Source of the DNA: an uncultured Thermoleophilia bacterium
GTDB lineage: Bacteria; Actinomycetota; Thermoleophilia; UBA2241
Direction of reading: 5' to 3'
NCBI GenBank assembly: GCA_963702475.1
Contig: CAVPCT010000005.1
Coordinates: 960,001-1,024,000, forward strand
Length of the DNA: 64,000 nucleotides
The notes beneath the pieces were generated by a model. The model searched no databases. It was given only the letters and a program-made list of their open reading frames with translations, and had not been told where the DNA came from. Positions within the stretch are counted from its first letter, which is position 1, and each line of letters begins with the position of its first letter. Position numbers and translations under genes: made by a program. Positions 1 to 64,000 of the stretch are shown in pieces.

Positions 1-863
1 ATGCCCTGCGCCCGAAAGTCGGCGTTGGCGTCCGAAGCAGCCCCGTCGGGGTTGGGCGCCGCCTCGGCCACGCCGGCTCCCTGGACCAGCACGATCACGG
101 CGATCACGACCGCGCCCGTCAGCACCGGGACGGAGAAGAGCATGTGCAGCGGCGGCAGCTGCGGCAGCGGGATGCCCGTGGGGATCTCGCCGACGTCGGA
201 CACCGTTGTCACGCTCGGCAACGCCAGGGCGAGCAGGCTGGGCACGGCCAGCGCGACCACCGAGGCGTAGGACGAGAGCCGCGTCCGCATGAGCACGAGC
301 AGCAGGGCGAACGTCGCTGCGCCGACGAGCAGCGAGGCCGGGTCGATGCGGCCGGGGTGCAGGGCGACGTCGAGGGCGCGCGTCAGCGCGACGCCGCCGT
401 TGGCCTCGGCTCCCGTCAGGTCGCCGATCTGGCTGAGGACGATGTTGGCGGCGACCCCGGTGAGGAAGCCCAGCATGACGGAGAGCGAGACGAAGCGCGT
501 GTAGCGGCCCAGCCGGAGCAGGCCGGCGACCACCATGACGACGCCGGCGAGCAGCGTCAGCAGGATGAGCGCCTCGGTGCGCGCGGCCGGGTCGAAGCCC
601 GCCAGCGCCGAGCCGGCGGCCAACGCCGCGGCGCTCGTCGTCGTGATGACCATGAGGCGGGTGCTCGAGGTCAGCCCGCCGAAGATCGGCCCGGCGAAGC
701 TGGCGTAGAGGCCGTGGATGGGGTTGACGCCGACGAGTACGGACGCCGCCATGCCGTCCGGCACGCTGCCGACAGCGCCGGGGATGCCCGCTACCGCATC
801 GCGCCCGAGGTCACCGCGCGAGACGGCCAGGGAGCGGAGCCAGGTGCGCAGGGCGACTCTCAC
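1..863 (-). CDS. SulP/SLC26 family anion (sulfate) permease, 5' part; runs off the left edge
   Basis: Not in the ORF track; read manually from GTG at 863: MRVALRTWL...DAVAGIPGAVGSVPDGMAASVLVGVNPIHGLYASFAGPIFGGLTSS, the SulP N-terminal signature. Confidence 0.85.
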   Translation of the reverse strand, partial: MRVALRTWLRSLAVSRGDLGRDAVAGIPGAVGSVPDGMAASVLVGVNPIHGLYASFAGPIFGGLTSSTRLMVITTTSAAALAAGSALAGFDPAARTEALILLTLLAGVVMVVAGLLRLGRYTRFVSLSVMLGFLTGVAANIVLSQIGDLTGAEANGGVALTRALDVALHPGRIDPASLLVGAATFALLLVLMRTRLSSYASVVALAVPSLLALALPSVTTVSDVGEIPTGIPLPQLPPLHMLFSVPVLTGAVVIAVIVLVQGAGVAEAAPNPDGAASDANADFRAQG

Positions 864-941
864 TCGCGTGGGCGCACCGGTCGGTGCGATAACTCCCTCA
901 GCATCGTTCGACCTCGGTCCGTGCCGTCTCACCGGCCGCTC

Positions 942-1805
942 CTACACTCCCTCGACAGGCGCAGGCCGCTCTCTGCCCATGCGCCTCGCGACCGGGAGGA
1001 GCACCAGGAGCAGCACGATCGCGGCGACCAGTACGTAGGGGAGAGTCATCGTCCCGGCGAAGTTCTGCGATGCCACGACGATCGCGGCGGACACGTTGCG
1101 CTGTGCCGTGCCGAGCGTCATGACGCTGCGGGCGCCGCGATCGCGCCCACCCAGGAGCGCGCCGATGAGCAGCGCGCCCCCGATGAGGAGGAGCAGGGCC
1201 AGGAACCCGTAGGACCCGACGAGGTCGATGATGTTGGAGACGTTCAACCCCAGGCCCAGCACCAGAAGGGCGAGCATCGCGATGCTGGAGACCTTGTTCA
1301 TCACGGACGCCCACCGCTCCCCCGCCTCCGTCCAGTTCGATCTGATGAGCAGGCCGACGGCGAGCGGGACCAGCATCAGGGCGACCAGGGACTTGAGGAT
1401 GTCCCAGGCGCTCACGCTCACGCCCTGCAGCAGGAGCGGCAGCACCAGCGGCAGGTAGATCACGGTCGTCACCATGAGCAGGATCATCAGCCCGACGGCG
1501 TAGGCGACGTCGCCCTTGGCGCCTTGTACCAGCTTGGGCAGGAAGGGGGCGCCGGCGCTCGCCGCCAGGATCAGCAGCCCGGTCTCGAGCGGCTGGTCCA
1601 ATGGCAGGACGAGCGTGATGAGCCAGGCCAGCAGCGGGACCAGCACGAAGTTGGCCGCCAGCGCGACCACGACCCTGCCAGGCTTCTTGAGCGGCCGCAG
1701 GATCTGCGTGACCGTCAGGCTCATGCCCATGCCCAGCATGCTGCTGGTCACGAACAGCACCCCGGAGATGGTCGCCAGCGCGGTGAAGAGCTCATTGACA
1801 CTCAT
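942..1805 (-). CDS. Bile acid:sodium symporter (SBF/ACR3-like) family transporter
   Basis: Multi-TM 287 aa; motifs ANFVLVPLLA, GAPFLPKL, QRNVSAA. Confidence 0.85.
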   Translation of the reverse strand: MSVNELFTALATISGVLFVTSSMLGMGMSLTVTQILRPLKKPGRVVVALAANFVLVPLLAWLITLVLPLDQPLETGLLILAASAGAPFLPKLVQGAKGDVAYAVGLMILLMVTTVIYLPLVLPLLLQGVSVSAWDILKSLVALMLVPLAVGLLIRSNWTEAGERWASVMNKVSSIAMLALLVLGLGLNVSNIIDLVGSYGFLALLLLIGGALLIGALLGGRDRGARSVMTLGTAQRNVSAAIVVASQNFAGTMTLPYVLVAAIVLLLVLLPVARRMGRERPAPVEGV

Positions 1806-1868
1806 GGCCGAGAGCCCTCGGTCATCGAGCGAGGTCCTGAGCCGGCGTCACGAACGCGGGCAGCTCCG

Positions 1869-4222
1869 TCACTGGCGCGCCATCAGCATGCGCAGCGTCG
1901 CTTCGTCGTCCTCGATCAGGTCGCCACTCACGTCCACGACGACCTTGTGCAGCTTCCGGTGAAGATGGCGGGCGGAGCGTAGTCCGGTGTGACCGGCGCC
2001 CCCAGGGCCCGGCCGCAGGTCACGCCGCCGGTGATGCCGAGGGCCAGCGGCGTGGTCGTGGGCACCTCTGCGGCGGCCACCAGCGCGCCGTCGACGTAGA
2101 GCTGCGCAGTGCCGCCGGCGCCCTTGCCCACGCCGATGTCGGGCGGCGAGGTGACCTCGAACTCGAAGCGCAGCTCGTGTTCGCCCGCCGGCACGGGCTC
2201 GGGCGACTCGACGTAGTAGCGGGCGCGGTCGACGTAGTTGTGGCACCACTTGAGCTTGCCGTCCTTCAGATAGAAGGCGTAGCCGCTGTCCATACCTCCG
2301 TGCGCCAGCAGTACACCGTCGGCGCCGCCCTCCGGGATCTCGGCGAAGGCGGTGATGCTGTGGGCGCGGTTCAGGACCTTCGCCGCCGCATTGCCCGCGA
2401 CCATCTGCGTGCCCGGGTAATACGTGAAGCTGCTTCGGTCGGCGGCGATGACCGGCCGTTCCTCGAGCAGGCGCTGCACGCCGCGGCCATCCACCGGCAG
2501 GACGTTGTACTTGCCGGCTTCCACGTACCACTGGCCGATCAGCTCGATCAGCTTGTCGCGGTGCTCGGCGGCGATGTCGTGGTTCTCGGCGAAGTCCTCG
2601 GCCACGTGGTAGAGCTCCCAGTGGTGCGCGTCAAGCTCGGTGAGCGTGTCGTGGGAGAGAGGCGCGCCGAACGGCGGACCGGCCTCGGCGAACGACGGAC
2701 CGGGCCAGGGGCAGACCGCCCGCCACCCGTCCTGGTAGATCGAGCGGTGGCCCAGCATCTCGAAGTACTGCGTGTGGTGCCGGGTCGGCGCATCGGCCGC
2801 GTCGAAGGTGTGCGCGAAGCTCACGCCCTCGATCGGCGACTGCGTGACACCCTCGATGCTCGGTGGCGGCTCGAGGCCGAGGGCCTCGAGCACCGTCGGC
2901 ACCATGTCGATCGCGTGGGCGTACTGGGCGCGCACGTCGCCGCGGGCGGCGATCGCCGCCGGCCAGCTCACGATGAACGGGTCGCTGATGCCGCCGCGGT
3001 AGGTCTCGCGCTTCCAGCGCCGGAATGGCGTGTCTCCCGCCCAGGTCCAGCCCCAGGCGTAGTGGTTGAACGTCGTCGGCGAGCCGAGCTCGTCGATGCG
3101 CGCCAGGTTCTCTTCCAGCGACTCGGGCACGTTGTTGAAGAACTGGGTCTCGTTGACGGAGCCCGTGGGGCCACCCTCCGATGAAGCGCCGTTGTCGGAG
3201 ATCACCATGACGAGCGTGTTGTCGAGCTCGCCGAGCGAACGCAGGAACTCGAGCACCCGTCCGATGTGGTGGTCGGTGTGGGTCATGAAGCCGGCGAAGA
3301 CCTCCATCATGCGCGCGTACAGGCGGCGCTCGTCGGCGCCGAGCGACTCCCACTCCTGCACGTCCGGGTCGTGGCGCGAGAGCTCGGCCTCCTGCGGCAC
3401 GATGCCGAGCTCCTTCTGGCGCGCGAAGACGCGCTCGCGGTAGGCGTCCCAGCCGTCGTCGAACTTGCCGGCATACCTGTCCGCCCACTCCTTGGGGACG
3501 TGGTGGGGAGCATGCTGGGCGCCGAGACAGTAGTAGAGGAAGAAGGGCTTGTTCGGAGCCACCTGCTTGGTGTCGGCGATGAACGAGATCGCCCGGTCGG
3601 CGAGATCCTCGTTCAGCGTGTAGCCCTCCTCGGGTGTCTTCGGCGGCTCGACCTGATGGTTGTCGTACACCAGCTCGGGATAGTACTGGTGCGTCTCGCC
3701 GCCCAGGAACCCGTAGAAGCGCTCGAAGCCGCGTCCCAGCGGCCAGCGGTCGTAGGGGCCGGCGGCCGAGATCTGATCGGCCGCGGTCAGATGCCACTTG
3801 CCGACCGCGTAGGTGTTGTAGCCGTGCTGCAGCAGCATCTCCGAGAGGAACCCGTTCTCGTGCGGGACGTAGCCGTTGTAGCCCGGGTAGCCGGTCGAGC
3901 CCTCGGTGATGCAGGCCATGCTGTTGGAGTGATGGTTGCGACCAGTCAGGATGCAGGTCCGGGTCGGCGAACAGAGCGCCGTGGTGTGCATGTTGGCGTA
4001 GGTCAGGCCGTTCGCGGCCAGCGCGTCGAGGTTCGGTGTCTCGATGGGGCTGCCGAAACAGCCGATCTGGCCGTAGCCGGTATCGTCGAGCACGATGAAG
4101 AGCACGTTCGGCGCACCCTCCCGTGCCCGCAACGGCTGCGGCCAGGCGGGTTCGCTCACGTCGAACGTCCGGCCCACGACGCCGGGGAACGCCGTGCCGG
4201 GCGCGTACTCGTTGAGAGCCAT
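1869..4222 (-). CDS. Arylsulfatase (Cys-type, AtsA/AtsD-like); -1 frameshift near 1957
   Basis: PNVLFIVLDD, CSPTR (CxPxR), GKWH, SDNG. The C-terminus KLHKVVVDVSG...LMARQ continues in the 1869..2531 frame. Confidence 0.92.
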
Positions 4223-4414
4223 GGACTCCTCCTTCAGGTGGACGGCGCGGCGCCACGACCATTCCGGCGCGGCGAGCTTCAGCGAATCGTCAGAGTGAAG
4301 CAGGTTCCTGTTAGCAGTCCGTTAACCAAGCCTGCCACGTTGGGCCGAAAGCGGACCCGACGAGGGGCCACGGGCCTGCAGCGGCAGCGGGCCGACACCG
4401 ACTCGGGTCCATGG

Positions 4415-5515
4415 TCACGGACCCTGAAAGGCCCCGACCAGCGCAACGACGACGCCGACCGCTCCGGCAAGGAGCAGGCCGCTCACGACCCCGCGCCGGA
4501 GAACGAAGAGCCAGAGCATCGCCCCGAAGAGCACCGGCACCTGCCACAGGTGCTGCAGGGAGAGGCCGAGGGGGATCGCCGATCCCGCGATGGCCCCGAT
4601 GACGGCTATCCCCGCCCCGGTGAGAAACGACTGGACCGCAGCGCTCGCCCGGATCTGGTCGAACCGCGGCCCACCGGCCAGGACAAGGAAGAACGAAGGA
4701 GCGAACGCGACCGCCGCCGCCAGCAGGGCGCCGCCGACGCCGCTCGCGGCGTAGCCGACCACCAGCCACGGTCTGGACGACCGGTCCCGGGGTGACCTGG
4801 CCGAGCGCGACGGCATTGAGGAACTGTGCGCCGGTCATCCAGTGGTAGGTGACCACGGCATCGTGCTGCATGAGCGGGACGATGACGAATCCGCCGCCGT
4901 AAGAGAGGGCGCCGACCTTGAAGGCGACCCAGGCGACGGCACCGAGACCGCCAACCACGCCGGCCTGCGCGACGAGCGCCGGGATGAGGGCGCGCGTCGA
5001 GCTCCCTCCCAGACCCGGACCGGCCCGACCGGCGGACCGCTATCTCGGTCACGCCGCAGGCGAGGAGCAGGAGCACGAGGTATGGGCCGACTGTGGCCGC
5101 GGCAACGCCTCCGACCAGGGCGTAGGCGGCCCAGCGGACCTTCTCGGCCCTGCGGCCGCCGATGCGTCTCCAGCTGGCGGGGACCAGCCCCGCCGCCGCG
5201 CCCAGGGCGACCGCAGGCACGGCGGCGCCGGCGCCGGCGGCCGCGCCGAGCACCCAGGCCGGCGGGCTGCCGGCGAGACAGAGGACCGACAGCGCGATGA
5301 TGAGCACCAGCCCGGGCACGATGAAGCAGACGCCGCCGCGGACAGCACCAACCGCCCCCCGCAGCCTCCAGGCGCAGAAGATGGCCAGCTGGGTGGAGGC
5401 AGGTCCCGGCAGCAGGTTGGTGGCCGCGATGCCGTCCTCGAACTCCTTGGCTCCCATCCAGCGGCGCTCCTCGACGCAGAGGCGACGCAGCAGGGCGATG
5501 TGCGGGCGTCGCACG
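4415..5515 (-). pseudogene. chrA: Chromate efflux transporter (ChrA family), 5'-truncated and frameshifted
   Basis: Segments in three frames: HIALLRR..NLLPGPASTQ, KVGALSYGGGFVIVPLMQ..GQVTPGP, VGYAA..FAPSF. The first GFGG motif and start codon are missing. Confidence 0.8.
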
Positions 5516-5976
5516 CGGCGGCGACCGACGATCGGTGTGTTCCTCTCCGCGCGCCGCGGAAAGTACGCTTCGCGAGAGGACGGCGAGGCTCCGGGCGGCG
5601 AGCGAGACGACGCTGCCTGGCGTGGGCCGCGCGTCCTCGGCAGCCATCTCCTCGAGACGGCCGGGCGCGGAGAGGGGGCCGGCGATCGCCAGCCGCGCAG
5701 CTCGTGGCAGAGTGCGCATCGCCGGGTCAGCTTCCAGCTCGCCTCGTAGGCGACGCCACCGCTCCCCGGCAAGCTGCCAGGAAGTTGCTGGCCTTTCAGG
5801 GAACCACAGGGCGAGCAAGCTCCGGGCACCCGCGGACTGTCGCCAAACGACTCCGAACCACCATCGCAGTCCCCCGATCGGCACGCGCCAGGCTGCCAGG
5901 AGTTGCCGGTACGTAGCCAGATCCGCGGGAAGACTGGCAGTGCGGTAGTCCGTAGAAGCATGGAGAGGAGAGCGCC

Positions 5977-6321
5977 ATGAGCAACGAACAGCCGGCGCCT
6001 GAGACAAGAGGTGTCACGGTGGAGTTGCTTGCAGCTGTCGACCTTGGCCCTGAGATCGAGGGCATGGCGGGACGCCAGCTTCGAACGCGCATGGTGACCA
6101 TCGAGCCTGGCGGCGTCTTCGGCCCGATCCACGACCACAAAGGCAGACCGGGCACCGTCTACGTACTGCAAGGAACGATCACCGACCATCGCGATGGAGT
6201 CGCTACGGACTATGGGCCGGGAGTGGGCTGGCCCGAGGACAGCAACACCACGCACTGGCTCGAGAACAGAGGGACGATCGCGGCGGTGGAGATCTCGGTC
6301 GACATAGTCAGGGATGAGTAG
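5977..6321 (+). CDS. Cupin domain protein
   Basis: IEPGG..HDH..YVLQG..HW cupin motif; GGAG RBS. Confidence 0.85.
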   Translation: MSNEQPAPETRGVTVELLAAVDLGPEIEGMAGRQLRTRMVTIEPGGVFGPIHDHKGRPGTVYVLQGTITDHRDGVATDYGPGVGWPEDSNTTHWLENRGTIAAVEISVDIVRDE

Positions 6322-6422
6322 GCGGTGGCCCAACCCCGCGCCGGCTCCGGCAGCCATGGAGTAGGCTCCCGGCGCCGGCGCGCAGGCTTTGCGCGGGGCG
6401 TCGACTGGAGGAGTCGGATCCG

Positions 6423-7271
6423 ATGGGGGTCAGGACGATCGTGGCGGGGGACGTCCGTCTCGCGAGTGAGGCGTTCGGCGAGTCCTCCGACCCGACCATC
6501 CTGCTCATCATGGGCGCCATGGCGTCGTCTGTCTGGTGGCCCGTCGACTTCTGCCGGGAGCTGGCGGCGCGGGGGCGCCACGTGATCCGCTACGACCATC
6601 GCGACACCGGCGCATCGACGAGCTACGCCCCGGGCACGATCCACTACTCGGTCGATGACCTGGCCGACGACGCGCTGGCCGTGCTCGACAGCTACGGCGT
6701 CGCCCGTGCCCACCTCGTCGGCATGTCCCTGGGCGGATTGCTGGCCCAGCTCGTGGCGCTCAAACACCCGGAGCGCGTGATCACCCTGACGCTCGTCAGC
6801 TCGGAGCGCCTCGCCGAGACCGACCCCGACTTGCCGCAGATGTCGCCGAAGATCCCCGCCTACCACGCCGCGGCGACGTCGCTCGACTGGAGCGACCGCC
6901 AGGCGGTCCTCGACTACCAGGTGGGCGCATGGCGGCTCCTGTCGGGCTCCGCACACGAGTTCGACGAAGCACACATCCGCGCCCTGGCGGCGGCCGACTA
7001 CGACCGCACACCCGACCCCCTCACGCAGTTCAACCACGCTCTCCTCAGCGGCGGCGAGCGGTGGTACGGCCGCCTCTTCGACATCACGCAGCCGGCACTC
7101 GTCATCCACGGCACGGAGGACCCGGTCCTGTCCTACGCCCACGCCCTGGCGCTCGAGCGCGACCTGCCCGACGCAACGTCGCTCACGCTGACCGGTTCCG
7201 GGCACGAACTCCATCCGGCCGACTGGCCCGTCATCATCGAGGCCATCGCCGCACACACTGGCAGACGCTGA
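6423..7271 (+). CDS. Alpha/beta hydrolase (RdmC-like esterase)
   Basis: YDHRDTG, GMSLG nucleophile, HGTED, GHE. Confidence 0.9.
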   Translation: MGVRTIVAGDVRLASEAFGESSDPTILLIMGAMASSVWWPVDFCRELAARGRHVIRYDHRDTGASTSYAPGTIHYSVDDLADDALAVLDSYGVARAHLVGMSLGGLLAQLVALKHPERVITLTLVSSERLAETDPDLPQMSPKIPAYHAAATSLDWSDRQAVLDYQVGAWRLLSGSAHEFDEAHIRALAAADYDRTPDPLTQFNHALLSGGERWYGRLFDITQPALVIHGTEDPVLSYAHALALERDLPDATSLTLTGSGHELHPADWPVIIEAIAAHTGRR

Positions 7272-7425
7272 CGTAGACCGCGAGGCAGCGCTCGACGATC
7301 TCCTCGCTGGGGCCGGGGCGGCGCTAGCCACTCCTGACTGCGACCCGGAAGTGCGGGCTGACCAGGGCCGTGTCGAGCCGCCGAGCGGCGGGCGCGACCC
7401 GCAGAGGGCTCTGCATAGCTAGCTT

Positions 7426-7464
7426 TTCCATAAAGTGACTTTATGATTGAGATACTCTATGGAA
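7426..7464. promoter_or_regulatory. AT-rich palindromic operator-like site upstream of the secreted protein gene
   Basis: CATAAAGT-G-ACTTTATG at 7429-7445, plus a near-perfect TTCCATAAAGT/ACTCTATGGAA inverted pair. Confidence 0.55.
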
Positions 7465-7535
7465 GGGAACATCAGGGACGGTCTAGTCATGGACCACGCC
7501 GGCCGAGGCCGGAGACTCTCAAGGAGGAAGCGACG

Positions 7536-8177
7536 ATGCGCTCCACATCCCTGCCCTTCGAAGTTCCGCTCAGGAAGCACCTCGCCGTGGCCAGCATCGC
7601 CCTGATGCTGACCATCGCGAGCCTGTTTCTGCTGGCCGTACCTTCAGCCCAAGCCGCGACCCTGCGTCTCGACGGCGTGCGCACCACGCTGACCACCGAT
7701 CCCGCCACCACCTCGGCGCTCTTCGGCGCCGGCATCATCCCACTGCCCGTGGCGCCGACCCCGATCGTCCCCACGGCGGACGCCGCCCGGTATACCTTCC
7801 CCGTGACCGGCGGCGCCGTCGACAGCAAGACCCTCGCCGGCTCCATCCTTCACTCCGGCGGCCTGCTGCTCGCCCAGCGTGACGGCATGGGCTGGAAGGC
7901 CCTGAGCCTCACCAAGTTCACCATCCGCATCAACGACAACCCCGGTCTCACCGCGATCGTGAACGGCGGCGACCGCGTCCGCATAGCAGATCTCGATCTC
8001 AGCAGCGCCAAGATCGACCGTTACACGCGGCACGGCCGCGCCTTCGTCAGCATCGGCAACGTTGGCGTCACGCTCAACGCAACGGCCATGGGCGCGATCA
8101 ACAGCACCTTCGGCACCGCGCTGCCCGACGAGGTCAAGCTCGGGACCGCAAAGGTGCTTGCCCGGGTGGCCCACTGA
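7536..8177 (+). CDS. Secreted beta-rich hypothetical protein (possibly HtaA-like)
   Basis: AGGAGG RBS; signal peptide ending AQA; FPVTGG..GSILHSGGL motif. Confidence 0.7.
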   Translation: MRSTSLPFEVPLRKHLAVASIALMLTIASLFLLAVPSAQAATLRLDGVRTTLTTDPATTSALFGAGIIPLPVAPTPIVPTADAARYTFPVTGGAVDSKTLAGSILHSGGLLLAQRDGMGWKALSLTKFTIRINDNPGLTAIVNGGDRVRIADLDLSSAKIDRYTRHGRAFVSIGNVGVTLNATAMGAINSTFGTALPDEVKLGTAKVLARVAH

Positions 8178-8248
8178 CCTGACCGAGCGCTACACGTACT
8201 CCTCGGCTTGAGCCGGGCACCCGACCGACGAACCGGGCGGGTAGGGCA

Positions 8249-8286
8249 GCGGCGAGGCGGGCCACCACGGTGGCCCGCCTCGCCGC
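8249..8286. terminator. GC-rich hairpin downstream of the secreted protein gene
   Basis: 18-bp inverted repeat GCGGCGAGGCGGGCCACC/GGTGGCCCGCCTCGCCGC. Confidence 0.55.
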
Positions 8287-8508
8287 CATCATTTCGCAGC
8301 CCAAACGCTGACAGTGGCCCAGGCTGGCCAGGACCGGCTTGGGCCTGGAGGGTCACCGCCGGCCCACGGTCGACCCCTCGACGGTGGCTCTCACAGACTG
8401 CCTATCCGACTCCCCCAGCCTTGGTGCTATCGTCTTGGGCAGAAGCAGACAGCTGCGCCTGTGCGGAAGCGCAGGCTGCAGACTCCTTGTTCGGCAGAAC
8501 AGAGCTAG

Positions 8509-8850
8509 ATGAAGCGACGCGGTCTTAGACTCCTGATCGCCCTCGGGGTCGGCGGGGGGCTCGTCGGCCTGGCGGCCGTGCTCGTCCGGGTCACCCGTGT
8601 CCACGACTTCTACGCCGTGTGTCTCGTGATCGGCCTGATCGCCATCGGCCTCGCGGTTGCGGCTCTGGTCTCTCCCAACGTGCTCATGCAACGCGCGACT
8701 GGAGACCCGTACTTCGGCGAGAGCTACACGCCCCCCGACGACGTCAGCTTCTCGGAGGCTGAATATCGCTGGGTCGGCTGGTACTCCCTCTACCTGGTAC
8801 TGGCGGCTGTGCCGTGCCTTCTCACGGCGCTGATCCACTACTGGACATAG
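8509..8850 (+). CDS. Small 3-TM hypothetical membrane protein (cassette-like)
   Basis: 113 aa with three hydrophobic segments; flanked by a 13-bp inverted repeat. Confidence 0.65.
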   Translation: MKRRGLRLLIALGVGGGLVGLAAVLVRVTRVHDFYAVCLVIGLIAIGLAVAALVSPNVLMQRATGDPYFGESYTPPDDVSFSEAEYRWVGWYSLYLVLAAVPCLLTALIHYWT

Positions 8851-8934
8851 CGTCGACACGGCGGGTCTGCCGAACAAGCGCGTCTTGGTGTCGCTCTGTC
8901 TCTCGTGGGACCCAGAGGCCGGCAAAAGCTGGCC

Positions 8935-9125
8935 GGCCGCAGCCTGCGCTTCGACGCCGCCGCGGAGCGTGAGCTGAACGAGGCCGTCGACTTCTGCGAT
9001 CTCGAGAGTCCCGGCCTCGGCGATGTCTTCCTTGCAGAGGTCGAGCACGCGCTCACCACGGTCGAGGCGTTCCCCGAGGCGGCTGAGCCGCTCCGCGACG
9101 GGGTGCGCCGGCGCGTCCTGCCATG
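8935..9125 (+). pseudogene. RelE/ParE-family toxin remnant
   Basis: LRFDAAAERELNEAVDFCDLESPGLGDVFLAEVEHAL..FPEA..GVRRRVL; no proper start, C-terminus lost, no antitoxin. Confidence 0.7.
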
Positions 9126-9177
9126 CCCGCCTTCTCAAGAAGGGTCGACACGGGACACGACACAACGCCGGCGCCCC

Positions 9178-9429
9178 TCAGGATGAGTGCAGGCGGCGGC
9201 GCCGATCGGGGTGTTGGCCACACCACTCATTGAACCTCGTGACGGCGAAGAGGTGTCCTATCTCGTGACCGCCCTGGAGCGGTATCGGCGGTGACTGACG
9301 GCACTCGCCCATGGTGCTCTGTTCGCGCTTCGGGTCCATGCCCTTGGAGCCCACCTCCTTCAGCCCGTACTCGACGTCGTCGGGGAGGCGCGCCCACCAA
9401 GGGCACGTCTCGCAGGTCGCTTCATTCAT
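9178..9429 (-). CDS. Small Cys-rich hypothetical protein (phage-like)
   Basis: MNEATCETCPWW...GECRQSPP...WCGQH; GGAG RBS upstream. Confidence 0.55.
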   Translation of the reverse strand: MNEATCETCPWWARLPDDVEYGLKEVGSKGMDPKREQSTMGECRQSPPIPLQGGHEIGHLFAVTRFNEWCGQHPDRRRRLHSS

Positions 9430-9834
9430 CTCGTCGCTCCCCGTTGCGGTCTCCAGGAAGCCCACCGGGACGCGATCCACGCGATCGACCCGGTGCGACC
9501 ACCATGGTTCCTCGTGCGTTGCATTGGCTCAGACTACTCTCCGGGAGCGAGCGCGCACCAGTCAGTGTCGATGCACCCCCGCCGACGCATCCTTCGGCGC
9601 GACCCGTTGAGCGCCGTGTCGTGCGGCCGGCGCGGACGGTCGGGCGTGACACGCGGCTCGACCGGGCGCGCTTCAGTCGGCTGCGCCTCTGTTGGCGCCC
9701 GGTCAGCCTGCTTCCGGGGGTGCGTAGTGGTCATGAAGCATCGCGATAGGAGTACATGACCGCTGGGTGGACCGCATCGTGGGCCTCGACGGGGTACGGG
9801 CCGAGATCGCGATGCTGCAGACCCCGGACGGCCG

Positions 9835-10021
9835 AGATGCCTCGCCTGCGCAGCCCGTTGAGGTAGCCCACCTGCCAGGCGATGAAGAGAATGCCGCCGC
9901 CGAGAACGAGAGCTCTGTCGTTGCCCGCGCCGGGCCCCGCACCATGATCGACCGGCCTCGCGAGCCCGTCTGACGTCCCCTTGCCGTACCGTCCGGCAGC
10001 CTCGGACCCCAACACGATCAT
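9835..10021 (-). pseudogene. Patatin-like phospholipase N-terminal remnant
   Basis: RALVLGGGILFIAWQVGYLNGLRRRGI, then similarity stops; no GxSxG. Confidence 0.55.
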
Positions 10022-10242
10022 GTCGGCCTCCCCCTCGACGCGCCTCGGCTCGGGTGAGCCGCGCGTGAGTGCTACCTGCCCGGAGGACCGACGCCAGGCG
10101 TCGGCGGCCGTTCGTGCCTCCGCGGCGACAGTCCTTGCTTGCAGGCGACTCCCCTGGCCGCCGAACACCGGGGGATGGCCCTCCGAGGTAAACGGGTAGC
10201 CTGCGGACAGCAGACCCACCGACCACACTCCGGGAGAGCACC

Positions 10243-12225
10243 ATGAGCGAACCACCGCGTGCGATCGACACCGCGCTCTTCGACGCGGACACCGCCGCGT
10301 CCGACGACTTCTACCGTCATGTGAACGGCGGCTGGATCGACGTCAACCCCGTCCCGCCGGAGTACGGCTCCTGGGGCGCCGGTCAGATCGTCCACGCCCG
10401 TAACCAGGAGGTGCTGCAACAGCTGCTGAAGGACGCGGCGGCGCGCACGGAGCCCCGCGACTCGGCCGGCCAGATGGTGGGCGACTACTTCGCCGCCGCC
10501 ATGGACGAGGCGGCGATCGCCGCCGCCGGGGTGGAGCCGCTGGCGCCGTACCTGGCGCGCATCGACCGCGCCTCGTCCGTCGCCGACGTGCGCGACATCC
10601 TGCGCGACCTGCAGCGCTGCGGGGTGGACCCGCTCCACTCGCTGGGCATCGCGCCCGACTTCGAGGATCCGGGCGCGTACCTCGTCTACGTCGGCCAGGG
10701 CGGTCTGGGTCTCCCCGAGCGCGACTACTACACGCGCGACGACGAGCAGTCGGCCAAGCTTCGCGAGCAGTACGTCGCCCACGTGGCCAGGCAGCTGGGC
10801 AGCCTCGGCGACACCGGCGCGCACACGCACGACACCGGCGTGCGCGCGCACGAGGCCGCCGCGCGCATCCTCGCCTTCGAGACGCGCCTGGCCGAAGCGT
10901 CGTACACCGCCGCACAGCTGCGCGACGTGCAGCTCACCCTGAACCGGTACGACGTGGCCGCGCTGGACGAGCTCATGCCGGCCTTCGGCCTGCGCGGGTA
11001 CGTCGTGGACCTCGGCGTCACGTCGGACACGGTCAGCGTGGACAACCCGGGCTTCTTCCGGGCCCTCGACGCCACCCTCACCGAGACGCCGATCGAGACG
11101 CTGAGGGACTACCTCCGCTGGCACGTGATCAGGGCGTCCGCGCCGGCCCTCGCGCCCACGTTCGAAGACGAGGCGTTCGACTTCTACGGCCGCACGCTCG
11201 GCGGGCAGAAGGAGATGCAGCCCCGCTGGAAGCGCGTGCTCAACGCCGCCTCCGTGGACGTCGGCGAGCTGGTGGCGCAGCTGTACGTCAAGGCCGCGTT
11301 CTCGGAGGAGGCCAAGAAGCGCTGCGAGGAGATGGTCGACCACCTGCTGTCGGCGATGGGGCAGGCGATCCGGAGCGCCGGGTGGATGACGGAGACCACC
11401 CGGGCGGAGGCTCTCCGCAAGCTCGAGGGCTTCACCTACAAGATCGGCTTTCCGGACGAGTGGCGCGATTACACCGGTCTCGTCATCGAGCGGGCGACCT
11501 ACGTCGAGAACCGCATGCGCTGTGCGTCGTTCGAGTTCGCCCGGCAGATGGGCCGGCTCGGCGAACCGGTCGACAGGGGCGAGTGGGCCATGCCCGCCCA
11601 CGTGGTGAACGCCTACTACCACCCGCTGCTGAACGAGATCGTCTTCCCCGCCGGCATCCTGCAGCCGCCGTTCTTCTCCACGGACGCCGACGACGCCGTG
11701 AACTACGGCGCCATCGGCGCGGTCATCGGGCACGAGATCACGCATGGGTTCGACGACCAGGGCAGCCACTTCGATGCGCGCGGCCAGCTGCGCGATTGGT
11801 GGACCGAGGAGGATCGCAGCGAGTTCATGCGGCGCGCGCAGGTGCTCGTGGACCAGTTCGACGAGTACGCCGTCTTCGACGGCCTGCACGTGAACGGCCG
11901 CCTCACGCTGGGCGAGAACATCGCCGACTTCGGCGGCCTGAAGATCGCCTACGCCGCCCTGCGCGAGGCGCTCGCCGGCAGAGACACCGCGCCCATCGAC
12001 GGCTTCAGCCCCGAGCAGCGTTTCTTCCTCTCGTGGGCGACGGTGTGGCGCACGAGCTACACGGACGAGTACCTGCGGCTGATCGTCACCACGGACCCGC
12101 ACTCGCCGGCCCGGGCGCGCGTGAACGGTCCGCTGGCCAACCTCCCGGCGTTCGCCGCGGCGTTCGCGATCGCCCACGGGTCGCCCATGGTGCGCGGCGA
12201 GGAGGAGCGCGCGCTCATCTGGTGA
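10243..12225 (+). CDS. M13 family zinc metalloendopeptidase (PepO/Zmp1-like)
   Basis: DDFYRHVNG, VNAYY, HEITH, GENIAD, DPHSP. Confidence 0.95.
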   Translation: MSEPPRAIDTALFDADTAASDDFYRHVNGGWIDVNPVPPEYGSWGAGQIVHARNQEVLQQLLKDAAARTEPRDSAGQMVGDYFAAAMDEAAIAAAGVEPLAPYLARIDRASSVADVRDILRDLQRCGVDPLHSLGIAPDFEDPGAYLVYVGQGGLGLPERDYYTRDDEQSAKLREQYVAHVARQLGSLGDTGAHTHDTGVRAHEAAARILAFETRLAEASYTAAQLRDVQLTLNRYDVAALDELMPAFGLRGYVVDLGVTSDTVSVDNPGFFRALDATLTETPIETLRDYLRWHVIRASAPALAPTFEDEAFDFYGRTLGGQKEMQPRWKRVLNAASVDVGELVAQLYVKAAFSEEAKKRCEEMVDHLLSAMGQAIRSAGWMTETTRAEALRKLEGFTYKIGFPDEWRDYTGLVIERATYVENRMRCASFEFARQMGRLGEPVDRGEWAMPAHVVNAYYHPLLNEIVFPAGILQPPFFSTDADDAVNYGAIGAVIGHEITHGFDDQGSHFDARGQLRDWWTEEDRSEFMRRAQVLVDQFDEYAVFDGLHVNGRLTLGENIADFGGLKIAYAALREALAGRDTAPIDGFSPEQRFFLSWATVWRTSYTDEYLRLIVTTDPHSPARARVNGPLANLPAFAAAFAIAHGSPMVRGEEERALIW

Positions 12226-12286
12226 ACGCCGGCGTCACGTCCACGCCGGGTGGCTCACGGACCTCGAAGCCAGAAAGGAGGCATGC

Positions 12287-13438
12287 TTGCCGTACGGATA
12301 CGCCTTCGCTGTGCTCATCGTCGCGTGGGTCACCGCATGGGCGGTCGCACCCCACCGTCCGCGGGGGCCTCGCCCCTTCGCGCCGAGCTTCTGGTTCAGC
12401 GTCGCAGTCAACGAGCTGCCCTTCCTGGCCATCGCGTGGCTGGTCGTGAACACGCTGACGGCCGCAGTCGACGGGTCGCTCGATTCGCCGGGTGGGTACG
12501 CGGTCGTCGGTGTGGCAGCACTCACTTGTGGTGGATTGGCCGTGATCGCGCGGCGAGGTTGGAACGCGGGAGCCGAGGTGCCGCGAGCGCTGCACGACCA
12601 GGGCATCGCACCGCCGGATCCGATCCGGGACAGCGCCGGACGCCCGTCGCTGGTCCGCCTGATCGTGTGGCCGTTCAGCGTCCGGCCGCGCGGCGTGCGT
12701 CGAGTCAGGAACATCGACTACGGCGAGCACAGCCCGGCGACCCGGCTGGATCTCTACCTCCCCAAGCCCCGGGCGGGCCCGGCCCCGGTGCTCGTCTACT
12801 TCCACGGAGGGGGGTTCTACGGTGGGAGCAAGTCCTGGGGGGCCAGGCCGCTGTTCTATCGACTCGCGGCATCCGGGTGGGTCTGTGCCAGTGCGGACTA
12901 CCGGCTCGCGCCGCGAGCGTCGTATGCCGACGCGCTGGCCGACGCACGCCAAGCTGTCGAGTGGGTCCGTCAGCACGCCGCCGAGCACGGAGCCGATCCT
13001 GAGCGCATGTTCCTCGCGGGCAGCTCCGCCGGTGCTCATCTGGCGTCGGTCCTGGCGCTGGTCGGCCACGACTCGACGACCACCGGGCGGCCGACGCCGG
13101 ACGTGCGCGGCGTGGTGACGCTCTACGGGTACTACGGGCGGGTCAGCAATCCGCACGGCCCGAGCTCGCCCTTCGATCTGATCGGGCCGCAGGCACCGCC
13201 GTTTCTCGTCGTGCACGGCGACAACGACTCATTGATCCCGGTCGAGACGGCTCGTGACTTTGCGCGGCGGCTCGCGGCCGCGTCCGCCGGACCCACGGCG
13301 TTCGTGGAGCTCGGCGGCGCGGAGCACTCCTTCGGCCTGTTCGACTCGATCCGGTTCCGCGCCGTGATCGACGGGGTCGAGGCGTTCTTACGCACTATCG
13401 ACCACGACGCACGACACGACCGCCGCACTGACGACTGA
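12287..13438 (+). CDS. Membrane-anchored HSL-family esterase/lipase
   Basis: N-terminal TMs, HGGG, GSSAG, HGDND, H. Confidence 0.88.
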   Translation: MPYGYAFAVLIVAWVTAWAVAPHRPRGPRPFAPSFWFSVAVNELPFLAIAWLVVNTLTAAVDGSLDSPGGYAVVGVAALTCGGLAVIARRGWNAGAEVPRALHDQGIAPPDPIRDSAGRPSLVRLIVWPFSVRPRGVRRVRNIDYGEHSPATRLDLYLPKPRAGPAPVLVYFHGGGFYGGSKSWGARPLFYRLAASGWVCASADYRLAPRASYADALADARQAVEWVRQHAAEHGADPERMFLAGSSAGAHLASVLALVGHDSTTTGRPTPDVRGVVTLYGYYGRVSNPHGPSSPFDLIGPQAPPFLVVHGDNDSLIPVETARDFARRLAAASAGPTAFVELGGAEHSFGLFDSIRFRAVIDGVEAFLRTIDHDARHDRRTDD

Positions 13439-13499
13439 CGGATGGCGCAGCGCGCCCGGGCGGCGACTTCATCCGTGCTGTCGGCACCAGCCCCCGCCG

Positions 13500-14093
13500 T
13501 CAGCGCCCGAGCTGACTCCCCCCATCGCCGCCGCCGTCTCCACGTACAGGGATCAGGATCTCGTTGCGTCGCAGGAACCAGGGGGTGAACGGCGGGTTGT
13601 AGCGAGCCCAGACCGGGTCGCCGGCGATGAGCAGTCCTCTGCTGCGCACCCACGATTCCAGCTTCATCTTGTGAGTGAGGTAGCTGCTCTCGGTCCAGAG
13701 GCCGGAGTACCGCATCGCGGCCATCTGCCGAGCTGGGACCTGTCGCACTGTGACCTGCGGATCCGCAGGCTCGGGAAGAGTCTCCAGAGCATAGGAGGCC
13801 GGCATCGTGAAACTGACGACCCACCTGTCTTGAGCGGGTTGCTGCCCCACCGGGGCCGTCATCGCGATCTTCTCGCCCGTCGGCTCCTGGGAGACCGGCG
13901 CCGTCATCGCCACCTTGTGCCGCGACCGGTTGCCGCCTGAGATATACCGAAAGAGCCGGCTGAATGCCTGGTTGCCGGCCCGTTCGAAGGACCCGGCGAC
14001 GACGGTCTCGGCTACGACATGGGGAGCGTAGTCGCGGATCTCGAACTCGCCGTCCCTGTGCACCACGGTGTAGGTTGCCTCTTCGATCGCCAC
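13500..14093 (-). CDS. SOUL family heme-binding protein
   Basis: FEIRDY, LFRYISG, IAMTAPV, ARYNPPFTPWFLRRNEI. Confidence 0.92.
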   Translation of the reverse strand: MAIEEATYTVVHRDGEFEIRDYAPHVVAETVVAGSFERAGNQAFSRLFRYISGGNRSRHKVAMTAPVSQEPTGEKIAMTAPVGQQPAQDRWVVSFTMPASYALETLPEPADPQVTVRQVPARQMAAMRYSGLWTESSYLTHKMKLESWVRSRGLLIAGDPVWARYNPPFTPWFLRRNEILIPVRGDGGGDGGSQLGR

Positions 14094-14237
14094 GCGCGAG
14101 TCCTACCCAGCGGCTGCGGGAACCAGTCGTCAGGCGACGCGGGGAGGCCGCAGGACTGCGGGTCCGTGGGCGCCTTGCCCGACCGACGGGCCGAGGCCTG
14201 ACGAGCCCCCGTCCGGCGGTGGCGCAGGAGGCCGGCG

Positions 14238-14774
14238 TCAGACGACAGGCGCCGGCTCTGGAGTCGACTCGGCAAGCTCTGGACGGTCCGCGCGGATGCT
14301 GCCCAGCACATCATCCAGAAAGGCAACGGCCTCGACCTCGCCGAGATCGCGAGAGTACATGAACTCGCTGGAGAGGATCCGTTTGGCCTGGGTGAACACC
14401 TGCTTCTCGCCGACGGGAAGATCCTTGGCGGCGTTGCGGATGGCGAGGTTGCGCACCACTTCGGCGACCTCGAAGATGTCGCCGGTCTTGAGCTTGTCGC
14501 GGTTGTGCCGGTAGCGATGGCTCCAGCCCTTGGGCATGGCGGTGGGCTCGCCGCGCAGCACCTCGAGCACCTCGTCGACGACGTCGGCCGCGACGACCCT
14601 GCGCAGACCCGCGCGATCGGCGTTCTCCACGGGCACCATGACGGTCATGCTGTTGTGAAGGATCTGGATCGTGAGGTAGTCGCGCTGCCTGCCGAGGACC
14701 TCTTTGGGCTCGATCCTCGTGATCTTGCCGGCACCGTGATGCGGGCAGACGACCTTGTCCCCTACTGAATACAT
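14238..14774 (-). CDS. carD: CarD family RNA polymerase-binding transcription factor
   Basis: MYSVGDKVVCPHHGAG, W..RY...DKLKTGDIFEVAEVVRNL. Confidence 0.9.
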   Translation of the reverse strand: MYSVGDKVVCPHHGAGKITRIEPKEVLGRQRDYLTIQILHNSMTVMVPVENADRAGLRRVVAADVVDEVLEVLRGEPTAMPKGWSHRYRHNRDKLKTGDIFEVAEVVRNLAIRNAAKDLPVGEKQVFTQAKRILSSEFMYSRDLGEVEAVAFLDDVLGSIRADRPELAESTPEPAPVV

Positions 14775-14981
14775 CGTCTCAACTCCCTTGCTGCCTGCTG
14801 GGCGCCCTAGGCTCGGCCTGCGATGGCACGCCCTCATGACAGAGGGAGGCGACGACCCCCCGCACGCGGTGTGGTGAAGGGCACGTGCGACGGTCTTCTG
14901 TGTGTCATTGTAGTGGAAACGTGCGCGTGATGCATGCTGAGCCGACGCTCGGGCGGCCGTCGGCGACGGAGCCCGGCCGCG

Positions 14982-15830
14982 CTACCGCGCCCCGCCAGGT
15001 CCGCCGGCGTCGCGCGGCCGGCTCGCCTCCAAGGCCCCCACGAAGGCCACAAGGTCGGCGGCGACGCGCGCTGCGTCTTCCCAGTAGAAGGCATGGCCGC
15101 CGCCCTCGTAGACCAGAAGCCGTGCACCTCGGATGCCCCTCGCGAGGGCTTCTTGCTCGCTTCGCGGCAGGATGGCGTCCCGGTCGCCCCAGACCACCAG
15201 CGTCGGCGCAGTGATGTCCCCGACCTGGAACGAGAGATCGTCCTCGAGTAAGGCCGCCATCGTCGCCTTCCACACGAACGCCGGCGCCTTCAGGCTCTCT
15301 TGGACCAAGGCCTCGACCTCGGCCTCCGGCAAGGGCCGCACGACGATCGACGCGATGAAGTCGCGCACGAAGCCGGGGTCGATGGGATCCTCCAGCAGCG
15401 AGAGCGTCGAGTCCCACGCCTCGCGCACGGCGGGCTTGTCGCTCAGCCTCAGAGGTGAGCCGAGGAGCACGAGGCCGAGGATGCGCTCGGGGCGATCAAG
15501 GGCAAGCCGCAAGGCGACCTGCCCGCCGCTGGAGGCCCCGACGACGACGGCCGCCTCGATGCGCAGGGCGTCCATGGCCTCCGCGAGGTCAGCGGCGAAG
15601 TCGGCCGACCGATAGCCGGACTCCGGGCGGCTGGCGTCGCCGTGACCGCGCAGCGTGGGGGCGACGGCGTGGACGGAGTCGGGCAGGTGCGCGAGCAGCG
15701 CCTCAAAGGCGCGCCCCGAGTCGCCCACGGCGTGCACGAGCAGGACCGTGCGCGCCGTCGGATCGCCCTGCTCGATGTAGGGCATCCGCACCCCGTTGGC
15801 CAACTCGACCGCGGCCAAGGTGCGCCTCAT
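14982..15830 (-). CDS. Alpha/beta hydrolase
   Basis: ATG at 15830; LRGHG, GASSG, WGDRD, GGH. Confidence 0.88.
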   Translation of the reverse strand: MRRTLAAVELANGVRMPYIEQGDPTARTVLLVHAVGDSGRAFEALLAHLPDSVHAVAPTLRGHGDASRPESGYRSADFAADLAEAMDALRIEAAVVVGASSGGQVALRLALDRPERILGLVLLGSPLRLSDKPAVREAWDSTLSLLEDPIDPGFVRDFIASIVVRPLPEAEVEALVQESLKAPAFVWKATMAALLEDDLSFQVGDITAPTLVVWGDRDAILPRSEQEALARGIRGARLLVYEGGGHAFYWEDAARVAADLVAFVGALEASRPRDAGGPGGAR

Positions 15831-16132
15831 GGTGACCGCCTCGCTCGACACGGACGTATAGACGCTGTCCAGTCTTCCCCGCTCGGCCCTGAAGCCTGCA
15901 TGCCTGAAGCAGGTCCTGGAGCGAACGGCGGGGGGCATCGTGATCTCTCCGGCTCCGGCGGCGTCCCCCCGCAGGGGCAGGCCGCCGGCGCCCGCGTCCC
16001 TCGCACGGTCGAGCCCAGGTTCCCCCCGCCGGGAGACGACCGGCGGCCGGGGCGGCCGTAGACTCCCCCCAGGTCGACGCCTGCGCGCGGGACGCTGGAG
16101 CGACATGACGGCGAATGCATCGGGGAGGCACC

Positions 16133-17105
16133 GTGAAGGCGGCAGTGCACACTGACTACGGCTCACCAGAGGTCCTGAAGACTCGAGGACGTCGACACGC
16201 CGGTCGTCAAGGACGACGAGGTGCTCGTGCGCGTGCGCGCCGCCGCCGTGAACCCTCCCGACTGGGCCGGCGTCCACGGCGTGCCGTACATCGTCCGCCT
16301 GGCCTTCGGGCTGCGCCGGCCGAAGCTCTGCATCCGCGGCACCGACATGGCGGGGGTCGTCGCTGCCGTGGGCACGAACGTGACGAGTCTGAGCGTCGGG
16401 GACGAGGTCTTCGGCCGCGGCGTCGGCACGTTCGCCGAGTACGCCGTGGCTCCGGAGGAACTCCTCGCACCCAAGCCGGCCGGCATCACGTTCGAGCAGG
16501 CGGCGGGCGTTCCGATGTCCGGTCTCACCGCCCTCCAGGCGCTGCGTGATTCGGGCGGCATCCGGCCGGGGCAGAAGGTCCTGATCGTCGGCGCAGGAGG
16601 AGGGGTCGGCACCTTCGCGGTGCAGATCGCCAAGTCGTTCGGCGCCGAGGTGACCGGCGTGTGCAGCGCGTCGAAGCTGGATCTCGTGCGGGCGATCGGC
16701 GCCGACCACGTCATCGACTACGCGGTGGAGGACTTCACCACAGGCGAGAAGCGCTTCGACCTCGTGCTCGACAACGTGCTGCAGCACTCGCTGTCCGAGC
16801 TTCTGCGCGTGCTGAACCGGGGCGGGACGCTCGTGCCCAACGGCGGCCAGTTCCACAAGCGCTGGTTCGCCAGTACCGGGGTCCTCCTCATCAAGGCGCC
16901 GCTGCTCTCGCTGGTCGTGCCGCAGCGGATCCGCGTCTGCCACGAGCACCCGGGGCAGAGCGACCTGCTGGTCCTGAAGGAGCTCGTGGAATCCGGCAAG
17001 CTGACGCCGGTCGTCGGCAGGGAGTACCCCTTGAGCCGGGTCCGCGCGGCGATCTCCTCCTTCGGGGAGGGGCACGCCGAGGGCAAGATCGTCATCACCA
17101 TGTGA
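16133..17105 (+). CDS. NAD(P)-dependent MDR-family oxidoreductase; +1 frameshift near 16181
   Basis: VKAAVHTDYGSPEVLK / LEDVDTP..VNPPDW, GAGGGVG, GKIVI. Confidence 0.88.
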
Positions 17106-17130
17106 GACGGGGCATCCTTCCCCGCGTGTG

Positions 17131-17470
17131 TCAGTCGCTCGCGCCCTGGACCGACCTGTCCCCTTGCGTGAGATGAGCGATGAGGATGTACACGCTCACC
17201 ATCAAGACCCAGGCCGGGAGGATCATCACGACCCAGATAGACTGCGACACGACGAACAGCAGGACCAGGGCGACACCGTAGGTCGGCAGTGCCATCCGCC
17301 GAGGCATCACGCTGGTGCGTAGCCACAGCGTAGCCTGGGAGATCAGGAAGTCCGCCGCCATCCGCAGCGCGTGGGCACGGCGATGAACCACAGGAAGAAC
17401 AGCCCGGCGAACGGTATGAGGGCGATCGCGAACTTGAAGCGCCCCGCGCCGGTGTCGAGCCATGCGCCGG
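17131..17470 (-). pseudogene. Internally deleted membrane protein remnant
   Basis: Two hydrophobic pieces in different frames (LIPFAGLFFLWFIAV; ALRMAADFLIS..PAWVLMVSVYIL); no start. Confidence 0.5.
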
Positions 17471-17725
17471 ATCTCGCGTAGCACCTCTTGGATCGCCGCG
17501 TCGAGCTCCGCGTCCGGCATGCCGTCGAGGCCGCTGCGACCACGACCCTGGGATCGTGGCGACCGGCCGGCGTGGTGCGGAGCTCCGCCTCTCTACGCTC
17601 CACGAGCGCCTTGCTGACCAGCTCGCGCGAGCGTCGCTCGCGGCGCAGTCCTCCGCCGGGTACGCCGCCCCGCGCGGCCCGGCACCTGCCCGCGAGCCAT
17701 CGCGTCGCCCGTCCTGGGCGCCGCT

Positions 17726-19215
<1,490 letters not shown>

Positions 19216-19304
19216 GACGGACCTCTCTTCGGTCGACAGCAGTGCACCGACCCGGCGCGCGCCTGAGTCACGCCGACTGTATAGAGGTGATCAGCGGGCC
19301 ACAA

Positions 19305-19655
19305 TGCCACAGCAGCGCTTGTACTTCCTGCCGCTGCCGCGGGGCACGGGTCGTTGCGGCCGGTCGTGCGGGCCTCCGCGGCGAGGATCGCCATGACCTC
19401 GCGCGCCTCGCCGCCGCGGGAGAGCACGTCGGCCGGGCGCATGCGCCGCTCGGTGTGCACGAAGGACTCCTTGAGCCCACCGCACAGCCAGTTCAGCCCG
19501 GGCTCGCCACCGGGCGTCACCAGGATGCGGTTCTCGGGGCACTCGCCGTGGCAGGCGAAGAGGAACTCGCAGGCGCGACAGAACGCCGGCAGCGTGTCCT
19601 GCTTGGCCCGCCCGAAGGCGCGCTGCCGCTCGGAGCGCACCAGCTCGCCGACCGA
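19305..19655 (-). pseudogene. 3' remnant of an anaerobic sulfatase maturase (SPASM end plus SEC-C)
   Basis: Near-identical to 39305-39660: GELVRSERQ.AFGRAKQ.TLPAFCRAC..CHGECP..GRNDPCP.GSG.KYKRCCG. Confidence 0.85.
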
Positions 19656-19805
19656 CCGGGCTGCGGGCGTGGAGTCGATCATCTGGGAGGCATGGGGCTC
19701 AGCAGACATCGTCCGGCGCACATCGACTGGGCGGACGGCTGAGGAAGCCCCGAGCGCTATCGACGCCCCGGAGAGCTCGAAGTGCGCCGGCATCCGGCGG
19801 CTCCT

Positions 19806-20855
19806 TCAGCGCGCCGCCGGCGGGAAGATCGCCTCGTTCTCGTCCAGGTCCCCGTCCACCTTCGGCGCGCCAGACACCACGAGCACCGCGCCGGCGAACG
19901 TGATCAGCACGCCGGCGACGAGCTGGACGGTCGGGTGCAACCCGGTGAGGACGATGGAGAAGACGATCGCCCACACGGCGTAGAGCGAGTTGATCGGCAT
20001 GGCGCGGCTGGCGCCCACGAGGTGGTTGGCGGCGTAGTACGTGAGGTAGGAGGCGGCGCCGGCTACGGCGGCGCCCAGGACGAGCCACAGGCTGGTGCTC
20101 CGGAACGCGGCGGCGAAGACGCCGAGACCGCCGGCCAGCGGCAGCACGACGACGAGGTAGATCACAGCCGAGGTCGCCATGCGCAGCGTGCCGGCCACCA
20201 CCGGTTCCACGGCCTTCATCGCATGGATGGCCAGGACCCCCTCGACCCCCCAACCCACGGTGGCGACGGCGGCGAGGCCGATGCCGAGGTAGAAGTGCGG
20301 CATGTCACCGGCGGGGGGCGTGTACGTGGCGATCACGGCGCCCGTGACGGTCACGGCGATGCCCAGCCAGCCGCGACGCGAGACGTGCTCGCGCAGGAAG
20401 ATACGGGAGAGGACTGCGCCGACGGCGGGATACGTGGCGCTGAGCGCCAGGGCGTACGCCGCGCCCGCGTACTTGATGCCGAACAGATAGCCCGACATGG
20501 CGATCGGGCCGCCGATGACGGCGGCGGCGCAGAGGATCAGCCCCTGTCTGGTGGCGAGGCTGCGCGGCAGCTGGCGCAAGCGCCCGGTGGCCGCGTTGAA
20601 GGCCACCATCCAGCCGGTCGCGAGGACGTCGTGCAGGGCGGCCGCGGCGAGAGGAGCGACCAGCGCGGCCGCGCCCAGGAACGGCGCCATCGCGAGAGCC
20701 ACACCGAGCACGACGCCGTCGGCTCCCCAGCACACGCCCGAGAGCAGCGCCCAGGCGAGGCCCGAGCGGCGATAGGTGTGCGGCACCGCCGTCGAGGTCG
20801 CGCCGGCGGGCGAGGCGGCGCCCGCGGGCGACTCCGCCTGGTCGACGACGGACAT
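19806..20855 (-). CDS. DMT/EamA transporter, LicB (choline permease)-like
   Basis: About 10 TMs; LLSGVCWG, HD, GGPIAM, SATYPA, WGVEGVL, SYLTYY, INSLYAVW match recalled LicB motifs. The ATG overlaps the activase stop (TGATG). Confidence 0.8.
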   Translation of the reverse strand: MSVVDQAESPAGAASPAGATSTAVPHTYRRSGLAWALLSGVCWGADGVVLGVALAMAPFLGAAALVAPLAAAALHDVLATGWMVAFNAATGRLRQLPRSLATRQGLILCAAAVIGGPIAMSGYLFGIKYAGAAYALALSATYPAVGAVLSRIFLREHVSRRGWLGIAVTVTGAVIATYTPPAGDMPHFYLGIGLAAVATVGWGVEGVLAIHAMKAVEPVVAGTLRMATSAVIYLVVVLPLAGGLGVFAAAFRSTSLWLVLGAAVAGAASYLTYYAANHLVGASRAMPINSLYAVWAIVFSIVLTGLHPTVQLVAGVLITFAGAVLVVSGAPKVDGDLDENEAIFPPAAR

Positions 20856-21904
20856 CACCCGAGCCCCTGTACGGCGCGGCACTCGACGCCGGCGGCGCGG
20901 CGGGTCACGTCCGCCGCCACGGCGGCGAGCCGTTCGGGCTCAGGGCGCTCCAGCGCCGGCGGCGCCAGGTCCAGGGCGGCGTACTTGTGCGCGCCGAGCG
21001 CGTGGCAGGGCAGCAGGTCGACGCGGCGGATGCGCGGGTGGCCGGCGACGAACGCCGCGAGCGCCTCCAAGCTGTCGCGGTCGTCGTTCGCCCCCGGGAC
21101 CACGGGTACGCGGACCGTCACGTCGGCGCCAGTCTCAAGCAGCCTCTCGAGGTTCTCGATGATCGACTCGTTGCCCAGGCCGGTCAGCTCCTCGTGCCTC
21201 TTCGAGTCGAGCGCTTTGAGGTCGTAGAGGAAGAGGTCGGTGAGCTGCGCCGCCTCGCGCAGGTCGTCCCAGCGCGCCTGCCCGCAGGTCTCCACGGCGG
21301 TGTGGTAGCCCCAGCGGCGGCAGCGCCGCAGGCACTCGAGCAGGAAGGCGGGCTGCGCGAGCGGCTCCCCGCCGGAGAAGGTGACGCCCCCGCCGGACCG
21401 CCGGAAGAAGGGGGCGTCACGCCGGACCTCGGCCATGAGCCCATCGGCGGTCACCTCGCGGCCCATGAGGCGCCGCGCCCCGCGCGAGCACGCGGCGGCG
21501 CACACGCCGCAGGCGGCGCACAGTCGGCGGTCGGTGCGCACGCGGCCTTCGTCCGTGCGCACGGCGCCGCGTGGGCAGGCCTCGACGCAGCGGCCGCAGC
21601 CGGCGCAGAGGCTCTCGAACCAGGCGATCTGCGGACCCGGCTGCTGCGACTCCGGGTTGGCGCACCAGACGCAGTGGAGCGGGCAGCCCTTGAAGAACAC
21701 GACGGTGCGGATGCCGGGGCCGTCGTGCAGCGAGAACCGCTGCACGTCGAAGACCCGGCCGCGCGTTCCCGGCGCGGCCGCATCCGCCGCGCCGGCGTCC
21801 GCCGCGCGGGACTCGGCCGCGCCCGTCACACCCGGGTCTTCCACGCGCGACCTCCCGTCGATTCCCGCCGCAGGCTCGGAGTGGAGCGGTGGCCCGAAAG
21901 GCAC
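20855..21904 (-). CDS. Glycyl radical enzyme activating enzyme (radical SAM with ferredoxin insert)
   Basis: HDGPGIRTVVFFKGCPLHCVWCANPE, two CxxCxxCxxxC motifs, GGVTFSGGEP. Confidence 0.95.
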   Translation of the reverse strand: MPFGPPLHSEPAAGIDGRSRVEDPGVTGAAESRAADAGAADAAAPGTRGRVFDVQRFSLHDGPGIRTVVFFKGCPLHCVWCANPESQQPGPQIAWFESLCAGCGRCVEACPRGAVRTDEGRVRTDRRLCAACGVCAAACSRGARRLMGREVTADGLMAEVRRDAPFFRRSGGGVTFSGGEPLAQPAFLLECLRRCRRWGYHTAVETCGQARWDDLREAAQLTDLFLYDLKALDSKRHEELTGLGNESIIENLERLLETGADVTVRVPVVPGANDDRDSLEALAAFVAGHPRIRRVDLLPCHALGAHKYAALDLAPPALERPEPERLAAVAADVTRRAAGVECRAVQGLG

Positions 21905-21911
21905 ACCGCTC

Positions 21912-24324
21912 TCACAGCGCGGCGTTCGCCGTGCGCGAGATGATGTCGTTCTGGATGTCCTCGTGCAGTTCGACGAAGAACGCGGAGTAGCCGGCGACGC
22001 GCACCAGCAGCGAGCGGTACTCGTCGGGCTCGGCCTGCGCGCAGCGCAGCGTCTCCTCCTTCACCACGTTGAACTGGATGTGGTAGATGGGCAGGTCGAG
22101 GAAGCCGCGCAGGTAGGCGGCGAAGCGCTGCAGGCCCTCGTCACCGGCGACGACCTGCGGCTCGAACTTGACGTTGAGCAGCGTGCCGCCGTCGAGGTCC
22201 TCGTGCTGGAACTTGCCGACCGAGCGCAGCACGGCCGTCGGCCCGAGCCGGTCCGTCCCCTGGTTCGGCGAGACGCCGTCCGCCAGGGGCCTGCCGGCCT
22301 TGCGGCCGCTGGGCAGCGCCGCGACCGTGAGGCCCTGCGGCACGTTGGAGGAGACCGGGTACCACGACGGCATCATCGTGCCGCCGGTGAGCGTCGCGTA
22401 CTTGTCGTGCTCGGTCACGACGAGGTGCGCGAAGTGGCGCACGTACCGGTCCACCTCGTCGTCGTCGTTGCCGTACTTGGGCGCCGCGAGGCAGAGGTCG
22501 CGCACCTCCTCGTAGCCCTCGAAGTCGGCGCGCAGCGCCTCCCGCAGCTCGTCCATCGAGAGGCGCTGCTCGTCGTACACGAGCTTCTTGACGGCAGCCA
22601 GCGAGTTGACCCCGTCGGCGAGGCCGATGCCGAGCGTGCCCGGGCCGCGCTTGTAGCGGGCGCCGCCGCGCAGCAGATCGGCGCCGTTGTCGATGCAGTC
22701 GAGCATCAGCGCCGACGCCAGCGGGCACGGCAGCAGCTCGCGGTGCAGCGCCTCGGTCACGTGCCCCTGGATGGCGATGTGGCGGAGCTGCTCGGCGAGC
22801 TGCGCCATCACCGCGGCCTCGAACTCCTCGAAGGCGGCGAGCTCGTTCGGGTCGCCGGTCTCGAGGCCCAGCTTGCGCCCACTCAGCAGGTGTTCGCCGT
22901 TGAACAGCGCGAACTCGACCGCCGAGCCGAAGTTGTAGTGCCCGTAGTCGCTCCACTGGTGCAGCTTGCCGGGCAGGTTGGGCTCGACGCAGCCGACGAG
23001 ACACCAGTCACGCGCCTCCTCGGTGGTCACGCCCTTGCGCAGAAGCGCCTTGATCCCGACCTCGTCGTTGTGGATGGCCGGGAAGCCGGTGCCCAGGCGC
23101 GAGAGCTCGCAGACCTTGAGCAGGAACTCCTCCGGGCAGTTGCGGTGCAGGCGCACGGCCAGCGAGGGCTGGTTGAGGCGCACGTCCATCGACGCCTGAA
23201 GCATCATGTACGAGACGTCGTTGGTGGCGTCCTCGCCGTTCGCCTTCACCCCGCCCGCGGTCACGTTCTGGAACGCCGTGTAGCCGGCGAAGTACTGCGA
23301 ACAGTTGGTGTTGAGGATCCAGCACTGCTCGGCCAGCTTGACCCACAGACACTCGAGCAGCTCCTGCGCGTGGTCGTGCGTGAGCCGGCCGGCGGCCACA
23401 TCGGCTGTGTAGTACGGCTCGAGGTACTGGTCCATGCGGTTGGGCGAGTACGACGGCGCGTTCAGCTCCATCATCAGGCTCATCTGCGCGAACCAGACCA
23501 GCTGCAACGCCTCGTGGAAGGTGCGCGGCGGCTCCTCGGCGATCCACTCGCAGGCCGCCGCGACCCGCTCGAGCTCGGCGGCGCGCTCCGGCGGCGACAT
23601 CGCCGCCAGCTCCCGCGCCGCCGCCGCGTGCCGCCGCGCCAGGATGCCCATCGCCTCGCAGCTGATGACGACGGCCTCGAGGAAGTAGCGCTTGTCGTCG
23701 CTCGCCGGGTCGGCGACGTCGAGCGCCGCCAGCCGCTCTTCGGCCCAGCGGCGCACCCCGCCCCACCCCTTCGGCAGCAGGATCTCGCCGTAGCCGAGGG
23801 CGATCTCTCCCGGGCCCGACTCGGTCTTGATCTCGACGTCGATCACGCCGGTCTCGTAGCCGAGCGCCCGCGTGTCGGCCGGCACGCGCTTCAGCCAGTG
23901 CTCGATGACCGTCTTGCCCTTCCAGTACGGGTGGACGCTTCTCGCGGAAGAGCGCCTTCTGCTCCTCGTCCACGAGGTACGGGTCCTGCGGCCGGTCGCT
24001 CAGCGTGTCGAGCTCCTTGGCGAACCAGTAGTTGGACATCTCCGGCCCGAGGACGCCGGTGCGCGGTCTGCGCCCGGCGTTACCCACGATGAGCTCGTCG
24101 TCCTGGATGAGGATGGTCTTGGTCTCGCAGGTGCGCTTCAGGCCTTTGGCCCTGCGGACGACCATGGGTTCGCCCTCGGTCTCCTGGAAGACCTCGGTGT
24201 AGGCGAGCGCGCGCTCGATGCACACTGACGGCATGTGCGTGAAGTACTGCGTGCGCAGGCGCGCGATGCGCGGGGACAGGCCCTCGTCCGCCCGCGCGCC
24301 GGCCTCCTGAAGCATGGTCGCCAT
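21912..24324 (-). CDS. Glycyl radical enzyme (CutC/diol dehydratase-related, substrate unknown); +1 frameshift near 23938
   Basis: About 803 aa when joined; IERA..ELIVG, GCVEP thiyl loop, RVAGYSAFF glycyl motif. Confidence 0.92.
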
Positions 24325-24357
24325 GTCCCCACCTTTCCGGAGCGCGTCCGTCCCACG

Positions 24358-24406
24358 ACTCACCCGACCGGGTGAGTATAGCAGCGACTCACCCGAACGG
24401 GTAAGC
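24358..24406. promoter_or_regulatory. Tandem palindromic TetR operators between the GRE and tetR genes
   Basis: ACTCACCCG-AC-CGGGTGAGT (24358-24377) and ACTCACCCG-AA-CGGGTAAGC (24387-24406). Confidence 0.8.
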
Positions 24407-24445
24407 TTCTGCGCGTATCGTGACCCGGACCTCAGGAGTGGCGAG

Positions 24446-25129
24446 GTGGCGAGAGCAGCCCCGGTCGACGCGAAACCTCAGACTCGCGACGCCCGCGCGC
24501 CCGCACAGCAGCAGGCGGCGCGTGTCCCGGCGTCGCGCCGGCTCCACCCCACCGCAAAGCGGATCCTCGCCGCCGCCAAGCGCCTCCTCACCGAGCGCGG
24601 CTACCGGGGTCTGACGCTGCAGGCGATCGCGACCGAGTCGGGCGTCAACAAGGCAGGGGTCTGGTACTACTTCGGCGGCAAGGAGCAGCTCGTGCTCGCG
24701 CTGCTGGAGGAGGTCGCCGTCACCGAGTCGCACCACTTCGGCATCCGGCCGGCGGCGTACGCGACGCTGGACGAGCGGGTCGACCTCATCGTGGGCAGCG
24801 CGCAGCGGGTGAAGGACCGGGTGGAGCGCTACGCCGCCTTCTACGAGCTCCTGCCCGAGGCCTCCCGCGACGCCCAGCTTCGCGAGCACCTGATGACGTA
24901 CTACCAGGGCTGGTACGCCTGGGCGGGCGAGGTGCTCACTCCCCCGGGCGCGGACGGCGCCGTACGCACCGGGACACCGACGACGGTGGGCCAGTTCGCC
25001 TCGATCCTGCTCGACGGCATCTTCATGCAGATGGTCGTCGCCGCTCCCGGCTTCGACCTCGAGGCGGCGCTGCAGGACGCGCGCCGCACGCTCAGGCACC
25101 TGCTCGACCCCGAGCCGGCGGCGACGTGA
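24446..25129 (+). CDS. TetR/AcrR family regulator (BetI-like C-terminus), divergent from the GRE operon
   Basis: ILAAAKRLL..GY.GLTLQAIA.ESGV.KAGVWYYFGGKEQL HTH; AGGAG upstream of GTG at 24446. Confidence 0.9.
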   Translation: MARAAPVDAKPQTRDARAPAQQQAARVPASRRLHPTAKRILAAAKRLLTERGYRGLTLQAIATESGVNKAGVWYYFGGKEQLVLALLEEVAVTESHHFGIRPAAYATLDERVDLIVGSAQRVKDRVERYAAFYELLPEASRDAQLREHLMTYYQGWYAWAGEVLTPPGADGAVRTGTPTTVGQFASILLDGIFMQMVVAAPGFDLEAALQDARRTLRHLLDPEPAAT

Positions 25130-25408
25130 GGGCGACGCCGCCGGGGGCCGCAGGCCGGGGCGGCGCCGCGGGGCAGAGAGACTGGGGCAAGTACGGGCTG
25201 GGCGCCGCGGCCGCCGGCTGGGTCGTCGCCTTCCTCCCCGCGGTCGTGCCGGCGGCCATCGCGCTGTGGTGCGCCGGGTTCGTCCCGAGCCTCGTCGGCC
25301 GGCGACGCGCGCGGCGCCTACGGCCTCGCCGGTCTGGTCCTCGCCTCACTTGGCCTCGTCTGGGTCGTCGCCGGCATCGCCCTCGGGCTCCTGTTCTTCC
25401 AGGTGTGA
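25126..25408 (+). CDS. Possible small membrane protein (frameshifted)
   Basis: Hydrophobic segments in two frames ending LGLLFFQV*. Confidence 0.3.
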
Positions 25409-25535
25409 GCGTGGCCAACGGTGCGTGTGTTGCCGCATGTTCTGAGTGGGGTAGCCCTCTCAACATAAGCGGCACGGGCCGGCTCGAGCGTTGGGGCTCG
25501 AGCAGCGACCTGGCCTATGAATACAGGAGGGCATC

Positions 25536-26282
25536 ATGAGCTTCACCAGAAAGGTCTCCCTGATCACGGGCGTGGCCTTCCTCATCACCTTCGCCGCCTC
25601 GATCCCGGCGGTGTTCTACTTCTACGCACCGGTGCTGGACAACGCCGACTACATCCTCGGCGCCGGCGCCGACACGCGGATCGGATGGGGCGCGGTCCTC
25701 GAGGTCATCCTCGTGGTCGCCAACATCGCCACCGCCGTGGCGCTGTACCCGGTCGTCAAGCGGCAGAACGAGGGCCTCGCCCTCGGCTACGTGGCGGCTC
25801 GTACCTTCGAGTCCACCATGATCGCCGTCGGCATCATCGCCACGCTTGCCGTGGTGACGCTCCGGCAGGAAGTTGCGGGAGCCGTCGACGCCGCCGCTTC
25901 CGTCGCTCTTGGGCAGTCGCTCGTCGCGGTCCACGACTGGACGTTCCTGCTCGGACCGGGCATGGTGGGCATCTGGAACGGCCTGCTGCTGGGCTATCTG
26001 ATGTACCGCTCCGAGCTCGTGCCGAAGGGCATGGCCGTGCTAGGGATGGTTGCCGGCACCCTGCTGATCGCTTCGGCGATTCCGATCCTGCTAGGTGTGT
26101 ACGAAGCAGGGTCCGCGCCGCAGGTCATCGCGACGGCCCCGGAATTCGTCTGGGAACTGTTCCTGGGCATCTACCTCACGTTCAAAGGGTTCAGGGCGGC
26201 CGGTCTGCGCAAGCTCGGGTTCGAGACGGGCGAGTCCGCCTCCGCGGCCGCTTCCGTGAGCGAGCTGCGGCCGGCGGCGTGA
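25536..26282 (+). CDS. DUF4386 family membrane protein
   Basis: TGVAFLITFAASIPA, ALGYVAARTFE, YRSELVPK, FVWELFLGIYL. Confidence 0.85.
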   Translation: MSFTRKVSLITGVAFLITFAASIPAVFYFYAPVLDNADYILGAGADTRIGWGAVLEVILVVANIATAVALYPVVKRQNEGLALGYVAARTFESTMIAVGIIATLAVVTLRQEVAGAVDAAASVALGQSLVAVHDWTFLLGPGMVGIWNGLLLGYLMYRSELVPKGMAVLGMVAGTLLIASAIPILLGVYEAGSAPQVIATAPEFVWELFLGIYLTFKGFRAAGLRKLGFETGESASAAASVSELRPAA

Positions 26283-26444
26283 TGAGCGCCGCGCCTCAAG
26301 CCAAGCGGACACGAGCCTTGTCCGCCGCCTGACAAGCGGCCACTACGAGGCAGCCGGGGCCGAGGGCGACTGGGCGGCGTCCAGCACCCTCGGCCCCGGC
26401 CCACGGCACGGGCACACCGACCCTCAAGCTGGAGGGATCAGGAC

Positions 26445-27386
26445 ATGCGCGCGGTCATATGCAGAGAATACGGTCCTCCGGAGGTCCTGGAGCTCCAACA
26501 GGTAGCGAAACCTGTTCCGAAGGATCACGACGTGCTGATCAAGGTGCATGCGACGACGGCGCACCGTGGGGACGTGAGGATCCGAAGCTTCGATGTGCCT
26601 CGGGGACAACGGCTCGCGGCGCGACTGGTCCTTGGCTTCGCTCGCCCGAAGAACCCGATTCTCGGGATGGAGCTGGCCGGAGAGGTCGAGGCGGTCGGCA
26701 GGGACGTGACCCTCTTCAAGCCGGGCGACGAGGTCTTCGCCTTCACCGGTTGGGGCCTCGGTGCCTATGCCGAGTACGTCTGCTTGCCGGAGAAGCCGAG
26801 AAGGTCGGTCACGAAGGACGGGATGCTGGCGACCAAACCGGCCGGCATGACCTTCGAGGAAGCCGCCGCCGGCGCGGCGACCGGAGGAGTCACGGCCTTG
26901 CGTGTCCTCAGAAAGGCGAGCATCGCAAGCGGGCAGAAGGTCCTGATCTACGGTGCCTCTGGAAGCGTCGGCACCTACGCGATGCAACTTGCCAAGTCAT
27001 TCGGGGCGGAGGTCACGGGGGTCTGCAGTACCGCCAATCTGGATCTGGTGAGATCCCTCGGGGCCGACAGGGTGATCGACTACACGCGGCAGGACTTCAC
27101 CGAGGGCGGCGAGACCTACGACGTCGTCTTCGATGCCGTCGACAAGCTCGAGCCCTCCCGGGCCAGGAGCCCCCTGAAGAAGACGGGCGTCTACCTGAAC
27201 GTCAACAGGGACTCAGGTTCTGGAGCCGGGAGTCCCGAGGATCTTGTCTTCCTCAAGGAGCTCATCGAGAGCGGGCAGGTCCGGGCGGTCATCGACAGGC
27301 GCTACCCGCTGGAGGAGATCGTCGAGGCCCACACGTACGTCGAGAAGGGGCACAAGAAGGGACACGTGGTCGTCGCCGTGGCGTAG
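26445..27386 (+). CDS. NAD(P)-dependent MDR-family oxidoreductase
   Basis: [39 protein letters not shown]. Confidence 0.92.
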
Positions 27387-27588
27387 CGTGCCGCTCGCGT
27401 GCTGATCTGGCACACGTTGCCGTTGTGCGCCCACCCGGCGTGCCCGGACGGTTAGGACTGACCCACTTCCGCTCCTCGGCCACCCCCGGGTCGGCGTGGA
27501 TGACGGCGCGGAGTCTGACGAAGAGCTCACCGCGCCAGTCCGGGATGGCGGCGATCAGGTCGTCGATGAGCTGGCCTGAAGTCGGCAT
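27289..27588 (-). pseudogene. DUF1801 (YdhG-like) remnant
   Basis: IDDLIAAIPDWRGE..LR.VIH.DP.V.EE.KW then degenerates into overlap with the neighbouring gene. Confidence 0.6.
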
Positions 27589-27627
27589 AGCGCCTCCGGA
27601 CGTCTGCCGTCGGCGGCCGGGAACGGA

Positions 27628-27664
27628 AGGGGCCGGGCCGGCAGGTTCCTCCGGCCCGGCCCCT
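27628..27664 (-). terminator. Hairpin downstream of 27681..27992
   Basis: 14-bp stem AGGGGCCGGGCCGG/CCGGCCCGGCCCCT. Confidence 0.55.
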
Positions 27665-27680
27665 CGCCGCTCGGGCGGTC

Positions 27681-27992
27681 TCAGGCGGCGCGGCGGGTCG
27701 CCTCGCCGCCGAACGCCTTCTGCTCCACCACCTCGGTGATGCGGTGCCCGGTGTTCGACACGAGCCGGCTACCACCGCCCTTCCAGAGCTCCTCGAGCCG
27801 GGCCGCGAAGGCCTCGGCCTCGGCCAGGCTGTCGAACTCGAGCTCGCCGATCACGGTGCTCTCGTCGTCCGTAGGACGCTCGATGCTGTAGCGGCGCACG
27901 CCGGATGCCTCGCGACCGAGCGGGTCGCTGTCGAACGTCTTCTTCCACTCCGCATAGTCGGAGACCGTGTGCCAGATGTTCAGGACGTACAT
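27681..27992 (-). CDS. Small hypothetical protein (dimeric alpha/beta barrel, cyclase-like)
   Basis: HTVSDYAEWKKTFDSDPLGR..SGVRRY..LEFDS; GAGG RBS. Confidence 0.75.
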   Translation of the reverse strand: MYVLNIWHTVSDYAEWKKTFDSDPLGREASGVRRYSIERPTDDESTVIGELEFDSLAEAEAFAARLEELWKGGGSRLVSNTGHRITEVVEQKAFGGEATRRAA

Positions 27993-28096
27993 GACGGTAC
28001 CTCTCGTCCGTGATACTCAGGATGCCCGTGTATTCCCTCTGCAGCGCACTCGTCACGTGTTGTGCACGGCTGCGACGGCCGGCCGCTGAGGGGCAT

Positions 28097-28747
28097 TCAG
28101 TCCAGCGACCAGGTCGCCTGCCACGCGCCGACCGGCAGAAGGACCTCGGTCGGCGCGAACCCCTGCTCGGCACGCAGCGTGAGCCATCCGGTCGAGCTCC
28201 TGCCGGCCCGGGAGGGGTCCGGCCCGCCGGCCGCGCCGAGGCCGGCGACCCCGCTCTCGGTGCGCGCACCGTCGCTGAGCTGGAGGAACTGATAGGCGAC
28301 GGGGTTCTGCGCCGTGGCCTCGTCCAGGCTCGTGAGCCGGACCTTGACGCCGTACTTCCACTCGTAGGGACCGTAGCCGTCGCCGAACTCGTTGGGGGCA
28401 TCGTCGTCAGGTGTCCGGACGCGCTTCACCGCCAGGACCGTGACGAGCTCGCCGTGGGCCTCGCCGGAGGCCTGGTCGTGCCAGTCCACACGCACGGTGT
28501 CCCCGAGCCGGCCGCTCCACGAGGGGCCCTCGCGGTCGGAGATGGCGGCCGCGACCGCCGGCGAGGCGCTCTCCGTCGCGGCAGGCGGCGACGCGTCGGC
28601 CGCCGGGCTCGTCGGCAGGCCTGCGGTCGGCGCGGACGCCGGCGACGCCGCGCGGCCCCCGCAGCCGGCCAGCATCGCGGCAGCCATGAGCACGAGCACG
28701 AAGTGCGCGGTGGTCCGCTTCAGGATCGCCTCCTTCTCCGCAGGCAC
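28097..28747 (-). CDS. Putative lipoprotein
   Basis: Lipobox LAGC followed by a Pro/Ala/Ser linker and a beta-rich domain; start uncertain. Confidence 0.65.
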   Translation of the reverse strand: MPAEKEAILKRTTAHFVLVLMAAAMLAGCGGRAASPASAPTAGLPTSPAADASPPAATESASPAVAAAISDREGPSWSGRLGDTVRVDWHDQASGEAHGELVTVLAVKRVRTPDDDAPNEFGDGYGPYEWKYGVKVRLTSLDEATAQNPVAYQFLQLSDGARTESGVAGLGAAGGPDPSRAGRSSTGWLTLRAEQGFAPTEVLLPVGAWQATWSLD

Positions 28748-28987
28748 GATAGCACCTGACCGCCGCGCCGGTACGCGGATCGAACAGGCACGAGAACCAC
28801 CTCAGAGGTAGGCCGCACCGCCCCTCGCGGGGTGCGGCGGCCGCGAAAGATGCCTCCGCCGCGCCACGGGATCGACCCCGGCGGGGCGACGACCCCGGCA
28901 GCGCGCCCGCGTAGGGTCCCGCCATGAGGTCGATCATGCCCGAGGAGCGCCGGGGGCGCCCCGCGGGCCGACGAGCGGGAGGGGACC

Positions 28988-29761
28988 ATGGACGCAGTCA
29001 CGACCACCGAGAGGGGTCGCAGGTGGAGGACGCAGGACGCACGCACGACGGCCGCCGGCGCAGCACCACGGTACAGAAGGGCGGCGATCATCGTGGGCGT
29101 GCTGTTCATCGTCGGAGACATCGCCGGCGTGCTGAGCCTCCTCGTGACGCGAGGTCTCTTCGACGGTCCGGACGTCCTCACCTCGATCGCGGCGGGCCAG
29201 GGCCGGCTCGCGCTGGGCGCGCTCCTCGTGCTGACCATGGGCCTGGCGCTGGCGATGGTGCCGGTCGTGATGTATCCGATCTTCAAGAAGTACAACGAGG
29301 TCCTGGCGCTCGGGACCGTCGTCTTCCGGGGCGCGCTCGAGGCCGTCGCCTACATGGCCACCGCGGGAGTCTGGCTTGCGCTCCTGGAGCTCAGTCGCGG
29401 GCGCGCCACGGCAGCGTCTGCCGGCGCTTCCCACATCGAGACCCTGAGCGAGCTGCTCGTGACCGCACAAGGGTCGGTCACCGTCTGGCTGACCTCCATC
29501 GCCTTCAGTCTCGGCGCCCTGATGTTCTACTACCTCTTCTACCGCTCGAGGCTCATCCCCCGCTGGTTGTCGGTCTGGGGTCTCGTCGGCGCCGCGCTGT
29601 ACCTGGCGACGCCGCTGCTGGACATGTCCGGGCACGGCTTCGGGCTGCTGATGGCCCCGCTGGCGGTGGCCGAGATCGTCCTGGCGGTGTGGCTGATCGT
29701 CAGAGGGATGGACGCGCCGGGGGCGCAAGAGACCGGCGCCCGGGCGAGCGCGGCCGCCTGA
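28988..29761 (+). CDS. DUF4386 family membrane protein
   Basis: VGVLFI, YPIFKKYNEVLALG..FRG.LE, YRSRLIPRWLSVWG, EIVLAVWLI. Confidence 0.85.
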   Translation: MDAVTTTERGRRWRTQDARTTAAGAAPRYRRAAIIVGVLFIVGDIAGVLSLLVTRGLFDGPDVLTSIAAGQGRLALGALLVLTMGLALAMVPVVMYPIFKKYNEVLALGTVVFRGALEAVAYMATAGVWLALLELSRGRATAASAGASHIETLSELLVTAQGSVTVWLTSIAFSLGALMFYYLFYRSRLIPRWLSVWGLVGAALYLATPLLDMSGHGFGLLMAPLAVAEIVLAVWLIVRGMDAPGAQETGARASAAA

Positions 29762-29811
29762 CTCGCTGAGGGTGGCCGAGGCCATGGCTGCCACGGCACC
29801 TCACGCGGCCG

Positions 29812-30483
29812 TCACTCCGCGGCGAGAGTCCTCTCCAGTCCGTCGAGGATCAGGTCGAGGCCGAAGCCGAACGCCGCATCCTCGTCGAAGGGCCTCTCCG
29901 CGTACTCCGCCGCGACGCACGCCAGGGACGGATACGCGCCGGGCGGGATGGACTCCAGCGTCTCCCGCGCCTGCTCGCCGGTGTCCGCATCATCGCCCGG
30001 CGACAGATCGGAGTGCTGCTGCTCGAAGCCGTGGATGTAGCTGTCGAGCGCGAAGAACGCGTGTGCGGCGATCCGTGGTGAGAACCCCGCCCGAAGCAGC
30101 GTGTGAAGGACGCGATCCGCGTAGCACAGACCGTTGGGACCACTGCTCTCCCGGGAGTCGATAAGGCCGGCTGCCCAGCGATGACGCGCGAAGACAGCCC
30201 GGGCGGAGACGGCCCGGCGCCGCATCGCCTGCTTCCAGTCGGCGCCGTCGGACGGCACGTCGATCTCGGCCACCACGAGATCCGCCATGCCGTCGAGCAG
30301 ATCACCTCTGCCCGACACGTGGTTGTAGAGTGACGCCGCCTCGACGCCAAGCCTCCTGCCGAGCTCGCGCATGGTGACCGCATCGATCCCCCGCTCGTCC
30401 GCGAGGTCCATGGCCGCACGCACGATGCGGTCCCGGTCGAGGCGGCGGCGCGGCTCGCGCGCACCTGTCTGCCCAGCGCTCAC
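29812..30483 (-). CDS. TetR family regulator (TetR_C type)
   Basis: LDRDRIVRAAMDLADERG..TMRELG.RLGVEAASLYNHV, FGFGLDLILDGLE. Confidence 0.92.
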   Translation of the reverse strand: MSAGQTGAREPRRRLDRDRIVRAAMDLADERGIDAVTMRELGRRLGVEAASLYNHVSGRGDLLDGMADLVVAEIDVPSDGADWKQAMRRRAVSARAVFARHRWAAGLIDSRESSGPNGLCYADRVLHTLLRAGFSPRIAAHAFFALDSYIHGFEQQHSDLSPGDDADTGEQARETLESIPPGAYPSLACVAAEYAERPFDEDAAFGFGLDLILDGLERTLAAE

Positions 30484-30531
30484 GACACCTCCTTCGACCG
30501 TCCTCGCCGCGCAACTTGGCCGGCACGTCCC

Positions 30532-30588
30532 TTGACATACTAACACTGTTAGTTCAAGGTGGGCTCACGTTAACTAACAGTGTTAGTA
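30532..30588. promoter_or_regulatory. TTGACA -35 element with twin palindromic TetR operators
   Basis: TTGACA at 30532; ACTAACA-C-TGTTAGT (30539-30553) and ACTAACA-G-TGTTAGT (30573-30587). Confidence 0.85.
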
Positions 30589-30605
30589 GAAAGGAGCGGG
30601 TCTGC

Positions 30606-31037
30606 ATGACCACCAGAGACACAGACAGGGACAGGAGGACGCGGCTCTCGCTGCTGTGGGTCTTCGTGATGCTGAACATGCTGCTGGCGGACATCCTGTC
30701 CTTCATGAACGCGGGGTCCCTGGAGCAACTCCTGGCCGGGAAGGCCGGGGAGATCACGATCACCCCGGGCTTCCTCCTTCTGGCCGCGGTCCTCACCGAG
30801 ATCCCGATCGCCATGGTGGTGCTCTCGCTGGTGCTGCCGCAGCGCGCGGCCCGCTGGGCCAACCTGCTGGCCGGTGCGTTCACGATCGCCTACGTGTGGG
30901 GTCTGGGCTCCAGCGCGCCGCACTACGTCTTCATCGCCGCAGTCGAGACGCTCGGCTGCCTCCTCATCGTGTGGTCGGCGTGGACGTGGCAGCGAGCCGA
31001 TGCGCGGATGCCGGCCCGCGATCTCGTGACGGAGTAG
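30606..31037 (+). CDS. DUF6326-like 4-TM membrane protein
   Basis: RLSLLWVFVMLNMLLADILSF..EIPIAMVVLS..RWAN..HYVF; AAGGAG RBS. Confidence 0.75.
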   Translation: MTTRDTDRDRRTRLSLLWVFVMLNMLLADILSFMNAGSLEQLLAGKAGEITITPGFLLLAAVLTEIPIAMVVLSLVLPQRAARWANLLAGAFTIAYVWGLGSSAPHYVFIAAVETLGCLLIVWSAWTWQRADARMPARDLVTE

Positions 31038-31041
31038 GGGC

Positions 31042-31082
31042 CGCCGCCCCGGCCGGGCCACGGGCGGCCGGCCGGGGCGGCG
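31042..31082. terminator. Bidirectional hairpin between convergent genes
   Basis: 15-bp stem CGCCGCCCCGGCCGG/CCGGCCGGGGCGGCG. Confidence 0.6.
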
Positions 31083-31117
31083 AGAGGCCGGCCGGCTCCC
31101 GTGGTGGACGCGCCGGC

Positions 31118-31792
31118 CTACGCCATTCGATCCAGCAGCCTCTCCAACCCGTCGAGGATCAGGTCGAGCCCGAACTCGAAGTCGGCGCCCTCGTCGTAGC
31201 CGGCGCCGACGGCGTGGTCGACCGCCTCCCTGAGGTAGGGGTACTCGCCGGCGGGCAGCGCCTGCAAGAAGGCCTCCGCCATCTCCTCGGCACCGGCGTC
31301 GCCCCCGGCGGTCATGTTGAGCTGCTGCCGCCCGAAGCCGTAGATGAAGCTGTCGAGCACCGAGAATGCCCTGAGAGCCGTCTCGAGCGGGAACCCCGCG
31401 CGCCGCAGCGTCCCGATCACCCAGTCGAGATAGCGCAGCCGCGCCGGTCCGCTGCTCTCCCGTGAGTCGACAAGGGCGCTTGCCCAAGGGTGCCGGGAGA
31501 ACGTCCCCCGGGCCGAGAGCGCCCTCTGGCGCATGGCCTCCCTCCAGTCGGCCGCGTGCTCGGGCAGGTCGATCTCGCCGACCACGAGGTCGACCATGCC
31601 GTCGAGCAGGTCGTCCTTGTTGGCCACGTGGTTGTACAGCGACATCGCCTCGACCCCGAGTCTCACCCCGAGCTCGCGCATGGTGAGGGACTCGAGGCCG
31701 CGTGCGTCGGCGAGCGCGACGGCGGCGTGCAGCACCCTCTCCCGGTTGAGGGGAGTCCGGGCGTCGGGATCCGGCGTTCTGCGTGCCTGCAT
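31118..31792 (-). CDS. TetR family regulator (TetR_C type), paralog of 29812..30483
   Basis: LNRERVLHAAV.LAD..TMRELG.RLGVEAMSLYNHV, FEFGLDLILDGLE. Confidence 0.92.
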   Translation of the reverse strand: MQARRTPDPDARTPLNRERVLHAAVALADARGLESLTMRELGVRLGVEAMSLYNHVANKDDLLDGMVDLVVGEIDLPEHAADWREAMRQRALSARGTFSRHPWASALVDSRESSGPARLRYLDWVIGTLRRAGFPLETALRAFSVLDSFIYGFGRQQLNMTAGGDAGAEEMAEAFLQALPAGEYPYLREAVDHAVGAGYDEGADFEFGLDLILDGLERLLDRMA

Positions 31793-31816
31793 CGCGTCCT
31801 CCTCGGAAGGAATCAC

Positions 31817-31859
31817 TTGACAGCTTACACCGTAAGTACGAAACTTACGTCGTAAGTTT
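31817..31859. promoter_or_regulatory. TTGACA -35 element with twin palindromic operators
   Basis: TTGACA at 31817; CTTAC-ACC-GTAAG (31824-31836); AAACTTACG-T-CGTAAGTTT (31841-31859). Confidence 0.82.
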
Positions 31860-31912
31860 ACGGCGCATCGCTCAGGGCGAACAGCGCGAGATGCTTCGAC
31901 AGGAGGGCCAAG

Positions 31913-32653
31913 ATGAAGACACCGGACGGTGGCAGTGAGCGGCGACAGAAGGTGGGAGGCTGGGCAGCGCTCTACCTCGCGATCGCCTACGTGGCGGCGA
32001 TACCGTACTTCCTCCTCGTCGTGGACTACCCGAGCGTTGTCGACCCCGCCGAGAAGGTCGCGCTGCTCGTGAGCAACATCGACAGCATGCGCGTCATGTA
32101 TCTGATCACCTACGTGATCTTCGGCATCGTGCTTGGCGTTCTGGCGCTGGCGGTCTACCAGCGCCTCAAGGACGGGGCGCCGATCGTGGCCCAGGTGGCC
32201 ACCGTCGTGGGCCTCATCTGGGCGTTCGCGCTTGTCGCGAGCGGGCTGGTCTTCATCGCCGGCATGGAGACGGTCGCAGGACTCACCGGCTCGGACCCGG
32301 CCCAGGCGGTAACGGTCTGGCAGGCGGTGGAGCCCGTGGCCCAGGGACTCGGCGGAGCCGGCGGAGAGCTCCTGGGCGGTCTGTGGGTCCTCCTCGTGAG
32401 CGTCGCGGCACTGCGCACCAGGGCGCTGCCCCGGTCGCTCGGCTGGCTCGGCGTGGCGATCGGCGCGGCGGGACTGCTCTCGGTCGTGCCCGCGCTCAAC
32501 GAGCTGGCCTACGGATTCGGCCTGCTGCAGATCGTGTGGTTCGTGGGGCTGGGCGTCGTCATGCTGCGTGCCACGTCGCGCGTGAGCGAAGCCGACGCGC
32601 CGAGCTCAGTCGCACTCCCCGTCCGCCTCGCGCCACAACGCGACGTCTCGTGA
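31913..32653 (+). CDS. DUF4386 family membrane protein
   Basis: QKVGGWAALYLAIAY, GLGGAGGELLGGLWVLLVS, FGLLQIVWF. Confidence 0.78.
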   Translation: MKTPDGGSERRQKVGGWAALYLAIAYVAAIPYFLLVVDYPSVVDPAEKVALLVSNIDSMRVMYLITYVIFGIVLGVLALAVYQRLKDGAPIVAQVATVVGLIWAFALVASGLVFIAGMETVAGLTGSDPAQAVTVWQAVEPVAQGLGGAGGELLGGLWVLLVSVAALRTRALPRSLGWLGVAIGAAGLLSVVPALNELAYGFGLLQIVWFVGLGVVMLRATSRVSEADAPSSVALPVRLAPQRDVS

Positions 32654-32744
32654 CGGCATGCCCGCGCTGCCCCATCCATCGGGTTCGCCGCAGGATCCTC
32701 AGGGGACACTCCGGTATCCCCGAGAACAGTAGGAGTCGATCGCC

Positions 32745-33212
32745 ATGCCCGCCGTCGAGCACTCCGTCAGCGTCGATGTCACCGTCACCGCAGCATACGA
32801 CCAGTGGACCCGCTTCGAGAGCTACCCCGTGTGGATGGAGGGGGTCGCGTCGATCGAACAGGTCGGCGACGGCCGCCTGCACTGGGTCGCCAAGGTCCGG
32901 CGCGAGTTCGCCTCGTTCGAAGGCGAGACCCGCGAGTGGGATGCTCGGGTCGTCGAGAAGACCCGCGACCGGCGCATCTCGTGGGAGAGCATCGCGGAGG
33001 GGCCCGGTGAGAAGCCCAGCGCCGGAGCAGTGACGTTCGAGCCCATCGGCCGTGCGTCGTGCCGCGTCACCTTCCGCATCGATTGGCAGCCGCAGGAGGC
33101 CGTCGAGACGACGAGCGAGGTGCTCGCCGCCATGGACCGCGTGCTCGCGGCGGACCTCGCCCGCTTCAAGGACTACATGGAGACGCGCGGCGAGCCGAGC
33201 ACCGAGGAGTGA
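32745..33212 (+). CDS. SRPBCC (cyclase/dehydrase) family protein
   Basis: AYDQWTRFESYP.WMEGV, LHW, ISWES, DLARFK. Confidence 0.88.
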   Translation: MPAVEHSVSVDVTVTAAYDQWTRFESYPVWMEGVASIEQVGDGRLHWVAKVRREFASFEGETREWDARVVEKTRDRRISWESIAEGPGEKPSAGAVTFEPIGRASCRVTFRIDWQPQEAVETTSEVLAAMDRVLAADLARFKDYMETRGEPSTEE

Positions 33213-33260
33213 GCTCCCGCAGACGATCGGCCCGGAGGACGACCGCCCGAGCGCCGCGTC

Positions 33261-33300
33261 GCGGCGGGCAGGGGCCGGCGAGCCGGCCCCTGCCCGCCGC
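33261..33300. terminator. Bidirectional hairpin between convergent genes
   Basis: 19-bp perfect stem GCGGCGGGCAGGGGCCGGC/GCCGGCCCCTGCCCGCCGC. Confidence 0.65.
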
Positions 33301-33304
33301 CCGG

Positions 33305-33628
33305 TCAAACCTTCGGGTTCGGCGTCTTGACGACGAGGAAGCGCACGCGCCCGCCGCTGTCGTTGCGGATCGCGTGCACGTGGCCGGCCGCGCTGGGCAC
33401 GAGCGTCCCGGTCCCGACCGTCAGCGTCTCACCGGCGACCTCGATGCTCGGCGCGCCCTCGACCACGTAGAAGAAGACGTCCACGGGCGCCTTGTGCGGC
33501 TTCACCACCTCGCCCGGCTCAAGCGTGATCTGCGAGACCATCACGTGCGGGTTCCAGTACAGGTGCCGCACATCCACGCCGTGTGGGTTGTCGGCCACGG
33601 GAGTCTGGTCGGCGGTGATGGTCAGCAT
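33305..33628 (-). CDS. Cupin domain protein
   Basis: NPHGVDVR..ITLEPGE..HKAPVDVFFYVVEG..H.IRN..FLVVKTP. Confidence 0.88.
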   Translation of the reverse strand: MLTITADQTPVADNPHGVDVRHLYWNPHVMVSQITLEPGEVVKPHKAPVDVFFYVVEGAPSIEVAGETLTVGTGTLVPSAAGHVHAIRNDSGGRVRFLVVKTPNPKV

Positions 33629-33722
33629 GCGGTCTCCGTTCGTGGGAGCGGCCCGCCACGAGGCGGGCCGCTCGAAAGCAGGGTCTGACCCCATGAGTAC
33701 CCCGGCCGGGGCAGCGGAACGC

Positions 33723-33736
33723 TTGACAGTCGTCAA
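33723..33736. promoter_or_regulatory. CRP/FNR-like palindrome upstream of the cupin gene
   Basis: TTGAC-AGTC-GTCAA, resembling TTGAT-N4-ATCAA. Confidence 0.5.
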
Positions 33737-33804
33737 CCCGTCCCAAGCCCGCCGGCTGCCGGACGGCCCGCGCGGCGCGCGGCGGCGACGCGCACGCGCC
33801 GCGC

Positions 33805-34251
33805 TCACGCCCTCTCGATCACCGCCGTCACGTCGAACTCCACGAGGAACTCGGGACGGGCCAGGATCGCCGGCTGCACGTAGGTGCTGGCCGGCGGCTC
33901 CTTCACCAGGCGCGGCGCGTACTGCTGGTAGTACTCCAGCTCCGCCGCGCGCATCTGCTGGTAGTACTCGAGGTCCTTGAGCAGGATCAGCGTCTTCACG
34001 ATGTTCTCCAGGGAGCTGCCCATCTCCTCGAGCACGGCGCGCACCTTGTCGAGGCAGGCGAAGACCTGGTCGTGCACGCCCACCGTGAGGCACGAGCCGT
34101 CCTCGGTGCTCTGCGGCGTCATCCCCGAGAGGAACGCGAGGTTGCCCACCACGATGCCCGCGGCGTACTTCGGCGTGCCGGGGTGCACGTTGGGGTAGGT
34201 CTGCTCGACACCGCCGATCCTGAAGGGGTAGTACTTCACTTCCTCGCTCAC
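33805..34251 (-). CDS. RidA/YjgF/UK114 family protein
   Basis: GNLAFLSG, GSSLENIVK, PPAST, LVEFDVTA. Confidence 0.85.
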   Translation of the reverse strand: MSEEVKYYPFRIGGVEQTYPNVHPGTPKYAAGIVVGNLAFLSGMTPQSTEDGSCLTVGVHDQVFACLDKVRAVLEEMGSSLENIVKTLILLKDLEYYQQMRAAELEYYQQYAPRLVKEPPASTYVQPAILARPEFLVEFDVTAVIERA

Positions 34252-34268
34252 TGCCGTCTCCCGTTCGT

Positions 34269-34754
34269 TCAGCCCGCCGCCGGCGAGCGCTTGCCGCCGA
34301 GCGACTCCAGGTGGATGCGCACCACCGCCGTGCCCTTGACGTCGGCGTCGCCGAACTCCCAGTCGTCGCGCCCCGAGTACCTGCGCATGATGGCCCGCAG
34401 GCCGCGCAGTTTGGCGGCCGGGTCCTCGACGATCTCCGCCGTGCCGTAGCCGATCACCGACTCGTACTCCGTGGTCCAGTCGGCGCAGGCGCGCGGGCCG
34501 GTGCGGAGCCCCAGGGAGCGGTCGACCTCGACGCACACCGTCGGATCGGCGCGCAGGCACTCGAGCTTGCGCCCCGCCTTGGCGGCGTGGAACCACAGGT
34601 CGTCGCCCTCGCGGGCGAAGTTGAGCGGCACCACGTAGGGCCTGCCGCCGTCGAGCATGCCGAGGCGCATGACCGTCGCCTCGTCGAGGATACGGTCCAG
34701 CTCCTCGCGGTCGACGATCTCCTTCTCGGACCTGCGCATGCGCCGGACTGCCAT
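34269..34754 (-). CDS. Pyridoxamine 5'-phosphate oxidase-like flavin-binding protein (NimA family)
   Basis: MRRSEKEI, PYVVPLNF, FHAAKAGRK, YESVIGYG. Confidence 0.88.
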   Translation of the reverse strand: MAVRRMRRSEKEIVDREELDRILDEATVMRLGMLDGGRPYVVPLNFAREGDDLWFHAAKAGRKLECLRADPTVCVEVDRSLGLRTGPRACADWTTEYESVIGYGTAEIVEDPAAKLRGLRAIMRRYSGRDDWEFGDADVKGTAVVRIHLESLGGKRSPAAG

Positions 34755-35030
34755 GGGCGTGCCCTCCCCGCTCGAGTGAAGTGTCTGGTGTTCGCGGCAC
34801 CGCGCCGCGACCGCGACCCATCGTACCGCACCGTGCGGGGCGGCCACGGCGCGCCTCGCCATCGGCGGGCCCAGACCGGCCGAGCGGGACGGCGAGCTCG
34901 TCGAAGCGGTGTGGCCCGACCGGCTTCCCGCGGGCCCGGGCACGTGTACCCGGGCACGCGACCTCCCCTCAAGGGGCAGACGGATGTTCCCCCTTGGGAG
35001 TTCCGCCCTACGTGCCGACTACATTCCACG

Positions 35031-37388
35031 ATGGAAACGCGCGTCATCACCGAAGGAGCGTCCGGGCACGAGGACGAGGTCGCCTCGCGGCCACGGCACG
35101 CCCGGTCCTGGCCGACCTTCGCCTTCCTGACCGGGGGCACGGCCGCGCTGGTCGCCGCGGTCACGGTGGCGTCCGGAGCGTACGAGCCGTACGTCGTGCT
35201 CGCCATCGGCGTGGCGACCTTCCTCGCCCTCGTCGTGTCGGTGCTCGTGCGCCGCCCGTCGCGCGTCTGGCCGTGGGTGTGCATCGCCACAGCCTTCATG
35301 CTCTTCATCGCCGGGGGGGTCGCGCGCAGCTCACTGGACACGCTGGGGGACCTCACGGCGAGCCGCTCGATCCTGCCCGACCTGCTGGTCCTGCCCGGCT
35401 ACGCCCTGTTGTGCGCCGGCTTGCTCGGCTTCTGGCGTCGCGGCGCCACAGGCTCCGTGCGCCGCTCGAGCGTGTTCCTCGACGGCGTCATCGCGGCGCT
35501 GGCGCTCGCGGCGATCGACTGGGTGTTCGTCGTGGAGGGCCTTCTGGCCCAGAACGACGTGCCGCTGTCGGTCAAGCTCGTGCTCATCGCCTATCCGTCG
35601 ATGTCGGTCTTCATGCTCGTGGTCACGCTGCGCATCGCCTTGAACCCCGAACGCACCCCGGTGCCCTCCTTCTGGCTGCTGCTCGTCGGCATGGCGCTCC
35701 TGTTCGCCGGCGACGTCGTCTACACGGTCGCCGATCTCGCCGTCGCGCTGGTGCCGGCGCTCGTGCTCGACCTGCCGTACGCCTTCGCGTACCTGTGCGC
35801 GGGCGCCTGTGCGATCCACCCCTCCATGCGCGCGCTCACCGAGCCCGGGACCGCCCAGCGCATGAAGGAGTCCAGAGCACACATCGCCGTCGTGGCGGTG
35901 GCCCTGCTCATCCCCGCGCTCCTCACCCTTTTCGAGAACGGCGAGGCCGCCGCCGACCGCGTCGTGCTCGGGGTCCTGATGCTCCTCATGACCGCGGCGG
36001 CCGTGGTGCGTATCGTGCAGGCGCTCAACACGGCCGAACGCTCGGAGGCGCGACTCGTGTATCAGGCGCACCACGACAGCCTGACGGGGCTTCCCAACCG
36101 CCGGATGATGGAGGAGCACCTCTCGGTGCTGCTCCGGAATGGGCGCGCCGACCACTCCCAGGTCGCGCTGCTGTACCTCGACCTGGACCGCTTCAAGCTC
36201 ATCAACGACACGCTGGGCCACTCGCAGGGCGACAAGCTGCTGGTGGAGGTGTCCGACCGCCTTCGCTCGCACGTGAGACCATCGGACCTGGTCACCCGCA
36301 TCGGCGGCGACGAGTTCATGATCCTGCTCGACCACGTCGTGAGCGTGTCGCAGGCCGTCGACCTCGCCAACCGCCTGCGCGCCAGCCTCACGGCGCCGTT
36401 CGTCGTGAACGACATGACGTTCTACCTCTCCGCGAGCATCGGCCTGGCGTTCGCCTCCGGAGACCACCCGTACGCCACGGCCGAGGCGCTCGTGCGCGAC
36501 GCCGACACGGCCATGTACCAGGCCAAGGACGCCGGCCGCGACGCCGTGGCCGTGTTCGACCAATCCATGCGCACCCGGGTCGAGGAGCGCGTGGAACTGG
36601 AGCGCGACCTGCACTTCGCCATCTCCATGGACCAGCTCCACCTCGTGTACCAGCCCATCGTGCGCCTGCCACAGGGCACGGTGGTGGGCATGGAGGCCCT
36701 GGTGCGGTGGACGCACCCCACACACGGCGTCATCGCCCCCGTGAAGTTCATCCCCCTCGCCGAGGAGTCCGGACTCATCTCCGACATCGGCGACTGGGCG
36801 CTGGACGAGGCGGTCAGCCAGTTCGCCACCTGGCGACGCCACGACCCAGCGCTGTCGGACCTCTACGTGTCCGTGAACCTCTCGGGCGCCCAGCTGCACG
36901 ACGACCACATGGCGGACCGCGTCGCCGACGTGCTGGCCGTGCACGGGCTCGACGGCTCGCGTCTGTGCCTCGAGCTGACCGAGTCGGTCGTGATGGAGGA
37001 CCCCGAGGCGGCCGCGGCGACGCTGTCCGACCTCCGCGGCCTGGGCGTGCAGGTGGCGATCGATGACTTCGGCTCTGAGTACTCCTCGCTGGCCTACCTC
37101 AAACGCTTCCCCGTCTCCACGCTCAAGATCGACAAGTCGTTCGTGGACAGCCTGGCGCGCGAGGACAGCCCGGACGCCACGCTCATCGCCACGATCGTGG
37201 CCATGGCGCAGGCGCTCGGGATCGCCACTGTGGCCGAGGGCGTGGAGACGCGGCTGCAGGCCGACCAGCTCATCAAGCTGGGGTGCGACTCGGCACAAGG
37301 GTTCCTGTACTCGCGCCCGGTCGGCTCCGACCGTCTCATGGAGGTCGTCACCTCGCTGGGGACCCAGCGGCTGCGGCTCGTGCAGTGA
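35031..37388 (+). CDS. Membrane-bound diguanylate cyclase/phosphodiesterase (multi-TM, GGDEF, EAL)
   Basis: About 9 N-terminal TMs; HDSLTGLPNR, GGDEF, EAL, ELTE, DDFG, KID, EGVE, QG. Confidence 0.95.
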   Translation: METRVITEGASGHEDEVASRPRHARSWPTFAFLTGGTAALVAAVTVASGAYEPYVVLAIGVATFLALVVSVLVRRPSRVWPWVCIATAFMLFIAGGVARSSLDTLGDLTASRSILPDLLVLPGYALLCAGLLGFWRRGATGSVRRSSVFLDGVIAALALAAIDWVFVVEGLLAQNDVPLSVKLVLIAYPSMSVFMLVVTLRIALNPERTPVPSFWLLLVGMALLFAGDVVYTVADLAVALVPALVLDLPYAFAYLCAGACAIHPSMRALTEPGTAQRMKESRAHIAVVAVALLIPALLTLFENGEAAADRVVLGVLMLLMTAAAVVRIVQALNTAERSEARLVYQAHHDSLTGLPNRRMMEEHLSVLLRNGRADHSQVALLYLDLDRFKLINDTLGHSQGDKLLVEVSDRLRSHVRPSDLVTRIGGDEFMILLDHVVSVSQAVDLANRLRASLTAPFVVNDMTFYLSASIGLAFASGDHPYATAEALVRDADTAMYQAKDAGRDAVAVFDQSMRTRVEERVELERDLHFAISMDQLHLVYQPIVRLPQGTVVGMEALVRWTHPTHGVIAPVKFIPLAEESGLISDIGDWALDEAVSQFATWRRHDPALSDLYVSVNLSGAQLHDDHMADRVADVLAVHGLDGSRLCLELTESVVMEDPEAAAATLSDLRGLGVQVAIDDFGSEYSSLAYLKRFPVSTLKIDKSFVDSLAREDSPDATLIATIVAMAQALGIATVAEGVETRLQADQLIKLGCDSAQGFLYSRPVGSDRLMEVVTSLGTQRLRLVQ

Positions 37389-37407
37389 CGGCGGCGGGAG
37401 GGCGACC

Positions 37408-38199
37408 TCAGCCCGCCGCCGCAGAGCCCCTCGCGACGTCGAGGCCGTCCACCGCTCCGAGATCGATCCTGCGCACGGCCGCCTCGAGACCCTCGCCGCG
37501 CACCAGGATCTCGTGCAGCTCGGGAGCCTCGGCCGCCAGGCGCCGCTCGGCCTCGAGCACGTCGCACCACGCCGCGATGGCGGCGTCGGACCCGAGGTAC
37601 CTGACCGGCGCGAGGCCCTCGTACCCCGCGAAGATCAGGCGCAGCTTCCAGCGCACCAGGCGGAACACCGGCAGGTCGAACACAGCCACGAACCACTCCA
37701 CTCCGCAGTGCAGCGCCGCCAGGGTGAGGCACTGGTAGAGGGCCATGCTGACCAGGCCCTTCGCCGCCTTGCCCCGGTAGCCCTCGGCGATCGCCATGGT
37801 CGCGACGTCCCACGTCCTCGCCACGTCGAGGCCCATGCCGGTGCGGGCGATCGCCGCCTCGGGCGGCTCCCCCCACATCCGCTGGATGTCGTTGAGACTC
37901 TTGAGGCCGTGGGGCGACGGCACGATGACGCGCATCATGCCGGCGGGCACGTGCCGCAGCTGGTCGATGACGCAGAAGTAGAAGCTCGAGGCCTCGTACC
38001 GGCGGAACTCGTCCTCCTGCACCTGCGGCGACTCGTCGTACGCCTCCCAGAACACCTGCGTCTCGAGCGTGCGCGCGAGGCCGGCCCCGAGCTCGTCGGG
38101 GCCGAACACGTAGGCCCCGAACGGCTCGCGCGCGCCGGGCGCCGCCACCTCGGCGGCGAGGGCGCGCATCTCGGCATCGGTGTACAGGCGGAGCGTCAC
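37408..38199 (-). CDS. GNAT-fold acyltransferase, LuxI/FeeM (N-acyl amino acid synthase)-like
   Basis: Motif order RTLE.QVF..EDEF..AGMMRVI..WDVATMAI..YRG..GVEWFVAV parallels the LuxI/FeeM layout. Confidence 0.55.
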   Translation of the reverse strand: MTLRLYTDAEMRALAAEVAAPGAREPFGAYVFGPDELGAGLARTLETQVFWEAYDESPQVQEDEFRRYEASSFYFCVIDQLRHVPAGMMRVIVPSPHGLKSLNDIQRMWGEPPEAAIARTGMGLDVARTWDVATMAIAEGYRGKAAKGLVSMALYQCLTLAALHCGVEWFVAVFDLPVFRLVRWKLRLIFAGYEGLAPVRYLGSDAAIAAWCDVLEAERRLAAEAPELHEILVRGEGLEAAVRRIDLGAVDGLDVARGSAAAG

Positions 38200-38365
38200 G
38201 CTCGGGCCTGGTAAAGGCGGGACCAAAGTGGCACGGCCGCCATAGATTCGCCGCCGCCCGCGCGGCCTCCTGCCGGTGTCGCCTTGTCCCGGCGGGCCTC
38301 GTATCGGTCCCGTACTAGTGCGATACGGCACCCACCTCAAGCGCCGGCTGTCGTACCATGCACTC

Positions 38366-39670
38366 ATGAACGCGCAGCCCGTGCCCGCCTTCCACCTCAT
38401 GGCCAAGCCCACCGGGGCACGCTGCAACCTGCGCTGCGACTACTGCTTCTTCCTGGAGAAGGAGGGTCTGTACCCCGGCAGCGACTTCCGCATGAGCGAC
38501 GAGGTCATGGAGGCCTGCATCGGCCAGACGGCCCACGGCCAGAGGGTGCCGCAGGTCACCCTGGCCTGGCAGGGCGGCGAGCCGACGCTCATGGGGCTCG
38601 ACTTCTTCCGGCGGGCAAGGGACGCGGAGGCGCGCCTCGTGCCCGCCGGCATGACCGTCGAGCGCACCTTGCAGACCAACGGCGTCCTCCTCGACGACGA
38701 GTGGGCCGCCTTCCTCGCCGAGAACCACTACCTCGTCGGCCTCAGCCTCGACGGCCCGCGGGAGGTGCACGATGCCTACCGGCACGACGCCGGCGGCCAC
38801 CCGGTCTTCGACCGCGTCCTGGCCGCCGCCCGCCTCCTCCAGAAGCACGGCGTGGAGTTCAACGTGCTGTGCACCGTGAATGCGGCCAACGCCGGCCGGC
38901 CGCTCGAGGTCTACCGCTTCTTCCGCGACGAGCTCGGCGCGCGCTTCATCCAGCTGATCCCCATCGTCGAGGTCGAGGAGCCGCCGTCGTGGGCGGGCGC
39001 CTGGGGCCACGGCGCTCAGTATCCCGCTCCGACCTCCGGCACGGTCAGCGCGCGCAGCGTGCAGCCGCAGGCCTACGGACAGTTCCTCACGGCCGTGTTC
39101 GACGAGTGGGTGCGCCGCGACGTCGGCGAGGTGTTCGTGCAGTTCTTCGACGGCGTGCTTGCCGCCTACGTGCGCGGCTTCTCCAGCCTGTGCGTGCTGC
39201 AGCCGACCTGCGGGGAAGGGGTCGCCCTCGAGCACACCGGCGACCTCTACTCGTGCGACCACTTCGTCGACCCCCGCTATCTGCTGGGCAACATCCTGGA
39301 GGCGCCGGTCGGCGAGCTGGTGCGCTCCGAGCGACAGCTCGCCTTCGGGCGGGCCAAGCAGGAGACGCTGCCCGCCTTCTGCCGCGCCTGCGCCTACCTG
39401 TTCGCCTGCCACGGCGAGTGCCCCAAGAACCGCCTCCTGGTGACGCCCGACGGCGAGCCCGGGCTGAACTGGCTGTGCGCGGGACTGAAGGAGTTCTTCG
39501 CCCACACCGAGCGGCGTATGCGCCTCATGGCCGCGATCCTGGAGCGCGGCGGCGAGGCGCCGGAGGTCATGGAGATCCTCGCCGAAGAGGCGCGCACGAC
39601 CGGCCGCAACGACCCGTGCCCCTGCGGCAGCGGCAAGAAGTACAAGCGCTGCTGCGGCGCGGGGGCCTGA
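38366..39670 (+). CDS. Anaerobic sulfatase maturase (anSME; radical SAM, SPASM, SEC-C)
   Basis: AKPTGARCNLRCDYC, WQGGEPTL, YSCDHF, CHGECPK, GRNDPCPCGSGKKYKRCC. Confidence 0.95.
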   Translation: MNAQPVPAFHLMAKPTGARCNLRCDYCFFLEKEGLYPGSDFRMSDEVMEACIGQTAHGQRVPQVTLAWQGGEPTLMGLDFFRRARDAEARLVPAGMTVERTLQTNGVLLDDEWAAFLAENHYLVGLSLDGPREVHDAYRHDAGGHPVFDRVLAAARLLQKHGVEFNVLCTVNAANAGRPLEVYRFFRDELGARFIQLIPIVEVEEPPSWAGAWGHGAQYPAPTSGTVSARSVQPQAYGQFLTAVFDEWVRRDVGEVFVQFFDGVLAAYVRGFSSLCVLQPTCGEGVALEHTGDLYSCDHFVDPRYLLGNILEAPVGELVRSERQLAFGRAKQETLPAFCRACAYLFACHGECPKNRLLVTPDGEPGLNWLCAGLKEFFAHTERRMRLMAAILERGGEAPEVMEILAEEARTTGRNDPCPCGSGKKYKRCCGAGA

Positions 39671-39831
39671 CGCGACCGTCCGGCGCCGCGACCCCCGCGT
39701 CTTCTCAGGCCCGCACGCGATCCGCCAGGTATGCGGCCGACCTGCGGCCTACGCGAGCGGCACGCAGGCGCCGGGCTCCCCGGCGCGCCCCGCGCGGGTC
39801 CGGAGTGGCGCGGCGCCGCCGTGCTCGGCCC

Positions 39832-39880
39832 GTACGCACCGGGGGCCGGGCTGCGCTGCAGCCCGGCCCCCGGTGCGTAC
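39832..39880. terminator. 23-bp perfect hairpin between convergent genes
   Basis: GTACGCACCGGGGGCCGGGCTGC-GCT-GCAGCCCGGCCCCCGGTGCGTAC. Confidence 0.6.
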
Positions 39881-39917
39881 CCGCAACGGCCCGCCGCAGG
39901 CGGGCCGCACGCGTGTC

Positions 39918-40067
39918 TTACTTGCTCTTGCCGATCTTGAACATCTTCGTGCCGCACTCGGGGCAGACGCCCTGGGTGGCGGGCTTGCCGTTCTTCATCG
40001 TGACGGCCTGTTCATCCTTCATCGTGCGCTTGGTGCGGCACTTGACGCAGTAAGCCTCGGTCGCCAT
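39918..40067 (-). CDS. DUF5679-like small basic zinc-ribbon protein (49 aa)
   Basis: AYCVKCR..MKNGKPATQGVCPECGTKMFKIG; AAGGAG RBS. Confidence 0.85.
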   Translation of the reverse strand: MATEAYCVKCRTKRTMKDEQAVTMKNGKPATQGVCPECGTKMFKIGKSK

Positions 40068-40264
40068 TCCGTCTCCTTTCGGGACCTGGGACAGGTCCCA
40101 TCTTGGCCCCCCAAATGTCCCGGGCAGCATACGCCCTGACATGAGCGCGCGCAACGAGCCTGCGAAGGGGATGTTCAGCTTCAGCCCTCACCCTCAACTG
40201 GAGGTCCAGTGTACGCACGGTCGGCAACCTGTCGCGCGGCGAGTCGGACCGCCCGCGCCGCGCG

Positions 40265-41629
40265 TCACATGCGCGTCGCGGCGGGCCGCAACAGCTCAGC
40301 GACCTGGAAAGCCACGTCGAGCGACTGCCGCGCGTTCAGCCGCGGGTCGCACAGCGTGTCGTAGCGGCAGCCGAGCTCGCTCTCGGCGACTGGCTCCGCG
40401 CCGCCGACGCACTCCGTCACATCGTCGCCGGTGAACTCCAGATGCATGCCGCCGGGCCAGACGCTCTGGGCCCGGCACACGCGGAAGAAGCCCAGAAGCT
40501 CGCGCATGATGTCGTCGACCAGGCGCGTCTTCACGCCGGCCTCCGTGAGCCGCGCGTTGCCGTGCATGGGGTCGCACGCCCAGACCACCGGGTGGCCGGA
40601 CTCCTTGACGGCACGCACCAGCGGCGGCAGCAGCTCCTCGACGCGGTCGGCGCCGAGGCGGGCGATGAGCATGAGCCGGCCCGGCTCGCGCTCGGGGTCG
40701 AGGCGCTCACAGAGCGCCACGAGCTCCTCGGCGGTGCAGGCCGGCCCGAACTTGCAGCCCAGCGGGTTCTGCACGCCGGCGAAGAACTCCACGTGCGCAC
40801 CGTCGAGGGTCCGCGTGCGCTCGCCGATCCACAGCAGGTGAGCCGAGCAGTCGTACCACCGCCCCGTGAGGCTGTCACGCCGCGAGAGGCTCTCCTCGTA
40901 GGGCAGGACGAGGCCCTCGTGGCTGGTCCACAGGTCGACCTCGTGCAGCGTGTGCTCGCGCTGCAGGTCGATGCCGCAGGCGGCCATGAAGCGGAGCGCG
41001 TCCTCGATGCCCAGGGCGATCCTCTCGTACCGCCGGCCCACCGGCGACTGGGCGACGAACTCCTGGTTCCACACGTGGACCTGGGTGAGGTCGGCGAACC
41101 CGCCTTTGGTGAAGGCGCGCAGCAGGTTGAGTCGCGAGGCCGACTGGTTGTAGGCCATGAGCATGCGCTGAGGATCGGCGACGCGCGCCTCGGGGGTCGG
41201 TGCGTCGTCGTTCACCATGTGCCCGCGGAACGAGGGCAGCTCCAGGTCGCCCACGCGCTCGACGGGGCTGGATCGCGGCTTGGCGAACTGCCCGGCCACG
41301 CGCCCGAGCTTGACGACCGGCAGGGCCGCGCCGTAAGTGAGCACGGTCGCCATCTGCAGCATGATCTTGAGGTTGTCGCGGATGCGCGGCGCCGTGAGAT
41401 CGCGGAACGACTCGGCGCAGTCGCCGACGTGGAGCAGGAACGACTGGCCCAGGGCGACGCGAGCGAGCGCGGCCTTGAGCTGCCGAGCCTCTCCCGCGAA
41501 CACCAGCGGGGGCAGCGCCTTGAGCTCGGCCTGCACCGCGGCCAGCGCGGCCTCGTCGGGCCAGTCGGGCTGCTGCGCCGCCTCGAACTCCCGCCACGAG
41601 GCGGGCGTCCACTCCTCACGCCTGTCCAC
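40265..41629 (-). CDS. Class II 3-deoxy-7-phosphoheptulonate (DAHP) synthase
   Basis: QQPDWP, GDCAESF, AGQFAKPRS, WIGERTR, DPMHGN, CDPRLN. Confidence 0.96.
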   Translation of the reverse strand: MDRREEWTPASWREFEAAQQPDWPDEAALAAVQAELKALPPLVFAGEARQLKAALARVALGQSFLLHVGDCAESFRDLTAPRIRDNLKIMLQMATVLTYGAALPVVKLGRVAGQFAKPRSSPVERVGDLELPSFRGHMVNDDAPTPEARVADPQRMLMAYNQSASRLNLLRAFTKGGFADLTQVHVWNQEFVAQSPVGRRYERIALGIEDALRFMAACGIDLQREHTLHEVDLWTSHEGLVLPYEESLSRRDSLTGRWYDCSAHLLWIGERTRTLDGAHVEFFAGVQNPLGCKFGPACTAEELVALCERLDPEREPGRLMLIARLGADRVEELLPPLVRAVKESGHPVVWACDPMHGNARLTEAGVKTRLVDDIMRELLGFFRVCRAQSVWPGGMHLEFTGDDVTECVGGAEPVAESELGCRYDTLCDPRLNARQSLDVAFQVAELLRPAATRM

Positions 41630-41727
41630 TGCACACTCCCCGGGCGTCCGCCGCCCTCTGCTCTCCGGACTCTCCGCCGCGTTCGGCGAGCGTCAATGAT
41701 AGCGCGTCCGACGTGCGTCGGCGCGCT

Positions 41728-42606
41728 TCACCGGCGGGCGTGGAGCGCGGCGGCGCGGCGCGCCGTGCTCTCGTCGCCGAGCTCGCGGCAGAAGGCCTCG
41801 AGCTCGGCGCCTGGGCCGCGCCACTCGAGGTCGGCGACGTCCTCCGGCTGCGGGACGTCGTCGCGCAGCGTCGCGAGGCGCCGGTAGAGCAGGGCCTCTT
41901 CGCGGTGCGCCTCAAGGCTCTGCACAAGGCGCGCCGCGCGTCCGGCCGGCAGCCCGAGCTCGCGCGGCTCGTGCGGGATCGCTTCGAGGCGCACGAACCG
42001 CGCGAGCACCGCGGCCGCCGACTTGGCCCCCCAGCCCGGCACGCCGGGCAGCCCGTCGGCCGCGTCCCCGACGAGCGCGAGAAAGTCCGGGATGGAAGCG
42101 GGAGCGACGCCGAACTTGGAGCGCACCCCCTCCTCGTCCAGGAAGAGGTCGCGCCGGCGGTCCCAGCACACCACGCGCCGGCCGTCGACCGCCTGCGCGA
42201 GGTCCTTGTCGGGCGAGCAGATCACGACCTGGCGCACGCCGGGCGCGCCGGCGAAGCGGCGCGCGCCCGTCGCCAGGGCATCGTCGGCCTCGAACTCGAC
42301 CATCGGCCACACGACCAGGCCGAGCGCAGCTGCCGCCAGCTCGGCCAGCGGGAACTGCGCCAGCAGCTCGGCCGGCACACCCTCGCTCGTCTTGTAGCCG
42401 GCGAACAGCTCGTTGCGAAACGACTCGACGACGTGGTCGAACGCCACCGCTACGTGCGTCACCTCCGGCGCCGACAGCAGCAGGACGAGGCTCCGCAGGA
42501 GGCCTACGGTCGCGCCGACCTGGCGCCCCTGGGCGTCGGTGCGGGGCGGCGCCCCGAAGTGCGCGCGAAAAAGCTCGTAGGTGCCGTCGACGAGGTGGGT
42601 CTTCAT
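41728..42606 (-). CDS. 5'-3' exonuclease / flap endonuclease
   Basis: LVDGTYELFR, SFRNELFAGYK, EADD, DKDL, LVGD.ADG.PGV. Confidence 0.93.
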   Translation of the reverse strand: MKTHLVDGTYELFRAHFGAPPRTDAQGRQVGATVGLLRSLVLLLSAPEVTHVAVAFDHVVESFRNELFAGYKTSEGVPAELLAQFPLAELAAAALGLVVWPMVEFEADDALATGARRFAGAPGVRQVVICSPDKDLAQAVDGRRVVCWDRRRDLFLDEEGVRSKFGVAPASIPDFLALVGDAADGLPGVPGWGAKSAAAVLARFVRLEAIPHEPRELGLPAGRAARLVQSLEAHREEALLYRRLATLRDDVPQPEDVADLEWRGPGAELEAFCRELGDESTARRAAALHARR

Positions 42607-42693
42607 TGCACGCCTTCTACCCCCTCGGGCGGCGCGCCCACCATACCCGCCGGCGGTTCGCCCGCTCCTCGAACGGTGCGATAGACTTGACGC

Positions 42694-43419
42694 ATGCTCG
42701 CCGACCACCTCACCGCGTGGATCCACGACCAGGTATCCGCCTCCGGCGGGGCCGGCGCCGTGTTCGGCCTCTCCGGTGGCATCGACTCGGCGGTCGTGGC
42801 GGCGCTGGCCAGGCGTGCCTTCCCTCACCACACCCTGGGCGTGCTCATGCCCTGTCACAGTGCCTCGCGCGACGCTGAAGACGCCATGCTCGTGGCGCAC
42901 CACTTCGGCGTCCCGACCTCCACCGTGGACCTCGCCGGCGTCTACGACCTGCTCCTGGCCGAGCTCGCCTCCTGCTGCTCGGACATGGGCATGAGCCGCA
43001 TGACCGACGCCAACCTCAAGCCGCGCCTGCGGATGACCACGCTGTACGCGTTCGCCAACCAGTTGGACTATCGGGTGCTGGGCACCGGCAACCGCGCGGA
43101 GCTCACCGTCGGCTACTTCACCAAGTTCGGCGACGGCGGCTGCGACCTGCTGCCGCTCGGCAGCCTCGTCAAGGGCGAGGTACGCGAGCTGGCGCGCGAG
43201 CTCGGCGTGCCGGCCGCGGTCATCGACAAGCCCCCGTCGGCCGGCCTCTGGGCCGACCAGACCGACGAGGGCGAGATGGGTCTCACGTACGAGGAGCTCG
43301 ATGCCTACGTGCTCACGGGCGCGGCGTCGCCTGCCGTCAAGGCCAAGGTCGACGCCATGAACGCCGCCAGCGAGCACAAGCGCGCGCTCCCCCGCATCGC
43401 CCCCAAGCCCGGCGCCTGA
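42694..43419 (+). CDS. nadE: NH3-dependent NAD+ synthetase
   Basis: SGGIDSA, NLKPRLRM, GYFTKFGDG, PSAGLW..QTDE. Confidence 0.95.
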   Translation: MLADHLTAWIHDQVSASGGAGAVFGLSGGIDSAVVAALARRAFPHHTLGVLMPCHSASRDAEDAMLVAHHFGVPTSTVDLAGVYDLLLAELASCCSDMGMSRMTDANLKPRLRMTTLYAFANQLDYRVLGTGNRAELTVGYFTKFGDGGCDLLPLGSLVKGEVRELARELGVPAAVIDKPPSAGLWADQTDEGEMGLTYEELDAYVLTGAASPAVKAKVDAMNAASEHKRALPRIAPKPGA

Positions 43420-43566
43420 GGAGGCAGCCGCCCGCAGGCGGCCAGGGTGCGGCGGCACGCGCTGAGGCCTGCACAGGCCATCCGGCGCGCTCGCGAAGCG
43501 GTCCCACAGGCCCTCCCCGCCGCACGTCTGCTACACTGATTCGCCGTCGTTTTGGAGGTAAGGACC

Positions 43567-44819
<1,253 letters not shown>

Positions 44820-44820
<1 letters not shown>

Positions 44821-45839
44821 TGGCCGGCGACGGCTACAGGGTAGCCATCGCCGGCGCGACCGGCGTCGTCGGCGGCACCGTCCGCCGCATCCTCGAGGAG
44901 CGCGACTTCCCGGTCGCCGAACTGCGCCTGCTGGCCAGCGCACGCTCTGCCGGCCGCACGCTGCCGTACAAGGGGGCCGAGGTCCGGGTACAGCGGCTCG
45001 GTCCCGGCTCGTTCGACGGCGTCGACCTCGTGTTCTTCGCCGCCGGCGGCTCCGTGAGCACCGAGTTCGTGCCCCAGGCCGTGGCCGCCGGGGCCACCGT
45101 CATCGACAAGTCCAGCGTGTTCCGCCAGGACCCGATGGTGCCGCTCGTGGTGCCCGAAGTGAACCCCGATGCGCTGGCCGCCAACACCGGCATCATCGCC
45201 ACGCCCAACTGCTCGACCATCCAGATGGTGGTGGCCCTCAAGCCGATCTACGACGCGGCCGGCATCAAGCGCGTCGTCGTGAGCACCTACCAGGCCGTCT
45301 CCGGCAGCGGCCAGGGCGGCATCGCGGCCCTGGACGCGCAGGCGCGGCAGTGGGCCGCCGGCGAGCCGGTCCAGCAGCAGTTCTATCCGCACCAGATCGC
45401 CTTCAACGCGCTGCCGCACATCGACGGTTTCCTGCCCTCCGGCGCTACCAAGGAAGAGCAGAAGATGGTCGATGAGACGGTCAAGATCTTCGCCGACCCG
45501 GACCTGAAGGTGACGGCCACCTGCGTGCGCGTGCCGGTGTTCGGCGCGCACAGCGAGGCCGTCAACGTCGAGACCCGGAGCAAGCTGAGCGCGGCCGAGG
45601 CCAGAGAGCTGCTCGCGGCCGCGCCGGGCGTGGAGGTCGTGGACGACCCGGCCGAGCTCCGCTACCCGCTGCCGCTCGACGCCGAGGGCAGGGACCCGGT
45701 CTACGTCGGCCGCATCCGCGAGGACGTCACCGTGGACAACGGCCTCGACATGTGGGTCGTGGCGGACAACCTGCGCAAGGGCGCGGCGCTCAACGCGGTA
45801 CAGATCGCCGAGGAGCTCGTGCGGCGGGGTCTGCTCTGA
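44820..45839 (+). CDS. asd: Aspartate-semialdehyde dehydrogenase
   Basis: GATGVVG, PNCSTIQ, QAVSGSG, CVRVPV, DNLRKGAA. Confidence 0.96.
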
Positions 45840-45891
45840 GGCCGTGACGGGTAGAACCACGCCGTCATGACCCCCCGACAAGGACTCACCT

Positions 45892-46890
45892 GTGCCTGAT
45901 CCGGACACCACCATCCACGACGTCGTCATCGTCGGCGCCGGTCCCGCCGGCCTGACGGCCGGCATCTACGCCAGCCGCGGCCGCCTCGACACCGTCATCC
46001 TCGAGCGCAACATGGCCGGCGGCCAGATCGCCGTCACCGAGCTCGTCGAGAACTACCCCGGCTTCCCCGAGGGCGTCTCGGGCTTCGACCTCTCCGAGAA
46101 GATGAAGGAGCAGGCCCTCAAGTTCGGCGCCGACCTGCGCGAGATCCAGGCGGTCGGCGGGCTCGAGCGCGACCCGCTGCAGGACGCCTGGGCCGTGCAG
46201 ACCGACCAGGGTCCGGTGCTCGGCCGGGCGGTCATCCTGGCGCCCGGCCGCGAGCCGCGCCGCTCGGGCATCCCCGGCGAGGCCGAGTTCATCGGCCGCG
46301 GCGTGAGCTGGTGCGCCACCTGTGACGGCGCGCTGTATCGCGACCGCGTCGTGGCCGTGGTCGGCGGCGGCGACTCCGCCGTGGAGGAGGGCATGTTCCT
46401 CGCCAAGTTCGCCAGCAAGGTGTACCTGGTGCACCGGCGCCGCGAGCTGCGCGCCGCCGCCATCGCACAGGAGCGCTGCTTCGCCAACGACAAGTTCGAG
46501 TTCGTCTGGGACTCGGTGCCGCACAAGATCGACGGCGCCGAGATGGTCGAGGCGCTCGAGGTGAAGAACGTCAAGACCGGCGAGGTCACCGCGCTGCCGG
46601 TGAACGGCGTGTTCATGTACATCGGGCAACTCCCCAACACCGACTGGCTCAAGGGTGTCGTGGAGCTCGACGAGTCAGGCTACATCGTGGCCGACGAAGA
46701 CATGCGCACCAGCCAGCCGGGGGTGTACGCGGCCGGCGACGCCGTCGTGAGCGAGCTCAAGCAGATCGCCATGGCCACCGGCCAGGGGGCGCTCGCGGCC
46801 GTCCAGGCGGAGAAGTACCTGGACGCGCTCTCGTGCCCCATGCCGAACCCGGGCGCCGCGGCCGGCGACAGCGCCGCCGCGGCCGTCTGA
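45892..46890 (+). CDS. trxB: Thioredoxin-disulfide reductase
   Basis: GAGPAG, CATCDG, GGGDSA, HRR, AAGD. Confidence 0.96.
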   Translation: MPDPDTTIHDVVIVGAGPAGLTAGIYASRGRLDTVILERNMAGGQIAVTELVENYPGFPEGVSGFDLSEKMKEQALKFGADLREIQAVGGLERDPLQDAWAVQTDQGPVLGRAVILAPGREPRRSGIPGEAEFIGRGVSWCATCDGALYRDRVVAVVGGGDSAVEEGMFLAKFASKVYLVHRRRELRAAAIAQERCFANDKFEFVWDSVPHKIDGAEMVEALEVKNVKTGEVTALPVNGVFMYIGQLPNTDWLKGVVELDESGYIVADEDMRTSQPGVYAAGDAVVSELKQIAMATGQGALAAVQAEKYLDALSCPMPNPGAAAGDSAAAAV

Positions 46891-46915
46891 TCAGTCACGG
46901 AGGAGGAGGAAGACC

Positions 46916-47230
46916 GTGGATGCCGTCTCACAGGACGACTTCGAGGCCAAGGTCATCAAGGCGCCGGGCAAGGTGCTGGTGGATTTCTGGGCCGAGTGGT
47001 GCGGCCCGTGCCGCATGATCGGCCCGGTGCTCGAGGAGATCGCCGGCGACCACCCCCAGGTGGTGTTCCTCAAGCTCAACGTGGACGAGTCGCCCGAGGT
47101 GGCGCAGCAGTTCAACGTGATGAACATCCCCAGCATCCTCGCCTTCGAGGGCGGGGAGCTCAAGCAGCGCATCGTGGGCGCCATGCCCAAGGCCAAGCTC
47201 GTCGAAGAACTGGAGCCGTTCCTGGGCTGA
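46916..47230 (+). CDS. trxA: Thioredoxin
   Basis: DFWAEWCGPC. Confidence 0.96.
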   Translation: MDAVSQDDFEAKVIKAPGKVLVDFWAEWCGPCRMIGPVLEEIAGDHPQVVFLKLNVDESPEVAQQFNVMNIPSILAFEGGELKQRIVGAMPKAKLVEELEPFLG

Positions 47231-47260
47231 GCCCCGGAAGACAGCACGAGCCAGACGCGC

Positions 47261-47287
47261 GACGGGCGGCCCGCTGGGCCGCCCGTC
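47261..47287. terminator. Hairpin after trxA
   Basis: 12-bp stem GACGGGCGGCCC/GGGCCGCCCGTC. Confidence 0.6.
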
Positions 47288-47350
47288 CTCGTTGAGCGGC
47301 CGGCCGGTGTCCCGACCGCGACCGACGAGAGCGGCCGCACCGGCGCTACG

Positions 47351-48757
47351 TCACCAGAGGCCGCCGGCCGCGAGCAGCTCGCCGACCGAGACGGGCTCGA
47401 GACCCTTGGCCCGCAGACCCTTCACGATGGCCGGGATGGCCTTCTGCGTGTTCCACTCCGTGTGCATGCAGATGATGCTGCCCGGCCCGGCGCCGTCCAC
47501 GGCGCGCCGCGCTATCTCCGCCGGCGGCGCGCCGGTCCAGTCGCCGGTGTCCACGTCCCAGTTGACGACGAACGGGTAGCCGGCGCTGCCGGCCGCCTTG
47601 ATCGTCGTCTCGTTGTACGACCCGTACGGCGGCCGGAACAGCGGCGCCGGGATGGCACGGCACGCCTCCCACCACGTGTCGGCGTTGTCCAGCAACTGCG
47701 TGCGCGCCTGCTCGTAGGAGACAGTCTGGAAGTCCGGGTGGTCGTAGGAGTGGTTGCCGAGCTCCATGCCCAGCTCCAGCGCCTCGCGCGCCACCTCGGG
47801 GTACTTGCTCACGCTCTGCCCGGTGCAGAAGAAGGTGCCCTTCACGCCGAGCTTGTCCAGCGCCCGGATGATGTGCCGCCAGGCGTAGCCGGAGCCGCCG
47901 TCGAAGCTGAGAGCGACCTTCTTGCCGGCGTCAGGGACGTCGAGGATCAGCTTCGCGTCGCGGGGCGCCTCGCAGGCGATGTGCACCGTGGAGCTGGTCT
48001 CGTTGCCGGCGGGGTCGGTGGCCGTCACTACGAAGCGGTACGTGCCGGGGAACAGGGCGCCGCCGTCTTCGCTCCTCGCCGCCCAGGAGATGTCCTCGGC
48101 ACCGGCCGCCGGGTGCGGCGAGCCCTGCTCGCCGGTCCGACGGCCGAGCGCGTCAAGAACGGCCCAGGTCACGGTCACGCCCTTCTCGGCCGGGACGCGG
48201 TAGGCCAGCTTGAGCTGTGCCGGGCCGTCGATGCGCTCGGGCTTCGCGGTGATCCAGGTGATGTCCGGCGCCGCGGTGTCGACCACCACCGTCAACTTCA
48301 CCGTCGACCCGCCGTCCGCGGCGCGGACCTCCATGACGTGCTCCCCGTCGCGGCTGTGGTCTTTGGGGGCCTCCACGTAGGCGAGCTTGCCTGTGTGCCA
48401 CTCCCCGCCGTCCACGCGCCACCGCGCCACGGCGGGCTCGCCGCCTTCGGCGGTGAACCGCACCAGCACCTTGCCGTCGTGGCGCTCCTTCTCGGTCGCG
48501 ATGGTGATGCCCGAGACGGTGGCGGTGGTCGTCGCGCCCGGCACGCCGCTGCTGCCCTCGGCCGTAGCGCCGCCGCCCGGCCAGGGCAGGCCGAGGTGGC
48601 CGAACCACGGCACGGCCACGAGGACCCCGATCACGACCGCGGCGACCGCGGCGAGAGCGAGCACGCGGGGCCACACGCTGCGGCGCCTGCGGCGCCTGCG
48701 CGGCGGACGCCCGGCCGGCGCCGGCTGCCCGGCGCGGTAGTAGTGGACCTCGCTCAA
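47351..48757 (-). CDS. Membrane-anchored polysaccharide deacetylase (CE4) with Ig-like domains
   Basis: TTG start overlapping the upstream stop; one TM; LSFDGG, HSYDH, FRPPYG, DTGDW, ICMH. Confidence 0.85.
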   Translation of the reverse strand: MSEVHYYRAGQPAPAGRPPRRRRRRRSVWPRVLALAAVAAVVIGVLVAVPWFGHLGLPWPGGGATAEGSSGVPGATTTATVSGITIATEKERHDGKVLVRFTAEGGEPAVARWRVDGGEWHTGKLAYVEAPKDHSRDGEHVMEVRAADGGSTVKLTVVVDTAAPDITWITAKPERIDGPAQLKLAYRVPAEKGVTVTWAVLDALGRRTGEQGSPHPAAGAEDISWAARSEDGGALFPGTYRFVVTATDPAGNETSSTVHIACEAPRDAKLILDVPDAGKKVALSFDGGSGYAWRHIIRALDKLGVKGTFFCTGQSVSKYPEVAREALELGMELGNHSYDHPDFQTVSYEQARTQLLDNADTWWEACRAIPAPLFRPPYGSYNETTIKAAGSAGYPFVVNWDVDTGDWTGAPPAEIARRAVDGAGPGSIICMHTEWNTQKAIPAIVKGLRAKGLEPVSVGELLAAGGLW

Positions 48758-49468
48758 GCGGGCTCCAGGCGCACGCCCACCACGTCGTAGCTGAACGACA
48801 CCAGCCTGTCGGAGAACGCGACGTCCATGCGCGCCTGCACATCCACCGGCAGGCTCTTGAAGCGGTCGCGGATGAGAGCCACCTTGGGCGGCGGCACGGC
48901 TGCCGCCTGCAGCCAGTAGTCCAGCTCGAGTGGTGCGGCGGGCGCGGCCCCGCCGCGCGACCCGCAGGCCTGCGGCCGCCGCGAGCTCCTCGATCTCCTC
49001 CGGCCGGTAGTGTCGCCGGTGCGCCGGCTCGCGCAGGCGGGCCAGATCGTTGTAGGCCCTGTCGGTGACTTCATCGACGACGGGGTCGACGATGACGATG
49101 CGCCCGCCGCTGCTCACCACGCGCAGCAGTTCGGCGAGCGCGGCGACGGGCTCCGGCAGGCGGTGGAACGCATTGCGGCAGACCACCAGGCTGAACGAGC
49201 CGTCCTCGTACGGCAGGGCGTAGAGATCGGCCAGCGTGAACGACACGTTGCCCAGTCCCAGCTCCCCCGCCAGACGGCGGCCTTCGTCGAGCATGTCGGG
49301 CAGCTCATCGGCGGCCTCGACGCTGCGCACCTCGGGGGCCACGGCGAAGCCGGCGATGCCGGCCGCGCAGGCGTAGTCGAGCACGGTGTCGTGCGACGTG
49401 GGCCGCGCGAGGTCGACCAACAGGTCCAGCGTCGCGTCACGCATCTGCTCCACGCCGTCTCCCTTCAT
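48754..49468 (-). CDS. Class I SAM-dependent methyltransferase; +1 frameshift near 48935
   Basis: VLDYACAAG, LPYEDGSFSLVVCRNAFH, GGRIVIVD. The C-terminus LELDYW..LEPA is in the 48754..49074 frame. Confidence 0.82.
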
Positions 49469-49494
49469 CGCCGCCGCGGGGAGCCGCTCGTACC

Positions 49495-52400
49495 TCAGGC
49501 TGGGGTCCCCGAGAATATGGTACCCGTCACACTGAGGCCGATGACCACATCGTGACCCTCCACGCGCGCCGTCTCGCGGTGCTCGCCGGCAGCTTCGCCG
49601 ACGAGCAGCTCCGTGGCGAGCGTCTCGGCGCGCAGCGCGTCGGCGTGGCGCTCCACGACGCCGGCGAGCCCGTCGGGGACGACCAGCGCGAGCCTGACGG
49701 TATCTTCGATGCGCAGGCCCGCGTTCTTGCGCGCGAGCTGCACTGCGTGCACGAGCTCGCGCGCCACGCCCTCCTCGCGGAGGGCCTCGTCCACGGTGGT
49801 CGCCAGAGCGACCGTGCGGCCACCCTCGGACTCGACCTGGTAGCCCTCCGGCGAGCCGGTCTCGATGAGAAGGTCGTCCTCCACGAGACTGACCTCGCCG
49901 TCACCGGCCGACAGCGTGACGGAGCCGGCGCTCCTGAGCTCGGCGACCAGGGCGGCGGTGTCCGCCTCGCGCAGCACACCCTGCAGCGCGCCGAGCTGCC
50001 TGCCCAGGCGCGGGCCGAGCACCTTGAGGTTCGGCTTCACCGTGTACGCGACGAGCTCGCTCTCGTCACCGGCTAGGCGCAACCTTTTCACGTTGAGCTC
50101 GTCGATGACGACCTCGCGCAGGCGCTCGATCGAGTCGCGCTCGGCCTGCGGCAGCGCGACGACCACCTCGGCCAGCGGCTGACGCGTCTTGACGGCCGCG
50201 GCGTTGCGCGCGGCGCGGCCCATCTCCACGACGCGCCGCGCCGCCGCCATGTCGAACGACACGCCGGCGTCGATGGCCTGCTCGTCCACGACCGGCCAGG
50301 CGCACAGGTGCACGCTCTCCGGCGCCGACGCGTCCGCGCCGCGCACGAGGTTCTGGTACAGCTCCTCGGCCACGAACGGCGTGAACGGCGCCAGGAGCTT
50401 CGTCACGGTGACGAGCGCCTCGTACAGCGTCTGGTAGGCGGCCAGCTTGTCGGCGTCGCTCTCCGACTTCCAGAAGCGACGCCGGCCACGACGCACGTAC
50501 CAGTTGCTGAGGTCGTCGACGAAGCCCTGGATGCGCCGGCAGGTGCCGGTGGCATCGTACGCCTCGAGGCCGTCGGTGACGTCCAGCACCAGACAGTTGA
50601 GCTCGCCGACCAGCCAGCGGTCCATCAGCGGCCGCTCCTCGAGCGGCACCGGCTCCGTCATCGGGTCGAACCCGTCGATGTTCGCGTACACGGTGAAGAA
50701 GCTGTACGTGTTCCAGAGCGTGAGCAGGAACTTGCGCACCACCTCGTCCACCATCTCGGCGCCGAAGCGGCGCGGGCTCCACGGCTGCTGGCTGCTGAAC
50801 ATGAACCAGCGGAAGGCGTCGGCGCCCTGGTGGTCGAGGATGTCGTCGGGCTGGATCACGTTGCCCTTGCTCTTGCTCATCTTCTGGCCCTCGGCGTCGA
50901 GGATGTGCCCCAGGCACAGCACGCGTTTGTACGAGCTGCGGCCCTCGATGAGCGTGGCGACGGCGAGCAGGCTGTAGAACCAGCCGCGGGTCTGGTCGAT
51001 GGCCTCGGCGATGAAGTCGGCCGGAAAGCGCTCGCGGAAGAGCTCCTCGTTCTCGAACGGGTAGTGCCACTGCGCGAACGGCATGGAGCCCGAGTCGAAC
51101 CAGGCGTCGATGACCTCGGCCACGCGGTGCATGCCCTCCCCGCACTCGGGACAGGTGAGGACGACGTCGTCGACGTAAGGCCGGTGCAGCTCGAGGTCGT
51201 CCGGCACCGGCCCGGCCGCCATCTCGCGCAGCTCCGCGATGGACCCGACGCAGTGCAGGTGCCCGTGCTCGCAGCGCCACACGGGCAGCGGCGTACCCCA
51301 GTAGCGGTCGCGGCTCAGGGCCCAGTCGACGTTGCCGGCCAGCCACTCGCCGAAGCGCCCGGTCTTGATGTGCTCGGGGTGCCAGACGACGGCGTCGTTG
51401 GCCTTGAGCAGCTGCTCCTTCATCGCCGTGGTGCGGATGTACCAGGTCTCCTTGGCGTAGTAGAGCAGCGGCGTGTCGCAGCGCCAGCAGAAAGGATAGC
51501 TGTGCTCGTAGGGCTCGACGCCCAGGAGCAGGCCGCGCTGCTTGAGGTCCTCGGTGATGGCCGGGTCGGCGTCCTTGACCCAGACCCCGGCCCACGGCGT
51601 GACCTCGGCGATGAAGCGGCCTTCCAGGTCGACGGCGTTGACCACCGGCAGGTCGTTCTCGAGGCCCACGCGCATGTCCTCCTCGCCGAAGGCGGGAGCT
51701 GTGTGCACGATGCCGGTGCCGTCGGTGGTGGTGACGTAGTCGCCGCCGATGACGAAGTGGGCGCGGCGGTCCGGCGTCATGAAGCCGAACGGCGCCTCGT
51801 AGTCCAGCCCGAGCAGCTCGGCGCCCTTGAGCTCCCTCTCGACGACGGCCTTCTTGCCGAGCACGCCCTCGACCAGGTCGCGAGCAACGATGAAGCGCTC
51901 GCCGCGGCTCTCCACGAGCGCGTACTCAACGTCAGGGTGCACGGCCGCGGCCACGTTGCTGATGAGCGTCCACGGCGTGGTGGTCCAGACGGCGAGCGAG
52001 ACGCCCTTGCCTGGCTCGCCGGTGACCCGCTGAGCCGCCTCCGGCGTCAGCGGGAACCGCACGTAGATGGAGTCCTCGGTGACGTCCTTGTAGCCCTGCG
52101 CGACCTCGTGACTGCTGATGGCCGTGCCGCAGCGCGGGCAGTACGGCACGACCTTGTGACCCTCGTACAGCAGGCCCTTGTCCCAGATCTGCCGCAGCAG
52201 CCACCACACCGTCTCGATGTAGCCGTTGGTGTAGGTGTAGTACGCGTCCTCGAGGTCGACCCAGAAACCGATACGCTCCGTGAAGCGCTCCCATTCCGCC
52301 AGATACGCGGTCACGCTCTCCTTGCAGAGACGGTTGAACTCGGCGACCCCGTACTCCTCGATCTGCTGCTTGCCGTCGATACCCAGGCGGCGCTCCACCT

Positions 52401-52701
52401 CGAGCTCCACCGGCAGGCCGTGCGTGTCCCAGCCGGCCTTGCGCGGCACGCGGTAGCCGCGCATGGTCTTGTAGCGTGGGAAGAGGTCCTTGAAGATGCG
52501 CGACACCACGTGGTGCGAACCCGGCTTGCCGTTGGCCGTGGGCGGGCCCTCGTAGAACACGAACACCGGCGCGTCGGCGCGGCCCTCGAGGCTCTTCTCG
52601 AAGATCTGGTGTTCCTTCCAGAACGCCAGGACACGGGCGTCGAGCGCCGGGAAGTCCACGCGCGGGGAGACGTCCTGGAATCGGGGCTTTCTCTGGCTCA
52701 C
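49495..52701 (-). CDS. ileS: Isoleucine--tRNA ligase, type 2
   Basis: EGPPTANG, GWDTHGLP, WTTTPWTL, DWALSR.RYWG, KMSKSKGN, type-2 C-terminus (EGVARELV). Confidence 0.97.
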   Translation of the reverse strand: MSQRKPRFQDVSPRVDFPALDARVLAFWKEHQIFEKSLEGRADAPVFVFYEGPPTANGKPGSHHVVSRIFKDLFPRYKTMRGYRVPRKAGWDTHGLPVELEVERRLGIDGKQQIEEYGVAEFNRLCKESVTAYLAEWERFTERIGFWVDLEDAYYTYTNGYIETVWWLLRQIWDKGLLYEGHKVVPYCPRCGTAISSHEVAQGYKDVTEDSIYVRFPLTPEAAQRVTGEPGKGVSLAVWTTTPWTLISNVAAAVHPDVEYALVESRGERFIVARDLVEGVLGKKAVVERELKGAELLGLDYEAPFGFMTPDRRAHFVIGGDYVTTTDGTGIVHTAPAFGEEDMRVGLENDLPVVNAVDLEGRFIAEVTPWAGVWVKDADPAITEDLKQRGLLLGVEPYEHSYPFCWRCDTPLLYYAKETWYIRTTAMKEQLLKANDAVVWHPEHIKTGRFGEWLAGNVDWALSRDRYWGTPLPVWRCEHGHLHCVGSIAELREMAAGPVPDDLELHRPYVDDVVLTCPECGEGMHRVAEVIDAWFDSGSMPFAQWHYPFENEELFRERFPADFIAEAIDQTRGWFYSLLAVATLIEGRSSYKRVLCLGHILDAEGQKMSKSKGNVIQPDDILDHQGADAFRWFMFSSQQPWSPRRFGAEMVDEVVRKFLLTLWNTYSFFTVYANIDGFDPMTEPVPLEERPLMDRWLVGELNCLVLDVTDGLEAYDATGTCRRIQGFVDDLSNWYVRRGRRRFWKSESDADKLAAYQTLYEALVTVTKLLAPFTPFVAEELYQNLVRGADASAPESVHLCAWPVVDEQAIDAGVSFDMAAARRVVEMGRAARNAAAVKTRQPLAEVVVALPQAERDSIERLREVVIDELNVKRLRLAGDESELVAYTVKPNLKVLGPRLGRQLGALQGVLREADTAALVAELRSAGSVTLSAGDGEVSLVEDDLLIETGSPEGYQVESEGGRTVALATTVDEALREEGVARELVHAVQLARKNAGLRIEDTVRLALVVPDGLAGVVERHADALRAETLATELLVGEAAGEHRETARVEGHDVVIGLSVTGTIFSGTPA

Positions 52702-52786
52702 GGGGCTCGCCTTCTGCTGGTCTCTGGCCGGAACGCCGATTTTACCAGACAGTGCCCGGCGGGCCCGGCGCCCGGAGCACGATCGC

Positions 52787-54472
52787 CTATTCGCGCTCCG
52801 CCGCATCGGAGCACGGCCGGCTTTCGCGCTCCAGCGATGCCATGCGCGCCTCTTCCTTGAGCCGCTTGATGTGACCGCGCCCGAGGCCTTTGACCTCGCA
52901 GCCGAGCTCGATGTAGCGCCTGATCCGGTCGTCGCTCAGGATGCCGAAGCAGTCGATCACGGCGATAGGCTTGCCGGCCCAGGCGACGACCTCATCCGCC
53001 GGCAGCTCGAGATACGGCGCGTGCGGGACCGCGAGGATCAGGGCGTCGATCCCCCGCATCGCCTCCTCCAGATCCTTCAGCACGCACAGATCCGTCAGGT
53101 GGTCCTGATTGCGGAAGAAGCGGGCCAGGGAATGCCCCGGAGCCGGGTAGGTGTCCTGCTTCTCGAACTCGTACCAGTGCTCCACGTACGGGTCGTGCAC
53201 GCGCATCTCCGCCCCCATCTCGGTGAGCTTGCGAACGACGATCTCCGAGCCGCTGTAGCGTGTGTCGCCGACATCCTGGCGATAGCTCGCGCCACACAGC
53301 AGTACGTCGGCGCCGGCGATGTAGCACCCCATGTTGCGCAGCGCGTCGCGCGTCAGGGTGGCGACGTGGAGGCCGCGCGTGTCGTTGATGTCGATCGCCT
53401 CCGTGCTCATGCGGAAGACCTGGTCGCCGTCCTCGAAGCCGAGGATGTGCTCGTAGGCCCAGTAGCCGAGACCGCCGTCCTTGGGCAGGCAGTAGCCGCC
53501 GATCCCCGGCCCGGGGAAGATCATGTTGTCGTGCGTCGGCCGCTTCTTGACCGCCGCGACCACCTTGAGGAGGTCGACGCCGTTGCGCTCCGCGAAGATG
53601 CTCCACTCGTTGAGGAACGCGAGGATGGTGGCGCGGTACGAGTTCTCCACGATCTTCGCGGTCTCGGACTCGATCGGCCGGTCCATGACGGTGAGCTCGT
53701 ACTCCTCCGTGTTGAGTACCCCGCGCAGGAAGCCCTCCACCCGTGCGCGGGCCTCCGCGTCGCAGCCGCTGCACACGCGCCAGAAGTCGCGGATGCTGGC
53801 CACGTACTCGCGGCCCGGCATCACGCGCTCGTAGCTGTGGGCGAGCAGCGGCGTGCCGGCCAGGCCGCGGGCGGCGAAGGCCTTCTTCAGGATCGGCCAC
53901 GCGACGAACTCGGTCGTGCCGGGCGCCACCGTGGTCTCGATCAGTACGAGGCAGTGCTCGGGGATCTTCTCGCCGACCGTCCTGAGCGTGGCCTCCAGGG
54001 CGGCCATGTCGGTCTGGCCGCTGCGCATGTTGCCGAGCTCCTGCTTGACGTAGTCGCACTGCACGTCGACGACCACGCAGTCGGCGAGCTTCAGGCAGTC
54101 GCTGTCGAAGGTCGCCGTGAGCGTCTGCTTCTCCAGCACGCAGCGCGCGATGATGGCGTCTACCTCAGGGTCCTCCGCCTTGATCGGCGAGACGCCCTGG
54201 TTGAGCATCCCGATCTTCCAGTAGCTGCGCGGGCTGGGACGCTGGCAGCCGATGACGAACCGGGCCGGTCTGCCCTCGTCGTCCGTGGAGTCGGCGACGA
54301 TGGCGGCCATCACCGCTCCCACGAAGCCGAGCCCCATGACGACCACGACCTCCTTGCCCTCACGGCGAGCCCGCGCGGCAAGGCCACTCAGGCGGCGGTA
54401 CTCGGCCGCGTAGTCTTCCTTCGCGGGCAGCGGTATCTCCTCACCGCTGGGGCTCACTGAGCACTCGGTCAT
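52787..54472 (-). CDS. Nucleotide-sugar dehydrogenase (UDP-Glc/GDP-Man/UDP-ManNAc DH family)
   Basis: GLGFVG, ETTVAPGTT, KIVENSYRA, GIGGYCLPKD. Confidence 0.92.
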   Translation of the reverse strand: MTECSVSPSGEEIPLPAKEDYAAEYRRLSGLAARARREGKEVVVVMGLGFVGAVMAAIVADSTDDEGRPARFVIGCQRPSPRSYWKIGMLNQGVSPIKAEDPEVDAIIARCVLEKQTLTATFDSDCLKLADCVVVDVQCDYVKQELGNMRSGQTDMAALEATLRTVGEKIPEHCLVLIETTVAPGTTEFVAWPILKKAFAARGLAGTPLLAHSYERVMPGREYVASIRDFWRVCSGCDAEARARVEGFLRGVLNTEEYELTVMDRPIESETAKIVENSYRATILAFLNEWSIFAERNGVDLLKVVAAVKKRPTHDNMIFPGPGIGGYCLPKDGGLGYWAYEHILGFEDGDQVFRMSTEAIDINDTRGLHVATLTRDALRNMGCYIAGADVLLCGASYRQDVGDTRYSGSEIVVRKLTEMGAEMRVHDPYVEHWYEFEKQDTYPAPGHSLARFFRNQDHLTDLCVLKDLEEAMRGIDALILAVPHAPYLELPADEVVAWAGKPIAVIDCFGILSDDRIRRYIELGCEVKGLGRGHIKRLKEEARMASLERESRPCSDAAERE

Positions 54473-54687
54473 CGCCTGGCCCCTCTCTTGCGTACCACAG
54501 CTGTTCTGCGGCGGCCCCCGTAGAGCGGCCGCCGCACGTGCCGCCATTATGGGGCAGGAAGAGGCCGAGCTGCTACGCGCGCCGTGCTCACCCGGTGCGC
54601 GTAGCAGCGAACGACGTCGCCACGCCGCCCCCACCCCGCGCCGCAGGCCCGCGCCGGCCGCGCCGGGGCCTCGTGTACACTCCCTGC

Positions 54688-55350
54688 ATGCTCGCGTTCC
54701 TCGACTACGACGGCACCCTGACCACGCATGAGTGCAACGAGATCGCGCTGCAGCGCTTCGCAGGCGACGCCTGGCGGCCCATCGAGGAGGAGCTCAAGGC
54801 CGACCGGCTCAGCCACGCCCACGGCTTCGACCTGCAGATCGGCCTGGTGCAGGCGCCGCGCGCGGAGTTCCTCGGCACGCTCGTGGACGCCGCCGTGCTC
54901 TCGCCCGGCCTCCACGAGTTCCTCGACGAGCTGCAGCGGCGCGGCGGACGAGCCGTCCTCGTGAGCGCCGGCCTGCGCGAGGCCATCGAGGCGGTCTGGC
55001 GCCGCGAAGGCCTGCCGCCCGTCGACCTGTACGCCAGCGAGCTGGTCGGCGAGGGCCCGGACGGCGGACCCCCCTACCACCTCGCGTTCAACCCCGCGCT
55101 GGGCGACTGCCCGCGCTGCGGGCCGGGCCTCTGCAAGGGCGCGCTGCTGCGCGCACTGCGGCGGCCCGGCGAGACCGTGCTGGTGTTCGGCGACGGCGCC
55201 AGCGACGTGTGCCCGGCGCGGGAGGCCGATCTCACGTTCGCGCGCGACCACCTCGCGGAGCGCTGCGCGGCCGAAGGCCTCCCCTGGCGGCCCCTGCCCG
55301 ACTTCAGGCACGTGTGGGACGAGGTCGACGCGTGGCTGACAAGCCGCTGA
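54688..55350 (+). CDS. HAD-IB phosphatase (MtnX-like)
   Basis: FLDYDGTLT, VSAG, GLCK, GDGASD. Confidence 0.88.
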   Translation: MLAFLDYDGTLTTHECNEIALQRFAGDAWRPIEEELKADRLSHAHGFDLQIGLVQAPRAEFLGTLVDAAVLSPGLHEFLDELQRRGGRAVLVSAGLREAIEAVWRREGLPPVDLYASELVGEGPDGGPPYHLAFNPALGDCPRCGPGLCKGALLRALRRPGETVLVFGDGASDVCPAREADLTFARDHLAERCAAEGLPWRPLPDFRHVWDEVDAWLTSR

Positions 55351-56717
55351 AGGCGACCGCCGGCCCGCCGCGCCGCGGCGGCGCGGCGTCCCCGGCCGGC
55401 GCGGCCGCAGGCCCCCGCCGGCCGGCCGGCGAGACCGCCCTCATCGTAGCATCCGCCGTGTCCCTGCAGGCGCTCGTCTGGGCGCTGCTGATCGTCGTGT
55501 TCTCGCAGCTGCGCCTCGGCTACGGCTTCCACGACCTCTCGGACACGTTGTGGTACCTGCACTACAAGGACCTCATCGACCAGGGCCAGCGCATCTACCG
55601 CGACTTCGCCTTCGAGTACCCGCCGCTGGCGATACCGCTGCTCCTGCTGCCGCCGAGCTCGAGCGTTGCCGCCTACGAGCTCTGGTTCGGTGCCGAGATG
55701 ATGGTCCTGTGCACCGCGGCGGCGGGGCTCACGGCGGCCGCCGCGGCCCGGTTCTGGACCGGTCTGACGCGCCCGTTCCTGGCCGGCGTCGCCTTCGCCG
55801 TGGCCGTGGCCGCCGGCGGCGCCATCACGGCGAACCGCTACGACGTAGCCGTGGCCCTCACCCTGGCCGCCTGCATGCTGTTACTCGCCCATAGGCGGCC
55901 GGCCGCGGCGGCAGGCGCTCTCGGCGCCGGCGTGGCACTCAAGCTGACGCCGGCCATGCTGCTGCCGCTCGTGCTCATCCTCGCCGAGGGTCGCCGCAGG
56001 ATCGTCTGGGCGCTCGTCGCGTTCGTCGTCCTCGCCGCGGCGCCGTTCCTGCCGTTCCTCGGCGCCCCTCAGCTCTCCACCGTCGTGACCTTCCACGCCG
56101 AGCGGCCGCTGCAGGTGGAGAGCGTGCCCGGCACCGCCTTTCTCATCGCCGGCGCCCTGGGCTCCCCCAGGGTGAGCACCGGCAACTCCTACGGCTCCCA
56201 GTTCCTCTCCGCCCCGGGCAGCACGATCGTCTCGGCCGTCTCGCCCTGGCTGGGCGTACTCGTCGTGGCGGGGATCTACGTGCTGGTCTGGCGCCGCCGG
56301 GCGTTGCTGCGGGCGGCGCCCCAGTACGTCCCGCTCGCCGCCCTGGCCTGCGTCCTTGCCTTCACCGTCTTCAACAAGGTGCTCTCGCCGCAGTTCCTCG
56401 TCTGGACGTTCCCGCTCGTGGCCCTCGTGGTCGTCGGAGAGGGGCGCGGCCAGCGCCTCTGCGGCGTCCTGACCCTGCTGGCGATCGCGCTGACCCAGGT
56501 CGAGTTCCCGGCGCGCTACTGGGCCGTCGTCGACCTGGAGCCCCGCGCGGTGGCGGTCGTCGTGGTCCGCAACCTCGTCCTGGCGGCGGCGACGCTCGCG
56601 GCCGTCGACGCTCTCTGGCGCCTGCCGGCTGAGCCGCCTGAGCCGGAACGCGCGCTATCGCAGGGCGCCCCTCGCGCGGCCGGCGGCGCGGTTTCTGAGG
56701 CGCCGCCGGTCGCGTAA
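55332..56717 (+). CDS. GT87/DUF2029-like membrane glycosyltransferase
   Basis: EYPPLA, NRYD, KLTP, RPLQVES, KVLSPQF. Confidence 0.85.
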   Translation: MADKPLKATAGPPRRGGAASPAGAAAGPRRPAGETALIVASAVSLQALVWALLIVVFSQLRLGYGFHDLSDTLWYLHYKDLIDQGQRIYRDFAFEYPPLAIPLLLLPPSSSVAAYELWFGAEMMVLCTAAAGLTAAAAARFWTGLTRPFLAGVAFAVAVAAGGAITANRYDVAVALTLAACMLLLAHRRPAAAAGALGAGVALKLTPAMLLPLVLILAEGRRRIVWALVAFVVLAAAPFLPFLGAPQLSTVVTFHAERPLQVESVPGTAFLIAGALGSPRVSTGNSYGSQFLSAPGSTIVSAVSPWLGVLVVAGIYVLVWRRRALLRAAPQYVPLAALACVLAFTVFNKVLSPQFLVWTFPLVALVVVGEGRGQRLCGVLTLLAIALTQVEFPARYWAVVDLEPRAVAVVVVRNLVLAAATLAAVDALWRLPAEPPEPERALSQGAPRAAGGAVSEAPPVA

Positions 56718-56792
56718 GATTGCTGCGGCCTTCAGGCGCGGCCGGCGGAGCGCCGCCGCGCCCTTCTCATGCCCACCGGGCGCAGAGGACGC

Positions 56793-57278
56793 GTGGACAC
56801 CAGACTCAAGGGCAACCTCATCCAGTTCGTCAAGTTCTGCGTCGTCGGCGGCAGCGGGGTCGTCGTCAACCTCCTTGTGTTCACCGCGGTCCTGCTGGTC
56901 TGGCGGGCCGCGGCCGGGCACCTCGCCACCGCGGCAGAGCTCACGGACTCGGTGCGCGGGTTCATCTTCGAGAAAGACACGACGGGCGTACCCACGGCGG
57001 CGGTGTACGTCGCCAACGCCGCCGGCTTCGTCGTCTCGGTGCTGACCAACTACTACCTGAACCGCCGCTGGACGTTCCGCTCCAGCGCGGCGGTAGGGGT
57101 GGAGCTCGGCAAGTTCTTCGTCGTCAGCATCGTCGCGTACCTGGCCAACCTCGCCGTCTTCTCGGCCCTGCACTCGCTCGCGCACGTGGCCCCCATCCCC
57201 AGCCAGCTCATCGCCATCGCCTGCGTCATGCCGGTCAACTTCGTGTTCAACAAGCTGTGGAGCTTCCGCGCCGCGTGA
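56793..57278 (+). CDS. GtrA family flippase-like protein
   Basis: QFVKFCVVGGSG, NYYLNRRWTF, NFVFNKLWSF. Confidence 0.9.
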   Translation: MDTRLKGNLIQFVKFCVVGGSGVVVNLLVFTAVLLVWRAAAGHLATAAELTDSVRGFIFEKDTTGVPTAAVYVANAAGFVVSVLTNYYLNRRWTFRSSAAVGVELGKFFVVSIVAYLANLAVFSALHSLAHVAPIPSQLIAIACVMPVNFVFNKLWSFRAA

Positions 57279-58585
57279 CCGCGCCCGGCGCCCGCAGCCA
57301 GACCCACCATGTGAGCGTGCCGGGCGCGCTCCTGGTGACGCTGGTCCTCACGACGCTCGTGCTGGTCGTGCTCCTCCCGCGGCTCTGGTACCGGCTGCAC
57401 GACGTCTCCGACATCACGGTGTACTTCGACTACGCCCAGCGCATCGCCAGCGGGGAGCGGCCATTCACCCCATCGTTCCCGATCGAGTACCCGCCGCTGG
57501 CGGTGCCGCTGTTCCGCCTCCCGGGGTACACTGCCGACGCCGCTGCCTACACCCACTGGTTCACGATCGACATGGGCGTGATCACGCTGCTCACGGCGGC
57601 GCTCACCGCGTTCGTCGCCTGCCGCCTGTGGCCGCTCGGCGGAAGGGCCTACGTGGCCGCCGTCCTCTTCCCCGTCTCCGTGGCCCTCATCGGCGCCATC
57701 ATCGTCAACCGCTACGACGTAGCCGTGGCGCTGCTCATCGCGGCGTTCCTGCTGTGCATCGTGAACCGCTGGTACGCGGCGGCGGCGTTCGTGCTCGGCC
57801 TCGGCTACGCCCTGAAGTTCACGCCCGCCGCGATGCTGCCGCTGGTGCTGCTCCTGTACGACAGTCCGCGGCGCTGGGTGTGGCCGGTCGTCGCCTTCGC
57901 GGCAGCTGCGGCGGCGCCGTTCGTGCCCTACCTGGTCTCGTCGCCGCGTGGCATCTGGTACGTGTTCCAGTACCACCTGGAGCGCCCCCTGCAGATAGAG
58001 AGCGTGCTGGGAACGCCGATGCTGTTCCTCAAGCTCACCGGACTCATGGAGGCGACCTGGGGCCACAGCCACGGCTCGCACATCCTGGCGGCCCGGGGCG
58101 CCGGCCTGGCCGCCGACCTCTCGGGGCCGCTCACGGTGCTCGCCGTGATCGGCGTGTACCTGCTGCTTTGGCGGCGGCGCGAGCGCCTGCGTGTCTCGCC
58201 GCCCGACGTCGCCGTGGCCGTCCTCGCCCTCATCCTGGCGCTGATGACGTTCGGCAAGGTGCTCTCGCCGCAGTACTTCATCTGGATCCTGCCGGCGTGG
58301 GCCCTGGTGGCCGCCCGCGACAAGTGGATCGCGCTGGCGGGCGGCCTGACCCTGCTGCTCACCGGCATCGAGTTCCCGGCCCTGTACTGGCGCATGCTCG
58401 ACATGCAGCCCGAGTCGGTGGCCGTGCTGGTGGCGCGCAACACGGCCCTCGTCGTGACCTTCGCGCTCGCCTGCGTGCGGCTGTGGGGGCTGCCGGAAGG
58501 GCGGGAGGGCCTGTTGACAATGCTGCCTGGCAGGGCAGGCGCAGGTGCTATCGCGACATCTCGCTCGCCGCTGAGGTCGCCATGA
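57275..58585 (+). CDS. GT87/DUF2029-like membrane glycosyltransferase (paralog)
   Basis: EYPPLA, NRYD, KFTP, RPLQIES, KVLSPQY. Confidence 0.85.
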   Translation: MTAPGARSQTHHVSVPGALLVTLVLTTLVLVVLLPRLWYRLHDVSDITVYFDYAQRIASGERPFTPSFPIEYPPLAVPLFRLPGYTADAAAYTHWFTIDMGVITLLTAALTAFVACRLWPLGGRAYVAAVLFPVSVALIGAIIVNRYDVAVALLIAAFLLCIVNRWYAAAAFVLGLGYALKFTPAAMLPLVLLLYDSPRRWVWPVVAFAAAAAAPFVPYLVSSPRGIWYVFQYHLERPLQIESVLGTPMLFLKLTGLMEATWGHSHGSHILAARGAGLAADLSGPLTVLAVIGVYLLLWRRRERLRVSPPDVAVAVLALILALMTFGKVLSPQYFIWILPAWALVAARDKWIALAGGLTLLLTGIEFPALYWRMLDMQPESVAVLVARNTALVVTFALACVRLWGLPEGREGLLTMLPGRAGAGAIATSRSPLRSP

Positions 58586-58768
58586 CAACCATGACAAACC
58601 CATGCCTGCGTGCTGTCCGGCATCACCCGCCGAGACGAGTCATGGAACTCGTCGAGGATCGAAGCAGAGCAACCGCCATAGGTGTGCGCCGACGCCGTTG
58701 GCTGGCTGTGCTAGCCGGTCGTCGTTGACGACCGCGCCGATGACTTGACTGCCGACCAGCATGGCGAT

Positions 58769-61700
58769 TCAGACGCCGGTCGGCACCAGCCGTATCCAAG
58801 CCCAGCCGAAGACCGAGTAGCTGCCGCTCAGCAGGTCGGCGTCCTGTGCGTACAGTGAGAAGGTGCCGTCGCTGACGGTCACCGAGCCGAGGCGGTACTC
58901 GGTGTGCTCGGTCGCCCCGCCGCTGCCGCCGACGGTGTCGATGGAGTAGAGCTTCGTCGCACTCGCCGAGTAGCCCCAGTAGTAGCGCATGTTGCGCCCG
59001 GTCCTCTGGGTGTAGAGGTTGGCGTACACGTCGTAGGTGCCGTTGGCGAGGCCTGAGGTGAAGAAGCGCATCGCCGGCAGCGCGTATCTCTCGTATTCGT
59101 TCGCGCCCGCCAAGACCGTCGGGAAGGGGCGCCCGGCGGTGTAGAGGAACTCGGTCCAGCGACCGTCCGACAGGTTGATGGCGGAGGTGCTCGTGGTGGT
59201 CGCCAGCACGGGGCTCTGGTGGGCGTCGTCCCAACAGTTGACGGTGACAGAGACCGGGGGGGCGGCGTCATCGTCGACGATGGTGCCGGTTGCCTGGCCG
59301 TCGGCGATGGTCGCGTTCACAGCGCCGGAGAGGCCGACGGTGAAAGTCTCGTTGGGCTCGACGAGCGTGTCTCCGGTGACCGGGACGCTCACTGTCTGCG
59401 TGATCACGCCGGCGTCGAAGGTGAGGGTGCCCGACCTGGCGGTGTAGTCGCTGCCCGCGACGGCCGTGCCGTTCGCGGTGGCGTAGGCGACGCTGACCGG
59501 CAGGCCGCTGGCCGCCGAGAGGGAGACCGTGAAGACAGCGTTGCTCGTGCCGGTGTTGCCCTCGGTCGCTGTGACGTCGTCGATGGTGAGGCCGGGGACA
59601 GTCTGAGGCGCGGAGGTCGTGAAGGTGGCGTCCGGCGAGTACGCGATGTTCCCGGCAGCGTCTCGACTCGCCACCCGGTAGTGATACTCAGTCGAGGGAG
59701 CCAGGCCGGAGATCACCTGCCGGTGACTGGTTGCCAGGGACTGGTCCAGTGACGTGCTGAGCCCATAGGCACCAGTTGTCCCGTATTCGACTTGCGACGT
59801 GGCTCCCTCGTCCGACGTCCACGAGACCGTCGCGCTAGCGGCGTCGATTTCGCTCACCGTGACGTTCGTGATGATCGGCGGGTCGGCATCGCCGGAAGTA
59901 CCGAGGGACGTCACCACCTCGGTCGAGCCGCTGAAGGCAGGCACATCGACGCGGTTCTCGTCGATGTGATCGCCGGTTGCCGTGAACACCGAGAAGGAGG
60001 TGGGGACGTCGGCGCTACCGATCAAGGTCGTCGTGGCGACACCGGTCTCTGTGTCGAAGGTCGCCCCCGAGATGCTCGACAGGGAGAGCGCCCTCACGTA
60101 GTGACACGCCCCATCCATCGTCATCGATAGAGGGCGATAGTCGGCGATCCCAACGCTGACTCCCTGCATGATGGCACGCCAGTTGCTATCGGATATGCCA
60201 CGTATGTAGTACTCGTGCGTGAAGAGCGTCGCCAGCACGCGGCTGGCGAAGGCACGCTCGAGTTGCCGCACCCCGTGGCCGATCGTGGCGGCCACATCGT
60301 TGTTCGGGGACCATTCGTAGCCGTTCTCGTCGCGGATCTCAGTGACACAGTTGAAGAAGAGACTGCCAAGGTCCGGCCTCCCCGGAACGACCAGAGGGTC
60401 CGCGTAGTACACCGGCACAGTCGAGTTGCTCAGGCCGCCTTCGTAGCGACGATACGGTCCGTTCCGCAGCCATTGAGAGCCGTACCGGGTGCCCGGCGTC
60501 ATGTGGGTCCCCACGAATTCCACGCCCCAGGCCCGAAGCCCGTCGAACACGTTGGTGCCAAACTCATAGTAGTGGGGCACGACGAACCGGGCGATGGGGA
60601 TGTCGTGCGCCTGGTGCCACTGACTGCCCTGAGAGAAGTTGGCCGCGACGACGCTGTCCGAGTAGCTGGTGCCGTTCGCGCGATCGAAGTAGAAGCTCCT
60701 CCCGGTCGAGCCTTCATCGCTGAACGCATGGATCGAGGCGGTAGCCAGACCCGCTTTGGTCAGCCCCGACAGATCGGCGGCATTCGTCTCTGAGACCTGC
60801 TCGAAGAAGAGGCCGACCCACGGTTTGAAGCCGAAGTCGTTTGCCGTGTGGATCCATGCGAAGGGACCCTTGCCATCGTCGGCTCGCATTGTGACGATGG
60901 GTGGGAGCACCTGCATCACGAACGGCTTGCGGGCCGCCCACACCATGCTGCGCCACACAAGGTCGTCGAGGCCGTGGACCGGACCCAGCACCGAGTGGGA
61001 CATCCAGTCGTAGGAGCCCCACTGCACCCCGCGTCCCTGGCCGTAGGTCGTCGTGGCGACGAACGGCTGGTCGCCCGTGACAGCCACCGCCTGGACGGCA
61101 GCGGGCAGGGTGACCCCAGCCAGCCGCATGCTCCCGGTGCTCACCGATCCGCCTGCGTCGTGGAGCGCCGTGATGTAGTGGGTCGTGGTAGGCGGAGCAT
61201 CGACGTGGGGCACGAGTCTGATCCATGCCCATCCGAAGAAGCGATATGAGCCACTGAGCAGATCGGCGTCCTGGGCGTAAAGTGAGAAGTTGCCGTCCGC
61301 GATCGTGACGGACCCCAGGCGGTACTCGGTGAACTGGGCCGTGCCTCCGGTGCCCCCGACGGTATCCACGTAGAACTGCTTCGTCGCGCTCGGAGAGTAG
61401 CCGAAGTAGTAGCGCATGTTGCGCCCGAGTACCTGTGTATACAGATTCGCGTAGACGTCTGTACGTTCCGTTGCTGATCCCGTTCGCGTAGAAGCGCATA
61501 GCCGGCAAACTGTAGGATTCGTACTCATTCGCGGCGGCGAACACAGCCGGATAGTTGCGCGCAGAGCGGTAGAGGAACTCGGTCCATCTGCCGTCGGTGG
61601 CCACCAGATTGCCCACCGATTCCGTCGTGGCCAGCACCGGGTCCTGATGAGCGTCGTCCCAGCAGTCGATCCTGGTCTCAGTGGGTGCACTACCGCCCCC

Positions 61701-62195
61701 GCCACCCGACGAGGAGAACTGCACGCCCGTCCCTGCGGACGAGCCGCCACGCCCGAAGCCGAAGATCGTCTGCAGGACGGGGTAGCGCGGGGAGCCGGCG
61801 TCAGTCCACAGGTCGTTGTCGAAGTTGACCATGCCGGTCCCGCCGGCTACGGCCGCCGAGACAGCGTTCTGCTCCGTCGTATCGAAATACGTCCCAGAGC
61901 GATCGAGTCCCCGGTGACCGATGACTATCAGGCTGTAGTCCCCGACGTCGCCCGGCACCTGCTGGGTGGCAATGTCCACAACTGTGATGGGCACGCCGAA
62001 GTTCTCGAGGTACGGCTGGATGTAGCGGGTGAAGTCCGGATGGCCCTCGCTCGAGGAATTCACCAGGACCAGCGCATCCGTGCGCAGCGGGTTCGCTGCC
62101 AAAACAGGCGTAGCTGTGCCGAGACCCAGCACGACAGTGGACAGCAGAACCCAGCCGACAAACAGGAGCGTTCTGTAGGTGCGACGGCTGCTCAT
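58769..62195 (-). CDS. Large secreted multidomain protein (deacetylase-like domain, FN3, Calx-beta, duplicated ~155-aa domain); +1 frameshift near 61460
   Basis: Signal peptide; TMRADD, HAF, PHYY, THE; GLAPSTEYHYRV FN3; TIDDVT..EG..DY..GTLTF..ETF Calx-beta; about 1140 aa when joined. Confidence 0.8.
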
Positions 62196-62421
62196 GGCAC
62201 CCCTTCCGCAAGACTGACCCCGTGGTTGACCCGACGCCCTTGCGCCGCGCAATGACGGCCGAACGCACGGTTCGCGATGGTCTTATACCACCCTGGCCGA
62301 ACTGTACGCCATTGGGGCGTCGAGGCCAGCACCACTTCCACCTACCCCGCCCTCGGTTGTCAGGACTGGCTACAGAAGTTGTCGCAAGAGGGAGCGGGCG
62401 GGCGTGAGATACTATCGTGTC

Positions 62422-64000
62422 ATGCCGAGTCACTCACAGCGCCGCCTTCGGCTGTCCACTCTTCTCGCAGTTGTCGGGCTATGCTCGCTCTTGGCGCTGC
62501 CAGCACTCGGCTCTCAGCTGTACTTCCGGCACGACGACGCCTCCTTCGTCCTGCTCTCCGCGCGATTCCACGGATCATGGCTTGCCGTTTTCAGCACTGA
62601 CCCCGATGTCAACACCTGGGGCACGCTTGGCGGTCTGAGCGGCTACTATCGTCCCACAGCCTACCTGCTCGCGCTGGGGCTCATACGGACCTTCAACGCG
62701 AACGCCGCTGTACTGATGGCTCTGGCGGGCGCCGCGATGGCCGGCGCAATCGCGCTCTTCTACGTCGCAGCGAGGGCGGTCGCTGACCCGAGAAGAGCGA
62801 CCATAGCCTTGTACGTGGCTCTGTTCGCAGGCACCACGCTCTTGTACCAATCCTTCCGGCTCGTGGTGCCCTGGGGCTATCTGGAGATCATGGCCGCCCT
62901 GGCATGCATGCTCGCCGGTGCGCAACGACGCAGCACAGCGCTGATCCTGCTCGGCGGCCTGTTCTGGGTGCTCTCCTCATCTCGCCAGTCGGCGCTGCTG
63001 CTGGTTCCACTTGTGGTAGTCACCGCCCTGGCGACCGTTCCTTCACTGACGAAGGCCTGGCCCTCGCCGGCGGCGGCCCTGAGGCGGTTCGCGCTCCTGC
63101 TCGGTCCTTTCGCGCTCGCGATCGCCGTGATGCTGATCGTGGGAGGCCTCAGTCGCGGATCTGGGGGCATGTCAGCGGATCCTGCCTACCTCGCTCAGCG
63201 TTATCGCTTCTACGCGGACACGCTGTTCGGGGGGCCGCGCGCCCTCCTGCTCGTTCCGGTCTTCTACAACGCTCTCCTCCTCCGACGCCGGCCGGTGGGG
63301 AACGGCCGCAGTGTCGCCGCAGGCCTGAGCTTGTCGGTGCTGGCCTTGTCCTGCGCAGCGACCGTGATCGTCGGCCTGGTCAGTGCACTCGGCCCGCTCG
63401 CTCTGCTGGTGGCGGGAGCGCTCGGTGCGCGACGTGACCGCACCCTGCTGGTTGGCGTCGTCTGGTTCTGCGTGGGCTTCTCGATCTACCTCGTGCCCGC
63501 CTACTACCACCAGGCGTACAGCCTCGAAGCGTTCCTGGGTCTTGCACTCACGACAGCCTGCTGCACGCCGCTGCTTGCTCGCGACCTGTGGGCGACCGCT
63601 ACCTCTCTGTGGAGCGCGGGGCGCATGGTCCGCGGTGTCATGCTCACGGGCGCCGTGATCGCGCTGGTGCTGTGCGCCGTAGGCGGACTGGCGACGGGGC
63701 CGCGGGCATTCGCGTCGGCTCGCGCGGCCGTCACTGGACTGGTGGACAACAATCGCACGTTCCAGCAGTCCGTCGCGTACCTCTCGGCGCTTGACACGGG
63801 CGGCGATGCAACGGTCCTGGCTTTCTCAAACAGGCAGCGCGGGCTGTCGAATGCGGACTGGCGCAGCCGTGGCCTGACCTATCGGGCAACAGTCGTGCCG
63901 GTCATGGATCTTCCTGAGATCCAGGATCTTCTCGACGCTCTCAGGGGACCTGGCCTGACGTTCGTCCCATACGGAAGGCCGGGACATGTCAGTGTTCCTG
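62422..64000 (+). CDS. GT-C-like polytopic membrane protein; runs off the right edge
   Basis: Not in the ORF track; read from ATG 62422: TM, then YFRHDD...GYYRP and many TMs; segments checked are open to the edge. Confidence 0.7.
   Translation, partial: MPSHSQRRLRLSTLLAVVGLCSLLALPALGSQLYFRHDDASFVLLSARFHGSWLAVFSTDPDVNTWGTLGGLSGYYRPTAYLLALGLIRTFNANAAVLMALAGAAMAGAIALFYVAARAVADPRRATIALYVALFAGTTLLYQSFRLVVPWGYLEIMAALACMLAGAQRRSTALILLGGLFWVLSSSRQSALLLVPLVVVTALATVPSLTKAWPSPAAALRRFALLLGPFALAIAVMLIVGGLSRGSGGMSADPAYLAQRYRFYADTLFGGPRALLLVPVFYNALLLRRRPVGNGRSVAAGLSLSVLALSCAATVIVGLVSALGPLALLVAGALGARRDRTLLVGVVWFCVGFSIYLVPAYYHQAYSLEAFLGLALTTACCTPLLARDLWATATSLWSAGRMVRGVMLTGAVIALVLCAVGGLATGPRAFASARAAVTGLVDNNRTFQQSVAYLSALDTGGDATVLAFSNRQRGLSNADWRSRGLTYRATVVPVMDLPEIQDLLDALRGPGLTFVPYGRPGHVSVP

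Follow-up and report, generated by a model that had tools for sequence, protein, structure and literature searches.

A microcompartment-free glycyl radical enzyme cassette with a LicB-type importer in an uncultured Thermoleophilia bacterium: a candidate C–N lyase system for choline or a closely related amino alcohol

The closest described counterpart of the cassette presented here is the choline trimethylamine-lyase CutC with its activase CutD (PDB: 5FAU, 5A0U and 9F3W; TIGR04394). CutC is the only C–N cleaving eliminase of the glycyl radical enzymes (GRE) known to a review of June 2026, in its accessible part (PMC13450708). Type II cut clusters are also controlled by TetR-family regulators, according to the available part of their description (PMC4453576). 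Further related systems are HpyG (PDB: 8ID1), an N-methyl-hydroxyproline dehydratase, the B12-independent glycerol and propanediol dehydratases (GD/PD; PDB: 1R8W and 5I2A), the importer LicB of Streptococcus pneumoniae (PDB: 7B0K), encoded in the phosphocholine-decoration (lic) operon, and BetI-type TetR repressors.

The window, that is the whole stretch of 64,000 nucleotides that was analysed, contains between 19806 and 25129 a divergent TetR gene facing the genes for a GRE, an activase and a DMT transporter. All four were recovered with Pfam and NCBIfam models, in line with the sequence-only reading of this DNA. The GRE gene spans 21912–24324 on the reverse strand (PFL-like and Gly_radical in Pfam) and is split between two reading frames that join near 23937–23940. 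The N-terminal frame (23940–24324, about 128 aa, probable ATG at 24324) covers Pfam PFL-like positions 3–116, and the C-terminal frame (21912–23936, about 674 aa) matches PFL-like and Gly_radical with 594 and 104 bits. Adjacent to it on the same strand lies the activase gene (20855–21904), coding for a radical SAM protein with an extra ferredoxin-like cluster domain, followed by the EamA-type importer gene (19806–20882, reverse strand). The importer starts with GTG at 20882 or with ATG at 20855; the latter overlaps the activase stop as TGATG (20853–20857), which agrees with the translational coupling of the two genes proposed earlier.

The GRE affiliates with its superfamily through PF02901 (594 and 99 bits), PF01228 (104 bits) and the sequence RVAGYSAFF, an instance of RVxG[FWY]; the codon of the radical glycine is located at 21990–21992. 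It groups with the 1,2-eliminases and isomerases by its GCVEP loop (22983–22994) and by the TIGR01774 subfamily score of an intact ortholog, 763 bits against a cut-off of 678. For the CutC equivalog TIGR04394, the intact ortholog P0003 scored 730 bits and the two pieces of the window enzyme 595 and 108 bits, below the cut-off of 1050 that was exceeded by the control loci from C. sporogenes (1639.5 bits) and Brenneria (1163.5 bits). The enzyme stayed below every other NCBIfam equivalog cut-off as well. Among PDB entries the best scores were split between CutC (558–613 bits, best or joint-best, at 39–42% identity) and HpyG (601 bits over the whole length), and the GD/PD entries reached 535 bits. 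In contrast to CutC, the GRE has no long N-terminal extension.

Residues were mapped by alignment to PDB 5FAY, in which the chain index plus 31 gives the D. alaskensis numbering, as checked on C489, E491, Y208F and D216. The GRE shares with CutC the fold, the CxE loop (C489 and E491 equivalents at 22989–22991 and 22983–22985), F389, F395, Q499–W500 and an acidic side chain in position 216 (codon 23805–23807). All motifs quoted in the sequence-only reading were present (YFAGYTAF, GCVEP, QW, IKTESGPGE, QWSDYGH, WYPVS and NAPS), and the pocket motifs were identical in 14 out of 14 sequences of the subfamily. Its claimed departures from the CutC pocket in the Y208/D216 region and at T502S, S503D and Y506H also stood. 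The trimethylammonium-pocket residues Y208, D216, T334, T502, Y506, L698 and I700 correspond to I, E, P, S, H, Y and V, and H209, M487 and S503 to K, V and D (502/503/506 codons within 22938–22952, codon 698 at 22359–22361); from the list of 13 CutC pocket residues in PMC12451663, seven are replaced and two more altered conservatively. These replacements exclude a CutC-style binding of choline, so that activity on choline would need another binding mode. Surveys that identify CutC in metagenomes apply a filter consisting of F395, C489 and E491 (PMC4453576). Since all three are conserved, this filter would wrongly admit the window enzyme as CutC.

Toward the glycerol/propanediol dehydratases, positions were mapped through an alignment with the GD ortholog L026 (1020 bits to 1R8W). 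H281, S282, D447 and Y640, located on 1R8W, we take to be active-site positions of GD. The equivalents of S282, D447 and Y640–P641 are kept, as is the CxE loop, whereas H164, H281 and Y339 are replaced by Glu, Pro and Phe. H164 has been proposed as the proton donor to the leaving hydroxyl group, in the available part of the source (PMC13450708). The resemblance of the WxD and YP elements to GD/PD and the loss of both histidines were thus correctly noted before, and the enzyme lacks the residue set of a B12-independent glycerol or propanediol dehydratase. The term hybrid active site is accurate by residues; GE, QWSD and YPVS are, however, the common state of the large radiation that gave rise to CutC.

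In two trees, at least one of them with the GD/PD enzymes, a different major branch, as outgroup, CutC was monophyletic (support 100), and the window ortholog fell into a separate clade of 12 sequences (support 100). CutC itself, on its own long stem (0.56), was nested within a large uncharacterised radiation that includes the window GRE; the trees were calculated without HpyG, HpzG, IslA, HypD and YbiW, to which the relation is known from bit scores alone. Gene neighbourhoods across the wider radiation were heterogeneous (amidase, sugar-type and NMT1-type binding proteins, PLP decarboxylase), so that clade membership by itself says little about the substrate. By these scores, residues and trees, the GRE is not an ortholog of CutC, and its substrate is predicted to be bound by a different set of pocket residues. 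The earlier placement outside CutC and the other characterised GREs, as an uncharacterised, B12-independent enzyme of the CxE 1,2-eliminase type, agrees with this assignment.

The transporter carries an EamA domain (Pfam) and was rightly called LicB-like. LicB (7B0K) was the sole significant PDB match (E 1.5e-30, residues 39–336, near full length); the only other PDB match listed was an unrelated short-chain dehydrogenase (E 0.0079). Although the overall identity is low, nine of nine functional residues of LicB are conserved in the HMMER alignment: W17, Y109, W167, E170, R191, Y233, Y236, N252 and Y255. In LicB, W17, Y109, W167, Y233 and Y255 form an aromatic box around the trimethylammonium group, Y236 and N252 face the hydroxyl end, and E170 and R191 carry essential charges and have been linked to the coupling with protons (PMC8890701). 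In contrast to lic, the window importer is part of a putatively catabolic cassette. In a phylogenetic tree it nested, on a long branch, in a clade of transporters encoded beside canonical CutC genes. The co-occurrence of LicB-like genes, which had been suggested as a check, was surveyed across GRE loci: they were commonest at CutC-signature loci 9 kb or longer (37 of 67), with none at six GD/PD-signature loci and at only one of 39 others. The order GRE–activase–importer was repeated in the loci L097, L016 and L096. Overall, the importer is present in four of the eight orthologous loci that extend downstream of the activase; it is missing at G006 (SBP_bac_5 instead), G023 (integrase) and G021, and G005 has a remnant of 39 residues.

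The activase scored 347 bits with TIGR02494 (cut-off 174) and contains CPLHCVWC, a CX3CX2C motif, along with the Pfam domains Radical_SAM, Fer4_12 and Fer4. Activases at orthologous loci share 73–81% identity with it; an activase with two extra clusters also neighbours CutC, as does a LicB-like importer of the DMT type. The TetR open reading frame (24314–25129, forward strand) matches TetR_N with 58 bits and the BetI-type TetR_C_6 with 36 bits (cut-off 27). Like BetI-type and type II cut regulators it combines the helix-turn-helix and TetR_C_6 domains with a divergent orientation and palindromic operators, but its 45 bits are far below the BetI equivalog cut-off of 201 bits (TIGR03384). Its start lies probably well downstream of the ATG at 24314, near 24440–24530, because the helix-turn-helix (about 24563–24703, then the BetI-type C-terminal domain) begins at residue 84 and GC3 rises only past about 24500. 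G005, G006 and G023 each have a TetR gene, 56–71% identical, in the corresponding divergent arrangement, and the examined flanks of CutC-type loci contained no homolog of the window TetR at E≤1e-6.

The twin operators described earlier were recovered by a repeat search between the divergent genes. Predicted operator 1 (24358–24377) forms a perfect palindrome, its 9-nt arms separated by a 2-nt spacer, and predicted operator 2 (24385–24405) is a 90% copy of it, 29 nt start to start. All three sister loci that include this intergenic region have the operator core at the corresponding site, as an exact match in G006 and G005 and as two copies with one mismatch each in G023. A scan of 19600–25300 for promoters and terminators was empty, as expected at 70% GC. 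Read by eye, a TATACT lies between the two operators.

One extra base in the window GRE, at 23937–23940, was evident from a DNA alignment with two orthologs, and it is likely an assembly error. All seven public contigs spanning 23937 have one base fewer and two more show a gap at 23940 (four runs, none known as the source sample); the best public run matches 0.36 of the sampled words, i.e. under half. One of these contigs, 255 nt long, has only two mismatches (99% identical). The other full-length matches to the CutC model in the genus (686–753 bits) comprised six open frames of 824–841 aa and two frames truncated at contig edges. A real frameshift would make the GRE a pseudogene in a cassette decaying beside other broken genes. 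Such decay would fit the split of the adjacent sulfatase and the reduction of the anaerobic sulfatase maturase to its C-terminal part, and no public run could be traced to the source sample. We nevertheless consider it improbable: within 2.4 kb the extra base is the sole lesion, the two halves are 84–92% identical to stop-free intact orthologs (84–89% for the N-terminal frame), and many unrelated genes of the 9-contig assembly, the sulfatase and several methyltransferase genes among them, are split alike, as expected from consensus indel errors. The repair of the frame asked for earlier is thereby backed by intact sister orthologs and public contigs, and the GRE is not a demonstrated pseudogene.

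Unlike cut clusters, the cassette is devoid of BMC shell genes and of a CutF- or CutO-type dehydrogenase: none of the 15 window open reading frames scanned (10192–27383) coded for BMC shell proteins or the acetaldehyde/alcohol dehydrogenases by which cut clusters are recognised. The absence of a microcompartment, earlier claimed for the operon, extends to the whole genome (93.8% complete), which had no match to PF00936. The description as self-contained holds only in part, given the importer in four of eight orthologous loci and the aldehyde:ferredoxin oxidoreductase (AOR) genes that occur together with it at two orthologous loci. Among relatives, the GRE has AOR genes as neighbours in G006, L017 and L096, the last being 84% identical to the intact P0003 ortholog, and an ALDH gene in L099. 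The zinc-dependent alcohol dehydrogenase genes at 16179–17105 and 26286–27386 were rejected as cassette members, as they are not conserved beside orthologs. A choline-O-sulfate pathway via the neighbouring sulfatase was likewise discarded, with 32–41 bits for the two sulfatase pieces against a choline-sulfatase cut-off of 433; neither the sulfatase nor the maturase, a C-terminal fragment only, recurs beside orthologs. A clean insertion would predict the missing maturase half at the opposite end of the cassette, and nothing recognisable was found in 25050–25560.

The host genome contains 11 AOR matches and 75 MttB-family matches, 14 of them with exactly one in-frame TAG. Each of the seven full-length matches to dimethylamine methyltransferase has a single TAG, and PylS and PylD exceed their cut-offs. 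By gene content, which includes a pyrrolysine system and dozens of genes for tri- and dimethylamine methyltransferases, the host is a specialist for methylamines and quaternary amines. Both the AOR and the methyltransferase genes are unlinked to the cassette. The habitats, sediment and wastewater, are those of the relatives. We lean towards a ligand-inducible, catabolic cassette that occurs in roughly one in five genomes of a single uncultured Thermoleophilia genus.

With modest confidence, we interpret the cassette from its sequence as a microcompartment-free C–N lyase system whose substrate would be choline or an amino alcohol close to it. TetR would hold the two palindromic operators until the substrate binds to it. 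A choline-type cation would enter through the LicB-type importer, whose conserved residues suggest proton symport, and the radical-SAM activase would, as is usual in the family, place the glycyl radical on the GRE. In the GRE, acting as a CxE 1,2-eliminase, the GCVEP cysteine is expected, as a thiyl radical, to abstract a hydrogen from the carbinol carbon; the hydroxyl proton would pass to the loop glutamate and the neighbouring positively charged nitrogen group would depart. Predicted products are the free amine and an aldehyde, acetaldehyde in the case of a 2-hydroxyethyl amine; GD/PD also release an aldehyde. Host AORs may oxidise the aldehyde without a microcompartment, and freed tri- or dimethylamine could feed the pyrrolysine-dependent methyltransferases. 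At the positions of Asp216, Thr502-Ser503, Tyr506 and Leu698, the pocket for this reaction would present Glu, Ser-Asp, His and Tyr.

The identity of the substrate has to be weighed against two other readings. The sequence-only reading had favoured a non-choline amino alcohol with N–H bonds, such as ethanolamine, N-methyl- or N,N-dimethylethanolamine or aminopropanol, which would make the GRE the first B12-independent ammonia or amine lyase of the ethanolamine type. The gain of hydrogen-bonding Glu, Asp, His and Tyr in the pocket, the loss of the methyl-contacting Y208, T334 and Y506, the lack of a EutB match in the host genome and the numerous dimethylamine methyltransferase genes are consistent with such a substrate. 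The best 20 matches of a literature search on GREs for ethanolamine-type amines included no paper with the term glycyl radical, and other searches yielded only known families. The importer, however, retains the full aromatic box that surrounds trimethylammonium in LicB, and its nearest relatives adjoin canonical CutC genes; we regard this reading as unlikely. The exclusion of choline therefore did not hold: given the importer residues, the nesting of the importer and the methylamine genes of the host, choline or another tri- or dimethylammonium alcohol is at least as likely as an ethanolamine-type compound.

The alternative of a C–O cleaving dehydratase, GD/PD- or HpyG-like and acting on a hydroxylated amine or polyol, must be given some weight because HpyG scores as high as CutC and the GD residues named above are kept. 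Any nitrogen would then be a binding handle for the pocket Glu/Asp, and the LicB-like gene a loosely associated neighbour, in keeping with its absence or decay in half of the eight orthologous loci and with the diverse gene contexts of the radiation. HpyG also shares the CxE loop and the Glu at the D216 position (GWGE). It differs in GCVETN...CYTSYADYN versus GCVEPN...QWSDYGHYN and in ILPVSGN versus WYPVSSN of the window enzyme, and no member of the window GRE clade scored at the level of an HpyG ortholog. The GD histidines H164 and H281 have given way to Glu and Pro, translational coupling ties the LicB-like importer to the activase, four loci share this importer, and the host metabolism centres on methylated amines; on this evidence a C–O eliminase seems rather improbable. 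As to the substrate, choline itself is a serious candidate, though short of an even chance; a compound of another kind is also well conceivable, and a 2-hydroxyethyl amine that has fewer methyl groups or is modified in another way, or else an analogue with sulfonium or arsonium, is somewhat doubtful.

Tentatively, and short of an even chance, the GRE may be a second, independently evolved C–N cleaving lyase, as judged from its residues and phylogeny: either a convergent choline trimethylamine-lyase that does without a microcompartment and has Glu, Asp, His and Tyr in its pocket, or the first lyase among the GREs for ethanolamines with fewer methyl groups. In a pyrrolysine-using actinobacterium such a lyase would act ahead of the tri- and dimethylamine methyltransferases. 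A second C–N cleaving lineage with a different pocket would widen the chemistry of GREs and, since CutC is nested within the uncharacterised radiation, would show how CutC arose; CutC would then be one derived twig of a far larger radiation of enzymes that cleave amines or alcohols. Of the 120 relatives listed, P0009, P0037, P0039 and P0114 bear the JGI label choline trimethylamine-lyase, and none of the scored relatives reaches the CutC cut-off. As the window enzyme passes the three-residue filter and these four relatives carry the CutC label, surveys of trimethylamine potential in sediment and wastewater may over-call or miss the group. If the tentative reading as a second C–N lyase is correct, one organism would take choline-type compounds to ammonia, methyl groups and acetate, and the cassette would link these compounds to methylamine turnover outside the methanogens, in uncultured Thermoleophilia.

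The cassette comprises positions 19806-25129 of the window, which has a G+C content of about 70%. Three of its genes are located on the minus strand: the glycyl radical enzyme (GRE; 21912-24324), its radical-SAM activase (20855-21904; NCBIfam TIGR02494, 347 bits versus a cut-off of 174) and an EamA/DMT transporter (19806-20882), with the activase stop codon overlapping a transporter ATG in the motif TGATG. A TetR repressor ORF on the plus strand (24314-25129), with a TetR_N helix-turn-helix and a BetI-type TetR_C_6 domain, is divergent from the other three genes. The intergenic region that separates TetR from the GRE contains a duplicated palindrome, each copy a putative operator. At 24358-24377 the 9-nt arms match perfectly around a 2-nt spacer; the copy at 24385-24405 is 90% identical to this one. 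Gene, domain and repeat analysis confirmed the genes, operators and overlap described in the sequence-only reading, and every GRE motif quoted there was found in the sequence. The palindrome core recurs at the equivalent place in three sister genomes of the same genus, exact in G005 and G006 and as two copies with one mismatch each in the intergenic region of G023. TetR was present in four of the five orthologous loci that extend upstream. The order GRE-activase-transporter is found again, complete in the related locus L097 and cut by contig ends in both L016 and L096. The transporter is reduced to a 39-residue remnant in G005, and its gene was not found beside the GRE orthologs of the sister genomes G006, G023 and G021. 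In its own genome, the window GRE is the sole GRE of its type.

A change of reading frame near 23937-23940 divides the window GRE into two parts, and an alignment with two orthologs revealed one extra base. Both halves are otherwise clean, with 84-92% identity to the orthologs. The orthologs in G023, G006, G005 and G021 are uninterrupted and 89-92% identical, the complete ones being 816 and 813 aa long. When 54 genomes of the genus were scanned, the remaining matches of full length scored 686-753 bits; six are open over 824-841 aa and another two are truncated at contig ends. All contigs from public sequencing runs spanning position 23937 lacked one base (X1, n=4; X2, n=1; X9, n=2), and two further contigs had a gap at 23940 (X2, n=1; X3, n=1), in a comparison of four runs that are not established as the source sample (best share of sampled words 0.36). 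One of the contigs lacking the base, 255 nt long, had only two mismatches to the window. The assembly (9 contigs, 93.8% completeness, 6.5% contamination) contains other split genes, namely the neighbouring sulfatase and several methyltransferase genes. Several methyltransferase genes appear as matches spread over two or three successive frames (e.g. G000:C7:37364-38577 and C5:362180-363436 of the own genome), which suggests many single-base indel errors in this 9-contig assembly. The extra base in the GRE is probably an assembly indel.

NCBIfam placed the window GRE only in the PFL2/glycerol-dehydratase subfamily. With the equivalog model of CutC, the choline trimethylamine-lyase (cut-off 1050 bits), a Clostridium sporogenes locus scored 1639.5 and a Brenneria variant 1163.5 bits, uncharacterised relatives progressively nearer the window GRE scored 974, 887 and 813 bits, and the intact ortholog of the window GRE (P0003) reached 730 bits, below the cut-off. 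Scores against solved structures were split among long-form CutC (613 bits), HpyG (601), D. alaskensis CutC (558), HpzG (545) and glycerol dehydratase (535). The 13 pocket residues of CutC listed in the available text of PMC12451663 were mapped on 5FAY, where the chain index plus 31 gives the D. alaskensis numbering, as verified with C489, E491, D216 and the Y208F mutation. Four are retained (F389, F395, C489, E491), two are changed conservatively (D216 to E, T502 to S) and seven are replaced (Y208 to I, H209 to K, T334 to P, M487 to V, Y506 to H, L698 to Y, I700 to V); in addition to this list, S503 is changed to D. The glycerol dehydratase residues, mapped via the ortholog L026 (1020 bits to 1R8W) and alignment, include the retained S282, D447 and Y640-P641, whereas H164 is changed to Glu and H281 to Pro. 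With these residues kept, both histidines lost and the CutC pocket kept in part, the proposed hybrid active site is real at the residue level. Four proteins named choline trimethylamine-lyase by JGI carry pocket motifs of the GE/QWSD type (P0009, P0037, P0114) or the AE/LWSE type (P0039), none of them of the CutC type. A CutC subgroup with the motifs TIKTQNGGGD and QWTSVGYTT, in which Y208 and H209 are replaced, occurs in Brenneria, Citrobacter and metagenome contigs (L033, L063, L118, L119); the one scored, L033, lies above the CutC cut-off (1163 bits), and the subgroup may have an altered specificity.

A FastTree phylogeny of 135 non-redundant relatives and an IQ-TREE phylogeny of 49, rooted with glycerol-dehydratase-like sequences, were concordant. 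Canonical CutC formed one clade (support 100) with a long stem (0.56); its sister group in these trees, which left out HpyG, HpzG, HypD, IslA and YbiW, consists of two uncharacterised proteins (P0056, P0063). CutC is nested within a large radiation, most members of which share GE, QW[ST]D and YPVS, and hence these motifs are the usual condition among its members, with CutC as a derived form. The window ortholog clustered in a separate 12-row clade (support 100). Of 123 rows, 14 carry the exact window signature, QWSDYGH with SWYPVSS, and each of them shares 84% identity or more with P0003; a named record at 90% identity is a Thermoleophilia MAG. None of the members examined in two nearby clades had an ortholog-level HpyG score. 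Other members of the radiation have varied gene neighbourhoods, and thus the chemistry cannot be read from clade membership alone. Two diverged GRE paralogs of the radiation share one locus in four cases, with one activase detected in L098, L100 and L101 and two in L020; the paralogs of L098 and L100 often adjoin a short-chain dehydrogenase.

The single significant PDB match of the transporter was the choline/H+ symporter LicB (7B0K, E 1.5e-30), the only other match listed being an unrelated short-chain dehydrogenase (E 0.0079). According to the available text of PMC8890701, W17, Y109, W167, Y233 and Y255 of LicB form the trimethylammonium box, Y236 and N252 form the hydroxyl end, and E170 and R191 are charged residues that are essential and have been connected with proton coupling. 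All nine of these named residues are identical in the window transporter in an alignment to 7B0K. A tblastn comparison detected LicB-like genes in 37 of the 67 CutC-signature loci that are 9 kb or longer, in none of six GD/PD-signature loci and in one of 39 others. When the transporter tree was rooted with a second EamA type, the window transporter fell on a long branch nested among these cut-associated transporters, together with its L097 partner (80% identity). The second type is unrelated and lacks the LicB residues, reading YQWTQLAVY and YSYVSFLAY at those nine sites; it occurs alongside the cassette at L096:6826-7740 and L013:1466-2311 and may be a product exporter. By homology, the window transporter points toward a choline-type cation as its cargo.

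Directly past the transporter stop codon, in the same frame, lies a fragment of an anaerobic sulfatase maturase (19134-19805, minus strand) that matches the model only at positions 313-385 of 412, its C-terminal SPASM part. The radical-SAM half is missing; a search beyond the far end of the cassette did not find it, and the cassette seems to have taken its place. The adjacent sulfatase (17729-19290, minus strand) is split between two overlapping frames, one matching Pfam Sulfatase positions 1-138 and the other 141-300; scored as a choline-sulfatase, it fell well short of the cut-off for that family and is of the generic kind. In G023, a phage-type integrase gene adjoins the activase (L011:7334-8218). 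Only 11 of 54 genomes of the genus have any match to the cassette, a patchy distribution, and its flanks differ in each genome, hence it looks like a mobile accessory module.

Genes for aldehyde:ferredoxin oxidoreductase (AOR) are located near the GRE in three places, L096 (together with NuoF-like and Fe-S proteins), G006 and the locus of a 50% relative (L017), and in L099 an aldehyde dehydrogenase abuts the GRE. The product of the GRE is probably an aldehyde. In the own genome there are 11 AOR matches, all of them unlinked to the cassette, and three of these genes are clustered within 7 kb (G000:C5:635459-642424); neither a BMC shell gene nor EutB was found in this genome.

The sequence-only reading had proposed an eliminase distinct from CutC for a substrate other than choline. 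Its first part stands, given the score of 730 versus 1050 bits, the seven replaced pocket residues and the separate clade. The exclusion of choline does not, as the importer has all nine LicB residues and nests among cut-associated transporters. Choline itself is the most economical guess, possible but short of probable, and as judged from the residue map it would require a binding mode unlike that of CutC. Less methylated ethanolamines or analogues are a more doubtful choice. A serious rival, on balance unlikely, is a C-O dehydratase acting on some hydroxylated compound, with the retained S282, D447 and Y640-P641 in its favour and the lost histidines and the LicB-type importer against it. The gene set and its conservation, the operators, residue maps, phylogeny, LicB signature with its cut-locus association and genomic background are observations. 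On the most likely reading, the cassette would work as follows. TetR, presumably relieved by the substrate, would control its expression, and the importer would bring in a choline-type cation. The GRE would follow a CutC-like route, with H abstraction at C1, deprotonation involving the loop Glu and departure of the amine as the putative leaving group. The predicted products, formed without involvement of a microcompartment, are acetaldehyde and an amine, which may link the cassette to AOR and the methyltransferases.

In the available text of a June 2026 review, CutC is listed as the only C-N cleaving eliminase (PMC13450708). The MttB superfamily accounts for 75 matches in the own genome, of which 14 have a single in-frame TAG, and all seven full-length dimethylamine methyltransferase matches have one TAG. 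PylS (315 bits) and PylD (209 bits) both score above their cut-offs. These methyltransferase and pyrrolysine matches are located outside the window (e.g. loci L184-L204, contigs C2-C9). A literature search found no report of pyrrolysine in Thermoleophilia. From its gene content, the host looks like a pyrrolysine-using specialist for methylamines and quaternary amines, and a lyase acting on a 2-hydroxyethyl amine to release tri- or dimethylamine would supply its methyltransferase and pyrrolysine machinery.
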